Shown here piece after piece: positions 1-64,000 of a DNA stretch of 64,000 nucleotides. Position numbers and translations under genes: made by a program. The number at the start of each line of letters is the position of its first letter. Within the stretch, counting starts at the first letter, position 1. Source of the stretch: a virus (Duplodnaviria > Heunggongvirae > Uroviricota > Caudoviricetes); the IMG/VR virus record IMGVR_UViG_3300017650_000009; one strand, given 5' to 3'. A model generated the notes under the pieces. It was not told the origin of the DNA. It saw only the letters and a program-made list of their open reading frames with translations, and ran no database searches.

Positions 1-36
1 CTACTAAGTAGGATACGAACATAAATAGATTGCATT

Positions 37-122
37 GGATAGTTAACTCGGTGGGACCGGGCACCCGTTGGAAGCGGGTTGGTGGCTTAAACCATGGGGA
101 TCGAGACCTCAGCTATCCGCCA
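37..122 (+). tRNA. tRNA-Ser(GGA)
   Basis: Acceptor GGATAGT/GCTATCC, anticodon arm ACCCG-TTGGAAG-CGGGT, long variable arm, encoded CCA; CATAAATA late-promoter-like box at 20-27. Confidence 0.9.
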
Positions 123-124
123 AC

Positions 125-148
125 AAAGCGCCCTTAGTGGCGCTTTTT
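125..148 (+). terminator. Rho-independent terminator
   Basis: AAAGCGCC-cttagt-GGCGCTTTTT; same sequence follows tRNA-Met at ~13161. Confidence 0.8.
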
Positions 149-162
149 CCATAGGGATCAAC

Positions 163-420
163 ATGTCGGAACTATTCGAGTACAAACAGATACATGCGGC
201 ATTTGAGTTCCCGCATGTAATGCTATTGCGTTTGGAACGAGGCTTCGGTTCCGGGTATGAAGAGTATATTGGCAATCGAAATAAGCTAGTTGAATACCTC
301 AAAGACCAATATGATCCGGATCAATACTTGGTTGACTTTTATCCTAACACTTTGTATTACCATGTTGGTTTTCGAACCAAACACGATGCAATGCAACTGA
401 AGTTAGGATTCGCCGTTTAA
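163..420 (+). CDS. small 'FKL-motif' paralogue family protein
   Basis: Start moved to ATG163 (upstream part overlaps tRNA); C-terminal VGFRTKHDAMQLKL. Confidence 0.75.
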   Translation: MSELFEYKQIHAAFEFPHVMLLRLERGFGSGYEEYIGNRNKLVEYLKDQYDPDQYLVDFYPNTLYYHVGFRTKHDAMQLKLGFAV

Positions 421-710
421 TGTCGTGCCAGTTCACATATGAGGAACATAAAGGATTGGAATATCCGCATATTTTGGTGATTCAGCGTGTTAAACCTGAA
501 ATCTCCGATAAGACATTATATACCGTTGATACATCCTATCAAAATCTGCATCTAACAATTCGTAGCATCTGTAAGTGGTCATTCCGCACATACGGGTTCA
601 ACTCATATCGGATAAATCAATTAGATTTGACGAGCGGTGCATTTAACATTGGCTTCCGAACAAAATCAGAAGCTATTGGTGCACGGTTAGGGGTGGAAAC
701 ACATGGATAA
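420..710 (+). CDS. FKL-motif family protein
   Basis: TAATG coupling; IGFRTKSEAIGARL. Confidence 0.75.
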   Translation: MSCQFTYEEHKGLEYPHILVIQRVKPEISDKTLYTVDTSYQNLHLTIRSICKWSFRTYGFNSYRINQLDLTSGAFNIGFRTKSEAIGARLGVETHG

Positions 711-999
711 TATCGACGCCTCAAGATTGGAGTATTCATATGCGTTCCTTGATTATTTCAAACACATATTGACGTTACGTCCGGATTTCGGCTCCGATGA
801 TCATCTAAACAACATGGATGACATCCGTGCTGTTATTGATCACAATACAATATTGTTCGAGCAATGGACAGCAAAAGTCAGAGAACAATTCCCTGAGAAT
901 CGGTTTAAAATTAATTGCCAAGGCACGGGTGTTCTATGGCATGTTGGGTTCCATTCAGAGAAGGAAGCAATACTAGCGAAATTGCTTTTTGATGCATAA
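703..999 (+). CDS. FKL-motif family protein
   Basis: VGFHSEKEAILAKLLF. Confidence 0.75.
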   Translation: MDNIDASRLEYSYAFLDYFKHILTLRPDFGSDDHLNNMDDIRAVIDHNTILFEQWTAKVREQFPENRFKINCQGTGVLWHVGFHSEKEAILAKLLFDA

Positions 1000-1304
1000 T
1001 GGATATAACCTTTCGTTATCGCGAAGACCAAAGTATGAGTTATCCGTTTCATTTACAAACGGAACTCAATGGTGTCATTTATGATGAATTGGATCGAAGT
1101 GAAACTTGGTATCCACCCAAAATTGCACCATTATATTTGAAACTTGATCGATACTACCGTATTGTGGCAAGAGACTTAGGAATAATGACTTGTTATTTTT
1201 CTGGTGGTTACAATGCTCTTGGCTTCTTGTCAAAAAACGATGCCATAATGTTTAAGATGAAATTCAATCAGGAAGAAGCTAAACAATGGCTGCTAGATCA
1301 ATAA
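999..1304 (+). CDS. FKL-motif family protein
   Basis: TAATG coupling; LGFLSKNDAIMFKMKF. Confidence 0.75.
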   Translation: MDITFRYREDQSMSYPFHLQTELNGVIYDELDRSETWYPPKIAPLYLKLDRYYRIVARDLGIMTCYFSGGYNALGFLSKNDAIMFKMKFNQEEAKQWLLDQ

Positions 1305-1615
1305 AACTCCAATATGAATTTCTTGGTTTGTATCCGCATGGACAACATTTGATTGCATTGGTTTTTGATCCACCAGTACAATATATTAATCCGGGTGCAC
1401 ATCTTGACGGCAAGCTTGCTGAAATATTAAGAGTGACAAAATACTTTGAAGGTTCCACACTTCGTAAAAAGAATCTAAATTTCGTTGATTTCCTGATTGA
1501 TAATGGGTTCAAAGGATTTCAAGAATATGATGATACGGAATATGTTGGCGTTCGGTTCGAATCTAAAGAACAAGCGATGATGGCCAAACTTCTTTGGGAA
1601 CCCAATTCAGGTTGA
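1286..1615 (+). CDS. FKL-motif family protein
   Basis: VRFESKEQAMMAKLLW. Confidence 0.75.
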   Translation: MAARSIKLQYEFLGLYPHGQHLIALVFDPPVQYINPGAHLDGKLAEILRVTKYFEGSTLRKKNLNFVDFLIDNGFKGFQEYDDTEYVGVRFESKEQAMMAKLLWEPNSG

Positions 1616-1660
1616 CACGCATCATTCCTATGTTATATTGGAACTAACAAAGGAGATCGA
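1612..1660 (+). promoter_or_regulatory. sigma70-like promoter plus AGGAGATCGA RBS cassette
   Basis: TTGACA at 1612, TATATT at 1634, AGGAGATCGA at 1651; cassette repeated at about 10 sites. Confidence 0.7.
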
Positions 1661-1663
1661 AAT

Positions 1664-2245
1664 ATGTCAAAGACACTAGAGCAGCTCGAAGCAGAACTAG
1701 AAGTTATCGATGAAGCAATCAAAACACTAGATGCCAAGATTGCTCCACTTGAGAAGCTTCGCAACTCTCGATACCTTGCTAAGGAACGAATCAAAAACAG
1801 CATTCGTGAACTTCGCAAGACAGATCTCCAAGCAATGCTGGTTGACCCAAATGCATTTATGGAACTCAGTGCGTTGTTGCCGAAGAATCTCAGGACTTTC
1901 GGTTACCAGGCCATTGATGGCGACTATTCCAATCCTGAACAGATCATTGAGGTCAAGCTCGAATATAAGGAAGCCGTAAGTGATGAGCTGATCGAGTTCA
2001 TCGAAAAGCGTTGGCGTCCAATCACTAAGATTAAGTCTCTTGGTGTTCTTCGATACGATCTGAAGGAAGATCACGATTATGTGATATACGAGGATGCGGG
2101 CGAATGGAAAATTCACGATGCACGTTATGATCGCCGTCGTACTCGTCCGGCCGATTTCAAAGGCACACTTCGTGAGGTGCTTGAGTATGTTGCTGAGTTC
2201 CACCACAGCAATTGTCTGGAAGATGAATACGACTCAGAATATTAA
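1664..2245 (+). CDS. hypothetical protein, N-terminal coiled coil
   Basis: 193-aa ORF with strong RBS. Confidence 0.8.
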   Translation: MSKTLEQLEAELEVIDEAIKTLDAKIAPLEKLRNSRYLAKERIKNSIRELRKTDLQAMLVDPNAFMELSALLPKNLRTFGYQAIDGDYSNPEQIIEVKLEYKEAVSDELIEFIEKRWRPITKIKSLGVLRYDLKEDHDYVIYEDAGEWKIHDARYDRRRTRPADFKGTLREVLEYVAEFHHSNCLEDEYDSEY

Positions 2246-2323
2246 TAGGAAGTCTTTTCTTCCTATGTGGTTGACATCTCCTTTTGTTATGCTATTGTAG
2301 TTTTAGCAAAAGGAGATCGAATC

Positions 2324-2539
2324 ATGCGTGTACGTACAATTCTCAAAGCAATCGGCAATCCAAAGTTGGATATCGCTACAAGCCCAGGTTATTGGTACTT
2401 CATTTACGATGATCTCGATCGCAACATTTACCGCACTGAATCCGTTATGGTTCCACGTCTCAGCGATCTGAGCCTTGAGGAATGGGTACGCTGCGGCAAG
2501 GCTTTCATCGAGCAAGTGGAGTACGAACATGCAAGTTAA
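2324..2539 (+). CDS. hypothetical protein
   Basis: AGGAGATCGA RBS at 2311 sets start at ATG2324. Confidence 0.75.
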   Translation: MRVRTILKAIGNPKLDIATSPGYWYFIYDDLDRNIYRTESVMVPRLSDLSLEEWVRCGKAFIEQVEYEHAS

Positions 2540-2828
2540 TCAAACAGCTCGTGAATGGATTAGCTCGTTATGCTCACATGGCACGTCCGAGTTCGATGAT
2601 CAGATCCGCACATATGGGGATCTTAAGATCGTAAAGCATTACGATGGTACAACTCATGGTTTTCCTCAATTACCAAAGCGTTACTGTAACGTATATAGTT
2701 GGGTTCTGCTTGAGGATGGCACATCAGTGGGCTGGAACGAATCGCCACGGAATGGCTGGTCTTTCCCTCGTACGGGCAAAAGCATAACCAAACAATATTT
2801 GGATTTCTTTCAAGAGCGTGGCATCTAA
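2529..2828 (+). CDS. hypothetical protein
   Basis: ORF overlapping previous stop. Confidence 0.7.
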   Translation: MQVNQTAREWISSLCSHGTSEFDDQIRTYGDLKIVKHYDGTTHGFPQLPKRYCNVYSWVLLEDGTSVGWNESPRNGWSFPRTGKSITKQYLDFFQERGI

Positions 2829-2892
2829 TATTGCGCAATGTGAGTCCAATGCGTATTATGGGCAACTAATGTTGCCCATTTTTGTGAGTATT

Positions 2893-3276
2893 ATGATTTT
2901 ATATGATTCAGATTATGAATATCTTCGAGCTCCTGAACCGGGTAGCCAAACGTATCGCGTATCCGTCATTCAACTAGCTCCACTCAAAGATAGTCCAAGC
3001 CAAGCACATTCAATACAGGAATATCATGAGGAAATAATCTCATGGGTTAAATCCGAGACATCCGTTTGTGTTACTAATATTTTGAGGAATCAATCATTTT
3101 CGGGCGCTGTTAGTGGTCCTGTTGGATACACTTATGGACCAAGTTATGTTATGATGTTTGAGAATCACCAGACTGCGGTTCTGTTCAAATTAATGTTTGG
3201 TGGAAGATTTCTAACTCATGCAACCATTCATTTACGGCAAACATATTATCTTGACAAATATTTGGGCACTCACTAA
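2893..3276 (+). CDS. FKL-motif family protein
   Basis: MMFENHQTAVLFKLMF; start uncertain. Confidence 0.65.
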   Translation: MILYDSDYEYLRAPEPGSQTYRVSVIQLAPLKDSPSQAHSIQEYHEEIISWVKSETSVCVTNILRNQSFSGAVSGPVGYTYGPSYVMMFENHQTAVLFKLMFGGRFLTHATIHLRQTYYLDKYLGTH

Positions 3277-3285
3277 AACGCATTT

Positions 3286-3395
3286 AGCTCTTCTGGAGTA
3301 TGCGAACTTTCCTCAGGGATTGGCTCCTTTAGGGTCCGTAGGCTAGACTTACGGTGGCGGTAGGGTGAAGGGGAAGAGTCAGACTCTTCCCCTTA
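3286..3395 (+). ncRNA. candidate small RNA or attenuator leader
   Basis: TTGACA(3251)-17-TAAAAC(3274) promoter, GC-rich non-coding tract with CCGTAGG/CTTACGG hairpin, ends in GGGGAAGAGT/ACTCTTCCCC hairpin. Confidence 0.4.
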
Positions 3396-3421
3396 TGTAA
3401 GATATGAGGACTGGTGAAAGT

Positions 3422-3727
3422 ATGATAGCCAATTATGTCTTTCTGTTCAAGCAGTTCAAATGGGATGATCCCGAACGATCAGAATGGTTACGGATACTTT
3501 CATCTAAAACTCATGATCTGACGTATTGGTATGATTTGGCCTATAAGTATTTCACAATGGATCTTCATACGTCATTATCTTTAGAGATAGCTGCAATTTG
3601 TATCAATGATGCAAATATTGCGACGGTCCTAAGATTGCGGTTTCCCGATCGTATTTTATGTTCTTGGAACAAAAATGAAAATGAGAATCAAATAGTAGAA
3701 TATGATTATTCGCATTTAATTAGTTGA
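3422..3727 (+). CDS. divergent FKL-motif family protein
   Basis: CINDANIATVLRLRF. Confidence 0.6.
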   Translation: MIANYVFLFKQFKWDDPERSEWLRILSSKTHDLTYWYDLAYKYFTMDLHTSLSLEIAAICINDANIATVLRLRFPDRILCSWNKNENENQIVEYDYSHLIS

Positions 3728-3775
3728 CACTAAATATGTTCGGTACTATATTGGACAAATAGCAGAAATGCATAT

Positions 3776-3848
3776 GGCGGCAGTGACGTAGATGGATGCG
3801 TGCGGGCCTGTGAAGCTCAGAAGGTGGGATCGTTACCCATTTGTCGCC
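3776..3848 (+). tRNA. tRNA-His(GTG) with G-1 and C73
   Basis: G-1 then GCGGCAG/TTGTCGC acceptor, C73, anticodon loop CTGTGAA, T arm GTGGG-ATCGTTA-CCCAT; no encoded CCA; TTGACA promoter at 3724. Confidence 0.85.
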
Positions 3849-3922
3849 CTCAGAAACCAACAAATAAGTAATTGTTTGGTCCCTCCCGGTTCAGGCCGGG
3901 ATTTTTATTCAAGAGAATCCTG

Positions 3923-4189
3923 ATGAGTAAGCTAAAAGGCATTCACGGTAAATTTTTCGATATTGAAACGGAAGTATACCAATTTGATAATCCAATGGAT
4001 TTGGATTTTGTAAAGGATGCCCTTTACGTTAGTCTCACAAACTTGCAGACGGGATCAAAGTTTAACGCTTTTATCTCAAGAGACTGGGTTAAGGACCCCA
4101 ATGCTCTCAACTACAAGCCAATGCGTGAGGCCTTAAAGCCCACAAAACAAAGTGAGGGTCGATTATATGCCGGCACAAGTAGCAAATGA
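3923..4189 (+). CDS. hypothetical protein
   Basis: ORF; start at ATG3923. Confidence 0.65.
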   Translation: MSKLKGIHGKFFDIETEVYQFDNPMDLDFVKDALYVSLTNLQTGSKFNAFISRDWVKDPNALNYKPMREALKPTKQSEGRLYAGTSSK

Positions 4190-4367
4190 AACCGCTGCTC
4201 TAGAGCTTGCAAAAATGATTCGAGCTTATGAGGATTCTAATCCCGATGTAGGCTTCGGCGTTACTTGGGGAATATGTTTAGACCAAGCACTTGTAAGCCT
4301 TGGTCTAGTAAAGACTGACTTAGATTATGATGTTGTCCTTGGAGAACTGAATAGCTTACGTTGGTAA
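4167..4367 (+). CDS. hypothetical protein
   Basis: GAGGG RBS before ATG4167. Confidence 0.6.
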   Translation: MPAQVANETAALELAKMIRAYEDSNPDVGFGVTWGICLDQALVSLGLVKTDLDYDVVLGELNSLRW

Positions 4368-4396
4368 TAGAGCAACCGCAAACAAAGGAGGCAATT

Positions 4397-5015
4397 ATGC
4401 TACGCGGAACTCGTGTACTTACTGGTGCAGACGCAATCGCTTATACTAGTGCAATTAATACGCTCCGAGGTTGTCTTCATCGAAGCTGATTACGAAGAGG
4501 TAATCCTTCCTGCACTTTGGGAACAGCAGACATTCGTCGATAAAGCTGGGCCAGAAATCATCAATCAAATGTGGGCATTTAGGGATAAAGGCGACCGTGA
4601 GGTTTGTTTGATTCCCGAGGTAACCGGCCTTGTTCAGGAGTTGTGGCGTGACGATTGGTCCAAAAAGGCTAAGTCTCGTCGTATATTCTACGTAAGCCGT
4701 TGTTATCGCTATGAGCGCCCCCAAGCAGGACGATATAGAGAGTTTACTCAATTCGGTGTTGAACTTCTCGGAGAAGCCGAAAATGGCTGGCAGGAAGTAG
4801 TAGATCTTCTTGAGTTGTGTTTGAGTAAATTTCCAGGACTTGACTATAAGCGTTCGGACAGTGTAAAACGTGGTCTCACATATTACACAGAAGAAGGCTT
4901 CGAAGTTGAATGTCCATGCTTGGGTGCACAGAAACAAATAGCTGGTGGCGGAAGATACTCCGAAGGAATTGGTTGGGCGATTGGCGTAGATCGTCTCATA
5001 CTAGCCCGAAATTAA
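4397..5015 (+). CDS. hisS: minimal histidyl-tRNA synthetase (catalytic domain only); needs a +1 frameshift at ~4475-4480
   Basis: AAGGAGG RBS plus MLRGTR start in one frame (stop 4487-4489); +1 frame has YEEVILP, motif 2 YRYERPQAGRYREFTQFGVE, RGLTYYT, GGGRY and motif 3 GIGWAIGVDRL; no anticodon-binding domain. Confidence 0.85.
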
Positions 5016-5446
5016 CCCAAGCATTTATCACATATGAGGAGGAGAAGCGTGATGAACTTCTCCTCCAGACTCTTGAGTTCAACGGTTGGCACGTCTATAT
5101 TATGGTCCCATATAATAGCATTCCAACGTGTCGGGAAGTTTTTGACTCCAAGCAAAGTTTAGTATCAACGTTTGGTTTTGTTCCCACATTTGATGATTTT
5201 ATTTCCATGACCAGACATAAAATTGAACTTTCAAATAGTTTGCATCGATATAGGTTTCCCGATCAGTTTTATTACTTTGGTATCAAAAACTCAGATGGTG
5301 AGATTCTTGATATGACATGGGATAACTTTTTGATCGGGATTAAACTGGCCGACTATTGGGATGACCCCGAGGTAAAACCTTGGATTGATTTCGGTAGAGC
5401 TCGTGGTCAAAATTTCAGTATTGGGCACAATGAGGTATTTGGTTGA
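4910..5446 (+). CDS. hypothetical protein (start uncertain)
   Basis: ORF overlaps hisS 3' end; no clear start near 5015. Confidence 0.45.
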   Translation: MSMLGCTETNSWWRKILRRNWLGDWRRSSHTSPKLTQAFITYEEEKRDELLLQTLEFNGWHVYIMVPYNSIPTCREVFDSKQSLVSTFGFVPTFDDFISMTRHKIELSNSLHRYRFPDQFYYFGIKNSDGEILDMTWDNFLIGIKLADYWDDPEVKPWIDFGRARGQNFSIGHNEVFG

Positions 5447-5493
5447 CACTCTTCCTGTTTATGCTAGAACAGTATGAACAAGGGAGATCGAAA

Positions 5494-5799
5494 ATGGATT
5501 ACACAATTGAAGTAGATGCTGTTTTTGCAGCGGATGAACGCTTCCCCAATGAAAGCGATTTGATTGCTCGTTTGGTTCTTTTCGGCTCCGATGGTTCCGG
5601 ACATAAACAAGTCGAAGATGTTATCGAATTTGATGTTCGGTACGCTGGGCGTTTTGTGACGAGTTTCATTTGCTTGTGTGAGCATTCACACGGTATTGTT
5701 ACACTTGACACCAAGGGTTATGATACTGGTCGTGCACGATCCGACCATTCAAAGATCATTAAAATCATCAACCAAAAGGTTGCAGAAAGGACCAAATAA
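5494..5799 (+). CDS. hypothetical protein
   Basis: GGGAGATCGA RBS, TTGACA promoter at 5443. Confidence 0.75.
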   Translation: MDYTIEVDAVFAADERFPNESDLIARLVLFGSDGSGHKQVEDVIEFDVRYAGRFVTSFICLCEHSHGIVTLDTKGYDTGRARSDHSKIIKIINQKVAERTK

Positions 5800-5951
5800 T
5801 GCCTTGGATTTCCTACACTCGTACCGGACATAATTCTGGACACCTTAGCTTTCATTGGTTGATGCCTGATGTTCCAGGTTCGGAGTTTGGTCAAGCTGTT
5901 GTTATTGCTGGCTATTTCCATGTCCTCGAAGCTCTTTGGAGCATTGTCTGA
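5799..5951 (+). CDS. small hypothetical protein (50 aa)
   Basis: MPWISYTR...WSIV; TAATG and TGATG coupled to its neighbours. Confidence 0.45.
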   Translation: MPWISYTRTGHNSGHLSFHWLMPDVPGSEFGQAVVIAGYFHVLEALWSIV

Positions 5952-6304
5952 TGTATGTGGGCCACGGAACCAGTCGGCCGGCGCGAGCCAGCAATATTAC
6001 GTGGTCCACCACAAGTACCAGCTTGTGCGTCGTAAATTGTTTCTCCGTCTTTGTGAATGATTACCCACAAGGCCATTATATGGCAATAAATTGGCCAAAT
6101 AAAAACGTTCCAACTGAAATAGTGCGAGCTCGAATATCCACGCATATATGCGAAATAGTTGGAAAACGATATGGAGAGGATGTACCATTATTCCCTTCGT
6201 CAAGTCCATATGCATTGCAATATTTCGCCTATGACAAAACTATAATTGAATTTATTAATGAATCATTGATAAAATTTCTAGTAATATTGCGCTTGGAAAT
6301 CTAA
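5951..6304 (+). CDS. hypothetical protein
   Basis: TGATG-coupled ORF. Confidence 0.55.
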   Translation: MYVGHGTSRPARASNITWSTTSTSLCVVNCFSVFVNDYPQGHYMAINWPNKNVPTEIVRARISTHICEIVGKRYGEDVPLFPSSSPYALQYFAYDKTIIEFINESLIKFLVILRLEI

Positions 6305-6564
6305 TGCTCAACTATACCGCAACTGCTAGGTATGACTTTGACCCAGATACACAATTCCCCCATTCCGTCTCGTTCCACTTGAAGATTGAAGCCAAAGACC
6401 TATATATGCCATCGGTTCGTGACCGTTATTTGCAGGCGTTTCGTGAAACACTGAGATCGAATAAGTTGGTGTTTACGGATTGGCGTTCAGCTTATGATAT
6501 ATTTGTGTTTGCTTTTCACACAAAGTCGGACGCCACAATGGCAAAACTTTTAATAGCTCGTTAA
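6304..6564 (+). CDS. FKL-motif family protein
   Basis: FAFHTKSDATMAKLL. Confidence 0.75.
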   Translation: MLNYTATARYDFDPDTQFPHSVSFHLKIEAKDLYMPSVRDRYLQAFRETLRSNKLVFTDWRSAYDIFVFAFHTKSDATMAKLLIAR

Positions 6565-6618
6565 TATTGATTTATGGTTCCATACCAGTTATATCGGGTG
6601 GAACCAAAGGGAAACAAT

Positions 6619-7227
6619 ATGACGACTAAAATATCACTTGATAATGCCACCGACGACGTAAGGTACAAACTCGCATGTTTGATCAAAAATGGCGAAATGC
6701 CTTGGATTGAGATTATCTCCGGCAATCGAGCCGGTGCTATTGGTCAGGCAAAACCAACTAAGAATTGCAATTTCGATCCAAGCAAGCCTTGGGATGACCC
6801 GCAAAGCCGATATTATAACCGAAACGTTATGTGGTTTGCTGATATTTGGTTTGATAAGAAACGTAAAGCTAGTAGACAGTATTTGCGCGGGCGGCATTCA
6901 GTTTGGCTTCCCGATTATACGGGTCCAGCCGTGTATGTGCCTCCGACACAACCAAAGCCTAAAGTCGTAGCGTGTGATCGCATGGGCAATGAAATTAAGG
7001 TTGGTGATTTTGGTTCATGTGTGCTATCGCATCACATCTATAATGGTCCGGCCATTTACTTCGTGAAGGTCATATCGGTCAGTGATACTGGCGTGGTTAT
7101 CGTACGTAGTATTCCGTTGAAATCTGATGAAGAAAGTAGGGATCAGAAACTCAACCATGATATGGATTTTGTCCGCATCGATGATAAACTCATGAAGGAT
7201 CTAATGCTTCGTAAACTCAGCATTTGA
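6619..7227 (+). CDS. hypothetical protein, possible C-terminal SH3/KOW-like barrel; paralogue of 35871-36527
   Basis: DRMGNEIKVGD...DLMLRKLS. Confidence 0.7.
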   Translation: MTTKISLDNATDDVRYKLACLIKNGEMPWIEIISGNRAGAIGQAKPTKNCNFDPSKPWDDPQSRYYNRNVMWFADIWFDKKRKASRQYLRGRHSVWLPDYTGPAVYVPPTQPKPKVVACDRMGNEIKVGDFGSCVLSHHIYNGPAIYFVKVISVSDTGVVIVRSIPLKSDEESRDQKLNHDMDFVRIDDKLMKDLMLRKLSI

Positions 7228-7236
7228 GATTTTGAT

Positions 7237-7488
7237 ATGAGTACCGAAAATATTAAATTCACATTTGTTGAACACGACGAAACAATAGAGTTTCGTTATT
7301 GCGTTGAACTAGCGCATCCTGATATTTTCAACAACAATGATGCTACCATAACAAAAATTATTGATTCCTGGAAACAACATGCTGTTATATCGGATGAAAA
7401 TATGATTCGGCATACGTTTTCATTTTTGACTTTATTATGGTTCAAACATAAACACGATACTGTATCATTCAGACTATTGTTTGAATGA
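7237..7488 (+). CDS. FKL-motif family protein
   Basis: LWFKHKHDTVSFRLLF. Confidence 0.7.
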   Translation: MSTENIKFTFVEHDETIEFRYCVELAHPDIFNNNDATITKIIDSWKQHAVISDENMIRHTFSFLTLLWFKHKHDTVSFRLLFE

Positions 7489-7786
7489 TATACGACATGA
7501 ATTTACTTCGGAGAGCACAATGACAATCAAACGTCCAACAAACGTTATCTCTTGCGGATCATTGAATTTTGCAGACGGTGATACACTTGAAGTTGGATTG
7601 ATTTCCGAAACGCTCGATAACACATATGCGTTTTTGGCAATATGGCATCCCGCAAAACCGTCGACACCTGATGAAAGGCTCGCTACTAGTGTTTTCCATC
7701 GTTACGATACACTTCCTCATGCACTAGAAGACTTTAACAGCACGATGGAATATTATGGTGAATTATTGCTAGAAGATGAAAAATAG
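7481..7786 (+). CDS. hypothetical protein
   Basis: ORF. Confidence 0.65.
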   Translation: MNDIRHEFTSESTMTIKRPTNVISCGSLNFADGDTLEVGLISETLDNTYAFLAIWHPAKPSTPDERLATSVFHRYDTLPHALEDFNSTMEYYGELLLEDEK

Positions 7787-7843
7787 GTTGATTGTTATTC
7801 CTATTCTGCTATGTTGAGAACAACAAAGCAAACGGAGTTACAG

Positions 7844-8551
7844 ATGACCTACATTCCAACACGCAACGAAGTAAAACAACATGTCGATTCGCTTATTTCG
7901 GAACTCGTCAAATTTGCTAAAACCGAGTTCGATGTAGAAGTTTCATCACTTTCTCCAGTAATTCGTTTCCGTGATACTCAGATTATTGGTCGTGCGGGTG
8001 TTGACCAATATAGCCGCCCACAAATGAATTTGAATTTGTATCGACTGGTCACTTACCCCGTCGTGCTATACTCGGAATATAAAAGCCTCGCCGGAATCCC
8101 GTCGATCGGGTCGTTCCGCACGACCAACTGGAAAGAATGGCTTGACGCTCTAGTGTTGCATGAGTTTGCACATGTTGTTCAGTTTAGCCTGAAACGCCAG
8201 CGTACTAGCTTGCGCATCAAGGGAGATACATTCGAACGTCTAGGTGAGTTTGAAAACGGTCATGGCGTGTTTTTCCAACGGATCTATTCGATCTTGCGTC
8301 GACGTTATCTGAATGATCGTATCAAACACGAAGCGATCGTTGGGCAAGCTTTTGACGCACCTGCTATCCAACGTAAGGAACGTCCAAAGATCGTAGCAGA
8401 TAACCCCTATTTGGGCCGTGTAGCTATGATCCATGGTCAGCGGTTTACTGTTGTGGAAATTCATCCGCGCAATCACAAATATCCACTCATCGTGTCTAAT
8501 GGAAAGACCCGTTATAAGATCTCGATCAATCATCTAACTGAAGCAGCTTAA
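7844..8551 (+). CDS. SprT-like zinc metalloprotease domain protein
   Basis: LHEFAH zincin motif and downstream HGVFFQ. Confidence 0.65.
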   Translation: MTYIPTRNEVKQHVDSLISELVKFAKTEFDVEVSSLSPVIRFRDTQIIGRAGVDQYSRPQMNLNLYRLVTYPVVLYSEYKSLAGIPSIGSFRTTNWKEWLDALVLHEFAHVVQFSLKRQRTSLRIKGDTFERLGEFENGHGVFFQRIYSILRRRYLNDRIKHEAIVGQAFDAPAIQRKERPKIVADNPYLGRVAMIHGQRFTVVEIHPRNHKYPLIVSNGKTRYKISINHLTEAA

Positions 8552-8615
8552 TTATTGACATACTGGCATTTGCACCATATAGTTGGTGCAAATGTTAATC
8601 CCACTGAGGCACAAT

Positions 8616-9182
8616 ATGAAATATTTGAGTGAAGAAGGGTTCGAGGAACGAATCAAGTCTGCATGTGATTTGTTTTACAAATCCATTCCAGGCAATCCAT
8701 CCTACGATACTGAAATCATCGTGGGACTGTATCCGAATGCATCGATTTGTGGTTTCTCCAATAAGAATGGTCATGCGGAGATGATCTACAATAGGGAAAC
8801 AAAAGAACCCTATGAGTTGATTATCCACAATCCAAATACCGAGCAGCTTTCCTACTACTGGGTTCATCCACATTTTCACACCGCACGAGAAGATGAAATC
8901 GGCGGAAAAGGTCTTCTTGTTTCTCATGCAAGTGAGCCAGGCAACAATTGGGGCGTAACTGATACCATCGATGATATTTGTGAGAAGATCACTGCGATTC
9001 TCGAGGGGAAAGAATTTGATTCTCGCGTGGTTGCAGTATTTGAAATCACAGAGGAAACACAAGAGCATCTGAATCAGATCGCAGAGGCTCGTGGTATTTC
9101 AGTTGACGAAGCTATGGAATATGTTTTGCAACTGGCTATTGATTCCCTCGAAAGCACAGATGATGAATCGTCCGATACCTGA
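8616..9182 (+). CDS. hypothetical protein, possible C-terminal ribbon-helix-helix
   Basis: C-terminal LNQIAEARGISVDEAMEYVL. Confidence 0.65.
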   Translation: MKYLSEEGFEERIKSACDLFYKSIPGNPSYDTEIIVGLYPNASICGFSNKNGHAEMIYNRETKEPYELIIHNPNTEQLSYYWVHPHFHTAREDEIGGKGLLVSHASEPGNNWGVTDTIDDICEKITAILEGKEFDSRVVAVFEITEETQEHLNQIAEARGISVDEAMEYVLQLAIDSLESTDDESSDT

Positions 9183-9513
9183 TGCAGAAATGTACCGGAT
9201 GATTAAAAATCCGGACATGCTTAAAGATTTTCATGTATTACGGCTCCCAAGTTGTGATAGAAATTTGATGCGGGAGCTTAATGCGTATTGTGCAAAAGAT
9301 ACTAGCGGGCGTTGGTTCCGTAAAATGATTAAGGGTACTCGAGTACATACGGGGAACCCTTGGTCTTACCAATCATCGGAAATAATTCCGTTCTGGTTCT
9401 TTGAGCGCGTTAATGATGCAATTCTTCTAAGGCTTGCACATTCTGGACTAGAATATTCATCATATGATGTGCTATTCGATAATTACCACCCTGATCTAAA
9501 AGTTTCAAGTTAA
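9160..9513 (+). CDS. FKL-motif family protein
   Basis: WFFERVNDAILLRL. Confidence 0.65.
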   Translation: MMNRPIPDAEMYRMIKNPDMLKDFHVLRLPSCDRNLMRELNAYCAKDTSGRWFRKMIKGTRVHTGNPWSYQSSEIIPFWFFERVNDAILLRLAHSGLEYSSYDVLFDNYHPDLKVSS

Positions 9514-9529
9514 GCAAAAGGAAATAAAA

Positions 9530-9835
9530 ATGGAAGATGGCGTCGAACTAACCCCAGAACAGAAGGCACGTATTGAAGAGCGTAAAGCTCGCATTCGCGA
9601 GGCACAGGAAGCCGAAGCTTATGCTCGTGCACGCCATGCTCGTCGCAATGTTATTGATGTCGAAGCAACCCTCAAGAGGCTACGCGATTTGAAGAAGGTT
9701 GGTGCCACATGGTCCGATGACATGACCCCAGCTCGACAGCGTTATATGGTCAAGCAAGCTTGTGTTGCCCATATGGTTCATGCAATTTCCCTCACCGGAA
9801 CAAATCTGGATTGCAATAACGCTCAGCGTTTCTAA
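9530..9835 (+). CDS. hypothetical protein
   Basis: AAGGA RBS. Confidence 0.75.
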   Translation: MEDGVELTPEQKARIEERKARIREAQEAEAYARARHARRNVIDVEATLKRLRDLKKVGATWSDDMTPARQRYMVKQACVAHMVHAISLTGTNLDCNNAQRF

Positions 9836-9894
9836 TCGGTTGACACACCTGGATTTCCTGTTACAGTTTAACTAACACGTAACAGGAGATCGAC

Positions 9895-10278
9895 ATGGGA
9901 ATCAAACAAACAATTCTTTGTCTTTTCGGAATGCATGACTGGCTCGTAATTGATGGTTCTCGTAAGAAAACCGGATACGTTGTGGGCCAGCTTTTCGTGC
10001 CACTACATGAGTTACAAGAGGACAATATTTGTTCCTGTTGTGGTATGCACCGCACTCGTTTCGGTCTTCTAAAGCCGTATGGTGTCACCGAGCTACCTGG
10101 CGGTGTGAAATTTGAATACGCGTCCGATGGTTGGCCCATTGATGATAAGGGTAACCGGATGACTCATCGCCCCGGATATTCCTATACGAGCGCGAAAAAG
10201 CCGGAATATCACGGCCGGGTTAAGCAAGGCGCGATTTCCAAGATTCCAACCATTCGTACATTCGGTGCTATTCGATGA
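9895..10278 (+). CDS. hypothetical protein with CLFGMHDW and CSCC motifs (DUF1660-like)
   Basis: AGGAGATCGA RBS; Cys/His motifs. Confidence 0.7.
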   Translation: MGIKQTILCLFGMHDWLVIDGSRKKTGYVVGQLFVPLHELQEDNICSCCGMHRTRFGLLKPYGVTELPGGVKFEYASDGWPIDDKGNRMTHRPGYSYTSAKKPEYHGRVKQGAISKIPTIRTFGAIR

Positions 10279-10553
10279 ATTTTAAATCGGATAAACAACG
10301 CCGGAAAGCCCTCAGGAATAGACCCAATAATCGGATGCAAGGCCAGGATCGGTGGGGGCTGGGTGCCATGCAGATCTATTATTGTGATCGCGATGGGGAT
10401 TTCATGTTGCAGGCGGCTAAGAAATATGCACGTCTTTATCATATGGCCGCTGATCTTGGCGAATTCAAGCGTGATACAATCAGGTCTCGTCGCATTTTCG
10501 TTAAATTCAAAACCGTTATGCTTTGGGCTAACATGGTAATAAATGAAGAATAA
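10275..10553 (+). CDS. basic hypothetical protein
   Basis: ATGA-coupled ORF. Confidence 0.6.
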   Translation: MNFKSDKQRRKALRNRPNNRMQGQDRWGLGAMQIYYCDRDGDFMLQAAKKYARLYHMAADLGEFKRDTIRSRRIFVKFKTVMLWANMVINEE

Positions 10554-10604
10554 TTTCTAAAATAGTGCTTGACGCGAATAGCCGACGGCACTATATTACG
10601 GATA

Positions 10605-10722
10605 CTGCTTGTAGTTTAAGCCTCCGGTGACCCCCCTGTCCCCCCCACAGACCACCGAAGATGGTACTAAAACAGCTGGCTTCTGAGCCGGGTCGATGTA
10701 GGTGAGAGTCCTACCGAGCATG
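10605..10722 (+). ncRNA. tRNA-like RNA (Gln CTG-like) with ~42-nt C-rich D-loop insertion
   Basis: TGCTTG/CGAGCA acceptor, GTTT/AAAC D stem, CTGGC-TTCTGA-GCCGG arm, GTAGG-TGAGAGT-CCTAC T arm; promoter TTGACG(10569)-17-TATATT. Confidence 0.6.
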
Positions 10723-10726
10723 TTAT

Positions 10727-10804
10727 GGCGAGGTGTATCGGAGTTGGTTACGATAGCGCCTGCAAAGCGTCAGAAGGTGGGTTCGAGTCCCACCCTCGCC
10801 TCCA
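10727..10804 (+). tRNA. tRNA-Cys(GCA)
   Basis: GGCGAGG/CCTCGCC acceptor, loop CTGCAAA, TTCGAGT T loop, U73, CCA. Confidence 0.9.
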
Positions 10805-10909
10805 AATACACGGCAACAGCTACTTGATAAAATGCCAAAGGCAACCCTCTCGCGTGGGTCAGGTATGTGACAGCTATACTGGAAGGACTTCGGTTCCATA
10901 GCGTGTATT
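10805..10909 (+). ncRNA. candidate structured ncRNA
   Basis: AATACACG/CGTGTATT closing stem, internal TACTTGA/TCAGGTA stem, cUUCGg hairpin; terminator follows. Confidence 0.5.
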
Positions 10910-10911
10910 AG

Positions 10912-10941
10912 AGAACCACCCCTAGCGGGTGGTTTTCTTTT
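10912..10941 (+). terminator. Rho-independent terminator
   Basis: AACCACCC...GGGTGGTT followed by T-rich tract. Confidence 0.75.
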
Positions 10942-10985
10942 GACTAAACTCCTAATACCTGTTAAAGCGAGTTAAGGAGTTTCAT

Positions 10986-11336
10986 ATGCTAGTTGTCAAA
11001 CCTATAAACATTGCTAGAGCAGATCGCATCGAAATGGACACGCATATGAATGTGTTCGTTATTACTCAGCCGAATGTTGATCTCAAAGCCATCGACGCAT
11101 GGATAGATGAGCAATCATTTGTTGTGGTTACATATCAAGGGTGGAGAGCAGAATATTTCTTTGAGAATCAAGCTGATTTTATTGCAACCAAACTTATGTT
11201 TGCGGAATATAAATTTCATATTCCATTTGCTCAACCTGCAAAGTTTGATGATTTCATGCAATCGATTCGTTTGCAAAACCGACATTATACAGAAAACATG
11301 GAATCACTTCTCAAGAAACGAGATAAGCAATGCTAA
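10986..11336 (+). CDS. FKL-motif family protein
   Basis: YFFENQADFIATKLMF. Confidence 0.7.
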   Translation: MLVVKPINIARADRIEMDTHMNVFVITQPNVDLKAIDAWIDEQSFVVVTYQGWRAEYFFENQADFIATKLMFAEYKFHIPFAQPAKFDDFMQSIRLQNRHYTENMESLLKKRDKQC

Positions 11337-11629
11337 TCCACACCACTCCTGAGGAACTAAAAACAGACAAAGCCAAACTAATTGTTTCATTGCGTTCGGG
11401 AAAGCCAGAGGATATTGCTCGGCTTCATAGCTACGCAAGTTTGACTTCACGACGTATTCGCTTCATCGATGAAAACTTCTCCCGACGTGGACGTATTCAT
11501 AATAAACTCTGGCACTCATATATTCTGGTGGTTGCTGATCAAATCATACTAGATTCGCATGATGATCTCAAAGCGTTGCAGAACTTATTATCTAACGAGT
11601 CGTTTACAATTCTTAGGGACAACACATGA
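11330..11629 (+). CDS. hypothetical protein
   Basis: coupled ORF. Confidence 0.65.
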   Translation: MLIHTTPEELKTDKAKLIVSLRSGKPEDIARLHSYASLTSRRIRFIDENFSRRGRIHNKLWHSYILVVADQIILDSHDDLKALQNLLSNESFTILRDNT

Positions 11630-11991
11630 GCGACGATACTGAATTGAAAATTTGGTTGGCTGTCCGTAAGGATATTGAAATGCCTCCTGCAAAATTCGCC
11701 GTACAAGCCGGTCATGGTTTTAGTTCCGCCCTATGGCTTGCTTTGATGGAAAACGAACAACGTGCAAGAACCTACATGAGTGGAAGCCAAGTCAAGATTG
11801 TCGTTGGTGTAAAAAACGCCGACAAAATGAAAGAAGCATATCAAGCATGTAAAGATGCAAACTTACCTTGTGCGTTTATCGTTGATGCCGGTAGAACTGT
11901 GTTTGCTGAACCAACAGCAACGGTAATGGCTGTTGGCCCTTGTTTGCGATCAGAATTACCAAAGTGTGTTAAACGTCTTCAGATGCTATAA
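11626..11991 (+). CDS. pth2: peptidyl-tRNA hydrolase, Pth2 type
   Basis: VRKDIEMPPAKFAVQAGHG, KIVV, IVDAGRT, TVMAVGP, LQML: Pth2 signature. Confidence 0.9.
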   Translation: MSDDTELKIWLAVRKDIEMPPAKFAVQAGHGFSSALWLALMENEQRARTYMSGSQVKIVVGVKNADKMKEAYQACKDANLPCAFIVDAGRTVFAEPTATVMAVGPCLRSELPKCVKRLQML

Positions 11992-12001
11992 GGAGATTAA
12001 A

Positions 12002-12262
12002 GTGAATCCAGTAATTTTACCATACCCGGAACCGGGTGATTCATGGTCTTATGACCTTTCATCGAAACTATCGCCAAGTGAAATCTCAAAACGATTGGGC
12101 TTTGATCCTAATGTTAGAGATGATCCACATAAGGTCAAATATAGTTGGGGTTTCACAGTGAATGGTTCCCGTTGTGGAATTTGGGATTATAATGGAGCAA
12201 GGTGGTCTGTTTATGATCCAGATAAAGTTCTGCATTTGGTATTTCCGGAAATCAATGGTTGA
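12002..12262 (+). CDS. hypothetical protein
   Basis: AAGGAG RBS before GTG12002. Confidence 0.7.
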   Translation: MNPVILPYPEPGDSWSYDLSSKLSPSEISKRLGFDPNVRDDPHKVKYSWGFTVNGSRCGIWDYNGARWSVYDPDKVLHLVFPEING

Positions 12263-12317
12263 CGTTATTCCTGTTTGTGTTAGATTGATCATAACAAAGC
12301 ACAAACAGGAGATCGAA

Positions 12318-12776
12318 ATGGAAAATCTAAAAGTCGGCGACGTTTTCTTCGCAAACAAGTCCTTCGAATTTGGCCGTCCAGTAAGTGTGGGTGAAACCAA
12401 GTATATTAAGGGCGTTTCGCTGATTCAGGTCTCCGATACGTATTTTTCTCCTTATGTGACCTCATGTATTACGGGTTATGATCCAAAGACTGGCAAACCA
12501 ATCGTCGAAACAATTACTCTCAATTCGTACTGTTCAAAACAGCGCGTGGGCAAAGAATACGTTGTCGAATCAGTCGAACTCAAGGGTGGTTCATCCCGTG
12601 AATTTATTCGCAATGAGCCACATATTGTTGCGCGTCGGCTTAAGAGCGATGGTACATATGATCCGAAGGGCGAACTCATTACGTTCGTAGGAACGCCTCC
12701 AGCACAATCAAACTTCAATACTGCGGCAGAAGTCAAAGTTCACCGCAAGATGACTCGCACGGTGAATTTCGTTTAA
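12318..12776 (+). CDS. hypothetical protein
   Basis: AGGAGATCGA RBS. Confidence 0.75.
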   Translation: MENLKVGDVFFANKSFEFGRPVSVGETKYIKGVSLIQVSDTYFSPYVTSCITGYDPKTGKPIVETITLNSYCSKQRVGKEYVVESVELKGGSSREFIRNEPHIVARRLKSDGTYDPKGELITFVGTPPAQSNFNTAAEVKVHRKMTRTVNFV

Positions 12777-12777
12777 T

Positions 12778-13038
12778 ATGAACAACTATTTGTATAAGCA
12801 AACAGATGCCGATGCGTATAGAGCATCGGTGCGAATTCATTATAGTTGGATCGTTCGATTACCAGTGGTTTTCGTTATGTTTGGTGAAGGTCTAATGGAA
12901 CTTTCCAACTTCGACCATATTGCTGATTGGGCTAGAGCAAACAATTTCAGTTGGGAAACTCACTCATGTCATGATCGTATTTGGTTCGGGTTCAACAACC
13001 CAGATGCTGCCATGCTGTTCAAGTTGGCTTTTATGTAA
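12778..13038 (+). CDS. FKL-motif family protein
   Basis: FGFNNPDAAMLFKLAF. Confidence 0.75.
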   Translation: MNNYLYKQTDADAYRASVRIHYSWIVRLPVVFVMFGEGLMELSNFDHIADWARANNFSWETHSCHDRIWFGFNNPDAAMLFKLAFM

Positions 13039-13080
13039 TTTAATATTGCATTCTTGTTCGCACTCAAGTATAAATAAAAG

Positions 13081-13153
13081 TGCGGTGTAGAGAAGTGGTC
13101 ATCTCGTCAGCCTCATAAGCTGGAAACCGGAGGTTCGAATCCTCCCGCTGCAA
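13081..13153 (+). tRNA. tRNA-Met(CAT)
   Basis: TGCGGTG/CGCTGCA acceptor, CAGC-CTCATAA-GCTG arm, TTCGAAT T loop; TATAAATA at 13069. Confidence 0.9.
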
Positions 13154-13159
13154 CCGAAT

Positions 13160-13184
13160 AAAAGCGCCCTTAGTGGCGCTTTTT
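13160..13184 (+). terminator. Rho-independent terminator
   Basis: AAAGCGCCcttagtGGCGCTTTTT. Confidence 0.8.
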
Positions 13185-13257
13185 CCATAAAAAGCTCTTG
13201 CAAGGATCTAATTTACCAGTTATTGTGAATCCAGTTAGGTATAAGAAGAGGATTAGA

Positions 13258-13671
13258 ATGACCACTTGGACACGTGACGGCTCAGCCATCGATATTTCCG
13301 CCCATACATTTCATGTCAAGTTGACTCCTCATCAGTGGCTTACGCCAGCTGGTGGTCAGCAGACTAATCCAGGTTATGATAAGGGCGGCGAACTCACATT
13401 GATTCGTGAGATTGATGAATCCATTCGTGAAACAGAAAGTTTCACGAGCTATGTGGTTTCTCGTCGTGCTTCTCGTACTATGTTCAGTCCTGAAATCCTC
13501 GCCGAAGGTGATGCACTTCCCGAATACATGTGTACGGAACACCGCCTCGGTGGTCTCGGCTTGGGTCCACAGTACGATATGTATGTGAGCTTTACGACGA
13601 AGGAACAGGCAACAATGTTCAAGCTTTCCTTCCGTGGCGATGTTGGTGTCGGGTTCAGCGGCATTAATTAA
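13258..13671 (+). CDS. FKL-motif family protein
   Basis: GAGG RBS; VSFTTKEQATMFKLSF. Confidence 0.75.
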   Translation: MTTWTRDGSAIDISAHTFHVKLTPHQWLTPAGGQQTNPGYDKGGELTLIREIDESIRETESFTSYVVSRRASRTMFSPEILAEGDALPEYMCTEHRLGGLGLGPQYDMYVSFTTKEQATMFKLSFRGDVGVGFSGIN

Positions 13672-13672
13672 A

Positions 13673-13735
13673 TATAAATAAAGGTTACTCGACTTTTACG
13701 GTAAATACCTCGCAACCACTAACTTGCGAGGTATT
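13673..13735 (+). promoter_or_regulatory. late promoter(s) and RBS-sequestering hairpin of the endolysin
   Basis: TATAAATA at 13673, GTAAATA at 13701; AATACCTCGCAA/TTGCGAGGTATT 12-bp stem covers GAGGT. Confidence 0.6.
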
Positions 13736-13738
13736 GCC

Positions 13739-14134
13739 ATGTTTGCATTAAGCCAGCGTAGTCGTAATAATTTAAGAGGTGTTCACCCGGACCTAGTCCG
13801 AGTTGTTGAACGCGCTATCCAAATCACAACAGTTGATTTTATGGTCACTTGTGGTGTTCGTACTCTAGCGGAACAGAAAGTTCTAGTTGCGCAGGGTGCT
13901 TCAAAGACAATGAATTCCCGCCATATTCCAGGCAAAGATGGCTATTCAAAAGCGGTTGATCTCGCCGCTATGATTGGCCCAAATGTTCGTTGGGATTGGC
14001 CACTATATTCAAAGCTTGCGGTTGCTATGAAGGCCGCTGCCAAGGAACTAAATGTTCCATTAGAGTGGGGCGGTGATTGGACCTCATTTAAAGATGGCCC
14101 ACACTTTCAGCTTCCAGCAAATCGTTATCCATAA
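13739..14134 (+). CDS. endolysin, M15 family L-Ala-D-Glu peptidase
   Basis: F.LSQRS.NNL.GVHPDL, SRH, AVD, WGGDW..FKDGPHFQL. Confidence 0.9.
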   Translation: MFALSQRSRNNLRGVHPDLVRVVERAIQITTVDFMVTCGVRTLAEQKVLVAQGASKTMNSRHIPGKDGYSKAVDLAAMIGPNVRWDWPLYSKLAVAMKAAAKELNVPLEWGGDWTSFKDGPHFQLPANRYP

Positions 14135-14139
14135 AAAGG

Positions 14140-14166
14140 AGCCCGCACTTAGCGGGCTTTTTTATT
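14140..14166 (+). terminator. Rho-independent terminator
   Basis: AGCCCGC/GCGGGCT plus T run. Confidence 0.8.
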
Positions 14167-14260
14167 CACTCTTTTTGAAATTGGCTATTGCAAAGGTTCC
14201 TAAACTCTGTTATCAATAGGACAACAGACAACATAGCGTAACGTTTATAAGTATATAAAG

Positions 14261-15943
14261 TTGCGCACAATATTAGGGATTATAATGCGCAATACGTTTA
14301 CTGCTTTTGCAATACAACAAACTGCAATTAACAATTGCATTAATAAATTTACCATTGATGAAGTTAAGCGCCTGCTACTCGTTGCCCCCACAGGCTCTGG
14401 TAAGACATTCATGGGAATTGAAATTTTCAAACAGCTTAAAATAGTAAAAAAAGCAAACAAACTAATTGTTTGTGTGCCGTTTCAGCCACTGATTGCCCAG
14501 GTTTATTTTACTTGTGTTATGCTTGGACTGAAAGTAGCTGTTTATCATGGAACTATCCGCAAAGGCGTTGATTCCAATGGTATTACGCATTCCTATAATA
14601 TGGTATCGGCAATGACTGACGTTGATGTCATTATTACACTGCCTGATACATTCGCCGGTTATGTTGCTGGCGAAACAAACTATGGTTTCCCCAAGCATTG
14701 GGTGGCTGACATGGCATTGTTTGATGAAGTACATAAGAATACTTCGAAGAACTCCCAAGCGTTGCGTGATTTTTTCGAGGAACGACTTGCACAGAATAAT
14801 CCAGATAAGAAGCTCATGGTTTTGGGTCTTTCCGCTACACCACGCCGTGAAACAAATAAAGAAACAGGCGAAGAACTGTCGGAATGGTTCGAGGACAACA
14901 TCGTAAACGCAGGCACGGGCAAGGATATGGTCGATGCCGGTCGAATTGTTGCTCCGAAATATTTCGAATATGAACCCAATACGGAAAATGTCATCGAACG
15001 TTGGCTTGAAATTTCGGCTAATCACACAAACAAATCAACAATCGTTGTATGCTCCAATTTGTTTCAAGCATACATGCTGACTAAGTCATTCGTTGAAGAT
15101 TACAAAGTATCTGCGAAAATTATCACTTCCGATGATATCTATGATCCAGAAGGTGACCCAACAGTCCCAGTCGAACGCCAGCAATCAGAAAGCCAACGCC
15201 TTGCGATACAGGACGAGTTCCGTCAGGGCAAATTTACGGTACTAGTAAGTGTTGGTACCATTTGCGAGGGCTTCGATGCTCCCATTGCAAATTTTGTGAT
15301 TATCGAACGTGAAATTACTGCAATGGCTCTGTATTTCCAAATCGTTGGTCGTGTTCTCCGGACTTACACGAGTCCGACTGGTGAAGTTAAGGCTTTCGGA
15401 AATGTTTTGGATTTCGGCGGAAACAAAGAGAAGTATGGTTGCATTTTGGATAAGAAATGGGAGGTTGATGATTTCGGACCCGAAAGTCCGAAAGCCATCG
15501 AATCCAATGCCACAATCCCAAGCAATCTAGCAAAGCGAGCAAAACGCATTACCGTCAAATGCGAAAAGTGCCTGACACAATATAATGCAAAGAAACGTGC
15601 TTGCTGCCCAAACAATGCTTGTGGAACGGCACATTCTATTACGGTAACCACCACAAAAGAGGAACAGCTTCTTGAGAAATATTCGATATCTGTAGATTTC
15701 TTCAAAGAAATGCATCCAACACTTTTGACGTATTGTCACACGCGCTCAATCGAAATTCCCGGTTACGAGCTCAATGAAAACGCACATAGCCAACACCGTC
15801 AAATGAGGTCGATCCTTAATTCACATTTGGGTGCAAATGTTTTCGATGTTAAAACTGGCGGTGTTCTTCCTGATCACAAAGAACTTGAATCACTGATTCT
15901 GAAGCCGAAATCAATGAAACAACAAATTGTTGTTCCTCTTTAA
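14261..15943 (+). CDS. superfamily 2 DExH helicase with C-terminal Cys cluster
   Basis: APTGSGKT, DEVH, SAT, EGFDAP, QIVGRVLR, CEKC...CCP...C. Confidence 0.9.
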   Translation: MRTILGIIMRNTFTAFAIQQTAINNCINKFTIDEVKRLLLVAPTGSGKTFMGIEIFKQLKIVKKANKLIVCVPFQPLIAQVYFTCVMLGLKVAVYHGTIRKGVDSNGITHSYNMVSAMTDVDVIITLPDTFAGYVAGETNYGFPKHWVADMALFDEVHKNTSKNSQALRDFFEERLAQNNPDKKLMVLGLSATPRRETNKETGEELSEWFEDNIVNAGTGKDMVDAGRIVAPKYFEYEPNTENVIERWLEISANHTNKSTIVVCSNLFQAYMLTKSFVEDYKVSAKIITSDDIYDPEGDPTVPVERQQSESQRLAIQDEFRQGKFTVLVSVGTICEGFDAPIANFVIIEREITAMALYFQIVGRVLRTYTSPTGEVKAFGNVLDFGGNKEKYGCILDKKWEVDDFGPESPKAIESNATIPSNLAKRAKRITVKCEKCLTQYNAKKRACCPNNACGTAHSITVTTTKEEQLLEKYSISVDFFKEMHPTLLTYCHTRSIEIPGYELNENAHSQHRQMRSILNSHLGANVFDVKTGGVLPDHKELESLILKPKSMKQQIVVPL

Positions 15944-15993
15944 GCTAATGGTATAATGTTGTTGACAACAAACCGAGCATAACATATAAAAGT

Positions 15994-16135
15994 AGTGTGA
16001 GCCGAAGATTTAAGGTTATCGCATTTCCAGCCGGAAATAGAGGTTCAATTCCTCTATCCCACTCCAATGCTATGTGGGATTCGTCTAAATGGATAGGACG
16101 CCGTAAAAAGTCTTGGGTCAACCCTTGCTCACACT
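15994..16135 (+). ncRNA. YrlA-type bacterial Y RNA (circularly permuted tRNA mimic)
   Basis: Terminal stem AGTGTGAGC/GCTCACACT with GCCGAAG motif; order T arm (AGAGG-TTCAATT-CCTCT), closed acceptor hairpin (ATCCCAC/GTGGGAT), D arm; TTGACA(15962)-17-TATAAA promoter; terminator at ~16149-16180. Confidence 0.75.
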
Positions 16136-16227
16136 CCTTTTTGCACAGAAAACGCTATCCTCGGGTAGCGTTTTCTTTTTGTTGACTTTACACGGTGGTG
16201 TGTTATTCCCGCATAAAGGAGAATCAT

Positions 16228-16416
16228 ATGAAACCTTGGAAAGTCTGCCTCATATTGCTTGCGGTGTTTGTAACTGCTACAATTGCTCGTAGTATGTATG
16301 AGCAAAGTATGGGCGATCCCATGTTGTTCGCATCACTACTAGTACGTTCGTTGTCTAGATGGGCATTCCTTGGAGTATTATGGTATTACATATGGGGAGT
16401 AGAAACAAAAATATGA
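16228..16416 (+). CDS. small membrane protein
   Basis: AAGGAG RBS, two hydrophobic segments. Confidence 0.65.
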   Translation: MKPWKVCLILLAVFVTATIARSMYEQSMGDPMLFASLLVRSLSRWAFLGVLWYYIWGVETKI

Positions 16417-16574
16417 ATAACGTAACCATGTATGTGATACTAGCCATTATGGTAGGTCTTGCAATTGCTGGTATCGCCGGCAATCTTGAAGCTATGGAAC
16501 ATTGTAGTCTTAAGGATACCCTATTCTTCGGTGGAAAATTGTTCTGGGCATGGAAAGCTGGTTATTGCGGTTGA
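16413..16574 (+). CDS. small membrane protein
   Basis: ATGA-coupled, hydrophobic N-terminus. Confidence 0.6.
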   Translation: MNNVTMYVILAIMVGLAIAGIAGNLEAMEHCSLKDTLFFGGKLFWAWKAGYCG

Positions 16575-16624
16575 CATAATTCCTGTTTCTGTTATGTTGA
16601 GGATAACAAAACAGGAGATCGAAC

Positions 16625-16801
16625 ATGGAAAACAAGTTACAGAGCGCACTTTGGGATTGGTTTTGTACTGCCCAGTGTCTCTTACTTCAAGGCGATGATC
16701 TTGCTTTATTCATTGATTTCGTAGCCGGAAAAACAAAAGAAGTTCCGTTTACAAAGGGTTCAAAAGCCCATAATACTTGCGTATTGTGCGGAAAGCTTTG
16801 A
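16625..16801 (+). CDS. small hypothetical protein (58 aa, not in ORF track)
   Basis: AGGAGATCGA RBS at 16613; MENKLQSALW...CVLCGKL. Confidence 0.65.
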   Translation: MENKLQSALWDWFCTAQCLLLQGDDLALFIDFVAGKTKEVPFTKGSKAHNTCVLCGKL

Positions 16802-16803
16802 TC

Positions 16804-17259
16804 ATGGAAAAGCAATTCACCGATGCAACTATGGCACTGAATTTTATCATGTCGGGTAACGCAACTGTTACTGTGGTTTCCAAGCGTACTGGTACGCGAT
16901 TTACATATAAGGTACAGCGGCCAAAGGCTAAAGGCCAAGCCGAACTATTCGACAACGGTTTTCGCTTTGTTAAGGTTATGACTGGCCCGGATAACACCGC
17001 ATCATACACCTACATGGGTTTGATTTCCAATGCACGTTTCTCATTGGGACGCAAAAGCGTGTTGAAGGAGACTTCCCCTAGCGTTCGTGCATTTGAATGG
17101 ATGATTGGTCAGCTATTCGGGGGCAAGATCCAGTTGGATCAAATGGAAATCTGGCATGAAGGTCGTTGCGGCAAGTGCAACCGCAAACTTACGGTTCCCG
17201 CAAGTATTGAATCGGGTATTGGTCCTGAATGTGTTAAGACTGCGTATCGCTGCTTCTAA
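16804..17259 (+). CDS. hypothetical protein with C-terminal DUF6011-like Zn motif
   Basis: CGKCNRKLTVPASIESGIGPEC. Confidence 0.75.
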   Translation: MEKQFTDATMALNFIMSGNATVTVVSKRTGTRFTYKVQRPKAKGQAELFDNGFRFVKVMTGPDNTASYTYMGLISNARFSLGRKSVLKETSPSVRAFEWMIGQLFGGKIQLDQMEIWHEGRCGKCNRKLTVPASIESGIGPECVKTAYRCF

Positions 17260-17268
17260 GGAGAGCAA

Positions 17269-17751
17269 ATGAACTTTTTGAAATCATTGAATCGTCGTCT
17301 TACGGAGGCTTTCCGTAAGGATGGGATCGGCGTAAATCATGAGACTGCAATCGTTGCAGTCGATAATGAAATTACCCTTCCAGTTGAGCAGGAAAAGAGC
17401 CACGATTACAGTGGTACAAAAATCAAAAATTCACGGCACGATGTTCCGGTTTTCGGCCGAAACTATGAGTTCCAGCTGACACGTGAAGTCCGCGTTGAAT
17501 TGACAGCAAAGAATGATCGGTTTTTGAGTTCCAGTACTCGCCGGCGCTGGTCTGGTTATCTTTGGCAGCGGAACGGTAATTTGGTTTCGTTCGATCCGGA
17601 ACGGATTGCCGATAAAATCCTCGATCGCGATCTAGTCCCATTGATTCAAGATTTTGTCGATGCTATCGTTACCATCGATGCGGAATGGCTCGAGCAGAAT
17701 AACCACAGTTTTGTGGATGAATCAGGAGTAACTTGGGCTCGTGTTGATTAA
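17269..17751 (+). CDS. hypothetical protein
   Basis: AAGGAG RBS. Confidence 0.75.
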   Translation: MNFLKSLNRRLTEAFRKDGIGVNHETAIVAVDNEITLPVEQEKSHDYSGTKIKNSRHDVPVFGRNYEFQLTREVRVELTAKNDRFLSSSTRRRWSGYLWQRNGNLVSFDPERIADKILDRDLVPLIQDFVDAIVTIDAEWLEQNNHSFVDESGVTWARVD

Positions 17752-17849
17752 TAACATAGCCTAACATTACGTCATACAATGTATGTGAATCCGCTTGCGC
17801 GTTCTTACTGTTGCACTACAATAGTTAAAAACACGCAAGGGGAAATATA

Positions 17850-18053
17850 ATGATTAGCGTAGTAAGCAGTCGTGGGATCACCATTGATCGCCATACAGCA
17901 ATTTTAATGATCATTGAGTTTAAACTGCTTATGGCCACAAATGTAAAGCTTGAAGAGCTTGCATTTGATGAACTCACCAATGGTGAGATACTTGATCAAA
18001 TGCATGAGACGCGCCAAATTTGGGCTGATACCATTACTGAAATTATTGGTTGA
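17850..18053 (+). CDS. hypothetical protein
   Basis: AGGGG RBS. Confidence 0.65.
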   Translation: MISVVSSRGITIDRHTAILMIIEFKLLMATNVKLEELAFDELTNGEILDQMHETRQIWADTITEIIG

Positions 18054-18123
18054 CACCCTGATTCCTCTACTGTAAAACGTGTTGTGTTACCTAAAACAGG
18101 TTTTAACAGAAAGAGGAATATAC

Positions 18124-18645
18124 ATGAAAATTAAGACCCTTCTCGTAGCGGCTGCATTTGCACTCGCTGGTGTTTCCGCTGCTGCTGCGGCTGATCCAGT
18201 TGCACTTCCTGGCGTTGAAATCGGCGTTGTCGATCTCCCAAATTACGTTGGTGTGAACGTCGGCCAGCGTACGGGCGATGATCGCCATACCAGCGTTGGT
18301 GTAGTTGCCGGTCGTCAGTTGACCAAGAATATCACGGTTGAAGGCCAGTATGAACATGGCTTCGCTCGCAAGGGTAAGGACTCCATGCGTGATCGCGTAA
18401 GCGGTAACGTTCTCGTGGGTCAGCGCATTGGCGCCGTTACTCCTTATTTGCTAGGCGGTGTCGGCTATGAATGGCGCGATGGCGACCAGGCTGATCGTGC
18501 TGTTTACGCCGTTGGTGGTGGTGCAAAGCTCCATGTTACCGAGCGTGTTGATCTTGACGGTCGCTATCGTTACATCGATGGCTTTGATTCAGGCAAGCGT
18601 GGTGCTGAACATGTTTTCACCGTAGGTGCAAACTTTAAGTTCTAA
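18124..18645 (+). CDS. outer-membrane beta-barrel protein (OmpA-TM/Omp25-like)
   Basis: Signal peptide, amphipathic strands, PYLLGGVGY, YRY, C-terminal Phe. Confidence 0.8.
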   Translation: MKIKTLLVAAAFALAGVSAAAAADPVALPGVEIGVVDLPNYVGVNVGQRTGDDRHTSVGVVAGRQLTKNITVEGQYEHGFARKGKDSMRDRVSGNVLVGQRIGAVTPYLLGGVGYEWRDGDQADRAVYAVGGGAKLHVTERVDLDGRYRYIDGFDSGKRGAEHVFTVGANFKF

Positions 18646-18684
18646 CCAAAAGGGGGAGTTTCCTCCCCCAGATCGAAAGACAAA

Positions 18685-18864
18685 ATGTCCAACATTACCG
18701 ATCAAGAACGTCTTGTTGTTATGAAACTTGCTGATGTATGGGATGAATTTCTAGCTCTTCCAGTCGAGCACCAAGATGATATCAACGAGTTTCGTACAGC
18801 GATACATGCGGCACAGAAGACAGTTCTTGCACGTTCAGGTCGAAGGGAGTTAAATTCAAAATGA
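18685..18864 (+). CDS. small hypothetical protein (59 aa)
   Basis: MSNITDQERL...; ATGA-coupled to next gene. Confidence 0.6.
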   Translation: MSNITDQERLVVMKLADVWDEFLALPVEHQDDINEFRTAIHAAQKTVLARSGRRELNSK

Positions 18865-19100
18865 TTGAAATTCCAGCAGGAGGTTTCCCGCCCCTAGTTG
18901 AACAGATTCGTGCAGATGGTGATTTGCTTCAGACGTTGCGTTTCCGTAAACGTTGCAAGGATACAAGTCAAGAGGGCATGATTATCGGCTCTTTTGGGCA
19001 GATGTATCCGGTTGATGCAAATGGCAAATATAAAGACCAAGTGCATCCGTTGGAGCTACATGTGGCGGAGATTGTTGAGCTAGTTCAGCAACTCGACTGA
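18861..19100 (+). CDS. hypothetical protein
   Basis: GGGAG RBS. Confidence 0.65.
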   Translation: MIEIPAGGFPPLVEQIRADGDLLQTLRFRKRCKDTSQEGMIIGSFGQMYPVDANGKYKDQVHPLELHVAEIVELVQQLD

Positions 19101-19193
19101 CATCCGTTTCCGTTATCTAACCGAAATAAAATAAATAAATCAAGCGGTTAATGGTTCTCCGTTAGCCGTTTTTTCTATTTGTGGAGTGAGCTA

Positions 19194-20327
19194 ATGGTTA
19201 CACAACGTATCTTGGACTATCTTGCCACCTACGCCGAGGATGGCCCCGTTTTGGTTGTTGATCTTGAACTGGTCGAGCAGAACATGCTGGAGTTTAAGAA
19301 ATCGCTCCCAAGTAGTAAAATATTTTATGCTGTTAAAGCTAACCCAACGCCAGAGGTTCTAAGCTTACTTGCGAGTATGGGTTCCAATTTTGATTGCGCA
19401 AGTGTTCCAGAAATTCGTATGGCTCTTACTGCGGGAGCCAATCCGGATCAGATTTCCTATGGTAATACCATAAAGAAGCAAAAGGATATCAAGACGGCAT
19501 ATGATTTGGGTGTACGCTTGTTTGCTGTTGATTCAGTTGAAGAAGTTTACAAGTTATCAGTTGCTGCACCTGGTTCTAATATATTCTGCAGAATTCTCAC
19601 AGACGGTGAAGGTGCCGAATGGCCATTGTCTCGTAAATTCGGATGCACGGGCTCAATGGCACTTACCGTCATTCGCGAAGCAAAACGTATGGGCTTGAAT
19701 CCAATTGGATTATCCTTTCATGTTGGTTCACAGATGACACGCTTGGGTGCGTGGGACCAAGCTGTTGGTGAATGCAAGGAACTATTTGATATCCTCGCAC
19801 ACGAAGAAATCAATTTGACTCTCTTGAATCTCGGTGGTGGTTTCCCAACTCGCTACACTAGAGAAATCCCCAATACCGAAGAATATGGTCTTGCTATTCA
19901 AGCCGCACTTGTGAAGTATTTTGGAAATAATATTCCAGAAACTATCATTGAGCCAGGTCGTGGTATGGTTGGTAATGCCGGTGTTATACAATCGGAAGTT
20001 GTTTTGGTTTCACAAAAGGATGCCGACGAGGAATATCGTTGGGTGTATTTGGATATTGGAAAATTCAGCGGATTAGCAGAAACCGCTGATGAATCAATAC
20101 GTTATCCTATTCGTACTGAACGCGATCACGACGAGTTGGGCCCATGTGTACTAGCTGGCCCGACTTGTGATTCAGCCGATGTGATGTATGAGAAACAAAA
20201 ATACATGCTTCCGCTTTCACTTTGTGTGGGTGATAAGATTCTTATCGAATCAACAGGTGTTTACACAAGCACATATTCGGCCGTAGCATTTAATGGGTTT
20301 GCTCCATTGCGAACTATAGTCATTTGA
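19194..20327 (+). CDS. odc: ornithine/lysine decarboxylase (PLP fold III)
   Basis: YAVKAN (PLP Lys), KFG, FHVGSQ, LGGGF, EPGR, GPTCDSAD. Confidence 0.92.
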   Translation: MVTQRILDYLATYAEDGPVLVVDLELVEQNMLEFKKSLPSSKIFYAVKANPTPEVLSLLASMGSNFDCASVPEIRMALTAGANPDQISYGNTIKKQKDIKTAYDLGVRLFAVDSVEEVYKLSVAAPGSNIFCRILTDGEGAEWPLSRKFGCTGSMALTVIREAKRMGLNPIGLSFHVGSQMTRLGAWDQAVGECKELFDILAHEEINLTLLNLGGGFPTRYTREIPNTEEYGLAIQAALVKYFGNNIPETIIEPGRGMVGNAGVIQSEVVLVSQKDADEEYRWVYLDIGKFSGLAETADESIRYPIRTERDHDELGPCVLAGPTCDSADVMYEKQKYMLPLSLCVGDKILIESTGVYTSTYSAVAFNGFAPLRTIVI

Positions 20328-20375
20328 CTTGACAACAAACCAGTCTCCTTTTATATTTGTGTAAAGGAGACTGGT

Positions 20376-20783
20376 ATGAAAATTGGTTTTAGTTTTGGTC
20401 GCTGTATTAGCGACATCAATACGGGCAAAATTGCACTCGAGGATGTGCTCGTAATTATTGCTCGCACTCGGATTGAATCACGCGAGCATATTCAGGGCGT
20501 AGTCGATTATTACGCCAACAGCTCGTATATCGGCGGTTCTTATGAAACTGCTTTGGAAATCGCATACAAGCTTTGGGATACCGGTCGTATTCATCAGCCG
20601 CGATTGTTCAATCATCAGCCCACACAAATTGGTCATTCCATAAACGATGCTTGGATGGATTTGGTTCCAACAAACATCAGCGATGATGAAAATGTGGCTG
20701 CGGCCTGGCGTAATTATCAGATCATGTTACGCATGGGTGCCGATGAGAAGCCAACGATCCCATCACATTTGAAGGGGTATTAA
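20376..20783 (+). CDS. hypothetical phage protein
   Basis: Own promoter, AAAGGAG RBS. Confidence 0.8.
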   Translation: MKIGFSFGRCISDINTGKIALEDVLVIIARTRIESREHIQGVVDYYANSSYIGGSYETALEIAYKLWDTGRIHQPRLFNHQPTQIGHSINDAWMDLVPTNISDDENVAAAWRNYQIMLRMGADEKPTIPSHLKGY

Positions 20784-20784
20784 T

Positions 20785-21159
20785 ATGGCACCTCCGGATT
20801 ATAAACCAGATCCGGATCATCTAACTACGGAAAAAACCATCAACCAATCGTTACTCCACTATTTCATGTATGGTTTGGAACCGGGTAGTTTCTGTCATGC
20901 TTTGATTCTAGGTGATTTCCACCTAGCGTATCAGCGTGCGCATGTTCATCTGAAGATCCATGAGGATCGCAATAAAGGTTCCTATCCGATCACCGATTTA
21001 CTTTATTTGGTATCTCATTTACCAGAGGAATGTCACGGCAGTAATGAGAAATATTTGGCGTGGATCAACCATGGTGGGTTAGATGGTGCCGATAATCGAA
21101 TTAAGGTAAAAATCAAATTAGCCTGGAACGAATCTGTTTTAGGTAAATGCCCGATTTAA
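20785..21159 (+). CDS. hypothetical protein
   Basis: ORF. Confidence 0.7.
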   Translation: MAPPDYKPDPDHLTTEKTINQSLLHYFMYGLEPGSFCHALILGDFHLAYQRAHVHLKIHEDRNKGSYPITDLLYLVSHLPEECHGSNEKYLAWINHGGLDGADNRIKVKIKLAWNESVLGKCPI

Positions 21160-21168
21160 GGAGAATAA

Positions 21169-21555
21169 ATGAATAATCCAAATCCGATAGCCGTTGGAGT
21201 TATTGAATTACTTGCTTTAGCTCAATTGATTCTACTGAGCGTTGGGGCGCTTGCTGCGCTTGATGTAATTGTGTTTACTGGCGATGGTTTCCCCAGGCTA
21301 ATTCATATTTTTGCTTGGGTTTATGTATTGCTGATCAACGGGTTGTTTTTTATTGCAGGCATAGCTGCATTGGGACTCAACCAGTTGGACAACTTCAAGA
21401 AAATCGTAGGCATTGATTCAAAGTTCTATATGACTCTTACTTTGAATTTTGTGCTTATCTACGCAAATGGCTTTCTAACTCTTGCGATGTTATTCCTATT
21501 CATGTATGGAACACTTATCTTTCTTCGCCTAACGAGGGTTCCTAATGATAACTGA
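21169..21555 (+). CDS. membrane protein (3-4 TM)
   Basis: Hydrophobic segments. Confidence 0.7.
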   Translation: MNNPNPIAVGVIELLALAQLILLSVGALAALDVIVFTGDGFPRLIHIFAWVYVLLINGLFFIAGIAALGLNQLDNFKKIVGIDSKFYMTLTLNFVLIYANGFLTLAMLFLFMYGTLIFLRLTRVPNDN

Positions 21556-22147
21556 TGAACAGATCAGAGCAAAAGAAAAACAATTGCGCATTTCGGCAGA
21601 ACGGCGTGGGTATAAACTCACGCTGTCTCACGAAAACATTCGTCGCCTTCTTGAGGAAACAAAGTGCCAATACACTGGTGTTGAATTTGATTCCGATAAT
21701 ATTCGTTCGTTTGAACGGGTCGATAATACCCTGGGCTATGAGCCGGGTAATGTTATCCCAGTAACTGTGCGTGTTAACAAGATCAAAAGTAATTTAGGCG
21801 CAAAAGAACTACCTAAGGTGATCGAAAGTTGGAATCAACGTTACGCCAAGTCGAAACAAAGCTTTGATCAAATCCATCGCAATATTGCGGAAAAAGTCCG
21901 CAAACGTGAGATTCAACTCAAGGAACTCGAAGCACTCCTGGTTCGCGATAAGCTTGCACTAGAGCAAGCATTGGCTGATAAAACAAAACATGAGCAAGCC
22001 AGAGCAGAATTGGATTCCGACATTGAACTTGTGCATCATATAGTCGCTTGTTTGGAACGCGGAGATAAGCTTGGTCACAAATATATGACTACCTGGCAAC
22101 GCTTCACACACTTCAAAAAGACAGTTCTTACACGAATATTCGGTTAA
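21545..22147 (+). CDS. T4 Srd-like protein (HNH-like N-terminus plus coiled coil)
   Basis: CQYTGVEF...SFERVDNTLGYEPGNVIPV...N..K; Srd similarity from memory. Confidence 0.5.
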   Translation: MITDEQIRAKEKQLRISAERRGYKLTLSHENIRRLLEETKCQYTGVEFDSDNIRSFERVDNTLGYEPGNVIPVTVRVNKIKSNLGAKELPKVIESWNQRYAKSKQSFDQIHRNIAEKVRKREIQLKELEALLVRDKLALEQALADKTKHEQARAELDSDIELVHHIVACLERGDKLGHKYMTTWQRFTHFKKTVLTRIFG

Positions 22148-22242
22148 CTCCTTGTTAACTATATAGGAAATCGGACGTAATAAATTGTAGTTACAACCGT
22201 AGTTTGTGCTCGCTTATTCAGTTGTAAACTGCTATATAAATC

Positions 22243-22410
22243 ATGTGAGCAGAGCAGTTTGCACATGTAACCCAAATCCGTGTGCAAGCGTGGGAGTAAC
22301 CTCACATAAGCGAATCCAGGCAATTCTGCCCCTGCCGGGAGGAGTAGTGGGAAGAAAGCACAACTGCATGATGTGATCCAAAAGCGGTGCTTCGGTGCCG
22401 CTTTTGTCTT
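22243..22410 (+). ncRNA. candidate ncRNA
   Basis: Non-coding; ATGTGAG/CTCACAT and GTTTGCACATG/CGTGTGCAAGC stems; terminator AAAAGCGGTGC-TTCG-GTGCCGCTTTT. Confidence 0.45.
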
Positions 22411-22453
22411 TTCCGCTCTTGACCTTCTGGAAAACCCCTCTTATATATGAGTT

Positions 22454-22693
22454 ATGGATTATATTTTGGGAATACTCATCCTTACATTATTTGTTGGTTG
22501 GCCGTACTTGATGATACGGTACAAACTTCCATATGCTTGGTCTATGGTGGTAATAACAACCATTGCCAGTATTATGTTTCTACTAGCGCATGTTGTAGTG
22601 TGCGCGGTGATGTTCCTGATATGCCCGTTTACGGGTAGAGTTCCAAATTGGAAACTCGAGAAAATAAACCAAAAAGAAGAAACTAACAGTTGA
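22454..22693 (+). CDS. small membrane protein
   Basis: Hydrophobic. Confidence 0.6.
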   Translation: MDYILGILILTLFVGWPYLMIRYKLPYAWSMVVITTIASIMFLLAHVVVCAVMFLICPFTGRVPNWKLEKINQKEETNS

Positions 22694-22749
22694 CACTTAG
22701 GTAAGCGGCTTTATAAGCCATAAGCATAACACAATAGAAAGAGGTCGAA

Positions 22750-23361
22750 ATGCAAATTACTTCCAGTCTGGTCCCTATGGTCGTTGAACAGACCAACCGC
22801 GGCGAACGTTCATATGATATTTTCTCTCGCTTGCTGAAGGAACGCATTGTGTTCTTGAACTCGCAGGTCGAAGACGGCATGGCCAATCTTATCGTCGCCC
22901 AGCTGCTTTTCCTCGAAGCCGAAGATGCTGGCAAGCCAATCAACCTCTACATCAACAGCCCAGGCGGCGTTGTTACTGCTGGTATGTCCATCTACGATAC
23001 TATGCAGTATATCACTTCTCCGGTTCATACGCTGGTTCTCGGTCAGGCTTGCTCGATGGGTTCGTTCTTGGCCAACGCCGGTGAGCCTGGCCATCGCTAC
23101 ATGCTTCCAAGTGCACGTCACATGATTCATCAGCCATCGGGCGGTTCGCGTGGCCAGGCAACTGACATGGAAATCCAGCTCAGAGAAATCATGAAGATGA
23201 AGGAATACCTGACGAAGTGCTATGTCAAGCACAACTCGAAGGGCAAGACTTACGAGCAGATGCTGGCCGATATGGAACGCGACTACTTCATGAGCGCGGA
23301 AGAATCTCTCGAATATGGTCTTGTCGATAAGATTGTGACCAGCGCAAACGAAGCTAAGTAA
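22750..23361 (+). CDS. clpP: ATP-dependent Clp protease proteolytic subunit
   Basis: [29 protein letters not shown] (Ser), MIHQP (His), [10 protein letters not shown] (Asp). Confidence 0.97.
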
Positions 23362-23409
23362 TTTGCACAAAGGAAGCGCCTTCGGGCGCTTCCTTTATGA
23401 GTGAAAACC

Positions 23410-23712
23410 ATGGCTAGTAAACCTTGTCCTCGTAACCCATCTGAATTGAAGGCACATCAAGATTTCTTAGGATGGCACGACCGAAACGAAATTCGCGAAC
23501 AAGTATTTGAGCGTGACTTGCCACTTTGTGTGTGGTGTCATTGCAAGTTGACCCATGATCATCGTGAGGAAAATTTCTTCACTGTTGATCACGTGGTTAC
23601 ACGTTCAGCCGGTGGAACATATGTAGCGGAAAATCTTGTTCTCGCTTGTAAGCTTTGCAATAATAAGCGACAGAACAAAACCATTCTTCAGTTTCTTGCG
23701 GAGGAAGTATGA
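23410..23712 (+). CDS. HNH endonuclease
   Basis: CVWC...TVDHV...GG...NLVLACKLCNNKR. Confidence 0.85.
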   Translation: MASKPCPRNPSELKAHQDFLGWHDRNEIREQVFERDLPLCVWCHCKLTHDHREENFFTVDHVVTRSAGGTYVAENLVLACKLCNNKRQNKTILQFLAEEV

Positions 23713-23963
23713 ATAAAGAAAAGTTCACATGGGGACAAAATTGGATTGTTTCCATCATCAGGCGAATTTTTCTACTTACGTCGTTCTATTTGGTTCTAAC
23801 ACTGTTTATTGATGGTTCCATATTTGGTGGGATATATCCAATCGTCGTTGTGGGTATTGCTGTTGTTAGTATCGCAATTCTTTGCAAGCTTATTTTCCAT
23901 TTCGTGAGCGGACGTAAGAAGACAAAAGCACGTAGGGATTATGAAAAATTTCGGATTCTCTAA
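23709..23963 (+). CDS. small membrane protein
   Basis: Two TM segments. Confidence 0.65.
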   Translation: MNKEKFTWGQNWIVSIIRRIFLLTSFYLVLTLFIDGSIFGGIYPIVVVGIAVVSIAILCKLIFHFVSGRKKTKARRDYEKFRIL

Positions 23964-24035
23964 TAAGTCAAAAAAAGTTCAAAAGATTTAAAATAAAAGG
24001 TTGCATAATAAAAAGGTCTAGCGTATAACAAGAAC

Positions 24036-24970
24036 ATGATGCAGCGCAAACGTGTTGCACAAGAGTTAAATAACTCCCACAGCAATGTAGGCTAAGTTGG
24101 ACACTAGTCCAAAGTTATAGAGTTTGGCCGCTTAGGGCCATTAATGGGATAAGGCAAGTGATTGCCCCAAAGCTAGGTTTCCCATAAACTAGCGTCAGAA
24201 ATGATCCTACTAAGCAAGCACGAATCTCCGGCGAACGGTGTGTCCCCTTAGGGGTGGCACTAAGCGGGAAGGTAAGGTGTAGAGTTCCCCGAAAGGGAAT
24301 AATGTCAGAGCCATTCGGTGAGACAAAAAGGCCGCAAGCCAGCTCGCACATGCAAACTTACTGACCGCCGATGATTAACGTGTAGGGAAATAAGTCCAAT
24401 ACTTAGCGGTAAAGGGCGGTTCCCAATACAAGAGGAATGGTCTGCAATGGTCATTGCTCGAAGGATGTCTAAGTAACTCGCAAGGTGAAAGGAAATATTG
24501 GCGTGGTGCATTCGGTTTGATGAAAGTCAAATTGAACATCAGGAACAGCACGTCAAGGTGGGTTTGCGATAGCATAGTGGTTATGCAACGGCCTTCTAAG
24601 CCGTCGAACGTAGGTTCAAATCCTACTCGACAAAAACAAAACGCAAAGACTGTTCCGGTAATGTGTGAAAGATGCTTAATGCTCCAGGAGCAATCCAATG
24701 GAGTCACGTGGAAGCCTGCAAGCCGAAACGTGTTTATAGAGGAAGGTTCATAACAGTTTAGCGACTGTGAGCGGCATGCGAGTGTCGGTGGGCTAGAAAC
24801 TGTAGAATAGCACATTATGTCGCGTCTAACGCCTGACGCTAAAAACGGCAGCATTGGTGAATACATGTTGAGGGTTTACTCCAGCATGTGGAAAAAGACA
24901 GAACTGTCCGGGTAGCACTGGAACAGATAATGGTCGAAGGTCACTACAAGAAGCTGTATTCTCAGGCTTT
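24036..24970 (+). ncRNA. large structured ncRNA, GOLLD-like
   Basis: ~930 nt with no credible ORF, many short hairpins with GNRA-type loops, embedded tRNA, TTGCAT(24001)-17-TATAAC promoter, terminator 24973-24996. Confidence 0.6.
24563..24634 (+). tRNA. tRNA-Arg(TCT)-like domain embedded in the large ncRNA
   Basis: GCAT/ATGC D stem, ACGGC-CTTCTAA-GCCGT, GTAGG-TTCAAAT-CCTAC; bulged acceptor, no CCA. Confidence 0.7.
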
Positions 24971-24972
24971 AC

Positions 24973-24996
24973 AAAAGCTCCCAATGGGAGCTTTTT
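24973..24996 (+). terminator. Rho-independent terminator
   Basis: AAAAGCTCCC-aat-GGGAGCTTTTT. Confidence 0.8.
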
Positions 24997-25044
24997 CCAT
25001 ATCAAAAATTGACTTAATTGGGCTCGATCCTGTAGAATCGAGTT

Positions 25045-25500
25045 ATGACAAATCAATCTTCTTTTTCTCCTATCCTAATTTCCACGATACGTAAGACATC
25101 GCCCTTGTTGATCGCCAACTCAATTCTTGGAGTTCAACCAATGACTGGGCCAACGGGTAGTATTTTCACATTACGTTCGAGATACAATTTGGTTCCATCT
25201 GAATATTTTGGAACCTATGTCTTTAGTGATGATGCACGATTTAAGCCACATTGGCTTGTATTGCAAGAGCAAATGTTTCAATGTGATGTCACTCCGATGA
25301 ATCGTCTTTCCGTTGTGTGGCTAAAATACGTAATGCCGAAGCTCGAAGAAATGTTTGGTTCTGCTGGCCCGAGTAATGATTATAAATGGAATACTCGCGT
25401 AAGTGATGAAATTACATTGATGTTTAGATCCAAATCAGACCTAACTTATTTCATGCTTTGGTTTAAAGGCCAGAATAGCGATACGATCCAAGATGGATAG
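25045..25500 (+). CDS. capsid gp23 (Gol-region) fragment fused to an FKL-family domain
   Basis: N-terminal PILISTIRKTSPLLIANSILGVQPMTGPTGSIFTLRSRY; C-terminal MFRSKSDLTYFMLWF. Confidence 0.75.
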   Translation: MTNQSSFSPILISTIRKTSPLLIANSILGVQPMTGPTGSIFTLRSRYNLVPSEYFGTYVFSDDARFKPHWLVLQEQMFQCDVTPMNRLSVVWLKYVMPKLEEMFGSAGPSNDYKWNTRVSDEITLMFRSKSDLTYFMLWFKGQNSDTIQDG

Positions 25501-25560
25501 TGGTTGACACTTTTATTTCCTATGTTAGAACAGGTTATCGAAACAACAAAGGAGATACTA

Positions 25561-26160
25561 ATGTCGATTAAGAGTCTTATTTGTGCGGCTGCTATTGCGT
25601 TTGCTGCCATTCCAAGCATTGCTCAAGCTGCGCCAACTGCTTTCGGTATTTCGCCGACGACTGATGTCAGTTCAATCGGCTGCAAGCAGATCGAGGGTAC
25701 CACATATGCATGTGAAGTACCAACACCAAATAAAGCATTTCGAACCTACGAAGTGACCGTGTCGAATGATGCTCGGCAATCCGTATGCAAGGTTTCCGCA
25801 TATACGTCGGTGAAGGACTATGATTATTCCGCACTAAAAAGCGAAGCTATATTCAACGTGCTTCGCGGCAAACTCTCTCAGATTTATTCCGATGATTTCA
25901 AATCTGGCCGTGTGCCGGCCGATGATCGCGAACGTGCAATAGTTGGTGATATCAATACAGTTGATGCACTACGAACTGGTTTCTACGAGATTCAGGCTTC
26001 TTGGTCAGGTTCAATCGGAAACGAAAAGCTTCCAAAAGGCGCATCAATCGTTCTTGCTGTGAAAGCACCATCGAGTTCACAGACATATGTGTCACTGGAG
26101 TATTACTTCGGTGGGGTTGGTTGCTTCGATCAAGCCAGCGAAGGCACGGAAGGACTCTAA
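25561..26160 (+). CDS. secreted hypothetical protein
   Basis: Signal peptide ending AQA; AAGGAG RBS. Confidence 0.75.
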   Translation: MSIKSLICAAAIAFAAIPSIAQAAPTAFGISPTTDVSSIGCKQIEGTTYACEVPTPNKAFRTYEVTVSNDARQSVCKVSAYTSVKDYDYSALKSEAIFNVLRGKLSQIYSDDFKSGRVPADDRERAIVGDINTVDALRTGFYEIQASWSGSIGNEKLPKGASIVLAVKAPSSSQTYVSLEYYFGGVGCFDQASEGTEGL

Positions 26161-26257
26161 CATATGAATGGATGGCTCCTACGGGAGCCATTTCCATGGT
26201 TGACTTCCATTGTGTTTCTGTTATGTTAGGGTAATAGATCGAACATAGGAGAGACAA

Positions 26258-26611
26258 ATGGAAGAGCGTAAGGTTTGGGTTGTAACGACAAACACCGATT
26301 GCACCGAGGGTCGCGGCACAGAATATGTCAAGGCGGTGTGTGAGCTCGAAGCCACTGCTCGTCGCCTAGCAAAAGGCGGATATATTCAGGGCACCGATTG
26401 CCCAATCACTACGAAAACTATGCTCTTTCATGAGGGCGAATGGTACGCTCCGGCAGTTCTCACTCGGCCAACAGCCGATGACGAAAAAGAAGAAATCAAA
26501 CTAAAAGCAAGACGTGAACTTCAAAAAGAACGACAGGCTATCATCCAGAAAGCTCGTGATCTTGGACTCACCGATGGTGAACTCACCATTCTATTGAAGA
26601 TGGAAAATTAA
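26258..26611 (+). CDS. hypothetical phage protein
   Basis: AGGAG RBS; TNTDCTEGRG motif. Confidence 0.75.
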   Translation: MEERKVWVVTTNTDCTEGRGTEYVKAVCELEATARRLAKGGYIQGTDCPITTKTMLFHEGEWYAPAVLTRPTADDEKEEIKLKARRELQKERQAIIQKARDLGLTDGELTILLKMEN

Positions 26612-26622
26612 CGGGGGTATCC

Positions 26623-26886
26623 ATGGCCAAACCTTTTCCACCAGAATGGCTTGAAAAGACAAAGCGTTTGAATACTGGAAAGAAAATCAAACGCGGCAAT
26701 GTCGTTATCGATTCTTACGGAAACAAAGGTGTTGTTGTCGAAGTTCGTATTCCGGACCGCCCTTCTGTTGTGAATCATGGAACCATAACTGTGTGGCAAT
26801 CCGAACGAACAAGTTATGGCTTGGATAACTGCGAGCATTATTGCTGGTTCGGCTGGACGGATAAAATCCGCATTCTGGAGGATTAA
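26623..26886 (+). CDS. hypothetical protein
   Basis: GGGGG RBS. Confidence 0.7.
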   Translation: MAKPFPPEWLEKTKRLNTGKKIKRGNVVIDSYGNKGVVVEVRIPDRPSVVNHGTITVWQSERTSYGLDNCEHYCWFGWTDKIRILED

Positions 26887-27046
26887 TGAATATTTGGGTT
26901 GCAACAGCGATTCTAATCGCAATGATTATCTTCACTTGGTTCCTCATACGTTCGGTACAAAATAACCTGACGATGATTTGGTTTACCACATTTATGAGTG
27001 TCGGTTGCATTCTCGGCTTTTATTTCTTATTTCGTGATGTTGTCCA

Positions 27047-27343
27047 ATGAAAGATGATATACTAATTGAATCTTGTCCGGGATCGCCACGTAAACCCCAT
27101 GGTGTACGACTATTCACTTTGGGAAAGTACGGTTCCCTACGGGATGCAGGTATATATTGGGTCATGTTCTTTAGACCGTGGCTTGTCGAGCATTTTGGCT
27201 TCCCTGGCCGTGGCAATACAGCAAGATGGAATGGACCGGTTCAAGATTTGGGAATAATTACATTTACGTTTCGAGATAAAGCTGATATGGCTTATTTTAT
27301 TCTGAATTTCCAAGGACGAAATATCAAGGAATTTAATGACTAA
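27047..27343 (+). CDS. FKL-motif family protein
   Basis: FTFRDKADMAYFILNF. Confidence 0.7.
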   Translation: MKDDILIESCPGSPRKPHGVRLFTLGKYGSLRDAGIYWVMFFRPWLVEHFGFPGRGNTARWNGPVQDLGIITFTFRDKADMAYFILNFQGRNIKEFND

Positions 27344-27677
27344 ACATTTACAATCGGTTGGTAGAGCTATACGAGGGAATGCACCAAAGTCTGTCATAAT
27401 GGACTATACTCCCAATGCAATCACCTTAGCCGACCTATGTAGTGGCAAAATGTGTGGGTTCGTTCTCGAAAAGAACGACAAGATTTATGCTTGGCTAGAA
27501 TATCGAGATACCAACATGTCTAAAGTGAATATGGATTCAAAAACAGTTCAAGCACTTTATTACTGGTTCGATTATCATGATATCGAATACGAGCACAATC
27601 CTAAGGCAAATTTCTTCATATTGAAATCCCGATCCGATGCAATGAGGTTCAAACTACGGTGGGCCAATGCCATTTGA
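27336..27677 (+). CDS. FKL-motif family protein
   Basis: FILKSRSDAMRFKLRW. Confidence 0.75.
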   Translation: MTKHLQSVGRAIRGNAPKSVIMDYTPNAITLADLCSGKMCGFVLEKNDKIYAWLEYRDTNMSKVNMDSKTVQALYYWFDYHDIEYEHNPKANFFILKSRSDAMRFKLRWANAI

Positions 27678-27951
27678 TGAGGACGACATGGTAGTACTGA
27701 TTAACAATATCGAGGATGTCATAGGTGAGTTTAAGAACGATTTACCTGCGGATTTCTCAAATTTTGCTTGTTGTTTTGAATTCAGAACTCAAGATCACGA
27801 AGCTGAAGATTGCCTAATTATGCATGATGTTATAGATCAATTTCAACGTTGGGGAATAGAAAATATCCCAGGACGATTTATGTTGAGTCGCATGGCAATC
27901 TATTTTGACAATGAAGACGATGCACTGATGTTCAAACTAGCCATGCTTTAA
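27667..27951 (+). CDS. FKL-motif family protein
   Basis: IYFDNEDDALMFKLAM. Confidence 0.75.
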   Translation: MPFDEDDMVVLINNIEDVIGEFKNDLPADFSNFACCFEFRTQDHEAEDCLIMHDVIDQFQRWGIENIPGRFMLSRMAIYFDNEDDALMFKLAML

Positions 27952-28000
27952 TATTGACTTAAGAGTTTTGAGCTCAGTAGTGTGAGCAAAAGGAGTTACC

Positions 28001-28570
28001 ATGTCATCATTTCGTTTAACTGATACTCACATTTATTTCTTGGGTTCCAATTTCAGTCAATGGGTTCGTTCACCATTTGAGGGTTTCCTTCATGCTTTGG
28101 TTAATGGGAAGTTAATCCAGATTGATACTAAACTAATGTTCACTTGTGCTGAACAATATATGATGGCGTCCAAAGCGATTCTTTTTGAGGATCTCGAAAT
28201 TCTCGAAGAAATCATGGCTACCACCAATCCAGCAGATCATAAAAGACTTGGTAGAAAAGTAAAAAACTTTGATGCTGATGTTTGGAATGCTCATGCACGT
28301 GATCTCGTTTATATGGGCAATTATTGGAAATTTACTCAACATGATCCATCCAAGCAATTTCTCGATTCGGTGGGTCAACGCACAATTGTTGAAGGTGCAG
28401 ATTACGATCCCGTTTGGGGGGTAAAATTGGCATGGGACAATCCCAAAATTGAAGATGATTCTAATTGGGCTGGAACAAATTGGCTTGGCCAATGCATCAT
28501 GCGTGTTCGTGAGGATATCAAGTCACACGGTTCCGACCAAAATCCTTTTGAGTTGATTCGACCATGGTAA
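28001..28570 (+). CDS. NADAR (YbiA-like) family protein
   Basis: FSQW, AEQYMMASKA.LF.D, K.LGRKV.NFD...W, KFTQ, VEG..YD.VWG, G.NWLG..IM.VR. Confidence 0.9.
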   Translation: MSSFRLTDTHIYFLGSNFSQWVRSPFEGFLHALVNGKLIQIDTKLMFTCAEQYMMASKAILFEDLEILEEIMATTNPADHKRLGRKVKNFDADVWNAHARDLVYMGNYWKFTQHDPSKQFLDSVGQRTIVEGADYDPVWGVKLAWDNPKIEDDSNWAGTNWLGQCIMRVREDIKSHGSDQNPFELIRPW

Positions 28571-29073
28571 CTAAACCGCATAACTCAATCTGTTACATTG
28601 AGACACCAGGGCATCCAAACCTCATAATAGATGGTCATGGAAAGAGCTTTGGCTTCCCACAAGAATATGGAAGAATCAATAAACCAAATAAGGATTATTG
28701 GAAAGCATACAAGTATGTTTGGCAGTTTTATAAAAATGTAGCTGATGAAATTGGTTTTGATTTGCCATTTACTTGGGTCGTGGCTACACCTTTGAATGAA
28801 CATTATAGGAAAAGACGGTTCAACAAAGGCGTATATAAGATGGAACCTCAGGGTCCCACTTGTGCGGTACAAAGCTATTATGATTTGAAACTAGCTATTT
28901 CAAATCATAGCAATCATTTTTCGATACTTTCGAAAGAGGATTGGGATAAACGTGCTCGTATGTTCTTTATGGTTAATAAACCAGCCAAATCATTAAATTT
29001 GCCACATGGCATATATGATAGCTATTTGATTTTATGTGAGAGTTGGTTGCTAAAACAAGAAACTCGTAGTTGA
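28564..29073 (+). CDS. hypothetical protein
   Basis: ORF. Confidence 0.6.
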   Translation: MVTKPHNSICYIETPGHPNLIIDGHGKSFGFPQEYGRINKPNKDYWKAYKYVWQFYKNVADEIGFDLPFTWVVATPLNEHYRKRRFNKGVYKMEPQGPTCAVQSYYDLKLAISNHSNHFSILSKEDWDKRARMFFMVNKPAKSLNLPHGIYDSYLILCESWLLKQETRS

Positions 29074-29117
29074 CAATAATCCTTTCCATGCTATGTGAGT
29101 GTGGAAAGGAGTTTTTT

Positions 29118-29807
29118 ATGCTCGATATCAAAATTATTCAGTCGATTCTGTTTGGTCTTGTTCTTACCACAGTTTCGTATTTCGTTGGCCTCCAGGCCGG
29201 CTGGATTGAGAACCTCAATCATCTGGAAGCGCTTGCAGTATTTGCCAATTACATGAGTGCATACTTATGTGTGGTACAAGCTCGTTCCAATTATCCCATC
29301 GGCATTTTCGCAACGTTCCTATATAGCTGGTTCTATTGGACAGGCGAACCTGAGCCGGCAAAAGCACTGGCCATTTTCAACTTATATTTGGTATTCTCCC
29401 TGACATATGGCTATTTCCGTTGGGGACCAGATGGCAAGCCTCTCACGGTTTCACGCGTCAAGCCCGTTTGGTGGCTCGGTTATGTGGCAATTGGTTCGGT
29501 TGTCGGCGCATTGCTTTGGGTTGCCACACTATATGGGGCACAAATTACGCCACTCGAAGCTACGATCTTTGTTATCATGGGTGTTGCTCAGTTCCTCCTG
29601 GATAACAAGAAACTTGAAACTTGGGCTGTCTGGGCTGTAGTTAATGTGTTGAGCATTTACTTCTTCTGGACGCAGGGCTGGTACCTTGTTATGTTCCAGT
29701 ATTTGTTCTTGCTTTGCAATACGATTTGGGGCTGGTCCGAATGGGCTCGCTCGCACAAGGAAACAACAAATGCGCAAACGTTATCGAATAGCGGCATACG
29801 CTATTAG
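29118..29807 (+). CDS. pnuC: nicotinamide riboside transporter PnuC
   Basis: Multi-TM; NYPIG, YGYFRW, AQFLL..KKLETW..W..VNV, WGW.EW. Confidence 0.85.
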   Translation: MLDIKIIQSILFGLVLTTVSYFVGLQAGWIENLNHLEALAVFANYMSAYLCVVQARSNYPIGIFATFLYSWFYWTGEPEPAKALAIFNLYLVFSLTYGYFRWGPDGKPLTVSRVKPVWWLGYVAIGSVVGALLWVATLYGAQITPLEATIFVIMGVAQFLLDNKKLETWAVWAVVNVLSIYFFWTQGWYLVMFQYLFLLCNTIWGWSEWARSHKETTNAQTLSNSGIRY

Positions 29808-29994
29808 ACAAGATGGGGAGATCACATGGAAAATCCAATGGACCCGGTTGGGATTCTTTTGGAAAGATGTGATCGCCCCCGGTTATACAACTACTACTTG
29901 GACTATGCACAATCTTGCATTTGCCCAAAAGTGTGTTAAGAATCTTGAAGAAGCCGAAAATGTTCGGCACGGAAAGAAAAAGGAAAAGAAATGA
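29770..29994 (+). CDS. hypothetical protein
   Basis: AAGGA RBS; ATGA-coupled to nadR. Confidence 0.55.
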   Translation: MRKRYRIAAYAIRQDGEITWKIQWTRLGFFWKDVIAPGYTTTTWTMHNLAFAQKCVKNLEEAENVRHGKKKEKK

Positions 29995-31031
29995 TCGGCT
30001 TTCTTAACATGACTGCATTGGTGCCCACAATCGGGCACCAATATTTGGTTTCCTTCGCTGCTAGTTTTATGCAGTTGAAAAAAGGAACCCTATATGTGGT
30101 CATTAGTGGAAGGTCGTTCGAACCAATTGCGGCGAGCGATCGTCGCAATTCCTTTATCCGTCAATTCAAAGCCTATGATAACGTCATCATTACGAGTGTC
30201 GATGATGACGCTGCACCACAACAGGATGATGGTACCCAGGAGTTTTGGGATTATTGGGTTAAGATTGCAACTGATGCGACCGGTGGTGAACCAGTTGATT
30301 ATTTGTTTGCAAGTGAGACTTATGGTCAACCCTACGCGGATCAGCTAGGCGCACAGTTCATTCCTTGCGATATAAAGCGAGAAACATTCGATGTTCGTGG
30401 GACTGATGTTCGATCAAATTTGATTGAGAATTTCGATCATATCATGCCAGAGTTTCGCCAGCACATTGCGAGACGAATCACAGTTTTTGGTTCTGATTCA
30501 ACTGGCAAAACAACGATGACACTCAAATTAAAACAAGCTTTTGAACCATATTCCACATCCTTAGTGGAATGGGCTAGACCTTATTTGGAAACTGTTGGTA
30601 CCGAAGTCACTATTGGACGTATGCTGAATATCATTGCCGGACAATTTGCAATGCAGCAGGCATCAAGTGCGACAAAACTGTCACCGTTGGTATTTCAGGA
30701 TACTGATATGCTGACAACAATTGGCTATCATCGCATTTATGGTATGGATATCCCTGATGAACTAATTGAGGGGTTCAAACGTACCAAAGCCGATTTATAT
30801 CTGGTGATGAATAGTGGTATTCCATTTGAGAAAGATCCACTTCGTTATGGTAATGGAGCTCGTGAATCAACTGATCAGTTTTGGATCGATTTGCTTGAAG
30901 AATTTGATTGTGAGTATAAATGTGTTACAGAGGTAGTTCAACATGAGCAAATTGCTCAAGCCGTTGATCATGTAACAAAGTTCGTTAAGCGAGCTCATGC
31001 TCCGATCGAACAATTTGATAGGAATGCGTAA
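29991..31031 (+). CDS. nadR: NadR-like NMN adenylyltransferase / ribosylnicotinamide kinase
   Basis: PTIGH, FASETYG, VRGTDVR, P-loop GSDSTGKTT, EWAR, DTD, DPLRYG. Confidence 0.85.
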   Translation: MIGFLNMTALVPTIGHQYLVSFAASFMQLKKGTLYVVISGRSFEPIAASDRRNSFIRQFKAYDNVIITSVDDDAAPQQDDGTQEFWDYWVKIATDATGGEPVDYLFASETYGQPYADQLGAQFIPCDIKRETFDVRGTDVRSNLIENFDHIMPEFRQHIARRITVFGSDSTGKTTMTLKLKQAFEPYSTSLVEWARPYLETVGTEVTIGRMLNIIAGQFAMQQASSATKLSPLVFQDTDMLTTIGYHRIYGMDIPDELIEGFKRTKADLYLVMNSGIPFEKDPLRYGNGARESTDQFWIDLLEEFDCEYKCVTEVVQHEQIAQAVDHVTKFVKRAHAPIEQFDRNA

Positions 31032-31130
31032 TGAAACGGTCTGATGAATATCGAATGTGTTTTGGTTTGGTATTTGTGATTTTCTTCGGTTTAGCGTCCG
31101 TATATGTGCTAACCAACTATGAGGTAACTC

Positions 31131-31427
31131 GTGTCTCACACAACATTAGAAGCAATGGAGCGAATGTATCGCCGGAGTAATTTGTATCAACTAATGCGTG
31201 TTAAGGCTATTCCACCTCTAGCTTATTCAGATGAAACAATAGCGATGGCGTGGGCACAAAAAGCTGCATTACGTTATGAAAGGGATACGAAAATATGGGT
31301 TTCCGAAGTCGACGGTAAATTCATCGGTGTATTGGATTGCAAATCGTGGGAAACACAATTCTCCGGGCCAAGAACTGATACCCCAGCTCAGGCAATTATT
31401 GAGGTAATACTCCGTCATTTTCCATAA
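31131..31427 (+). CDS. hypothetical protein
   Basis: GAGG RBS before GTG. Confidence 0.65.
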   Translation: MSHTTLEAMERMYRRSNLYQLMRVKAIPPLAYSDETIAMAWAQKAALRYERDTKIWVSEVDGKFIGVLDCKSWETQFSGPRTDTPAQAIIEVILRHFP

Positions 31428-31489
31428 AATAGGTTGCAATTGGTAAGGCTCGTGTTATACGGGCTTTATCAGTTATGGGGAGACCTAAT

Positions 31490-32665
31490 ATGGATACCAC
31501 ACTTATTGTGGCACTTGTGATACCTATTCTTATCGCATTCGGTGCGAGATATTTCCTACAGCACACATTCACGTGGAAAGAATTTGCGGCACAAACCGTT
31601 GCGATCAGTTTGATTGTATCGCTCGTGTATATGGTAGGCCGGTATTCCGATGCATGGGACACCGAGTTATGGAACGGGCAAGTCACAGCAAAAGAGATAG
31701 ATCGTCGCACATGCCAATGGGGTTGGCGCGATTTTCCCGATAGTTTCTGTACGAACTATTATACGCGACAGGTTCGCGACGGTGAAACCTGTACGACTCA
31801 TACGGATTCCAAAGGCAACTCACGCCGATCATGTACTCCGAGGTATAAAACCCAATATAAATCGGTTTATCCATGGGAGCAGAAATTCTACGTATTCTCC
31901 AATGTGAAGGAAACGTATCAAATTGCGCGTGTGGATGCGCAGGGCGCTCGTACCCCACCGCGTTACACAGTTGCATACGTTGGCGAGCCAGTGAGCGCCG
32001 CTAAGTCTTACACGAACTGGATACGAGCAGCCAGTAGCAATTTGTTCTATGAGGATGGTGCTGCCGAAGACAAATATAGGGATATTCTCCCACAATACCC
32101 GGATAAGGTTTACGACTACTATAGAGTCGATCGTGTACTGGGCGTTGGTGTTCAATTCCCACAAGGATGGAATGTTCAGCTTTCTGAAAAACTAAAAACA
32201 CTTGGACCAAAAAAGCAAATGAATGCTATTGTGGTTCTAGCAGACGCCAATAAGATTGCACCGGATTTTGCTTTTGCATTGCGTCGTTTTTGGATGGGTT
32301 TCAAAAAGAATGATGCTGTAATTGTCGTGGGCCTTGATCAGGGTAACGTCAAATGGGCTGAAGTTATGAGTTGGTCCAAGAAAAGTATCTTCGATATTTC
32401 CATGCGTGATTATTTGTATTCGAAACAAGACACGGCATTCGATTTTACTGAAATGCTAGGCAAGCTTGATACGTTTGCAACTGAATATTATGAACGCCGT
32501 GAAATGAAAGAGTTCGAATACCTCAAATCACAAATTCCGACACCAACATGGTTGACAATCATGTTAGTCGTGTTAAGTGTGGGTGGAAGTATTGGACTCA
32601 CGTGGTTCTTTCACAAAGAGGATCCATTCGGTGGTAACATGAAACTTAGGAGAAGTTTTCGATGA
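31490..32665 (+). CDS. membrane protein with large periplasmic domain
   Basis: Two N-terminal TM, Cys-containing loop, C-terminal TM; coupled to LemA-like gene. Confidence 0.8.
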   Translation: MDTTLIVALVIPILIAFGARYFLQHTFTWKEFAAQTVAISLIVSLVYMVGRYSDAWDTELWNGQVTAKEIDRRTCQWGWRDFPDSFCTNYYTRQVRDGETCTTHTDSKGNSRRSCTPRYKTQYKSVYPWEQKFYVFSNVKETYQIARVDAQGARTPPRYTVAYVGEPVSAAKSYTNWIRAASSNLFYEDGAAEDKYRDILPQYPDKVYDYYRVDRVLGVGVQFPQGWNVQLSEKLKTLGPKKQMNAIVVLADANKIAPDFAFALRRFWMGFKKNDAVIVVGLDQGNVKWAEVMSWSKKSIFDISMRDYLYSKQDTAFDFTEMLGKLDTFATEYYERREMKEFEYLKSQIPTPTWLTIMLVVLSVGGSIGLTWFFHKEDPFGGNMKLRRSFR

Positions 32666-33213
32666 AACTAGGACTTATTTTGGGCGGTGTAATCGCCGTA
32701 CTTGCACTTGCATTTGGTGGAATGTATGTGAGCTATTCGAATCTCGGTGTTCGCCATGAGGCGGGTATCGAAGCCCAGGTCTCGCAGAATCAGAACAAGT
32801 ATTCTGAATTCACGCAGACTGCGGTCGAACAGATGGGCATTGCGCGTGAATATCAGGGCGCTGTTTCCAAAGTGATCAAGGAAGCAATCGAGGGCCGGTT
32901 CGGTGAGAACGGTTCCCAGGCGCTATTGCAGGCTTTCAACGAAGCTTATCCGGCCAACTTAGATCCGGATCTTTACAAGAAAGTTATGCAGACGGTCGAA
33001 GCAGGTCGACGTGACTTTGCCAATGAACAGAAAATGCTAATCAGCAAGGTTCAGGCTTACAAAATCGATCTCAAAAGTTTCTGGTCCGGTATGTGGCTGA
33101 AGCAGGCAGGATATCCAATGCTGGATCTTTCTGAACCACAGTTCAACCCAGTGATTACTGGTCAGACCCGCGATACTTTCCGTACGGGAACCGACGAAGG
33201 CATCAAATTCTAA
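32662..33213 (+). CDS. membrane-anchored LemA-like protein
   Basis: N-terminal TM, YVSYSN, EAYPAN, helical body. Confidence 0.6.
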   Translation: MKLGLILGGVIAVLALAFGGMYVSYSNLGVRHEAGIEAQVSQNQNKYSEFTQTAVEQMGIAREYQGAVSKVIKEAIEGRFGENGSQALLQAFNEAYPANLDPDLYKKVMQTVEAGRRDFANEQKMLISKVQAYKIDLKSFWSGMWLKQAGYPMLDLSEPQFNPVITGQTRDTFRTGTDEGIKF

Positions 33214-33285
33214 TACATCAAAGGGGAGGAAAATTTTCCTCCCCTTTTCCTTGACTATAAATCTAAACCCTATTATAACGACGTA

Positions 33286-33485
33286 TGGGACCAAGTAGGC
33301 AGCCAAGTTAGTGTCATCGGGATGAAGGCGCTGAAAAGTCAACCGAATAGTCCTACAAAGGAACTCAGCGTTCTGAGTTTCTGGTTGCGGATTGGATGCA
33401 CTCTCCCGGAAGTAAACGCTAACGCTTTCGGTCATAGTGGTGTGGTGTTGAGGAACGGGGAAACTCGACTTGTAGGAGACTAAAC
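33286..33485 (+). ncRNA. structured leader, manA-motif-like RNA
   Basis: TTGACT(33251)-17-TATAAC promoter; 200-nt non-coding; TAGTCCTACAA pairs with TTGTAGGAGACTA containing the RBS. Confidence 0.45.
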
Positions 33486-33635
33486 ATGGGACAGATTGTC
33501 CAAGAATATTTTCTGTGGTTCTTTGGTGCAACTATTGTTGCGGGTTGGGCACTTGGTATTGCCACATATTATTGGCGGCGAAATAAATGCCCACACAACA
33601 TGAACTGCCCACTCGTAGAAACATGTGTGCGGTAA
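33486..33635 (+). CDS. small membrane protein (49 aa, not in ORF track)
   Basis: AGGAG RBS; MGQIVQEYFLWFFGATIVAGWALGIATYYWRRNKC... Confidence 0.6.
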   Translation: MGQIVQEYFLWFFGATIVAGWALGIATYYWRRNKCPHNMNCPLVETCVR

Positions 33636-33874
33636 AGGATGATTGCGCTGTGCGAGCTTCTTTGATAGCTTTCCTTGCATTCCTATGGCTTATGTGCCCA
33701 GCGAATGCAAACGACCCTGAGGTACTAAACTTGCCGGATGGTCGGCAAGTACAAGTTATGCCGTCACCTGGGCCGGGCATTGTTGTGCAAAAATCACTAA
33801 ACGGGTTAACGTTGTTTGGTTTGAGTTTTGCGCTTGGATTCGGTGTTAGCTGGTTTATTAATCGACTTCGATGA
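33587..33874 (+). CDS. small membrane/secreted protein (start probably later)
   Basis: Signal-like segment and C-terminal TM. Confidence 0.5.
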   Translation: MPTQHELPTRRNMCAVKDDCAVRASLIAFLAFLWLMCPANANDPEVLNLPDGRQVQVMPSPGPGIVVQKSLNGLTLFGLSFALGFGVSWFINRLR

Positions 33875-33889
33875 TCGAAAGGAGATCAT

Positions 33890-34507
33890 ATGTCTTACAA
33901 ATATTTCACACGTATTGGACTTGCACTTGCGTTGGTGCTCACAACATTTGTGGGAACTGCATTTGCGGATAATTCCATCGATATTTCCACACTAACGCCG
34001 GAAAAGCTCCAGCAGATTCAAAAGATCATCGCCGAACCTTCAACGGCAGATACTGTTAAGGCAGTCGCTGATGCTGTTACTCCAGAACGTGTTAGCTCTT
34101 ATGCAGAGTTGGGCAAAGCTGTAGGGCAGGGTCTCGCGGCAACTGCTAAGGAACTTGGTATTGCTGCGAATACATTTTCGCAGACTGGCATTGGCAAAGT
34201 CGCACTATTCCTTATTGTGTGGAAACTTGCCTTGGGGAACATTGTCAGTGGTTTCCTAACAACGCTATTGGGAGTCAGTTGGCTGATTGTTGTCTTTACC
34301 ATTTGGACCCGTTATTTCCGGCATATGTGTTTGATTGAAGCCACGGAAGTCATCGAGACAACCAAATACGAAGGCGACAAAGCCATTCCGGTTAAAACCA
34401 CACGGGTCCACAATTATGAGCCGGATAATGAAGCCGTAAATGTCACTCGTTTCCTCATGTTTATTGCCCTTGCAATTGCATGTATTCCAGGTTTTATCCT
34501 GATTTAA
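33890..34507 (+). CDS. membrane protein with signal peptide
   Basis: AFA cleavage site, TM helices. Confidence 0.75.
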   Translation: MSYKYFTRIGLALALVLTTFVGTAFADNSIDISTLTPEKLQQIQKIIAEPSTADTVKAVADAVTPERVSSYAELGKAVGQGLAATAKELGIAANTFSQTGIGKVALFLIVWKLALGNIVSGFLTTLLGVSWLIVVFTIWTRYFRHMCLIEATEVIETTKYEGDKAIPVKTTRVHNYEPDNEAVNVTRFLMFIALAIACIPGFILI

Positions 34508-34578
34508 TAAAAAACAGGCTTGACAGGTTTAGTGTCCCACAGTATTGTTAGGACACTAAACGCAACAAGGAGATCGAA

Positions 34579-34905
34579 ATGCCAAACACTTTGACCCTCG
34601 CAGATTTCATCGAAAAGACCGCAAACGGAAAGATCTTTACGATCAGCTTTTACAAGCGTTCCGACGGCAACTTGCGCGTTATGAATTGCCGCCGCAATGT
34701 CCAGAAGGGCGTTACGGGCAAGGGTCTCAAGTTTGACCCGAAGGAAAAGAATCTGCTCGTGGTCTACGATATGCAGAAGATCACCGAAGGCAAAGATGAA
34801 AAAGGAGCTTTCCGTATGGTCAACCTTTCGGATCTGCAATCGCTCAAGATGGACGGCAAGTCCTATAACTGGGACAACGTCAAGCAGGAGTTCACCGAAG
34901 TCTAA
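34579..34905 (+). CDS. conserved phage protein (Sm/SH3-like barrel)
   Basis: FYKRSDGNLRVMNCR...VYD...FR.VN; AGGAGATCGA RBS. Confidence 0.75.
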   Translation: MPNTLTLADFIEKTANGKIFTISFYKRSDGNLRVMNCRRNVQKGVTGKGLKFDPKEKNLLVVYDMQKITEGKDEKGAFRMVNLSDLQSLKMDGKSYNWDNVKQEFTEV

Positions 34906-34981
34906 TAAATAGACGAAATACATATTAACCATAAGGGCCTGGAGCTTGCTCCGGGCCTTTATCTATTTGAAAAGGAATTTA

Positions 34982-35383
34982 ATGACATTCAAAAAGGGCT
35001 TGTGTGCGTTGTTAGTAACAGGAATACTGCTAGGAACGCCGGCACACGGTACTGAAGTTACGTCAAGCAAAACTATATTTGTAGCTCAAACCAAAAGTGT
35101 CAAATATCGATGTTTCCCGGCGAAATTGCAGGGAATAATTCGATTCATCCAAAGGGAAACAAAACGAAAGGTTATAATTACTTCGGGTCATAGGACCTAC
35201 GGCAGGAAAGGCTCAATGCATCGCTCATGTAGAGCCGCCGATATTCGTGTACCTGGGGTCTCAATGCGTAGACTCAAAGCTGTTGCACGTAGAGCGCCCA
35301 ACATCGGAGGAATTGGAACTTACCGGGGAAAACCTGGATTGCTCCATGTAGATGTTGGTCCGAGAAGAGAATGGACCTATTAA
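34982..35383 (+). CDS. secreted peptidase M15A (YcbK-like)
   Basis: ITSGHR, SMH..CRAADI, GGIGTY, LHVDVG..R.W. Confidence 0.85.
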   Translation: MTFKKGLCALLVTGILLGTPAHGTEVTSSKTIFVAQTKSVKYRCFPAKLQGIIRFIQRETKRKVIITSGHRTYGRKGSMHRSCRAADIRVPGVSMRRLKAVARRAPNIGGIGTYRGKPGLLHVDVGPRREWTY

Positions 35384-35406
35384 GGGCCCAAACAAAAGGA
35401 AATGTA

Positions 35407-35814
35407 ATGAAATTACTAGTATGGATAATTGCCGGCCTTCTGGTCGCGAGTTTCGGTCTCACAGTTGCTGAAGCCAAACCAAAACAGAACACCGATAAGG
35501 AAATCATCCTAGCGTATGCGGATGCTCACGGTATCCCACGCAACGTAATCAACTACGTTGCAAAGCGTGAGAGCGGGTTCAGGTGCTCACCTGGCAATCC
35601 CCGCTATAAAGGACCCCTCCAAGTCAGTCCAGGTAGTGCTCGTGCCCTCGGTTATAAGAGTGCTGAAGGACCCCTCAACAATTGCCGTGCCGGTCTCAAA
35701 TACGGCATGCGCCATCTCAAACTTTGCGTGAATAAAGTCGGCGCTAATCCAAAACGTGCCGCTCACTGCCATGCAATGCCTGCAAAATACGGCGTTCATG
35801 TAGTTTGGAAATAA
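35407..35814 (+). CDS. secreted lytic transglycosylase (SLT domain)
   Basis: RESGF, GPLQV.P.SAR.LGY, GMRHL. Confidence 0.8.
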   Translation: MKLLVWIIAGLLVASFGLTVAEAKPKQNTDKEIILAYADAHGIPRNVINYVAKRESGFRCSPGNPRYKGPLQVSPGSARALGYKSAEGPLNNCRAGLKYGMRHLKLCVNKVGANPKRAAHCHAMPAKYGVHVVWK

Positions 35815-35870
35815 GCTTGACAAAGCTCTGTTCCCTGCTACAACGTGGGGAACAGATTTTTGGAGGCATT

Positions 35871-36527
35871 ATGACTGAAACTACAACAGCATATCCACTT
35901 GATTCATACACCAATCGCAAGAGAATGAATTCCAATTTTGAAAAGGGGAAACCAGTTTGGGTTATGCTCAAAGATGGAAGTGCTCGCGATGGTTCGATCG
36001 GCCAAGCTTATCCCGTTGACAAAGTAGAAGAAGCAGGTGAACCTTTTACTTTCACTGCTGGCTCTCATTATCATTATTATGGCGTCAATCGTCTAGATGT
36101 TTTCTTCCCAGGAAAGAAACCCAAGCGTATTGATCTGGGTAAAAAGGAATTGCATTATTTGCCCTACTACAAGGGTAAAGGTGAAAATGTTTTCGTCAAA
36201 GGCGCGTCAAAGCAAAAGCATTTTCCTCTTGATCTCATGGGTAAGCCAATTACTCCCGGATGCATGATTATCTATACAAATCGTGCCGGAGTATTGCGAT
36301 TCGGTAAAGTCGAAGAGGTTTCCGAGAGTGGGCTTTCCGTACTAATTCGAACCATCGATATCGAAAATGCCCAATACACGAGTGCACCATCATATTCCTT
36401 TAGAAGCGATGGGTTGCTTCGATTGAACACCAAGTCGAATCTCCCAGACAAACGTTGTGAACAGATCAATGTGATCCGTTCGGATCTCCTAACGGATCTC
36501 ATGATGGTCAAGCTTCAAATCAAATAA
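35871..36527 (+). CDS. hypothetical protein, paralogue of 6619-7227
   Basis: DLMGKPITPG...DLMMVKLQ. Confidence 0.7.
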   Translation: MTETTTAYPLDSYTNRKRMNSNFEKGKPVWVMLKDGSARDGSIGQAYPVDKVEEAGEPFTFTAGSHYHYYGVNRLDVFFPGKKPKRIDLGKKELHYLPYYKGKGENVFVKGASKQKHFPLDLMGKPITPGCMIIYTNRAGVLRFGKVEEVSESGLSVLIRTIDIENAQYTSAPSYSFRSDGLLRLNTKSNLPDKRCEQINVIRSDLLTDLMMVKLQIK

Positions 36528-36588
36528 CGCTTGACGTCCTTGTGATTCCTGTTATACATGAGCAAATAGGAATCACAAGGAGATCGAA

Positions 36589-37110
36589 ATGTCAGTATCC
36601 CGTCGTAGTTTTCTCACTGGTCTCTTTAGCACTGCTACACTTGCCGTTGCTTTGCCACATTTTGCAACACCCGCGCTTGCACAGACTTATGTGGACAAAA
36701 TCAAACAAGTCGAAATTCTTGTCAATGCGTTGTTGGAAAAGCATCGAACATATTCATTCATAAGCGAGCGTGGTAAGCCAATGAATCATCATCTGTATGA
36801 ATCTCATATGGGTGATACCGGAGTCGATCTTATGTCGTTCTTGGTTATCAATTTCAAAAGAATTGAAATTGATGATCGAACTAAACAGGCATTTCTGCAA
36901 TTAGAAAATCGAGGTGGTGAAATTGATTTTCGATCAATCCCACCCGAAACGATTGAAGAATTTATTCCATTTGTCGTGCTTCGAGAATTGTTCACAATTC
37001 ATAAGGTTAGACCTGCCCCATTGTTTTCGAACAAAGCAAGCTCATATTTTGACATTTTTGCCAAAAGCTTTGTGCCTCTCTTAGATTATGAGCGCTCACT
37101 TAATGTGTAG
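36589..37110 (+). CDS. protein with twin-arginine (Tat) signal
   Basis: SRRSFL plus h-region plus ALA. Confidence 0.7.
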   Translation: MSVSRRSFLTGLFSTATLAVALPHFATPALAQTYVDKIKQVEILVNALLEKHRTYSFISERGKPMNHHLYESHMGDTGVDLMSFLVINFKRIEIDDRTKQAFLQLENRGGEIDFRSIPPETIEEFIPFVVLRELFTIHKVRPAPLFSNKASSYFDIFAKSFVPLLDYERSLNV

Positions 37111-37182
37111 TTTTTGGTTGACTGTTTCCCGGTTCCCGTTATGTTGGGATTAATCAAGTAACAGTAACTAAGGAGATCGAAT

Positions 37183-37542
37183 ATGGATTTCAACGACAAA
37201 CTCAAAAACAATGAGTACCGCACAAAACTCGAATACCCACGCAACAGCTTGTCGCGCCCAACACTCAAGCCGGGTGCCACACCAGATGAGATTCGGGCAT
37301 TTGCTGATCTCACTGAAGCCTACAATGCCGAAAAAATCAAAGTCGAAGAGGCACGGAAAGTTTACCGGGATGATGAACAGCGACTTCAGGATCTGTTCGT
37401 GAAGGAGCTCTTCGAGTATCACGGCGTGACGGATCATCCGAAGGTATGGAAAGCATACCACCTCGCATATGAATATGGTCATAGCGCGGGTATGGCCGAA
37501 GTGGCCAATTATTTCAGTGATCTTGTTGAACTGATCAAGTAA
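37183..37542 (+). CDS. hypothetical phage protein
   Basis: AYEYGHSAG motif; AGGAGATCGA RBS. Confidence 0.75.
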   Translation: MDFNDKLKNNEYRTKLEYPRNSLSRPTLKPGATPDEIRAFADLTEAYNAEKIKVEEARKVYRDDEQRLQDLFVKELFEYHGVTDHPKVWKAYHLAYEYGHSAGMAEVANYFSDLVELIK

Positions 37543-37551
37543 GGAACAATT

Positions 37552-37728
37552 ATGCCCTTCGCAAACTGGGTTGGACCATTCATCCTACGTACCCCTGTGC
37601 AGGAACTTGCCTACACGTTGAGGGCAGCAAAAGCTTGTTTGCGTTGGGCACATGCCAATCCGGAATATCGCCGGATTGGTTTGGATCTTTACCTAAGACA
37701 TAGAAAATTGCGTAAGGAATTGAAATGA
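37552..37728 (+). CDS. small hypothetical protein (58 aa)
   Basis: AAGGA RBS; ATGA-coupled. Confidence 0.55.
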   Translation: MPFANWVGPFILRTPVQELAYTLRAAKACLRWAHANPEYRRIGLDLYLRHRKLRKELK

Positions 37729-38285
37729 GCAAGGACTGGCTCACCGGTAAGGGAAAGGTCGTTTATGATCCATTCCGTGGCGGTATGAAAAACAAAATTG
37801 ATTGGTGGTGCGTCATCGAACTCGATGACAGCATAACTGATTATTACCGTTGGTGGGCCAATAAGTATGTGAATCCACTCGGATATACCGAGGCCGACAA
37901 ATACGACGCTAAGGGGAATTTCACTTGGCATTCACTCCGTGACAAGCGCGAGGATCTCATGCTTCCGAGTTGGGGCGCACATATGAGCATTGTGCGGGGT
38001 GAAAAGCCACGGGAAGACCTTATGCATCTGTGGCGCAAATATCATGGCCAAATTGTTGAATTCAAATATTCGCCCAATGTTCGGTTCAGTGGTGACACTA
38101 GTGGTTCCTCAATGGATCCAGATAAGCAAGGTGTATATTGGTTTATTGATGCTAAGTGTGAACTAGGTACTCATATCCGTGACGAGCTAGAGAAGCCAAG
38201 TCATTGGAATTTCCATATCACCGTTGGTCGAGTTCGTCAAGGACAGGATTTCAAATATATTCCACCAGTGAGGAAACCACTATGA
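37725..38285 (+). CDS. 2H phosphoesterase family protein
   Basis: Two HxS/T motifs: AHMSIV and FHITVG. Confidence 0.65.
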   Translation: MSKDWLTGKGKVVYDPFRGGMKNKIDWWCVIELDDSITDYYRWWANKYVNPLGYTEADKYDAKGNFTWHSLRDKREDLMLPSWGAHMSIVRGEKPREDLMHLWRKYHGQIVEFKYSPNVRFSGDTSGSSMDPDKQGVYWFIDAKCELGTHIRDELEKPSHWNFHITVGRVRQGQDFKYIPPVRKPL

Positions 38286-38677
38286 AAACCAAACGTGGCA
38301 CATTTTATGTTCTTCGCGTTGGTGAAAATTTCTTTGCTGGCATGTCTCCGGTTATGGAAGTTGTATCCAAACAAATCACCGTTCCAATACGGGAGACCAA
38401 GGATAAGAAAAAACTTCCCAAATATTTGTTTGAAAAGATCAATCGTAGCATGTGGTCTTGGGGCGGAGCAAGAGATAGGATTCGTTACACGTATGAGACT
38501 CAAAAGAGTGAACGTATGACTGGCGAATTTACAAATATTTGGACTGATAATCCAAAAGAAGCAAAGCCGTTCAGAGATCATAGCAAAGCATTGACAAAGG
38601 CTAAAGAGCTTGCTAAGGATCTTGGCGTCAATGAAAATATGATCAGGATCGATCTAATAGAAGGAGATAAAAAATGA
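38282..38677 (+). CDS. hypothetical protein
   Basis: GAGG RBS, ATGA-coupled. Confidence 0.7.
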   Translation: MKTKRGTFYVLRVGENFFAGMSPVMEVVSKQITVPIRETKDKKKLPKYLFEKINRSMWSWGGARDRIRYTYETQKSERMTGEFTNIWTDNPKEAKPFRDHSKALTKAKELAKDLGVNENMIRIDLIEGDKK

Positions 38678-39132
38678 TTCTCGAAAAGCTCCGCGCACGT
38701 ACTTTGGAGTACCGCAAAGCTCGTCATCCTATGGCAGCATTCCTGGTTTCCGTCACGGCCAAGGCTGCTGATTTTGCGAAAAAGGAAAACCCGCAGGATC
38801 CAGTCATTACCGAGGATCATGCTGTTCGCGCAATTCAGAGTTTCGTGAAGGGTGCAGAAGACAATATCAAACTGTTGGCTCACGATACGGCAAATCGCCT
38901 TTATGTGCTGGCACAAGAGGAACGCAAGCTGTTGAAGGAATTCCTTCCTGCTGAAGCCACTGATGAAGAAGTTCGTGCGTTCGCAGTGGCATTTGTTGAG
39001 GAACGCGGTGATTGGATGGGTGCAAAGATGGCACTTATGGGTGGTATCATGGCGGAACTCAAGCATAAGTTTGGTGCGTCTCTCAATAGCGCGGCTGCAT
39101 CCAAAATTGTGAAGGAAGTGTTGAGTGAGTAA
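38674..39132 (+). CDS. GatB/YqeY domain protein
   Basis: E..LL.EFLP...TDEEV, MGGIMAELK.KFG...N...ASKIVKE.L. Confidence 0.75.
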   Translation: MILEKLRARTLEYRKARHPMAAFLVSVTAKAADFAKKENPQDPVITEDHAVRAIQSFVKGAEDNIKLLAHDTANRLYVLAQEERKLLKEFLPAEATDEEVRAFAVAFVEERGDWMGAKMALMGGIMAELKHKFGASLNSAAASKIVKEVLSE

Positions 39133-39544
39133 ACCCACTGATTTCATTTTGTGGTTTAACGGAACGCCGGTGACTCTAAGTCTTCTAGAGCACTGGCGTC
39201 CTGGTATCACAAGCTGCGGTATAGTCGAGGCTCTTGAGTGTTTGCCTGAGTATTTCGGGCAAGCCACTAGTCGCGTCAGCATTGCGGATATAAAGCTGGA
39301 TTTCAAATTTACACCGAAAGCTGGTGAAACTCCTGAATCCCTACGGAAAGAACGACAGGTACTTGAGGACCAATATCTTATTGCGGTTCAAAAATATCTG
39401 GAACACGACCGCACAATGTCGAATGAGTCTTCATATGACGATAAAGTCCTTTGGGCTAATCTGAACTGTGATGTAAAAGATGTTGAAGAAAAACTAATTG
39501 AGATCAATAAAAAGATTTCAATGGTTTCAAGGCTTTCCGAATAA
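39125..39544 (+). CDS. hypothetical protein
   Basis: coupled ORF. Confidence 0.6.
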   Translation: MSKPTDFILWFNGTPVTLSLLEHWRPGITSCGIVEALECLPEYFGQATSRVSIADIKLDFKFTPKAGETPESLRKERQVLEDQYLIAVQKYLEHDRTMSNESSYDDKVLWANLNCDVKDVEEKLIEINKKISMVSRLSE

Positions 39545-39675
39545 AATTCAGTTTATTTCAAAAAAGTTAGAAAAACAGGTTGACGCCTTCCTATCCTATG
39601 TTATGTTGAGTACATGAAGCGCACAACAAACAACGCGCTAACGGAAACAGAAACAAAGATCGAAAGGAATACAAA

Positions 39676-40005
39676 ATGGCTAAGGTTCTCAATTTCAACG
39701 TTGCAGCTCTCGCACTTCTCGGTTCGAACGTTCAGGTTCGTGTGCGCGTCAAGAACGATGCACTTCAGGTTCGCCCATCGGCACGTGTGCTGGCAACGAA
39801 TCTTCCGGAAGGTGAAGTTATGCGCAACGTGAGCTTCAAGCGCGAAGGTGACAAGGTTCGCGGCGCTGTGGTCAACCTGAAGGATTTCGGCGGCGAAGCA
39901 GGACAGGCATACGAACTGTCCAAGGGCAAGTACGGCTGGCTCAACCTCACCCCGGTTGCAGAAGTTGCAAAGGGTGCTGCATACGGTCGCGTTGCGGTCA
40001 AGTAA
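39676..40005 (+). CDS. small basic protein, paralogue of 40463-40831
   Basis: LNFN..A..L, VRPS, KYGWLNL; host-like codon bias. Confidence 0.75.
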   Translation: MAKVLNFNVAALALLGSNVQVRVRVKNDALQVRPSARVLATNLPEGEVMRNVSFKREGDKVRGAVVNLKDFGGEAGQAYELSKGKYGWLNLTPVAEVAKGAAYGRVAVK

Positions 40006-40462
40006 TACGCCGATAAGGTCGGCAAGGGGCAGTGGTTAATGCTGCCCCCACAGTTAGCTTCCCTTAAACAACTAGAGGAGTATGTGTCCGTTAACAGCTA
40101 ATTTCATTTGTGATTGGTTTTTAGATAGAGACTCAAATTCAACTCTAACGGAAAAAGCTTGGACCTCCAGCCAAGCTTTTTTCTACCTGTGAGTTCCAGC
40201 AAAAATGTTACAGTTTCGTAATATTTGTTGTTAGCTGCTTGGAATCACGTTGACAAAAGCAAAAAACATATAAATCAAACCGTTTTTACGGTTGGCAAGT
40301 TATTGATTTTATTGATGTCAATAACAAAGTTCGTTCAAAACCACTTTAATCACAGTCTTTACGTTGACATTATAGCATAAGGAACTACATTAAGAGCATG
40401 AACAGCACAAAACGGTGCAGTTCTTAAACAGCGCAACAGGCGCATATTTAAGGAGATCGAAA

Positions 40463-40831
40463 ATGGAAAACGCAACTGCAACTGAAACGAAGACCATCGG
40501 CCTGTCCTTCAACGGCAATGCTGTATCGGCTTTCTTGAACAAGATGCCATCGAGCAACCGCTTCCGTGTTGCAAACCACGACGGCGTAATGTTTCTCCGT
40601 CCGACGGATCGCAAGAAGGGTCCTCATGTGTTTGCGGACTTTATGCAGACACCCCAGGCCGGCAGCACACTTCGTGTTCAGCTCACCGACGCACAACTTG
40701 ACAAGCTCGGCATCAACATTGAGCAGGGCCAGAAGTTCGGTGTTCAGCAGGATCGATACGGCTGGTTCTTCCTCACTTCGGACGATTCCGGTATCGAAGG
40801 CGCAAAGGCAACGGTGGTCAAGGGTCAGTAA
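40463..40831 (+). CDS. small protein, paralogue of 39676-40005
   Basis: LSFN..A, LRPT, RYGWFFL; AGGAGATCGA RBS. Confidence 0.75.
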   Translation: MENATATETKTIGLSFNGNAVSAFLNKMPSSNRFRVANHDGVMFLRPTDRKKGPHVFADFMQTPQAGSTLRVQLTDAQLDKLGINIEQGQKFGVQQDRYGWFFLTSDDSGIEGAKATVVKGQ

Positions 40832-40862
40832 AAACTCTTAACTCGGAATGCCAGCACACAAC

Positions 40863-40892
40863 AAAAAAGCGGGACATTGTCCCGCTTTTTAT
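40863..40892. terminator. bidirectional terminator
   Basis: AAAAAAGCGGGAC-att-GTCCCGCTTTTT between convergent genes. Confidence 0.8.
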
Positions 40893-40896
40893 TTCT

Positions 40897-43800
40897 TTAA
40901 AGTTTTCTAATATATGCGGCGCCTGCACCTGGAGTAATTTGGTTTTCACCATTTTTATCCCACTGATGCCCAGGGACACCAATAATAAGATTACCACGTG
41001 GATCAATATCAACGGCATAACCAAACATATCATCAACATCGCTTGCATTGGTCATTGGTGTGCCATCCTCATTTAGGAAACCAATAATATCAGTACCCGC
41101 ATCCCACTGACCCGCGACACGCTTATATGCGGTGATGATACCCTTATTTGAATCATCTGTTGGCTGACCAACTACTAGGATATTATTGTTAAAGCCCAAT
41201 AGTTTCGCACCATCAAGTTGTTCAACAGCAAGATCAAAAGTCTTATCCAGAGTTAGATTTGCACCATCGAACACGAATACATGTACTAGGTCGCGACCGG
41301 ATTCAGCAATTGCAACATTGTTTGTGACATTATCAATCGAAACATATGCGCCGAAACGTGCAAAGTTATTACGTTCTGGAGCAACAAATTTTCCAAGTAA
41401 TGGGAAACCGTTTGTACGAGCATAAATCCAAACCGCACCCGAACCTTCCATACTATTGAGTCCCTGTTCATCATATGCATGTTCAGGAGAACCAACAACC
41501 ACATAAGCACGGCTTGAGCTAATTGATGCACCAAACATATCGCCTTCACCGCGGCCATTTGTCGCGCCCAAGGCACTCAAATAGCTGTCAAATGTAAAGT
41601 TACCAGCATCACGCTTGAACAATGCAACTGCACCAAAGTGTGACAAACTATCTTCGGCGGCAGTACCATTACGCATTGGTATACCAGCAACAGCACGGTT
41701 TGCATCAGCAATTGCTACACTCTCAACGCTTGCTAGTTCGTTACCTTCAAGACCTGGGATATCCTTGGTAATTGTTGAACCACCCAACGAAGCCCATTCG
41801 CCCGGTGCAACACGCTGGAACATTTCAACTCTGTTATCCGTTTCATCGGACTTACTTGTGATGATGTAATTGTCACGACCACCAAGTGTTTGACCAAGTC
41901 CTATAACATTTGTAGTAAGCTTAACTTCTGGATTCCAATTTACACCATTATATCCGTAAACGAACAATGCGCCTTCAGTTGAAAGTGGAGCACCAGTAGT
42001 TGTGAATTTGTGGTAAGGACTTGCCGAAACGATGAAGTCCTTACCCGCAAATACTGACTTACCAAACATATCACCGGCTTGGATACCATTGCTGTAGCCG
42101 ATTTCGTTGAGTTCATACTTAGCAATTCCAAGAGAACCATCAGAACCATACAAATAGCCCAAAGCGTAACCAGCTGCCGGTAGATCAATTTGATTTCCAA
42201 ATCCAGTGTTGCCATCCTTGAATAGTTCGAATGCCATTGTTGTGCTTGGAATGACCAAACGTGACCCAGTTGTGCCAGTAAACTTACGTAGAATTTCACC
42301 AGTCTGTGACATCTCAATAAGCTTGTTCTCAGTTTCAACGCCCACGTATAGCTTTCCGTCCATCACGCTAAGGGAAGAACCCTGCAAGGTCCAACCATCA
42401 ACAAACGAAGATGCATACTTTGCAACATAAGGATATTTGCTACCAGTTAGTGCCGTGTTAGTGAATTTGAAAACGGCTCCAATATCAGTATGTGTAGTTG
42501 TCACACCATTTTCTTCAATTACGTCCTGACCTGGGGCACCAACAAAAATGTTGTTTCCGCTGATAGCAACCGATGTACCAAACTTGTCGTTCTCATTACG
42601 TGACCACATTGAACCATTGTATGTGAACTGAGTCGTCGGTAAGTTTGTTTCACCAGAAACGATCTGAATACCACCAATATTTTCTTCCTTAAACTGCGGT
42701 GAAGCCATGTTTAGGGAATACATTGGAGTACCCAAATAATAATTGGAACCAATTGCCGCTACACCCGTAGTACGCTGTTGTGATGTCGTGAAGCTTTGGG
42801 TTGTTTCAACATTGATAAGTTCTTCTGTTGGTTTATAAGACAAAGTCGAATAACGTTGTGAACCAAACCAGTTGTTTACCACTAGATTTGTTAGATCTAC
42901 ATTCATAGTGGAAATCATACGTCCACTAAGGGTGATAAATTTAGTTTCAGTATCACCACGGATGAAATCAAAATTATAGCCAAAGTATGCATTTGCTGTA
43001 CTAATTTTGTCTGTAATTTTTGACTGTAATTCCCAACTTCCATTGATCTTCTTGTAATATTGGATAGAACCAGAATTTTGAGGAAGAGTATCACCAGTTA
43101 TAGTTTGACTCGTTCCCGGCGCACCTATAAACAAACGGTTATCGTCAAAAATACGAGTCTTATATCCGAATCGTTCATTGGCAACACGCAAGTTTATCTT
43201 ACTTGGTGATGAATACAAACTATATCCGTTTTGGGCTCTATCATACGCTAGTTCAAAATTGTATGTCATACCGCCTGGCATACCATCCTTACGTGAATCA
43301 CCAGCAGTATTATTGCCGCCACCACCACCGCCGGCTGCGATAGCAATGACGTCACCGTTGAACGTAATATACGATGCACCACCGCCATAACCAGCATTTT
43401 GCACTGTAGCAGGAGTTCTAGATCTAGCTCCTGCACCACTCAATGCATCATAACGCAATTGTTCACGACTAGTATCGGCGTCAACAGAACGACCTCCTGA
43501 GCCACCAAGACCAATACGAACAAGCAAAGTATCGGTTTCGGAAACATTTAGGGATCCTCGAATAAAGCCACCCGCACCACCCAAAGCAGATCTTGGAGAA
43601 GTAGGAGCAGTAGTGAAACCAGCAGCACCACCACCTGCACCCCAAAGTTGAATATCAGCAACGGTTGCACCATTAGGAATGTTTACTGGTATTTCATCAC
43701 CAGTAGTACCAGCAACAGTTATAATTTCCCCAGTATTGAATGTTATAATTCCGTAACCATGCTTGCCGTTACGATTTGCAATATCCGAACTATATGTCCC

Positions 43801-46800
43801 ACCTGCACCAGTTGTATGATCAGCACTTGGCAGAACTGAGGTATTACCTGGACTCACTAATGCTTCCCATGATTCTGGCAATTTATTTGTACCACCAAAT
43901 GCGCCGTATGAATCCGTACGAGTTCCACCAGCAAATCCTCCAAGGGCACCACCGCCGCCGCCACCGGCAATGACTGAATCAGAAAATACGGTTTCGGCAT
44001 CACTACCCGCCATTATGCCTCGGTTGGTTCTCCAAACCCCATCAATATTTTTCAGTACCCCAATTGCTCCACTGTTGGCAAGAAGTGGATAGCCGTAAGA
44101 CGAGGCTAATGACATAACAATGTTTTCACCTGAAGGTTTAATAACCGCTTGGGTCAAGTTATTTTCCATAGCGTTCGAAGATGTCAACTTCCAAGTTGCA
44201 TTTTCTGCAGGTTCATAAACAAACGAAGCTATGCCAGGAGTCGAAACTACTAATTTCTCATCTGCCCAAGACATACTTGCGCCAAAAGAATTAGTAGAAC
44301 CCAAAGTTGGACTCATAATAAAGGAATGGTAATCATATTTTGATGTATGCGGATTCCATTCATAAACATAAATTCGACCCCAATTAGTATATCGTGTACC
44401 AGCAATTGATAATGACATTGTATTTGATGAACTAGACCAATACCAAGGGAATGCACCATCGAATGACGCAGCAATGGCCAATTTGGAACCATCCGGTGAT
44501 AGCACCATCGAACGCGCATAATCTAGTGTAAGATTATTTGAACTTAATGCTGTGGACAAAACGTGACCAGGTTCTAGAACATTTGCACCATTTTTAGTTT
44601 GTGATGTAATCGGGTTCGCATTAAAAGTCCACGACGTTGCCGATGTTGGACTAATCGTAAATGCGGCTCCATACATACGAGCCATAACATCTGGTGTTTC
44701 CGGATATGTTGGATTGGTGTTAGCCATAACAACTGTATTTGTTTTATTATCAAACAAAACGTTTTGTGTATTTGTAGAAGCAAATGTCATTGAATAACCA
44801 GCAACAGGAGCAATTGTTGTTGGCTGGAATGTATTTGAACTATCCAGCGTAAACATCGTCGAACCTGTATTGGTTGATCCTGCAAATAATACTCCATCAC
44901 CCATGCCTACGTTCAAGCCATTACTAGTCGTAGTTGTAGTTTCAAATGTAATTTTCTGATGAGCAGTAAAACTACCATCATCCAAAACATAGGTGTATAT
45001 ACCACCACGAGTTGGGTTAGTTACGGTGCCCATATAGTTGTACTTGTAATTCGGAACACCCACAGCAACACAACCCTTAAACACACTTACTGATGTGCCA
45101 AACTGGTCATCCTGATTTCGATTGTTAACAAAACCATCAATTTGATAAACCTGTCGAGTTTTTGCAGTATTATTTGTTACGGTTTCAAAATAACCAGAAG
45201 CTGGTCCTGATTGAGTTGCCCCTGGCGATCCAATGTAGAATAGGTTTCTAGAATCATCATACGCCATACCACTACCAAACAAAGCGTTTGATGTTGTATT
45301 GGTTACTATTACCGTATTTGCGAATGTAGCAGAAGGTCCAGTTCCAGAAGAAGTCAAAGTAAATGCCGCACCTGAATTATTGGATACTTTCTGAGAAATC
45401 ATAAATCCACTGTCAGCAAATCGTTCAATACGACTACCATAATATAGATTATTAGAAGGATTAGTAATACTAACTTGTTTTTTGTTCAAACGCCATGCGT
45501 GTTTAATATCGTCCCAATAATAGATGTATGCTGAACCATAATTAGTTCCAGTACTAGTAACCAATGGCGTTCCAGCATATGAATTACCAGTAGCACTAAC
45601 AATAAGGAATTTTTTATCATTACTAAAACGTACCACTTCACCGAAGAAATCGTTTCTAGAACGCATCAATACTTCATTTTCATATGTTGTATTATAGTTT
45701 AGAGTTCCATAATCGTATAAACCAGCAGACATAAATGGTACAACATATGTAGAAACCGTGGTTGCCCATGCGGCTGTTTCACTTGTACGGGTACGCTCGT
45801 TGAATGCACCAAAACGATATGGTATGTTACTCGTCGTGTAAGTTCCACCAAACGCAGGAGCACCCATAATGATTTTAGTAGGCGAAATCATTACGGCAGA
45901 ACGAGTAGTGAACGAAGGTGCAGAATTTAGTTCATTCTGATATTTCCATTTTGAGCCATCATAGTTAAAAATTCTGGAATACCCGGCCATACTCGTTGTA
46001 TTTGTACCATAACTTGTAAGAATTGCAAATTCACCATTAAGATCTACGGTAGTTCCATATAATGTTCCTGTTGCAATATTTGTTTCACTCATCAATTTGG
46101 ATTTAAATGCCCACGAATTGCCGTCCTTAACAAACATAAATCCAGCACCAGTTTGATTAGCCGTTGCGCCAGAATCAAGCAAATTGTATCTAGGTGCGCC
46201 AACAAGTAGACGAGTGCCATCAGTGACCATTGATGCGCCAAACTCAGCAACCGTTCGTGAACTTACTGTCTGTTTTGTTTCGAATGTTGTTGGATTAATG
46301 GTATATTGTTGTGATGCAACATTCAATTCAAGCAAATTCAACTTACCAAAACTAATATTATTGTTCGAAGTTTGATCAGGGCTACCAACTACAATGTTAT
46401 CGGAATCTTCGAAGAAATTCAAAGATGAATTCAAATATGTTGTTGGTGCAAATGTTGTTGGACCTCTGTATTCAGTAAATCCAATATTATCTACTTGTTG
46501 AGTAAGTGTTAGTGACGTCCCATTAGTATAGACGAAAACTGAACTATTGGCATATGTTCCTGCAGATTGTGGTGTAGTTGATGTCCCAATAGTAACTTTA
46601 TTTCCTCTGGTATCAATTCGTGATCCAAAGAGCCAATTCTGAGAACTCGTAGGATACAAAGACTGAATATTCTTATATGCGACTTCAGGCGCACTATAAC
46701 GGAATACCTCAGTAGATCCCGTATAAGACGATGTATTGGTATTAGAATACAACGGTTTTGTATTTTTCGGACGACCAACAATGATATCAGTACCTGAGAT

Positions 46801-49800
46801 ACCAACAGCAAAGCCCATCATTTCACCAGTTTCATAATTCTGTCCATTGTCGCCAGGATATGACACTACATAAGCATTAGAATATGGACGGTTATTTGTG
46901 TCGTCTGGAATCAATTTGACGACTGCACCAGTGGCCGATTCACCCCAATTTGCACTTGTTGATGACAACGTTATGTTCGAAGACCAAAGTTCGTTATTAT
47001 ACAATACGAATTTACCATTAGTATTCACATATGGCCAACCATAAACACGGTTAGGAGAGCCGGCAGTTCCGGACCATGAAGCGCCAGTTGTAAGATCTAC
47101 GTTATTTCCGGAAAGACTAGTAGCCGGCATATACCAACTAAAAATTCCGTTTGATTTGGAATCAATGCACATTTTATTCCTAGTAGCCGGGTCAATACGT
47201 CCCAGAACATTACCATAATCCAAACCAAACTCACCTTTATAATTGTATGCTCCTGTAGCAGAATTAGTAACATTCGCTTGGAAATGTGCCAAATTCATAT
47301 TCAAAGTCACAGATCGAATTAGTCCGTATCCAGTTGAACCTTGCAAACTTAGTAAAATAGTATCATCAGGATTTGTCGTTATACCGATGCTTTGCAAAGC
47401 ATTATTGCCTGATCCCAAAGCAGGATTCACATAGCGATCAATCAATTTGAAATTATTTTGCACATCGTAAACCATAACAGAACCAGATGAATATCGATCG
47501 GTTCGAGTGGTGTCGATATCATAAAAAATACCCAAAGCACTAATATAAACTTTGTTATTACGAACAGCAACACTATCGCCGTAATTTATAGTACGCCATC
47601 CATTGCCCGACGCCAAACGAGGCAAGAAACTACCATTTGCAATAATCGGCAACGCATTGGTTGCCCAATTTGTTCCATCGAAAGTTTTGATATCGACTTT
47701 GCCTCGTTCGGACAATGACATATTATAAATTGGAGTTTCCAAGCTCGAACGGTTCGTACCTGCTTTGATTGGTACAAATCCGCTATATTTTGGTGCACCA
47801 GATAAGATTGTATTATCATCCAAAACCAACGTTGCTGAACCTCGACCAAATTCAGACTCAACCATTTGTTTTGTATCACCATTTGGATCCGGTGAGAAAG
47901 AAGCTTTATATGCAGCAATATTACGAACACGGAATTCACTCAATCGATAAGTTATACCGGCTCCATTACTAACAGTATTATTTGCACGAATAATATGAGT
48001 TCCCATATCAAACTCATATCCAGTGATATCATAAGTATTAGTGTGGATTCCATGAACATATGTTCTTAATTCATTACCATCTCTAACAATGGCTAGATGT
48101 TTCCATTCAGTAGTTTCGAAACGACCAATATCAAATTGCACCACTTTTGTATCAGTGACATCATTTAGTAATTCAAAATAAAGCATAAATGAACCGATAA
48201 TTGGTTCAGCACGATATTTGATATTCCAACTATTGGTATTCGCGGAGCCAGTTGTATTTTGAAACAATATACCATCAAGGCGATCAGTTGTAATCGAGCC
48301 CATAGCTTTTGAATTCAAAGCTACATATACTTCAAAAGTGAAATTATTAAGATTTGTAAAGGTCGTACCAGTAATTGTAGGACAACCAGTACCAGTATTA
48401 GATAGCGTGGTATTAAAATGTAGACTACGTCCATAACCAACCGTAGGTGTAGCAGGTGTAGAAAATGCCGTAATACCAACAGCATTAAATAATTGTGCTC
48501 CATTAGGTTGATTTACATTTGTACCATCAGCAGCAATACTCGTACCTCTTGCATACATCACAATGTCAGAATCGGAATTATCTAAAACTGCGCTAGTTTG
48601 TGTCCATACGCCTTCACTTAGTTTGAACACGTAACTAGCTGAGTTTCCTGACGCTTCAATTGAGATAGTATTACCTTTAATTGATATAGCATTACCAAAA
48701 CGAGAGTTTGCAGTTCTAAGACCAACTAGCTTTTGTACTTGGACCGGCGTGGAACTAACATCATATACCCATACCGAACCAGCATTAGTTACGAGATTAT
48801 CGCCATTTTCATCGAACCCATTTACACTGGAAACTAGCAATGTATCTGCATCAATAGCCAGTTTATGCCCAAAAAAGTCACTATTAGTGGATGCATTAGT
48901 ACCCGTAGGTATGATCTGTGCTTCTTGAACCCAGGAAGTCCCATCGAAAGTAAAACTATATACGGATCCTGGATACGAGGATGAACCATTAACACTAGTT
49001 GAACCAACAAAAAGTTTTGTTCCGTTAAACGCCAAACTGGTTCCGAAACTAGAGTTGGCTGCACGAGTAGTAGGAACTATTTTTTGGAAACGGGTCCATG
49101 TGTTCGCAACTAAACGATAAACCCAAACAGCACCAGCATTCGTTAATGAATTGGCTCCATTAGCGTCATGAGCATGACCTGGCCCACCCATGAATGCCCA
49201 TTCACCTGCAATAGCTACTGATGTACCAAAGTAGTTGTTGGCAGCTCGAACATTTGTGCCAGAGGTTGGAGCAAATTTAGAAACTTGTTTCCAATCAACA
49301 ATAGTAGTTTCTTCAACTGTTTCGACAAAATAATCATATTCTACGATTATCACACCATCGGTGCCTTTAGTAGTATCGGTTCCACCAATCCCATATGTAT
49401 CAAAAAATGAAGGAAGCTTGCGTTTATCACCATCAAAACAGGTTACGTTTTTTACATAGCTAGGATTTGGACCGAACCCCGGTGTGACTTCAGCCATACT
49501 TGATCCACCAGACCCTGAGCCACCACATGCAAATGCTGTAAATGCACCTGTTGATCCTGCTCTGTAACCGTAAGCATTCGTACCAGCTGCACCGCCGCGA
49601 TAACCACCGCCACCTGCACCAGAATTGAATGGGTTGTCGACAAGTGTTCCGCTATTATAGGGAACAGCATTATCGCCACTCATATAAATCGGATCCATGA
49701 TGGTTTTACCACGGAGATTTGCACTATTTGCATTGACATAGTTTGTAGTCAAGTTACTATTTACGACGCCATAGATAAAATAATTCGGCGAGGACCATGC

Positions 49801-50595
49801 ATTGTTATAACCAATAACATAACGATTGGCTCCACGTGCGCGTAAGTCTACCACAACAGGATGTGTAGTCGCAGGAGAAGCTGCGCCATCACCAGCAACA
49901 AGACCACCATAACCTCCGGGACCATCTTTACCAGCGCCTCCACCGCCGCCCGCAGTTATCAAATCACCGTAAAGGATATCATGAAATGCTGATCGACCAC
50001 CACCAGAGCCACCTCGACCGTTAGGGGCAGTCAAATATCCGCCACCACCAATGGTACTAATTGTGCCACCAACTACGCCTCCCTCGCCAACAATTAGCTT
50101 ATAAGTCTTACCTGATTGAACATTGAAAGTCGCTTTTGTATATCCACCGTTACCACCTGCAAACGCACCATCAAGCGTGCCGCCGCCACCAGCACCGATG
50201 AGTTGAACTGTAACTTCTTTGACTCCTTCAGGAACAACGAAATCATATATTCCTGCAGTAGTATAAGTTAGTTTCTGCCTACGACGCTGTTTGGTGATTT
50301 TTGAACTTGGTTTTACAATTTTCTGAAATACCATTGCTCCGCCTGCATTTGCAAGCGTTGCTGTAACAGAATCATCATCTGAATAGCTGTATCCAGGAGC
50401 ACCAACAATAGTGAATATACCATCTGTTGCAACTGAATGACCAAACCTATCATTAGGTCGATAGCGACCAGAAACTGTTTCGATTGGAAACAGTGAACTT
50501 GTTTGGTTAAATGACTTCTTAGAGGCATTTGTTTTCGACTTGGATTTACCATTAAGGATCAAATCGTTATTATTGTTGGAAAAGTCTGTAGTCAT
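40897..50595 (-). CDS. giant FG-GAP/beta-propeller repeat protein with Gly-rich and LamG-like domains (probable fibre/virion protein)
   Basis: 3232 aa; many FG.SVA....VGAP...AGAV.VY repeats; GAGGGG domains; WKHLAIVRDG..LRTYVHG. Confidence 0.85.
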   Translation of the reverse strand: MTTDFSNNNNDLILNGKSKSKTNASKKSFNQTSSLFPIETVSGRYRPNDRFGHSVATDGIFTIVGAPGYSYSDDDSVTATLANAGGAMVFQKIVKPSSKITKQRRRQKLTYTTAGIYDFVVPEGVKEVTVQLIGAGGGGTLDGAFAGGNGGYTKATFNVQSGKTYKLIVGEGGVVGGTISTIGGGGYLTAPNGRGGSGGGRSAFHDILYGDLITAGGGGGAGKDGPGGYGGLVAGDGAASPATTHPVVVDLRARGANRYVIGYNNAWSSPNYFIYGVVNSNLTTNYVNANSANLRGKTIMDPIYMSGDNAVPYNSGTLVDNPFNSGAGGGGYRGGAAGTNAYGYRAGSTGAFTAFACGGSGSGGSSMAEVTPGFGPNPSYVKNVTCFDGDKRKLPSFFDTYGIGGTDTTKGTDGVIIVEYDYFVETVEETTIVDWKQVSKFAPTSGTNVRAANNYFGTSVAIAGEWAFMGGPGHAHDANGANSLTNAGAVWVYRLVANTWTRFQKIVPTTRAANSSFGTSLAFNGTKLFVGSTSVNGSSSYPGSVYSFTFDGTSWVQEAQIIPTGTNASTNSDFFGHKLAIDADTLLVSSVNGFDENGDNLVTNAGSVWVYDVSSTPVQVQKLVGLRTANSRFGNAISIKGNTISIEASGNSASYVFKLSEGVWTQTSAVLDNSDSDIVMYARGTSIAADGTNVNQPNGAQLFNAVGITAFSTPATPTVGYGRSLHFNTTLSNTGTGCPTITGTTFTNLNNFTFEVYVALNSKAMGSITTDRLDGILFQNTTGSANTNSWNIKYRAEPIIGSFMLYFELLNDVTDTKVVQFDIGRFETTEWKHLAIVRDGNELRTYVHGIHTNTYDITGYEFDMGTHIIRANNTVSNGAGITYRLSEFRVRNIAAYKASFSPDPNGDTKQMVESEFGRGSATLVLDDNTILSGAPKYSGFVPIKAGTNRSSLETPIYNMSLSERGKVDIKTFDGTNWATNALPIIANGSFLPRLASGNGWRTINYGDSVAVRNNKVYISALGIFYDIDTTRTDRYSSGSVMVYDVQNNFKLIDRYVNPALGSGNNALQSIGITTNPDDTILLSLQGSTGYGLIRSVTLNMNLAHFQANVTNSATGAYNYKGEFGLDYGNVLGRIDPATRNKMCIDSKSNGIFSWYMPATSLSGNNVDLTTGASWSGTAGSPNRVYGWPYVNTNGKFVLYNNELWSSNITLSSTSANWGESATGAVVKLIPDDTNNRPYSNAYVVSYPGDNGQNYETGEMMGFAVGISGTDIIVGRPKNTKPLYSNTNTSSYTGSTEVFRYSAPEVAYKNIQSLYPTSSQNWLFGSRIDTRGNKVTIGTSTTPQSAGTYANSSVFVYTNGTSLTLTQQVDNIGFTEYRGPTTFAPTTYLNSSLNFFEDSDNIVVGSPDQTSNNNISFGKLNLLELNVASQQYTINPTTFETKQTVSSRTVAEFGASMVTDGTRLLVGAPRYNLLDSGATANQTGAGFMFVKDGNSWAFKSKLMSETNIATGTLYGTTVDLNGEFAILTSYGTNTTSMAGYSRIFNYDGSKWKYQNELNSAPSFTTRSAVMISPTKIIMGAPAFGGTYTTSNIPYRFGAFNERTRTSETAAWATTVSTYVVPFMSAGLYDYGTLNYNTTYENEVLMRSRNDFFGEVVRFSNDKKFLIVSATGNSYAGTPLVTSTGTNYGSAYIYYWDDIKHAWRLNKKQVSITNPSNNLYYGSRIERFADSGFMISQKVSNNSGAAFTLTSSGTGPSATFANTVIVTNTTSNALFGSGMAYDDSRNLFYIGSPGATQSGPASGYFETVTNNTAKTRQVYQIDGFVNNRNQDDQFGTSVSVFKGCVAVGVPNYKYNYMGTVTNPTRGGIYTYVLDDGSFTAHQKITFETTTTTSNGLNVGMGDGVLFAGSTNTGSTMFTLDSSNTFQPTTIAPVAGYSMTFASTNTQNVLFDNKTNTVVMANTNPTYPETPDVMARMYGAAFTISPTSATSWTFNANPITSQTKNGANVLEPGHVLSTALSSNNLTLDYARSMVLSPDGSKLAIAASFDGAFPWYWSSSSNTMSLSIAGTRYTNWGRIYVYEWNPHTSKYDYHSFIMSPTLGSTNSFGASMSWADEKLVVSTPGIASFVYEPAENATWKLTSSNAMENNLTQAVIKPSGENIVMSLASSYGYPLLANSGAIGVLKNIDGVWRTNRGIMAGSDAETVFSDSVIAGGGGGGALGGFAGGTRTDSYGAFGGTNKLPESWEALVSPGNTSVLPSADHTTGAGGTYSSDIANRNGKHGYGIITFNTGEIITVAGTTGDEIPVNIPNGATVADIQLWGAGGGAAGFTTAPTSPRSALGGAGGFIRGSLNVSETDTLLVRIGLGGSGGRSVDADTSREQLRYDALSGAGARSRTPATVQNAGYGGGASYITFNGDVIAIAAGGGGGGNNTAGDSRKDGMPGGMTYNFELAYDRAQNGYSLYSSPSKINLRVANERFGYKTRIFDDNRLFIGAPGTSQTITGDTLPQNSGSIQYYKKINGSWELQSKITDKISTANAYFGYNFDFIRGDTETKFITLSGRMISTMNVDLTNLVVNNWFGSQRYSTLSYKPTEELINVETTQSFTTSQQRTTGVAAIGSNYYLGTPMYSLNMASPQFKEENIGGIQIVSGETNLPTTQFTYNGSMWSRNENDKFGTSVAISGNNIFVGAPGQDVIEENGVTTTHTDIGAVFKFTNTALTGSKYPYVAKYASSFVDGWTLQGSSLSVMDGKLYVGVETENKLIEMSQTGEILRKFTGTTGSRLVIPSTTMAFELFKDGNTGFGNQIDLPAAGYALGYLYGSDGSLGIAKYELNEIGYSNGIQAGDMFGKSVFAGKDFIVSASPYHKFTTTGAPLSTEGALFVYGYNGVNWNPEVKLTTNVIGLGQTLGGRDNYIITSKSDETDNRVEMFQRVAPGEWASLGGSTITKDIPGLEGNELASVESVAIADANRAVAGIPMRNGTAAEDSLSHFGAVALFKRDAGNFTFDSYLSALGATNGRGEGDMFGASISSSRAYVVVGSPEHAYDEQGLNSMEGSGAVWIYARTNGFPLLGKFVAPERNNFARFGAYVSIDNVTNNVAIAESGRDLVHVFVFDGANLTLDKTFDLAVEQLDGAKLLGFNNNILVVGQPTDDSNKGIITAYKRVAGQWDAGTDIIGFLNEDGTPMTNASDVDDMFGYAVDIDPRGNLIIGVPGHQWDKNGENQITPGAGAAYIRKL

Positions 50596-50601
50596 GAAAA
50601 A

Positions 50602-50650
50602 TGTCTCCAGGAATAATCAATATTTTGAGTATTTATACTTCCTGGAGACA
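50602..50650 (-). promoter_or_regulatory. late promoter TATAAATA inside a 12-bp RBS-sequestering inverted repeat
   Basis: TGTCTCCAGGAA(50602)/TTCCTGGAGACA(50639); TATTTATA at 50630-50637. Confidence 0.7.
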
Positions 50651-50661
50651 CTGTAAAGTTG

Positions 50662-53600
50662 TTAGTTCTTATACCACAAAGCTTTAAGATTGGTGGGTTT
50701 TACATTCGATGCACCATTTGAAATTACATCTGCAACATCAGCATTTGTTAATTTGGTATTCCAAATTGCGATATCTGACATCTGCCCAACAAAGCCATTG
50801 ATTGTAGGCTCAGTGGTGTTTCGTTCTGCAAACATTGCGCCAATAGCCAACATACTAGAAGCAGCGATTGGCTTCGTAACTACAGTATCAAATATTTTTG
50901 TGGTTCCTTTATAAACGGTTAACGAACCAGCAGCGTATGCATAGGTTATATTAAACCATGTATCATCAATCTCACTCGTTGTTCCACCAATAATATATTG
51001 ATTATCTCCACTAACTGTGATTTCACCATCATTGGTGACACGTAAGAAATGAGCATTTGCATTTTCAGTTTCACCAACATGCAAAGCTACTAAACCCGCT
51101 TGACCTGTTTTACCTGCAGTTCCATTGTAGAAATTATCTGCACGATATGGTGTTCTCAATTTAGATGCAATATTCATTGGAATTGGTAGGTTATTAGTAA
51201 CAATTTTATATGTATCCAAAATAACGGTTGAATCAATAACATTAGTTGCGCTAGTTGATGCGCCCGATGCAATAGAAACAACTGATGAGCCATTTTTTGT
51301 TATAATAGTAGAGGCATTCGCATTTGCCCCTGCTACTGTTACTGCAATAACATCACCCGAAATTACTGGTATCTTACCTCTTGCGAATCCACCCGATATA
51401 TTAGCAGTGTTCGAACCTGATCCCCATGCACTAAAATATACCCAATTCACACCTGCAGGAACTGTAATATTTCCTGTTGTAGTATAAACTGTTGGTTCAA
51501 AAAAGTTTTCACGGTTCATATTATTGATTGAGAAAATAGTTCCCATATTTTGCATACGATCAACAATGTCGGATTTAACCCATGCATTAAATGTGAATGA
51601 GTCAGTAATATCGTCAATTACTGATGAACCATCCAAATAGCCATCAATGCTGACAACATTAGTTCGTTCAGGAGAAACTGTCTTCATATCATAAACAAAT
51701 ACACGTCCATATTCAGAAACGCCAGCAGTAGTGCTTGTTAGGTTCGTTGGCGCACCAACTACAACGACATCATCGTAACCTGCAATCGCAGACCCAAGCG
51801 CTTGGTTACGTTGAACTTCGGAATATGGAGCAGTCAATGAACGGGCTAGTGTAAACGCACCATCAAGTGGAAGGTCGTTATTTGCTTCATCCATCACAAC
51901 GCTTGCCAATGTAGTAGGATTCAATTCAGCAACAGCCTGGAAAGCAGGATCACTAAACACAACAGACGGTGTCATAGTATATCCTGAACCTCCATTAGTT
52001 AGAACTAATGTCGCACCAGCACCTGATGAAATAACAGCCGTTGCTGTTGCCGTACGAATAGGATTTCCACCAGCAAAACTAATAGTTGTATTTGAATCAA
52101 CATCTGTACCACCATTGATTACTTCAACAGATTCAACAGTTGTAGGGGCAAGCAAGATAGTAGCTGTTGCTGTACCATCGATATTGATTATAGGCAAAGT
52201 TCTATAACCCTGACCTGCATTTATAATCGAAACCTTGGTAACAATTGCATCAATATCAACATTTATATCGGAAATAGTCAAAGTTCCATAGTTGTCATCG
52301 GACGTTACTGAATCAGTAACACTACCGTAATTTTCATTTTCAGTTGTAGAATCAGTGATATTTCCATAATCCAATTCAGGAACAATAGGTGTTGCTATTA
52401 CATCATCAAAAGAACTAATCGTTGTAAATTCACCAGCATCTATAATAATAAAGCCATCAATGTTTCCGCTAACGTCAACACTGGAAACTTCTATTATTGC
52501 ATTACGAATATCGAATTCAATTTCATATTGCTCACCAATTACACCCAAAACAGTTGATTTTACACGAACTGTTTCCAAGCTCATACTCGCTTTAGCTGTT
52601 GCAGTTGTTCCGCTTTGTGGTGCAGAAATAGTTACACTTGGAATTGAACGATACCCCGTACCTGAATTATCAACATTAATTGTTCCAATACCAGTTGCTG
52701 CCAATATTGCAAGAAGAGACACATTATTTCCAGAAGATGCCGAAACTGTAGGCACACTAGTATAACCTGAGCCTGCATCATCAATATCAACTGAAACAAT
52801 TGACTGTTCTTGAATTATATATTCAGCAGTTGCACCTGATCCAGTGGTATCTTTAGGATGATTAATGATTGATACCGTAGGTTGACCGATTCCTGCATTT
52901 GTGAGGTTTAGTTTTCTAACACTTGTTGGAGCCAACAAAGCATGTGCTTCAAAACCATCAAGTGTAAATTCAACATCCGGGTTGCCCAGATAGCCCGCAC
53001 CAGATGTCAATACTGAAACACCATCAAACAAACCATTTTGGGTTTTAATACCAACCGTTGCAGGAACTGATGGATTACCTCCGACTAATCCCACTTGAAG
53101 ACCATCGAGACCTTCTAGCTTGAACATATGGGCTATACCGTAGTTTGCCCAGTTCAAATTACCATACTCATCACTACTATAAGCCTGCACCCCAACTGCT
53201 AGGATACCATTATCAAAATCAAAAGTAGTACCAAATGCGGCGTTTGTAGTTCTATTAGGTGCTAATATCTTCTGTTTGAACGTCATATTGTCAGTGTCAC
53301 GCTTGAACAAATAAATTGCACCAGCACCGGTTACCGAAACATTGTCAGTATCAAAACCATGTTTAGGCGCACCAACTAAAAGAATTCCGTTCTTTGCTAC
53401 AATTGTCGTACCAAAACCACTAGTGACATTTGGGTTTGAACCACCCGGAACAATCTTATCGAATGTATACCACATACCATCGGCTTTACGCTCAAACTCA
53501 TATACTGCACCTGCAACGGAATGATTTGGTGAACCGACAAATAATCTTGATGTTGATTCATCGTAACTTATACCAGTTCCAAATGCATCATTTGAATTGT

Positions 53601-56600
53601 GATTCCCAGTACCAGTAGGGGTTAACTTCTGTTTGAATACGGTACCTGTTTCTATAACATCAAATACATAAACAGCACCTGCATTTAAACCAACATCTCT
53701 GTTCAAATTATCAAAGCGAGATGTTGGGGACGTAACAAACAAAGTACCAGAGTTGGTGAATATATAATTAGTACCGAATGCATCATTAACCTTTGTAGGA
53801 CGTTGTGCGCTAACGCGATCAACATATGCCCATGTACCATTAATTTTATGGAAAATAGCGGCCGTGTTACCACCATTCACCGTTGATGTATTTCCTGGAG
53901 CACCAGCAACTGCAATGTCGCCATTTATTGCAACAGAATAGCCAAGATTTCTAGCAGTAACATTGCTATATGTATCACCATATGTAAAAATTTGATTCCA
54001 AGCTGAACCATCATTTTCGAAGATATAAACACGCCCGTATTCTGCTGAACCAGTAGTTGAAGGAGTTCTAGGCGCTCCCACAATAAGTGTCGAACCATCA
54101 AAATCCAAACTGGAGCCAAATGCGCCAATGTTACTAGTCAAGTTCAAATTTGTATTATTCGAGTTAATTATAGTTTCGAATACAAATTTGGTTCCATTCC
54201 ACTTATACGTGATTACTTGGCCTTTGTTGGCAGTACCATCAACTGTGAGTCCTGGTACGCCAACAAAAAGAGTATCACCACGAAGTAATACGCTTGCTCC
54301 ATAATACGCATTTTCACTGCGGGTACCTACATTATCGACTGTAATATCAAGTGTCTGAACAAGGGTCCAAGCTGTTGTTTCATTTGACCAAATACTAACA
54401 GTACCAGCATTTGGTATATATGCCGTGCCGTTCGTGTTATATGGACTTGATGGTGCACCAACAGCAATTAGATTACCTGATGCAGATGTGGATGCACCAT
54501 ATCGTGCGCCCGAAATTAACAAGTCAGTAGATGCATCCAGTATTTGAGTTTGAACAAAGTTTGATGAATTATCAGGGCGTGTTAGAACATAAACAACACC
54601 AGCAATAGCGGACGAACTACCAATATCAACACCAGAAGAATCGTGACGTGTGCCAGATGCACCAATCATAATATCATTTCCTGCACATGATACCGACGAG
54701 CCAAAGTTGGCATTTGTTGTTCTAGTAACAGGAATTGTATTATTGCCGTTTGTTGATCCTGCCACAAACGATTGGATATTATTCCATTGTCCAGGAGCTA
54801 TTTGCTTAAAGTAATAAGCAACACCTGCACCAATAACCGCATTACCTGCGGCGTCGTTTGAATGCGAAGGAGCACCAACAAGAACTTCATTACTACCATT
54901 AATAGCAACAGATTTACCAAATTTTGCACCAGCAATTAGTGGAATATTTGTTGGTAATAATTGAGTCTCAAATACCCAAGGATATTTTTTACCAGGAGTT
55001 GAATCAAATTTATAAACATAAGCTGATCCCCCAATGACGTCACCACTGGTTCCGCCTTCTGCGCCAATAACAAGTGTATCATCGGACAAAGCAATGGAAC
55101 TACCAAAATTTGCATTAGTGGTACGATTAGAAGCTACGATTTTTTGTTCAATAAGCCATTTCGATGTGGCTGAATTCCAAATCCAAACATAGACAGCACC
55201 TGCGTTGTCAAGATAGAAATTACCTTCAGCATCGTTTGAATGATTGACAGAAGCTACTGCAATTCGCATACCATCGGGGGAACGCGCTAGAATATCACCA
55301 GTACGGTCATTGTCTCCTAATTCATCACTCCAGCTGGCTAGCTTTTGCTGCTCAACCCAATTTCCTTCGATGTTTTCAAACACCCATGCAGCACCTGCAT
55401 TAGGTTTGTTTTGAGATGCACTTATACTTTCATTCTGGTCAAAACTGTGATTAGGCGCACCGATAACCATAAGATTATCATTAATATCAACACTTGTTCC
55501 GAATTTATCAGTTGATGACATGTTCGGAGATGCAGGGGAAATTATTTTAACAAATTCCCATCCTTCTGTACCCTTAGTGTACGCAATAGCTCCACCACCC
55601 AGAGGAAGTTCCGATGGATTAGTTGGATCATCGGTGAACCAAATTGAACCTACTCCAGTATTTTTACCAGTAAAATTACCAGTAAGATCATTCCATCCAT
55701 TTGGAAAATTATCAAAAGTATGAAGCAAATAAGTATCATCATCGATATTATTATTTTTCACACGATTTGCAGGTATAGTCAAATCTTTAGCATTTCTAGA
55801 AATACGCATATACGAGCAGACTGTACTCATAGCAACATCAGATGTATTAGTTGGCGAGGTTAAGTTTACCGTTCTATTCAACACGTTACATGTTAAGTCA
55901 CTATTAAATACTCTGGAAGCCTTTACACCATCAAAATAAACCGAATATTCTGTTCCTTTCTTAACGATGCCAACATGTACTTGAGAATTATTAACAACGC
56001 CAGAGGTAATATTAGTAATAGTGGCACCAGAAGTAGCATTGGTAAATGTAACTTGTAAAGTAGTTGTTTGTGCTGGTCGGTACAAATTAAGTGCCATTCC
56101 ACCCAAAGCTGCAATTCTAGGCAACTCGAACATCAGTCTTCCAGTGGTAGAAGAATATACCCCTGTATCGACAATAAGCTCAATAGTCATATCACCGTCG
56201 ACATCAAATGGTATTGCTTGTGGGCGCACATTCAATGCAAGTGTGTTACGGTTAATGTTAATACTACCCGTTTTGGAAATTCCAGGTGCACCAACAATAA
56301 GAGTTTGTGCATCAGCAGTAAGAGCAGTATCAAAGCCAAATTGTGCATTTGGCTGAATCAGGTTTGTGGCCGGAGTCAAAACATTCTTACGAACCCAAAT
56401 TTCATTTTCTAGATTATACGTAACAACTGCACCAACTTTAAATGTGCTATCACCAAACCAAGTGCCATTAGCACCAACAACGAGAGTATCATTTTCAACA
56501 GTCAATGAATAGCCGAATTGGCTATCATTTTTACGAATAGTTGCAGGCGCTGTTAATTTTTGATTCATTTTAAGAATGCCATCAGTCCATTTCCAGACAT

Positions 56601-59600
56601 AGACCGCACCTGCACGAGTCATTTTGTTCGAATTATTAGAATCGTAAGATTGTCCTGGAGCACCAACAAATACATAATCATTATAATAGGCAACTTTGAA
56701 TCCAATCTGATCACCAGCAAATCGAACATCACCGAATGGAGCCAATCGTTGCAAGTCATCCCAATAACCATCTATTTTTTTATAAACAAAGACAATACCC
56801 GCACGAAGTTTACTTTCCTCGCCAAATTCGTCAAAGTTATGTGTAGGTGCACCTACTAGAATAAAATCGCCATCAACACTGATTGACGACCCAAAACTCG
56901 AATTAAGAGAATCGCCTTGATCTCCAAAAGGCAAGCGAAGAGAAGTTTGTTTCCATACAAGCCCATCATGTTCGAAAACACAAACTGCTCCAACATTATA
57001 ATTTGCAGTTGTTTCATCAGATTTGATTCGATTGTTCGGTGCAGAAACAGCAAGTGTTATACCATCGGTTGCAATAACAGAACCAAATTTCTGTGGTGTT
57101 GTTGTATCAAGACCAGAAGGGGTTAATTTAGCTTCAAAAGTCCAATCGTCATTTGATACTTCTTCAAACCATTCAAATATAACACAACCATCATTACCTA
57201 AGCCCGGCAAATATTGAGCTTCGAACGAAAGCTTCAAATGTTCGATAAGTCCCAGCTTATTCGTTTTTGTAAAACCTTCAACTTCAGGAGAAAGATAAGA
57301 TGAACCACCGCCACCAAATGCAAACAAGTTAGTAGCTGAAAGTGAGCTAATGCCGCCAGAAGCACCACCATACCATCCATCACCACCACCACCAATAGCA
57401 ATATTTCTAACAGAATGGAATGCACCATTACCACCATTTGGCCAACCACCCTGTGTAGTGGTAAATCCCGATTCAGTAATATTAACCGATCCGCCTTGTT
57501 TGTGACTTCCGGCAACTCCTACATATCCACCTGCAGGTGGAGTTGCAAAATAACGAATGTTACCACCGGTGGTTTGGCTGCCGCCCAATCCCGGATATGT
57601 ACGGTTATCTCCACTAAATGCATTTTCACCTAGAAGGCCACCACCAGAGCCAGCAATGCCATATGAATTGGAGTTAGTATGAGCGCCAGCGCCACCGCCT
57701 GCAACTATAAGTGTCGTCGTTGAACGAAGAATTTCAGAACGACCACCGCCTGCTGCATGTGCTGTTGGCATTTTACCAACAATAACAGTGAGCGTTTCAC
57801 CAGGAGTTACGTCGAATTTTGCTTGAACAAAACCACCAGACCCACCAATACTTGTGGATGATTGTGCACCACCTGCCGCGCCCCATACGTATGCATTCAA
57901 AGATGTAATATTTTCTGGAACGATAAATGATTGATTTGCACCAATACCACTGAATATCTGTGTCTTTCTAACACGTGATTTTGTACGCTGTTCAGGGGTC
58001 TGTGCACTTTTACGATAGGCATATACTGCACCAGTAACTTCATTATTCTCGTTAAGAGCATCTGGTGCGCCAACGAACATAATATCTTCTTTAACTGATA
58101 TTGATGTACCAAAGGCCATGTTTTCGACACGGTCAGGAGCTGCGATTTTCTGACTAAATGCCCATGTACCATTAATATATTTGAATACAAAAACTGCGCC
58201 TGAATTTAGAATAGAACGTTTTACATTGTTGCCCCATTGATAACTAGGAGCACCGACTACAAGTGTATCACCATCCAGAGCAACCGACTGGCCATAACCA
58301 TCTGTGGCCAAGCGATCAGCACCACCACGAGCCAATTTATGCTGATATACCCAAGTGTCACCTTCATATGTGAACACCCATGCTGCGCCACCACCAATAA
58401 TTTGATTTGATGTATCTCCAGGGAAACTGTTTTGATCAGCATTGCCTCCGACAATTACAATATTATCTTTAATTGTGATGGATTTACCAAAATTGATATT
58501 TTGTCTGCGATCATTGGGAACCAAAGTAGTTTCATATGACCAACCATCCGGAAGGGTACGATATATATCAACTGCGCCACAATTAGTAAATGAGTTCTGA
58601 CCAGAAGCATCCAAGCGCAATGATGGTGAACCAACCGCAAGAATCAAGTGAGAAAGAGACAACGTTTTACCATATTCAACATTGAATCCAACACCGTCAG
58701 GCGAACGTGGCATAAAAGTACGATCGGCAACAAAACGACCATTATCGAAACGGTACAAATACACCTTACCAATATTGAAAGTGGTTATTGTTCCGGAAAC
58801 ATCACGTTTATAATTTGGTGCTGCAATAGCAATATGTGTATTACTGATAGCAACAGTCGACCCAAAATTCATACCTGCATCGCGTGTTTCAAAAGCAACT
58901 AGCTTCTGAAGGAATACAAGATTTCCATCAACCCAATTATATACATATGCTGCACCTGCACCTTCAAGGAAATTAGATGCTTTGTCGTCCAAACTATTTG
59001 TTGGTGTACCAATAACAACATGAGAATCAGTGGTTGCAATCGAAGCACCAAACTGATCGCCACTATTACGGTCCTGAGGTGTACCAGCAATTTTATAATC
59101 AGGAACCCATGTGCTGCCCTGACCAATTTGTGTCTTACGCTGGAATACACAGGCAGAACCTGCACCATCTAAGCTATTCAAGCCGTTCGTGTCAAACTTA
59201 TCAAATGGTGTACTGACAACAGCCAGTGAATCACGAATATCAACGGAGAAACCAAAGTACGTATCGATATTACGTCCACCCAAATCATCTTGGGTCAACT
59301 TTGTCTTATACACCCATGAACCGTTTTCCAACTCATAAATGTGAGCTGCACCGGCATTTGAAACCAAAGGTGTTGCTGCGTTTGATTTGTTACGATCACT
59401 AGCAGGAGCACCAATGATCATACGATTATTGTTGACTTTTACGTCCCAACCAAAACGAGAATTATTCGTTCCACTTGTGTCAAGTGTTGCTTTGAATGTC
59501 CAAGTTGTTCCAATGCGTTCCCAAATATATGAACGACCAGCACCCCAGGTTGTAGAACCGGATTTCTTATCCTCACCCGGTGCACCTACAACGAGCGTAG

Positions 59601-61998
59601 ACATGTCTTCCGCAATGTTTCGGTTAACAACACTCAAGCTTACGGCAAAGCCGAAATAGTTGTTAGCACCACGTGTGGGCGCAACTAGAACACGGTTAAA
59701 TACCCATGCACCCTCGATGCTACGGTACAAATAAACAGCACCAGCGTTTGTGATTGCTCCGGAGAATGTCTCATCAAAGCGTCCACCAGGAACACCAACT
59801 GCCATCCAATTTCCATCACCACTAACCGAGTAACCCATATAATCATTAGGACTACGCTGGTTGTTTGGGCCAGCAAGCTTATCAATTTGAGTCCAAGTTG
59901 CTCCGGAAAGCGCATAAACAAATGCAGCACCAGCGCCCGCCTTGGGGTCTTGATCGCTACTGTTGAGCGAATGATTAGCAGCACCAACAACTAGAATGTT
60001 GTTCTGTAGGGCCAAAGATGAACCAAATTGGCTTTCTTTAATTTTCTGTCCCGCTGGGAGAATTACAGTTTCATTAGCGAAAGTACCAGCGTCATAAATC
60101 CATGACCAAGCAGAACCATGCTCTCCAGTAGAAGTGTCACTAAGTGTAATTGCAAATTTAGAATCGGCAGCAACAATGGTTGTATCAGTTACAGCAAGAG
60201 TTGTCAACTTGATTGGTGTCGAACCATTTGTTACTTGAACATGACCAGTGATAGCAAATTTGCCTGCCGTCAAATCACAATAATAGATACGGCCGACTGC
60301 CGAACCCGAAATGTTATCCGCATTAATGAACAAACGGTTTGCGCTCAAACGTACTAGGCGACCAAAATTTCCATTCGCAGTAACTTCAACGGGTGCAGGA
60401 ATTTTGTGAGAGAATGTAAGCTCAGTACCCAAGCGCTCCCAAACATAAACAGCACCAGAATTTGCGGTGTAGCGTGAGCCATCGAAGGATTGACCAGGAG
60501 CTCCAATTGCAACAAAGCGATCGTTATACGCGAATGAAGTTGCAAAGTGATCGTTTGCCGCGCGTTCATTAAAGAATGCGCGCAAAGAACGTTCATAGCC
60601 CCAGCCCAACGTATCCTTACGGTATACGTCGATGGAACCTGCTTCTGTGCCGACTGCATGATCCGTTAGCGGTGCACCGACGACAACTATATCATCTGCC
60701 GCACTTACGCTTTCACCCTTACGTCCCGCATATACTTTCGAGTTTGGATTGAAATCACCAGCAAGCTGACGTACTAGGGTCCAAGTTCCACCCTCGCGCA
60801 CGTATAGGTAACCCAATCCATGATTCGCAATTGGTGTTGCCTGCCAAGTATGTGGAGTTACGTTTGTATCAACTGAAGTAAACTCAGGCGCAATCTGCCC
60901 AGGTGCACCAACAACAATATTATTGCCGTACACACTGACCGAATGACCAAATTCAGCATTAACCAAATATGTTTGTTCAGGCGCAGTTTCATAATCTGCA
61001 TCCAATTCAATTACGGCAGGAGCAAATGTCTGGGTATTGTCCCATGTTCCAACATCATTACGCTCGAAAACATAAGCTAGACCATTGCCATTAGCGTTCT
61101 TTGCACCAACAACGATTGTTGTTTCGTGAATGCTAACGGATGAACCAAAGTTTGCATGAGCAAGACGATCAGGAGCAAAGATGATACCAGCATAAACCCA
61201 GTGATCAACTTGCCATGAATAGATGAATACCCCACCAGCATTAACTAGCTTATTTGTACCACCCACGCCATAAGAATAGTTTGGTGTACCAATAACCAAA
61301 GTATTACGATGTGCTGCAACTGAGTATCCAAAATGGTCATCACGATTGCGTTCGTTATTACCAGCAATGATCTTCGTACTGATCCAATCCCCATTGGAGT
61401 CACGCTCATAAGCCCAAATTGCACCAGCACCCGCAGCATCTTCGACGCCTTCAAGGTTTTTACCATGCAAAGGTGCACCAACATAAACAACATTTGGTTG
61501 TGCACTTACTTGATAACCATAATCATCATCGATTTCAACCTCTGAAGGACGAAGGGTTGCCTCAAGTGTGGCCGAACCACTCGAAACATTATAGATATAA
61601 GCAGCTCCGCCTGCCTTTGGTGATCCAACAACTAGTGTGGAGCCGTTCAAACTAACAGAGAAGCCAAACATACGGTCTTCACCGCGAGTTGCTACTGGAG
61701 CACTAATATCGTAAGCAAACTCCCAAGCATCAAGGGTTCTACGATAAACAAATACTCGACCAGCATCTAGTAGTTCATTCTGTCCATTATCATCGAATGC
61801 TTGTGAAGGTGCGCCAACGACAGCTAGATCACCACTGATACTTACAGCGTTACCAAATTTGTCACCACTATTGCGAGCTTCTTCGCCTTCACCAACGATA
61901 CGAGTAGGTTTAAAAAGTTCAGGGAATTTAAATTCGCCTCGGTAACCTACGCGCTGTTCGGACAAAACATTAATGAAATCGGATGCTTTAACGGCCAT
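50662..61998 (-). CDS. giant FG-GAP repeat protein with Gly-rich, LamG-like and GSGYT..PTV repeats (probable fibre/baseplate protein)
   Basis: 3778 aa; dozens of FG-GAP repeats; CATAAATA late box at 62037-62044 (- strand). Confidence 0.85.
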   Translation of the reverse strand: MAVKASDFINVLSEQRVGYRGEFKFPELFKPTRIVGEGEEARNSGDKFGNAVSISGDLAVVGAPSQAFDDNGQNELLDAGRVFVYRRTLDAWEFAYDISAPVATRGEDRMFGFSVSLNGSTLVVGSPKAGGAAYIYNVSSGSATLEATLRPSEVEIDDDYGYQVSAQPNVVYVGAPLHGKNLEGVEDAAGAGAIWAYERDSNGDWISTKIIAGNNERNRDDHFGYSVAAHRNTLVIGTPNYSYGVGGTNKLVNAGGVFIYSWQVDHWVYAGIIFAPDRLAHANFGSSVSIHETTIVVGAKNANGNGLAYVFERNDVGTWDNTQTFAPAVIELDADYETAPEQTYLVNAEFGHSVSVYGNNIVVGAPGQIAPEFTSVDTNVTPHTWQATPIANHGLGYLYVREGGTWTLVRQLAGDFNPNSKVYAGRKGESVSAADDIVVVGAPLTDHAVGTEAGSIDVYRKDTLGWGYERSLRAFFNERAANDHFATSFAYNDRFVAIGAPGQSFDGSRYTANSGAVYVWERLGTELTFSHKIPAPVEVTANGNFGRLVRLSANRLFINADNISGSAVGRIYYCDLTAGKFAITGHVQVTNGSTPIKLTTLAVTDTTIVAADSKFAITLSDTSTGEHGSAWSWIYDAGTFANETVILPAGQKIKESQFGSSLALQNNILVVGAANHSLNSSDQDPKAGAGAAFVYALSGATWTQIDKLAGPNNQRSPNDYMGYSVSGDGNWMAVGVPGGRFDETFSGAITNAGAVYLYRSIEGAWVFNRVLVAPTRGANNYFGFAVSLSVVNRNIAEDMSTLVVGAPGEDKKSGSTTWGAGRSYIWERIGTTWTFKATLDTSGTNNSRFGWDVKVNNNRMIIGAPASDRNKSNAATPLVSNAGAAHIYELENGSWVYKTKLTQDDLGGRNIDTYFGFSVDIRDSLAVVSTPFDKFDTNGLNSLDGAGSACVFQRKTQIGQGSTWVPDYKIAGTPQDRNSGDQFGASIATTDSHVVIGTPTNSLDDKASNFLEGAGAAYVYNWVDGNLVFLQKLVAFETRDAGMNFGSTVAISNTHIAIAAPNYKRDVSGTITTFNIGKVYLYRFDNGRFVADRTFMPRSPDGVGFNVEYGKTLSLSHLILAVGSPSLRLDASGQNSFTNCGAVDIYRTLPDGWSYETTLVPNDRRQNINFGKSITIKDNIVIVGGNADQNSFPGDTSNQIIGGGAAWVFTYEGDTWVYQHKLARGGADRLATDGYGQSVALDGDTLVVGAPSYQWGNNVKRSILNSGAVFVFKYINGTWAFSQKIAAPDRVENMAFGTSISVKEDIMFVGAPDALNENNEVTGAVYAYRKSAQTPEQRTKSRVRKTQIFSGIGANQSFIVPENITSLNAYVWGAAGGAQSSTSIGGSGGFVQAKFDVTPGETLTVIVGKMPTAHAAGGGRSEILRSTTTLIVAGGGAGAHTNSNSYGIAGSGGGLLGENAFSGDNRTYPGLGGSQTTGGNIRYFATPPAGGYVGVAGSHKQGGSVNITESGFTTTQGGWPNGGNGAFHSVRNIAIGGGGDGWYGGASGGISSLSATNLFAFGGGGSSYLSPEVEGFTKTNKLGLIEHLKLSFEAQYLPGLGNDGCVIFEWFEEVSNDDWTFEAKLTPSGLDTTTPQKFGSVIATDGITLAVSAPNNRIKSDETTANYNVGAVCVFEHDGLVWKQTSLRLPFGDQGDSLNSSFGSSISVDGDFILVGAPTHNFDEFGEESKLRAGIVFVYKKIDGYWDDLQRLAPFGDVRFAGDQIGFKVAYYNDYVFVGAPGQSYDSNNSNKMTRAGAVYVWKWTDGILKMNQKLTAPATIRKNDSQFGYSLTVENDTLVVGANGTWFGDSTFKVGAVVTYNLENEIWVRKNVLTPATNLIQPNAQFGFDTALTADAQTLIVGAPGISKTGSININRNTLALNVRPQAIPFDVDGDMTIELIVDTGVYSSTTGRLMFELPRIAALGGMALNLYRPAQTTTLQVTFTNATSGATITNITSGVVNNSQVHVGIVKKGTEYSVYFDGVKASRVFNSDLTCNVLNRTVNLTSPTNTSDVAMSTVCSYMRISRNAKDLTIPANRVKNNNIDDDTYLLHTFDNFPNGWNDLTGNFTGKNTGVGSIWFTDDPTNPSELPLGGGAIAYTKGTEGWEFVKIISPASPNMSSTDKFGTSVDINDNLMVIGAPNHSFDQNESISASQNKPNAGAAWVFENIEGNWVEQQKLASWSDELGDNDRTGDILARSPDGMRIAVASVNHSNDAEGNFYLDNAGAVYVWIWNSATSKWLIEQKIVASNRTTNANFGSSIALSDDTLVIGAEGGTSGDVIGGSAYVYKFDSTPGKKYPWVFETQLLPTNIPLIAGAKFGKSVAINGSNEVLVGAPSHSNDAAGNAVIGAGVAYYFKQIAPGQWNNIQSFVAGSTNGNNTIPVTRTTNANFGSSVSCAGNDIMIGASGTRHDSSGVDIGSSSAIAGVVYVLTRPDNSSNFVQTQILDASTDLLISGARYGASTSASGNLIAVGAPSSPYNTNGTAYIPNAGTVSIWSNETTAWTLVQTLDITVDNVGTRSENAYYGASVLLRGDTLFVGVPGLTVDGTANKGQVITYKWNGTKFVFETIINSNNTNLNLTSNIGAFGSSLDFDGSTLIVGAPRTPSTTGSAEYGRVYIFENDGSAWNQIFTYGDTYSNVTARNLGYSVAINGDIAVAGAPGNTSTVNGGNTAAIFHKINGTWAYVDRVSAQRPTKVNDAFGTNYIFTNSGTLFVTSPTSRFDNLNRDVGLNAGAVYVFDVIETGTVFKQKLTPTGTGNHNSNDAFGTGISYDESTSRLFVGSPNHSVAGAVYEFERKADGMWYTFDKIVPGGSNPNVTSGFGTTIVAKNGILLVGAPKHGFDTDNVSVTGAGAIYLFKRDTDNMTFKQKILAPNRTTNAAFGTTFDFDNGILAVGVQAYSSDEYGNLNWANYGIAHMFKLEGLDGLQVGLVGGNPSVPATVGIKTQNGLFDGVSVLTSGAGYLGNPDVEFTLDGFEAHALLAPTSVRKLNLTNAGIGQPTVSIINHPKDTTGSGATAEYIIQEQSIVSVDIDDAGSGYTSVPTVSASSGNNVSLLAILAATGIGTINVDNSGTGYRSIPSVTISAPQSGTTATAKASMSLETVRVKSTVLGVIGEQYEIEFDIRNAIIEVSSVDVSGNIDGFIIIDAGEFTTISSFDDVIATPIVPELDYGNITDSTTENENYGSVTDSVTSDDNYGTLTISDINVDIDAIVTKVSIINAGQGYRTLPIINIDGTATATILLAPTTVESVEVINGGTDVDSNTTISFAGGNPIRTATATAVISSGAGATLVLTNGGSGYTMTPSVVFSDPAFQAVAELNPTTLASVVMDEANNDLPLDGAFTLARSLTAPYSEVQRNQALGSAIAGYDDVVVVGAPTNLTSTTAGVSEYGRVFVYDMKTVSPERTNVVSIDGYLDGSSVIDDITDSFTFNAWVKSDIVDRMQNMGTIFSINNMNRENFFEPTVYTTTGNITVPAGVNWVYFSAWGSGSNTANISGGFARGKIPVISGDVIAVTVAGANANASTIITKNGSSVVSIASGASTSATNVIDSTVILDTYKIVTNNLPIPMNIASKLRTPYRADNFYNGTAGKTGQAGLVALHVGETENANAHFLRVTNDGEITVSGDNQYIIGGTTSEIDDTWFNITYAYAAGSLTVYKGTTKIFDTVVTKPIAASSMLAIGAMFAERNTTEPTINGFVGQMSDIAIWNTKLTNADVADVISNGASNVKPTNLKALWYKN

Positions 61999-62122
61999 TT
62001 TATGGAGTCTCCATGGAGGAATTTCAGTATTACGTCTATTTATGTTAGGCCCGATAACACAGTTGTGGCATTGACAACAATATTTTTCCTGTTATGATAC
62101 AACTGAACAAGGCAAGGATTTT

Positions 62123-62689
62123 ATGGCACTATCGGGAAAATCATTAAGCTCATATATGCTAGATCGGTTCGATTCGGAAAATGTTCCTTTCAGTCGCATT
62201 GAGGAACAGCTTCGTGAGAACGGATGCAATAGTCCGACCTTCGAACGCATTTGGGAAGTTTTCCGTAAAATCCAACAACTCATTGTCATAAACAAGTTGA
62301 ACAGTGGAGAACCCAGTTCTTGGGGTCACATCCGTATGTTGGATCTCCGAAAGATGCTCAATGGCCCAGATGATCGATTGGATTTCGGCGGAAATGGTAT
62401 TGAATTTAGTAAGTGGTATATCGAGCTACTTACATTACAGGCAGCCGGGCTCATCTCAATGGGTTCACTTCATCATCGAATATCTTGCTCCACGCTCGTC
62501 ATTGGTAATTTCGGGCTAAAGAACCCCACCGAAGATGAGATTCAAGCAATACTTCATCGGATGGTGACCGACGATAAAGTTCTACGAACCATCAAGCAAC
62601 ATATTATAACGCGAGCAAAGGCTTTTGATATTGTTCATTTGCTTGTAGATGCAATGTATGCAGAGAGATCAAATGGACATCAATCGTAA
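62123..62689 (+). CDS. hypothetical protein
   Basis: TTGACA promoter at 62071; IVINKLNSG motif shared with next two genes. Confidence 0.7.
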   Translation: MALSGKSLSSYMLDRFDSENVPFSRIEEQLRENGCNSPTFERIWEVFRKIQQLIVINKLNSGEPSSWGHIRMLDLRKMLNGPDDRLDFGGNGIEFSKWYIELLTLQAAGLISMGSLHHRISCSTLVIGNFGLKNPTEDEIQAILHRMVTDDKVLRTIKQHIITRAKAFDIVHLLVDAMYAERSNGHQS

Positions 62690-63245
62690 AATCAAAGCTC
62701 GCCATGCACGGATGCTTCTGAAAGAGATCGAAAATCTCAAGCTAATTCAAAAGCTTAACTACGGGAATACATATGTTCCCGTCGCTGTTTTACGTGAGCA
62801 TTTGACATCAAAAATAGGTCCGGCAAAGGGTTCTTGGAAACATGATCAACAGTTTCGTTTCCTACTTGATAGTCTTCTTGATACAAACGCATTCATGTTC
62901 CAGGAGCCTTGGACCACGGACGTATCCAAGCTTGTTGATTTGACAAAAATGTTCGACGATCTGGGCGTCGGAGTGGATGATCGTGAACTACTCATCCACA
63001 CATCAGCTTTAGGAAACTGGATATCACAAGCAAAACTCGAAGATGATGAAGTGAATGATTTTGTTGTTGAGCTAGTTGAGAACAACTTGAAGATGCATAG
63101 CTTCGGTTATACTCGTACAACGATCATCGAAAACTCACCCACAGTGCCATATCGTATGAGACATGACGTCCCAAAAGTTGAACCAAAAATAATGGGCACA
63201 GTGACTTCAGATGGAGTGGTTGAAATGCTTTGGAGGTCAAAATGA
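62673..63245 (+). CDS. hypothetical protein
   Basis: LIQKLNYG. Confidence 0.7.
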   Translation: MDINRKIKARHARMLLKEIENLKLIQKLNYGNTYVPVAVLREHLTSKIGPAKGSWKHDQQFRFLLDSLLDTNAFMFQEPWTTDVSKLVDLTKMFDDLGVGVDDRELLIHTSALGNWISQAKLEDDEVNDFVVELVENNLKMHSFGYTRTTIIENSPTVPYRMRHDVPKVEPKIMGTVTSDGVVEMLWRSK

Positions 63246-63751
63246 GTCAGTTTTCGATCATGACATGGAAAGCTGCCCAAGCAATCGGATACGGCAGGAA
63301 TCTTGCGCTTGATGTAGAAGCAAAACTTCCAACAGGCACACAAAAGCGTCTAGCCGAAGAACGTCTTGAGATTCTTAACGAACTCTTAGCCCAGGATATG
63401 CTTGTCAAGCTGACTAAGGGTGAGTTTAGCTTTGAAATTGATCCAGAAGAATCACTTACGGTTCGTGAGATATCCGCACGAACGGGAATGGATCGCACTG
63501 AAGTATCAACGCATTTGGAACATTTGGAGCCATTAGGTTTGGTTTCATATTATGGCCCATCGAAAATTGATACCATATTCTGGAGGAAAATTTCAGACAA
63601 TCCCAAGAAGCGCGGACAGATCAAGCCATTTGCCCATATGAGTCATTATGTGCGTGATTTCCTCTACGGCAAACCAAAGGAAGAGATCGTCGACGTCCTA
63701 CGGGAAGTGCTTGAAACACAAAGCCTTTTGGTAAGAAAGTCATATTTCTAA
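63242..63751 (+). CDS. winged-helix HTH domain protein
   Basis: LTVREISARTGMDRTEVSTHLEHLEPLGLV. Confidence 0.7.
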   Translation: MSQFSIMTWKAAQAIGYGRNLALDVEAKLPTGTQKRLAEERLEILNELLAQDMLVKLTKGEFSFEIDPEESLTVREISARTGMDRTEVSTHLEHLEPLGLVSYYGPSKIDTIFWRKISDNPKKRGQIKPFAHMSHYVRDFLYGKPKEEIVDVLREVLETQSLLVRKSYF

Positions 63752-63797
63752 TAATGCTAAATATTGCAAATTAGGACAGATACAGTTATAGTCCTGA

Positions 63798-64000
63798 GTA
63801 ATAAGCATTTACAAGAATACGGTGATACCGGGACCACCTGACCGGCACTATGAGAGGCTTTGCTTGTCTCGTTTGGAACGAAATCATTTTGGGCCCCACG
63901 CAAAGGGACTTCCCAAAAATGTGGACCGCCAAGGCTTATTGCCGAAAGAGTCGCCCTTACTGATGGTAAGGAGGAAAAGATTGATGCGATCCCTGAAGAG
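63798..64000 (+). ncRNA. candidate structured RNA (may run past the window end)
   Basis: TTGCAA(63764)-17-TATAGT promoter; GTAATAAGC/GCTTATTGC closing stem around several hairpins. Confidence 0.45.

Follow-up and report, generated by a model that had tools for sequence, protein, structure and literature searches.

The window, a 64,000-nucleotide stretch of viral DNA, carries a tRNA-His(GUG) gene and, starting 549 bases 3′ of it, a gene for a short protein resembling histidyl-tRNA synthetase (HisRS; Table 1), a spacing that agrees with the roughly 550 bp given in the original prediction. The genomic G-1 and C73 claimed there for the tRNA are likewise present, at 3776 and 3848; G1 pairs with C72, the anticodon GUG occupies 3810–3812 and the cloverleaf folds from 3777 to 3848. 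G-1, the G1–C72 pair and C73 are the features of the G-1-type tRNA-His group in PMC3064791. Scored with the Rfam tRNA model (RF00005), the gene reaches 28.2 bits (E 0.0013; cut-off 29 bits), and it has a C27–A43 mismatch, the T-loop AUCGUUA and no encoded CCA. These atypical features are why default scans miss it: neither default ARAGORN nor a search at the Rfam gathering threshold gave a call, and the gene was picked up by relaxed ARAGORN. It scores below the cut-off and may be decaying. The promoter-like site ahead of it matches 11 of 12 consensus bases and ranks first among the 10 sites found in 3200–5600.

The HisRS-like gene had been described as encoding a 205-aa protein, but no single open reading frame of that length is present: the gene is split between two frames, which the original prediction does not mention. 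The frame from the RBS-preceded ATG at 4397 (protein start MLRGTR) comprises 30 codons and ends at the TGA at 4487–4489, and 205 aa are obtained only as the frameshift product of 27 leader and 178 body codons. The body holds the motif-1 proline, motif 2, the histidine-1 and histidine-2 motifs and motif 3, with no His codon and no anticodon domain. Around the predicted shift site the window reads CGA GGT TGT CTT CAT C, and one family locus (L001) reads CTT AGG GGG TCT CTT CAT TGA. The window's internal Shine–Dalgarno (SD) sequence, GAGGU, is common to 3 of 78 shifted loci and, compared with the consensus GGAGG, lies one base farther from the site. Minimum-free-energy folding was no better than that of shuffled sequences (z −0.25), and scanning the window with the consensus cassette as a pattern gave one match, which is at chance level.

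Table 1. Features of the tRNA-His and HisRS-like genes in the window.
Feature	Position	Strand	Basis
Sigma-70-type promoter-like site, TTGACA-17 nt-TATATT, ahead of tRNA-His	3724..3752	+	consensus match only
tRNA-His(GUG) gene	3776..3848	+	Rfam RF00005, relaxed ARAGORN, sequence
Terminator-like hairpin and U-run 3′ of tRNA-His	3884..3911	+	consensus match only
Initiation Shine–Dalgarno AAAGGAGG	4384..4391	+	sequence
Leader of 27 codons in the zero frame, holding the motif-1 helix and the RGTR motif (equivalent to Thermus Arg7)	4397..4477	+	ORF reading, alignment, model of in-frame homologue P0102
Internal Shine–Dalgarno-like GAGGT, 3 nt ahead of shift codon	4467..4471	+	sequence
Predicted +1 shift site, with CUU in the P site and the His codon CAU in the A site	4475..4480	+	family conservation
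Zero-frame stop TGA, two codons past His codon	4487..4489	+	ORF reading
+1-frame body, 178 codons, to TAA 5013-5015	4479..5015	+	ORF reading, homology, model

The mini-HisRS family

Related loci were collected as best matches to the window's protein: 3 and 45 came from viral contigs, the best 80 of 578 from metagenomes and the best 80 of 340 from genomes, to which three records of phages were added. The resulting 212 sequences, the window included, comprise 131 of the short family, 71 full-length HisRS genes and 10 that were skipped for missing upstream sequence or a short match. Distinct loci number 116 of the 131, and since they are related (89 clusters at 85% identity, 53 of them carrying the main cassette), counts of loci are not counts of independent events. 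Among the 116, 78 are shifted at the window's site, 5 have the cassette upstream, 32 (locus L035 among them) are in frame and one, a Telmatospirillum copy that lacks the family's N-terminal part (L132), is assigned to none of these classes. In the full-length HisRS genes, the N-terminal motif is in frame in all 57 of the 71 where it was detected.

Most database entries of the family carry wrong N-termini: an RGTR-type start is present in only 14 of the best 120 among 2,659 protein matches, and the rest of these 120 mostly have unrelated N-termini that end at one point. PHROGs has no family for this protein.

The predicted product resembles a HisRS catalytic core

Structure prediction, proposed with the original prediction as a check, gave a HisRS-like model of the body (pLDDT 88) whose top Foldseek matches were all HisRS (TM 0.75–0.86). 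The class II fold and motifs 1, 2 and 3 are present, motif 1 being whole only after the shift; in a model of an in-frame homologue (P0102, pLDDT 93) the motif-1 helix spans residues 10–29. The active site is intact. With Thermus numbering read off the alignment, the equivalents of E81, T83, R112, Q117, R120, R122, Q126, E130, R259, Y263 and Y264 are kept in 83 of 83 cassette genes, and those of the G-1-binding arginines, whose roles are taken from PMC4357726, are almost as constant: R7 is Arg or Lys in 78 of 78, R115 is Arg in 77 and Lys in 4 of 83, and R122 is kept in all 83. The A76 and C74 contacts, E114 and R120, are kept as well. Loss of Arg7 costs the Thermus enzyme about 80% of its activity (PMC4357726), and because the leader holds the Arg7 equivalent and most of the motif-1 helix, it is needed. 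The equivalent of Thermus E64, termed essential in PMC4357726, is Gln in 78 of the 83 cassette genes, which weighs against the proposed enzyme.

The two truncations that had been claimed for the protein hold across the family. The chain ends a median of 8 residues past the motif-3 arginine with no match to the anticodon-binding domain PF03129, and the insertion region, counted from the equivalent of Thermus E130 to that of R259, has a median of 35 residues as against 128. The loss of two parts, the anticodon domain and the insertion domain by which the acceptor stem is clamped, is a further point against the proposed reading. A HisRS split into two genes was considered and rejected: in five of five related phage genomes the only over-cut-off matches for a separate anticodon domain were ThrRS. 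Among 55 longer matches a single one exceeded 45% identity, and it too is without an anticodon domain. One family member, P0121, is fused to PF01483 in a protein of 385 aa. A search of BFVD also brought up other phage proteins of 185–222 aa that consist of a bare class II synthetase core at 10–18% identity, K7QJG2 from phage phAPEC8 being one; these are possibly further mini-synthetase families.

HisZ has lost the HisRS catalytic residues, is about 320–400 aa long and is the partner of short HisG. The present protein scores 130 bits with the hisS model TIGR00442 (cut-off 286.75) and 69 bits with the HisZ model (cut-off 271.65), and it keeps the catalytic residues that HisZ has lost; apart from the short gene, the bacterial genomes that have it hold further matches that by their length would suit HisZ. 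With core residues and fold kept and both family models failed, the protein appears to work like a HisRS core without belonging to the full family. Charging that ignores the anticodon is plausible, since canonical HisRS can charge mini- and microhelices by way of G-1:C73 (PMC4357726), and we consider it likely that the mini-HisRS charges tRNA.

The strongest competing explanation accepts a His-sensing shift and has the product activate histidine for some other acceptor, such as a carrier protein, the side chain of a protein or a small molecule, or serve a HisZ-like regulatory role. Catalytic-domain-only class II paralogues do exist, EpmA, the amino acid:carrier protein ligases and HisZ being examples; the bacterial hosts already own a full-length hisS (five of five), and the loss of the anticodon and insertion domains would fit such a role. 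We nevertheless regard it as unlikely, since the G-1 phosphate binders and the A76/C74 contacts are kept, tRNA-His genes adjoin 31 of 115 loci, no conserved carrier or hisG gene lies beside the bacterial copies looked at, and the hisS score is well above that for hisZ.

A conserved cassette at the frame change

An SD sequence, three nucleotides, CUU or GUU and then CAU or CAC form a cassette found in 83 of the 116 distinct loci, 78 of them at the window's place and five lying 9–10 codons upstream. At the 78 shifted loci the combinations are CUU-CAU (52), GUU-CAU (13), GUU-CAC (9) and CUU-CAC (4), so that the P-site codon is CUU in 56, the window included, and GUU in 22, and the A-site codon is CAU in 65 and CAC in 13 and never UGA. 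Over all 83 cassettes the A-site codon is one of the two His codons. The motif was absent from this place in 31 of 31 in-frame genes. Among the 78 shifted loci, 74 can form an SD duplex at least as stable as −3.5 kcal/mol; the in-frame genes do so in 3 of 31 cases and background 9-mers in 19.7%.

The reading frames around the cassette behave as expected of a gene that is translated in two parts. In 78 of 78 loci no stop interrupts the zero frame between RGTR and the His codon, and in 77 one follows within five codons; the body frame is stopped upstream of the site in 57. Third-position variation tracks the zero frame 5′ of the site and the +1 frame 3′ of it, with codon-position entropies of 1.14/0.90/1.79 in the leader's frame and 0.81/0.57/1.59 in the body's frame. 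The overlapping UUC is never UUU at the site, as against 396 UUC and 187 UUU among the Phe codons of the bodies; this invariance indicates that the zero-frame codon is fixed as His and not Tyr. On trees of the family the main cassette needs 6–7 changes, and an AU test rejected a single clade of all cassette genes (p 0.001, 58 selected rows); neither result tells gains from losses or speaks for an independent origin of the upstream cassette.

Taken together, these features make +1 shifting at CUU-CAU very probable. Points against it are the displaced SD variant of the window and the 22 of 78 loci with GUU, where the decoding tRNA would have to re-pair with UUC through a first-position mismatch; CUU_U is by far the best RF2 shift site (PMC5009743). 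Transcriptional slippage was rejected because the site has no homopolymer run.

Links to histidine-tRNA supply

The bodies avoid histidine. His residues number 4 of 14,095 in the shifted bodies, compared with 24 of 5,769 in the in-frame genes and 264 of 27,872 in full-length HisRS, and the bodies of the five genes with the upstream cassette have none. For the window alone, zero His over 180 residues corresponds to P of about 0.05.

Many of the genes are further tied to histidine by what lies next to them, either a His-rich leader ORF or a tRNA-His gene. Such leaders lie upstream of 26 of the 69 cassette loci with room for one; in control stretches they number 3 of 56 and 2 of 67. The bacterial chromosomal copies carry leaders of the His-leader attenuator type, and in the Pseudomonas/Burkholderiales clade a leader, a GC hairpin and a U-run were present in 20 of 20 loci checked. 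In a GC-rich and probably chromosomal clade (L062–L100) the leaders are very short, with three or four His codons at their end; a pattern search found no U-run terminator there. One in-frame viral copy (L034) has a His-rich leader ORF upstream in place of the frameshift. The family does not depend on His sensing throughout, because 32 of the 116 loci are in frame and a His leader precedes only 1 of the 28 of these that have room for one.

A tRNA-His gene within the fetched locus and a His leader never occur together. The tRNA, read by eye, is of the G-1:C73 type in 28 of the 31 tRNA-bearing loci; one locus (L101) has three such genes, and several others (L023, L035, L076, L090, L093 and L096) carry a G-1:A73 tRNA-His. 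Relaxed ARAGORN was noisy on GC-rich bacterial loci; counts of any tRNA were for this reason set aside, and inspection by eye removed three long His calls, in L002, L123 and L041 (one of those in L041).

Proposed mechanism and alternatives

We propose, with a probability of about 0.7, that the window encodes a catalytic-core-only HisRS in two frames, that its ribosomes slip +1 when His-tRNA-His is scarce and that the enzyme recharges the G-1:C73 tRNA-His through its acceptor stem. By analogy with prfB, the 16S tail would pair with the internal SD as peptidyl-tRNA-Leu(GAG) sits on CUU. With prompt filling of the His codon, translation would terminate two codons on; if the codon is left waiting, the tRNA would re-pair with UUC and the body would be made. 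A His-free body could be completed under a shortage of His-tRNA, and the enzyme would then restore His-tRNA, closing a negative feedback loop as in RF2. Comparison across the family gives us good confidence that the frameshift senses His-tRNA, somewhat less than we place in the shift itself.

The shift might instead be a constitutive throttle on a low-fidelity enzyme, with the His codon merely slow and no sensor at work. An abundant stripped synthetase could mischarge, and the in-frame relatives are mostly without a visible His sensor, both of which would suit a throttle. It is hard to see on this account why the A-site codon alternates between the two His codons only, why the bodies avoid His or why His-leader attenuators stand ahead of the bacterial copies, and we consider it improbable.

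Still less probable is that no shift takes place and the internal SD starts the body at an AUC or AUU 7 bases downstream, or at a later ATG, with the leader made as a separate peptide. The 7-nt spacing from the SD to AUC would be suitable, AUC or AUU stands there in 63 of 78 loci, and gene callers pick internal ATGs. At 13 of the 78, however, the position holds ACU or ACG; the invariant CUU/GUU and UUC are left unexplained; and the conserved leader, with its motif-1 helix and Arg7, aligns residue for residue and in register with the in-frame homologues. A sequencing error or a pseudogene, for which one extra base would suffice and with which the atypical tRNA-His might agree, can be practically dismissed, given that an identical extra base at an identical motif recurs in 78 loci at 51–82% identity, isolate genomes included, that independent contigs lack an indel and that the active site is invariant.

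These contigs came from a comparison of four runs at the site, in which a clean bridge was found in X3 and X7, from two other studies, and not in the other two; both contigs cross the shift site without an indel. The X7 contig differs from the window by 41 letters over 3884–5500, and the run, labelled RNA, is probably DNA.

Host and orthogonality

The closest cultured relative of the window is Sinorhizobium phage Phosso, at 80% for the mini-HisRS and 65% for the ornithine/lysine decarboxylase (ODC), which lies at 19179–20327 in the window; the cassette of Phosso is identical. Polyamines affect +1 shifting. The nearest cultured relative fits the rhizobial host that had been deduced from the ODC, which for the window itself is a candidate host. 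In Phosso, a tRNA-His of the G-1:C73 type adjoins the gene, and the main cluster contains a host-type tRNA-His (no G-1, G1–U72, A73). Both kinds occur in five more viral or metagenome loci, and one locus has the host type alone. Two further tRNAs of Phosso have the anticodon CUA (L213:7231–7306 and L218:984–1059) and are possible amber suppressors. In four related jumbo phages (L233–L236) ThrRS is about 400–440 aa long and without the N-terminal editing region, and that of Phosso is full length.

In Rhizobiales, tRNA-His has no G-1, a G1–U72 pair and A73, and the HisRS of Caulobacter charges E. coli tRNA-His 250-fold worse (PMC3064791); HisRS and tRNA-His taken from E. coli work as an orthogonal pair in Caulobacter (PMC3875453). 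In a rhizobial host the G-1:C73 tRNA of the phage might accordingly be a poor substrate for the host enzyme, and the pair could provide a back-up supply of charged His, for instance when HisRS or tRNA-His of the host comes under attack or is in short supply. The orthogonal pair put forward in the original prediction is therefore plausible for rhizobial phages, Phosso having both types of tRNA-His; it does not extend to the Pseudomonas and Paraburkholderia copies. Five of five bacterial genomes with the short gene, among them Pseudomonas, Paraburkholderia and a Burkholderiales MAG, have a full-length hisS, and no tRNA-His gene adjoins these proteobacterial copies, so orthogonality is not the family-wide reason for the gene. 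For the window's phage itself, the sequences leave the chances of orthogonality about even. What the family would have in common, we infer, is a reserve capacity for His charging that a shortage of His-tRNA brings into play; starvation, a host defence or an inhibitor might cause such a shortage.

Elsewhere in the window, a GOLLD RNA (24498–24968, 176.6 bits) has an embedded tRNA-Arg(UCU) at 24563–24634. Two very large minus-strand ORFs of 3232 and 3778 aa (40897–61998), with many repeated motifs, are probably structural. ORFs at 22750–23361 and 29070–31031 resemble, by eye, ClpP and a PnuC/NadR-like pair.

Comparison with known systems

RF2 genes have an internal SD 3 nt before CUU_U, with UGA as codon 26 in E. 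coli (PMC5009743). The mini-HisRS gene resembles prfB in its short zero-frame ORF (with the shift at codon 27), in the SD 3 nt before CUU, in needing a +1 shift for a functional product and in the feedback predicted from that product. It differs in that the A-site codon is a His sense codon and not UGA, so that the signal would be the level of an aminoacyl-tRNA, in that the P-site codon is CUU or GUU with re-pairing to UUC rather than UUU, and in its occurrence, which is in phages and, as an accessory gene, in bacteria. With hungry-codon frameshifting and the Ty1 site CUU_AGG_C it shares a +1 slip by a CUU-decoding tRNA before a slowly decoded sense codon; here, unlike there, the slip would be SD-stimulated and bacterial, at a codon cognate to the encoded enzyme. 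According to the 2016 review PMC5009743, no starvation-type shift is known that yields a starvation-specific functional protein.

His-leader attenuators of the hisL type, which precede hisS paralogues in Bacillus (PMC2965389), likewise sense His-tRNA for an accessory HisRS, and attenuators stand ahead of the bacterial copies here. The window's gene, by contrast, has no leader peptide, and the sensing would take place inside the coding sequence.

As an enzyme, the protein has the motifs 1–3, histidine-1 and -2 motifs, G-1-binding arginines and fold of the bacterial G-1-type HisRS (TIGR00442; PDB 1ADJ, 4RDX and 1HTT), in about 205 aa rather than 420, with no anticodon-binding domain, an insertion reduced from 128 to about 35 residues and a frameshifted gene. 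Its reduction to a catalytic core recalls the HisRS and GlyRS urzymes, which activate their amino acid and acylate tRNA (PMC11602164); those are designed, or come from a broken record, whereas this is a widespread family under selection that has its own regulation, is larger and keeps motif 3. The engineered G-1:C73 pair, which works in vivo, likewise joins a G-1:C73 tRNA and its own enzyme in a host whose tRNA is without G-1. The present pair is natural, phage-borne and without an anticodon domain; its orthogonality is predicted, and does not apply to the Pseudomonas and Paraburkholderia copies.

In Table 2 of PMC3711429 a ‘tRNA synthetase’ cluster appears, without a name, under phase variation; the string ‘histid’ does not occur in that paper's text. 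Our search of full-text literature, with most subscription journals outside its scope, found no account of the mini-HisRS family or of a prfB-type cassette with a His codon.

We think it somewhat better than an even chance that there is a minimal, anticodon-blind HisRS family in jumbo phages and some bacteria that is governed by an RF2-style +1 frameshift responding, at one His codon, to how much tRNA-His is charged, and that in rhizobial phages it provides a self-starting, orthogonal His supply for when that of the host fails. If true, this would be a natural and selected case of hungry-codon frameshifting used as an amino-acid sensor, of which none was known according to the 2016 review, and the second bacterial-type autoregulatory +1 shift besides that of RF2, contained in an 18-base cassette. 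A natural 205-aa synthetase minus the anticodon and insertion domains would make the idea of an operational RNA code testable with an evolved enzyme, and an anticodon-blind orthogonal pair would be usable for code expansion. For the biology of these phages, the finding points to a conflict with the host that is directed at His-tRNA.

Follow-up and report, generated by a model that had tools for sequence, protein, structure and literature searches.

The window analysed here is a 64,000-nt stretch of DNA from a tailed virus (Caudoviricetes; IMG/VR record IMGVR_UViG_3300017650_000009). Its content is phage-like, with a Gp23 match, tRNAs and a predominance of small genes without known function, and the called protein of the gene described below was found on a contig of 434,884 bases. 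Elsewhere the window encodes a Pth2 peptidyl-tRNA hydrolase (11626-11991), a PLP-dependent decarboxylase (19179-20324), ClpP (22750-23358), a NADAR/PnuC/NadR-like NAD salvage cluster (28001-31028) and, on the minus strand at 40900-61998, two giant proteins of 3232 and 3778 aa with FG-GAP repeats. The region of interest carries a tRNA-His gene followed by a short histidyl-tRNA synthetase-like gene, here called mini-HisRS, which is divided over two reading frames:

3724..3752, plus strand: sigma-70-type promoter-like site ahead of the tRNA-His (an 11/12 consensus match only)
3776..3848, plus strand: tRNA-His(GUG), anticodon 3810-3812, encoded G-1 at 3776, C73 at 3848, no encoded CCA (Rfam, relaxed ARAGORN)
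3884..3901, plus strand: terminator-like hairpin after the tRNA-His (sequence scan)
4385..4391, plus strand: ribosome-binding site AAGGAGG (sequence inspection)
4397..4489, plus strand: zero-frame leader ORF, ATG 4397, 30 codons, stop codon TGA 4487-4489 (ORF reading)
4467..4471, plus strand: internal Shine-Dalgarno (SD)-like GAGGT, 3 nt 5' of the P-site codon (anti-SD energy, conservation)
4475..4480, plus strand: predicted shift site, P-site CTT (re-pairing to TTC) and A-site His codon CAT (conserved pair)
4479..5015, plus strand: HisRS catalytic core in the +1 frame, 178 codons, stop codon TAA 5013-5015 (Pfam, PDB, model)

CTT (4475-4477) forms leader codon 27 and is followed by CAT (4478-4480), codon 28 and the sole His codon of the leader. 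The predicted fused product combines 27 leader and 178 core residues. The original prediction, made from the window sequence, had placed the ribosome-binding site, the start codon at 4397, GAGGT, the spacer, CTT, CAT and the +1 core at positions that all match the sequence, and had described a 205-aa product without histidine; a count of the 27 + 178 residues gave 0 His. Translation of this product itself requires no histidine, as had also been proposed. At the window's His content of 1.91% the probability of 0 His in 205 residues is 0.019. The calculated pairing energy of GAGGT with the anti-SD was −7.1 kcal/mol, and −9.9 kcal/mol was obtained for E. coli prfB over an equal span. No significant RNA structure was found around the shift site (z −0.6 and −0.8). 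A second SD followed by GTT-CAT occurs at 24738-24751 in a non-coding stretch after a tRNA-Arg gene; it is one among 6 such matches in 64 kb and is probably due to chance.

The junction was checked in contigs from eight sequencing runs. Bridging contigs from six of these (X1, X3, X5, X6, X9 and X16) showed no indel at the junction, and X8 and X19 had no coverage of it. X1 may be the window's own source run, and the X6 contig bridges the junction narrowly, with fewer than 31 letters on one side. X5 is a diverged strain with 31 substitutions, none of which lies within 4369-4498, and X16 gave a contig from an RNA run without a deletion at the junction, at a depth of 2 and possibly derived from DNA. 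The nearest cultured relative, Sinorhizobium phage Phosso (PV764938; 469 kb, 80% identity), has a junction that is letter-identical to that of the window. The extra T that had been considered as a possible error in the original prediction was absent from the contigs of all six runs, and the frame break is not a sequencing error. Single-base breaks are errors as a rule and a few copies (L053, L233) lack the 5' part, but there is next to no chance that a sequencing error, a pseudogene, transcriptional slippage or a −2 shift explains the break, with the same junction in six runs and in an isolated phage, 88 broken loci of 47-83% identity to the window protein (the window excepted), no homopolymer run at the junction, variable bases among loci where −2 re-pairing would require fixed ones, and the X16 contig (depth 2, may be DNA) speaking against transcriptional slippage.

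Homologous loci were drawn from viral, metagenome and genome collections. Because only the best 80 were kept in the metagenome and genome scans, the sample is skewed to close relatives. From 211 loci with a match, 119 were scored; 82 were excluded as full-length HisRS or unanchored, 8 were 5'-truncated and 2 had no leader motif. The mini-HisRS gene was broken in 88 of the 119 scored loci and in frame in 31, and the set made non-redundant at 90% identity held 66 broken and 26 in-frame genes (total 92). All 88 breaks are +1 breaks, and every one of these loci carries [C/G]TT-CA[T/C] in the leader frame, as found by a script that sought TT-CAY in that frame within the stretch permitting a shift. 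Loci inspected outside this count included four with the cassette (L045, L050, L135, L153), six in frame (L057, L232, L242, L243, L245, L246) and three that show no leader (L053, L136, L233); L053 and L233 are Paraburkholderia-type copies without leader and junction and are apparently decayed. In a separate sample of 119 independent protein matches, 76 were without leader and had F[I/T] at the junction column, 12 were in frame, 26 were late-starting or unanchored and 5 were of other types. By inspection, distant representatives are mostly in frame. Since this holds for them as well as for 26 of the 92 non-redundant homologues, the +1 shift is dispensable. Protein P0092, a single record, is an in-frame homologue that reads through the usual junction residues and is likely a constitutive revertant or ancestor.

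On these sequence comparisons the frame break is conserved and very probably programmed. The features that the original prediction had marked for comparison, namely the frame break, the SD-3 nt-NTT-CAY geometry and the depletion of histidine, are all kept in homologues; the upstream G-1/C73 tRNA-His, relocated shift sites and bacterial copies had not figured in it. Most bacterial copies have no tRNA neighbor. Those of Pseudomonas, Paraburkholderia, Chromobacterium and Azospirillum stand alone in varied contexts, and others lie within tRNA arrays, as in Thalassospira, near an RNA ligase-kinase-phosphatase gene. Two copies were seen by RNA-repair genes, one with an RNA ligase-kinase-phosphatase gene and a tRNA array (L131, 810-5700) and one beside RtcR (L140, 7137-8726). 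Among 11 loci for other class II synthetases in these phages, the 9 whose longest frame corresponds to the gene were free of a comparable break. Related phages (L235-L240, L250-L254) encode ThrRS-like (~400 or 640 aa) and SerRS-like proteins as well as class II synthetase-like proteins of 250-270 aa, labels that derive from sequence reading; just 5 of the 398 residues of the L236 protein are Thr.

At the nucleotide level, an internal SD at prfB spacing (−4 kcal/mol or stronger) was present in 63 of the 66 non-redundant broken genes versus 3 of the 26 in-frame genes. The P-site codon is CTT in 50 and GTT in 16 of the 66 loci, and the A-site codon is CAT in 55 and CAC in 11. Exchange of CAT for CAC is silent in the leader frame and swaps Ile (55) for Thr (11) in the product; the switch accounts for 7 changes on the tree, a count that, like all tree-based counts here, rests on a quick tree. 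Among the 26 in-frame genes the junction column holds 9 different residues. The Phe codon in the +1 frame is TTC in all 66 broken loci (TTC 337/511 in cores), and 59/66 have CGG or AGG as the Arg codon three upstream, versus 228/953 in cores. Furthermore, CAT is never followed by G in the 66 loci; a G there would produce an ATG optimally spaced from the SD.

The cassette occurs at position 0 in 59 loci, at −24 nt in 4, and also at −27, −12 and +132 nt. The chance of the codon pair alone is 0.016-0.059 per relocated locus, and an SD is present at all seven relocated loci; in in-frame genes, none of 16,293 positions combined an SD with the site pair. In the quick tree, which was built from few columns, the +132 locus L114 falls into a group (96%) that also holds two genes in frame and one with the cassette at site 0. 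In L114 (2480-2640) and L050 (about 2618) the cassette lies 132 nt downstream, in the stretch before the PExT motif, and L114 still shows the former site 0 in degenerate form, now read in frame (CTT CGT). A motif-only scan of viral contigs for the +132 context gave 0 matches, and the same kind of scan for the generic cassette gave 27, of which 1 was mini-HisRS and the others were chance-like. These patterns of sequence conservation indicate that the shift signal is one acting at the nucleotide and not at the protein level.

Leader and core occupy different frames and both are needed for the HisRS fold. Leader codons 1-27 encode the HisRS N-terminus, and because an in-frame homologue aligns without gaps to Thermus thermophilus HisRS from residue 6, the leader can be seen to carry the Arg7 equivalent, in its RGT motif, and the motif-1 helix. 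Loss of Arg7 costs T. thermophilus HisRS about 80% of its activity (PMC4357726). Leader identity by codon position in the leader frame is 0.53/0.67/0.32, the third position diverging most, and the +1 frame over the leader is closed by stops in 51 of 57 loci. An alternative start of the core with an SD occurs in only 7 of 66 loci. The evidence for a coding leader, the rarity of SD-preceded starts and the lack of CAT-G therefore make internal initiation, −2 shifting and transcriptional slippage unlikely. The first of these would dispense with frameshifting altogether: the internal SD would start the core at the near-cognate ATC/ATT 7 nt downstream or at another start, and the leader would only couple. 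The SD-to-ATC distance does fit initiation and some ATG, GTG or TTG exists in the core frame in 36 of 66 loci, but the ATC/ATT position is ACN in 11 of 66 and ATG in none, SD-preceded starts are as rare as stated, the leader with Arg7 and the motif-1 helix evolves as protein, and a core alone would miss all of motif 1 at the +132 site. We consider internal initiation very improbable.

The core matched Pfam PF13393 (E 8e-18) and HisRS in the PDB (E 3e-35), and HisRS ranked first in Pfam, NCBIfam, PDB sequence and fold searches; a core-only model had a pLDDT of 87 with HisRS as its top fold match. Motif 2 is followed directly by the RGLxYY loop, so that the insertion domain is absent, and the protein ends after motif 3, without an anticodon-binding domain. 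In an alignment with T. thermophilus HisRS the equivalents of Thr83, Arg112, Glu114, Arg115, Gln117, Arg120, Arg122 and Glu130 are kept, as are the RGLxYY and motif-3 residues; Glu64 is replaced by Gln. Strict patterns for motif 2, RG[LI]xYY and motif 3 were matched by 75, 85 and 71 of the 92 sequences, respectively. The score against hisS (TIGR00442) was 130 bits, below the cut-off of 287, and that against hisZ (TIGR00443) was 69 bits, below the cut-off of 272. Among 29 matches, none was a close relative of greater length with an anticodon domain.

Mini-HisRS thus shares with HisS (PDB 1ADJ, 4RDX, 1KMM) the class II fold, motifs 1-3, RGLxYY and the arginines that bind G-1, and differs from it in length (205 versus about 420 aa), in the missing insertion and anticodon domains, in the change of Glu64 to Gln and in being His-free. 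Judged by these sequence features it derives from HisS yet falls outside HisS membership. HisZ is likewise a HisRS paralogue without an anticodon domain, but mini-HisRS is shorter, nearer to hisS, keeps the catalytic residues and is not accompanied by HisG, which was absent from the four phage records searched. The three gene-bearing bacterial genomes that were checked each possess a complete hisS together with another paralogue of 399-417 aa, probably hisZ. RefSeq labels three plasmid-borne mini-HisRS copies as 'ATP phosphoribosyltransferase regulatory subunit'.

Isolated HisRS catalytic domains and urzymes weakly acylate tRNA. The shift could sense His-tRNA while its product charges no tRNA, acting instead as a HisZ- or GCN2-like binding module or as a His-adenylate donor. 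The missing anticodon and insertion domains, the replacement of Glu64, which is essential in T. thermophilus, and the HisZ-type name given to the plasmid-borne copies would agree with such a role. It is made unlikely by the higher hisS than hisZ score, the lack of HisG, the hisS and probable hisZ genes that the three bacteria already hold, the retained equivalents of the tRNA-contacting residues Arg7, Arg115, Arg122 and Gln117, and the tRNA-His genes that adjoin mini-HisRS loci.

The adjoining tRNA-His of the window (3776-3848) scored 28.2 bits against Rfam RF00005 (gathering threshold 29, E 0.005) and was found by relaxed but not by default ARAGORN; Phosso has an annotated tRNA-His at the equivalent place. 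In the 35 loci with at least 2 tRNAs by relaxed ARAGORN, tRNA-His was the nearest tRNA in 13, versus 5.9 expected. A total of 36 tRNA-His genes comprised 25 of the G-1/C73 type, 5 of a no-G-1 type with U72/A73 and 6 left unclassed by the script, and a CU-GUG-A(A/C) loop occurs in 17 of the 25 G-1/C73 genes. Phosso, a phage of S. meliloti, encodes both the G-1/C73 type, beside the mini-gene, and the no-G-1 type, which is that of its host. A loose tRNA-His pattern, which in five phage records matched at near the control rate, was used only to locate Phosso's second tRNA-His. The phage tRNA-His genes without G-1 (PV764938 429192-429265; L009, L085, L086, L089, L098) are usually accompanied by a G-1/C73 copy and are possible host markers.

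Rhizobiales and their relatives among the alphaproteobacteria have tRNA-His of the no-G-1 type; their HisRS recognizes the anticodon and leaves the G-1 type uncharged (PMC3064791). In Caulobacter, a G-1-type pair is orthogonal (PMC3875453). Without an anticodon domain the enzyme is limited to identity elements in the acceptor stem, which is consistent with a G-1/C73 partner. The sequence evidence makes the upstream tRNA-His a likely substrate of mini-HisRS. Phage tRNAs with altered loops have been proposed to evade host nucleases, in a paper whose main text, as far as accessible, leaves His unmentioned (PMC10264068).

Broken genes encode 4 His in 13,815 residues, and 62 of 66 products are His-free; in-frame genes encode 31 His in 5,613 residues, with 13 of 26 products His-free. 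Flanking ORFs, from rough calls, contain 2.8% and 2.2% His. The depletion is therefore family-wide and strongest with the shift, since half of the in-frame genes lack His as well. Of 10 in-frame genes that lie within groups of shifted ones, 6 encode His. Only 3 phylogenetically independent pairs on well-supported branches are available for linking the shift to the absence of His; the association is not significant and, with so few pairs, is statistically unshown. The share of the depletion that is common to the whole family qualifies the original prediction. Five full-length HisRS from metagenomes (L067, L069, L079, L082, L084; 418-421 aa) contain zero His. Of the 30 ORFs of 150-260 aa in the window, just one more lacks His; it lies at 25504-26157 and has no family match.

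The cassette resembles that of prfB in its short leader (25 codons in prfB, 27 in mini-HisRS), the SD 3 nt before CUU, an obligatory +1 shift and a predicted product that supplies the ligand competing at the A site. The leader end also resembles that of E. coli prfB, which is laid out identically except that TGA replaces CAT. It differs in that the A site is a sense His codon (CAT/CAC, 66/66) and not UGA read by RF2, so that the ligand sensed would be an aminoacyl-tRNA; moreover, re-pairing is to UUC, GUU is also used, the site has moved within the gene, and the gene occurs in phages. Judged by its layout, the cassette is prfB-like in its working without being a member of prfB. The yeast +1 frameshifts of Ty1, ABP140 and EST3 also combine CUU with a hungry codon, but they are eukaryotic, lack an SD, use a rare Arg or Ser codon and have products that play no part in making the tRNA that is sensed. 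His-leader attenuators and T-box regulation of synthetase genes also monitor tRNA charging in order to govern genes of amino-acid supply. They do so via RNA structure, at the level of transcription or initiation; in mini-HisRS, in contrast, the frame is set by a single codon within the coding sequence.

We propose, with a probability of roughly 0.7 given the sequence evidence, that the gene is controlled by a prfB-type autoregulatory +1 frameshift that has been rewired to sense His-tRNA-His and induces a back-up, His-free synthetase. With plentiful charged tRNA-His, CAU would be read and the leader would end two codons later. Otherwise the internal SD would strain the ribosome, and the peptidyl-tRNA-Leu would re-pair from CUU to UUC so that decoding resumes at 4479, a step that we hold to be very likely. 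The share of slipping ribosomes should then rise as charged tRNA-His drops, which we regard as quite probable. It is well established that +1 shifting is stimulated by scarcity of the aminoacyl-tRNA for the A site, by a P site prone to slip and by an SD located upstream (PMC2377451, PMC5009743). Starvation also acts on RF2 cassettes in which a sense codon has been placed. It is likely, though somewhat less so than the response to tRNA supply, that mini-HisRS would close the loop by charging G-1/C73 tRNA-His through the acceptor stem, leaving the anticodon unread. Several observations count against the proposal: the enzyme has neither the insertion domain that clamps the acceptor stem nor an anticodon domain, Glu64 is replaced, the score is below the hisS cut-off, bacterial copies are mostly without a tRNA neighbor, 3 of 66 broken loci are without SD, and 16 of 66 have GTT, which re-pairs more poorly. 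The original claim that the enzyme is made only when His-tRNA is scarce was too strong, as basal slippage is likely and 31 of 119 homologues are uninterrupted.

A real +1 frameshift could also work at a set ratio, the slow His codon keeping expression low and constant without regulation. In-frame homologues are viable, and a model of the RF2 site gives only about a 2-fold gain from low A-site tRNA (PMC2377451). Any slow codon or stop would serve such a purpose, yet a His codon is present in 88 of 88 broken loci and at five positions, and the products avoid His. A fixed ratio is improbable, and we prefer the autoregulatory reading.

In hosts with a no-G-1 tRNA-His, as for Phosso on Sinorhizobium, autoregulation would provide an inducible orthogonal back-up pair, with its greatest benefit where the host's tRNA-His or HisRS comes under attack or cannot keep pace. 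A shortage of histidine itself could not be remedied by additional enzyme, and the likelier trigger in phages would therefore be lost function of host tRNA-His or HisRS. The complete scenario, to which we give even odds, is that jumbo phages and some proteobacteria carry a 205-residue anticodon-blind HisRS gated by a frameshift at its cognate codon and that, in phages, this enzyme forms with G-1/C73 tRNA-His an inducible orthogonal pair that restores His decoding after destruction of host tRNA-His or HisRS.

A search of open-access and bioRxiv full text found no His-codon frameshift in a synthetase and no mini-HisRS family, in agreement with the original statement that such a circuit is not known for an aminoacyl-tRNA synthetase; the accessible part of a 2016 recoding review names no such case. 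The GeneTack survey contains a +1 cluster labelled 'tRNA synthetase' with 215 genes, which it assigns to phase variation; the accessible part leaves the enzyme unnamed (PMC3711429), and its supplement 1 may bear on the mini-HisRS frameshift. The 2016 review leaves open both the natural use of hungry-codon frameshifting and the bearing of virus-encoded tRNAs on frameshifting, and mini-HisRS offers a concrete, conserved and directly testable case for both questions. For annotation, gene callers give these genes false N-termini, and the RefSeq naming of some copies as HisZ needs correction. A natural half-size class II synthetase is relevant to synthetase minimization and to orthogonal pairs, and the cassette offers a one-codon His-tRNA biosensor. 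If the proposed circuit is true, no earlier case would exist of a frameshift that senses the supply of an aminoacyl-tRNA and closes a loop on the corresponding synthetase, and the circuit would point to a defence that targets His-tRNA.
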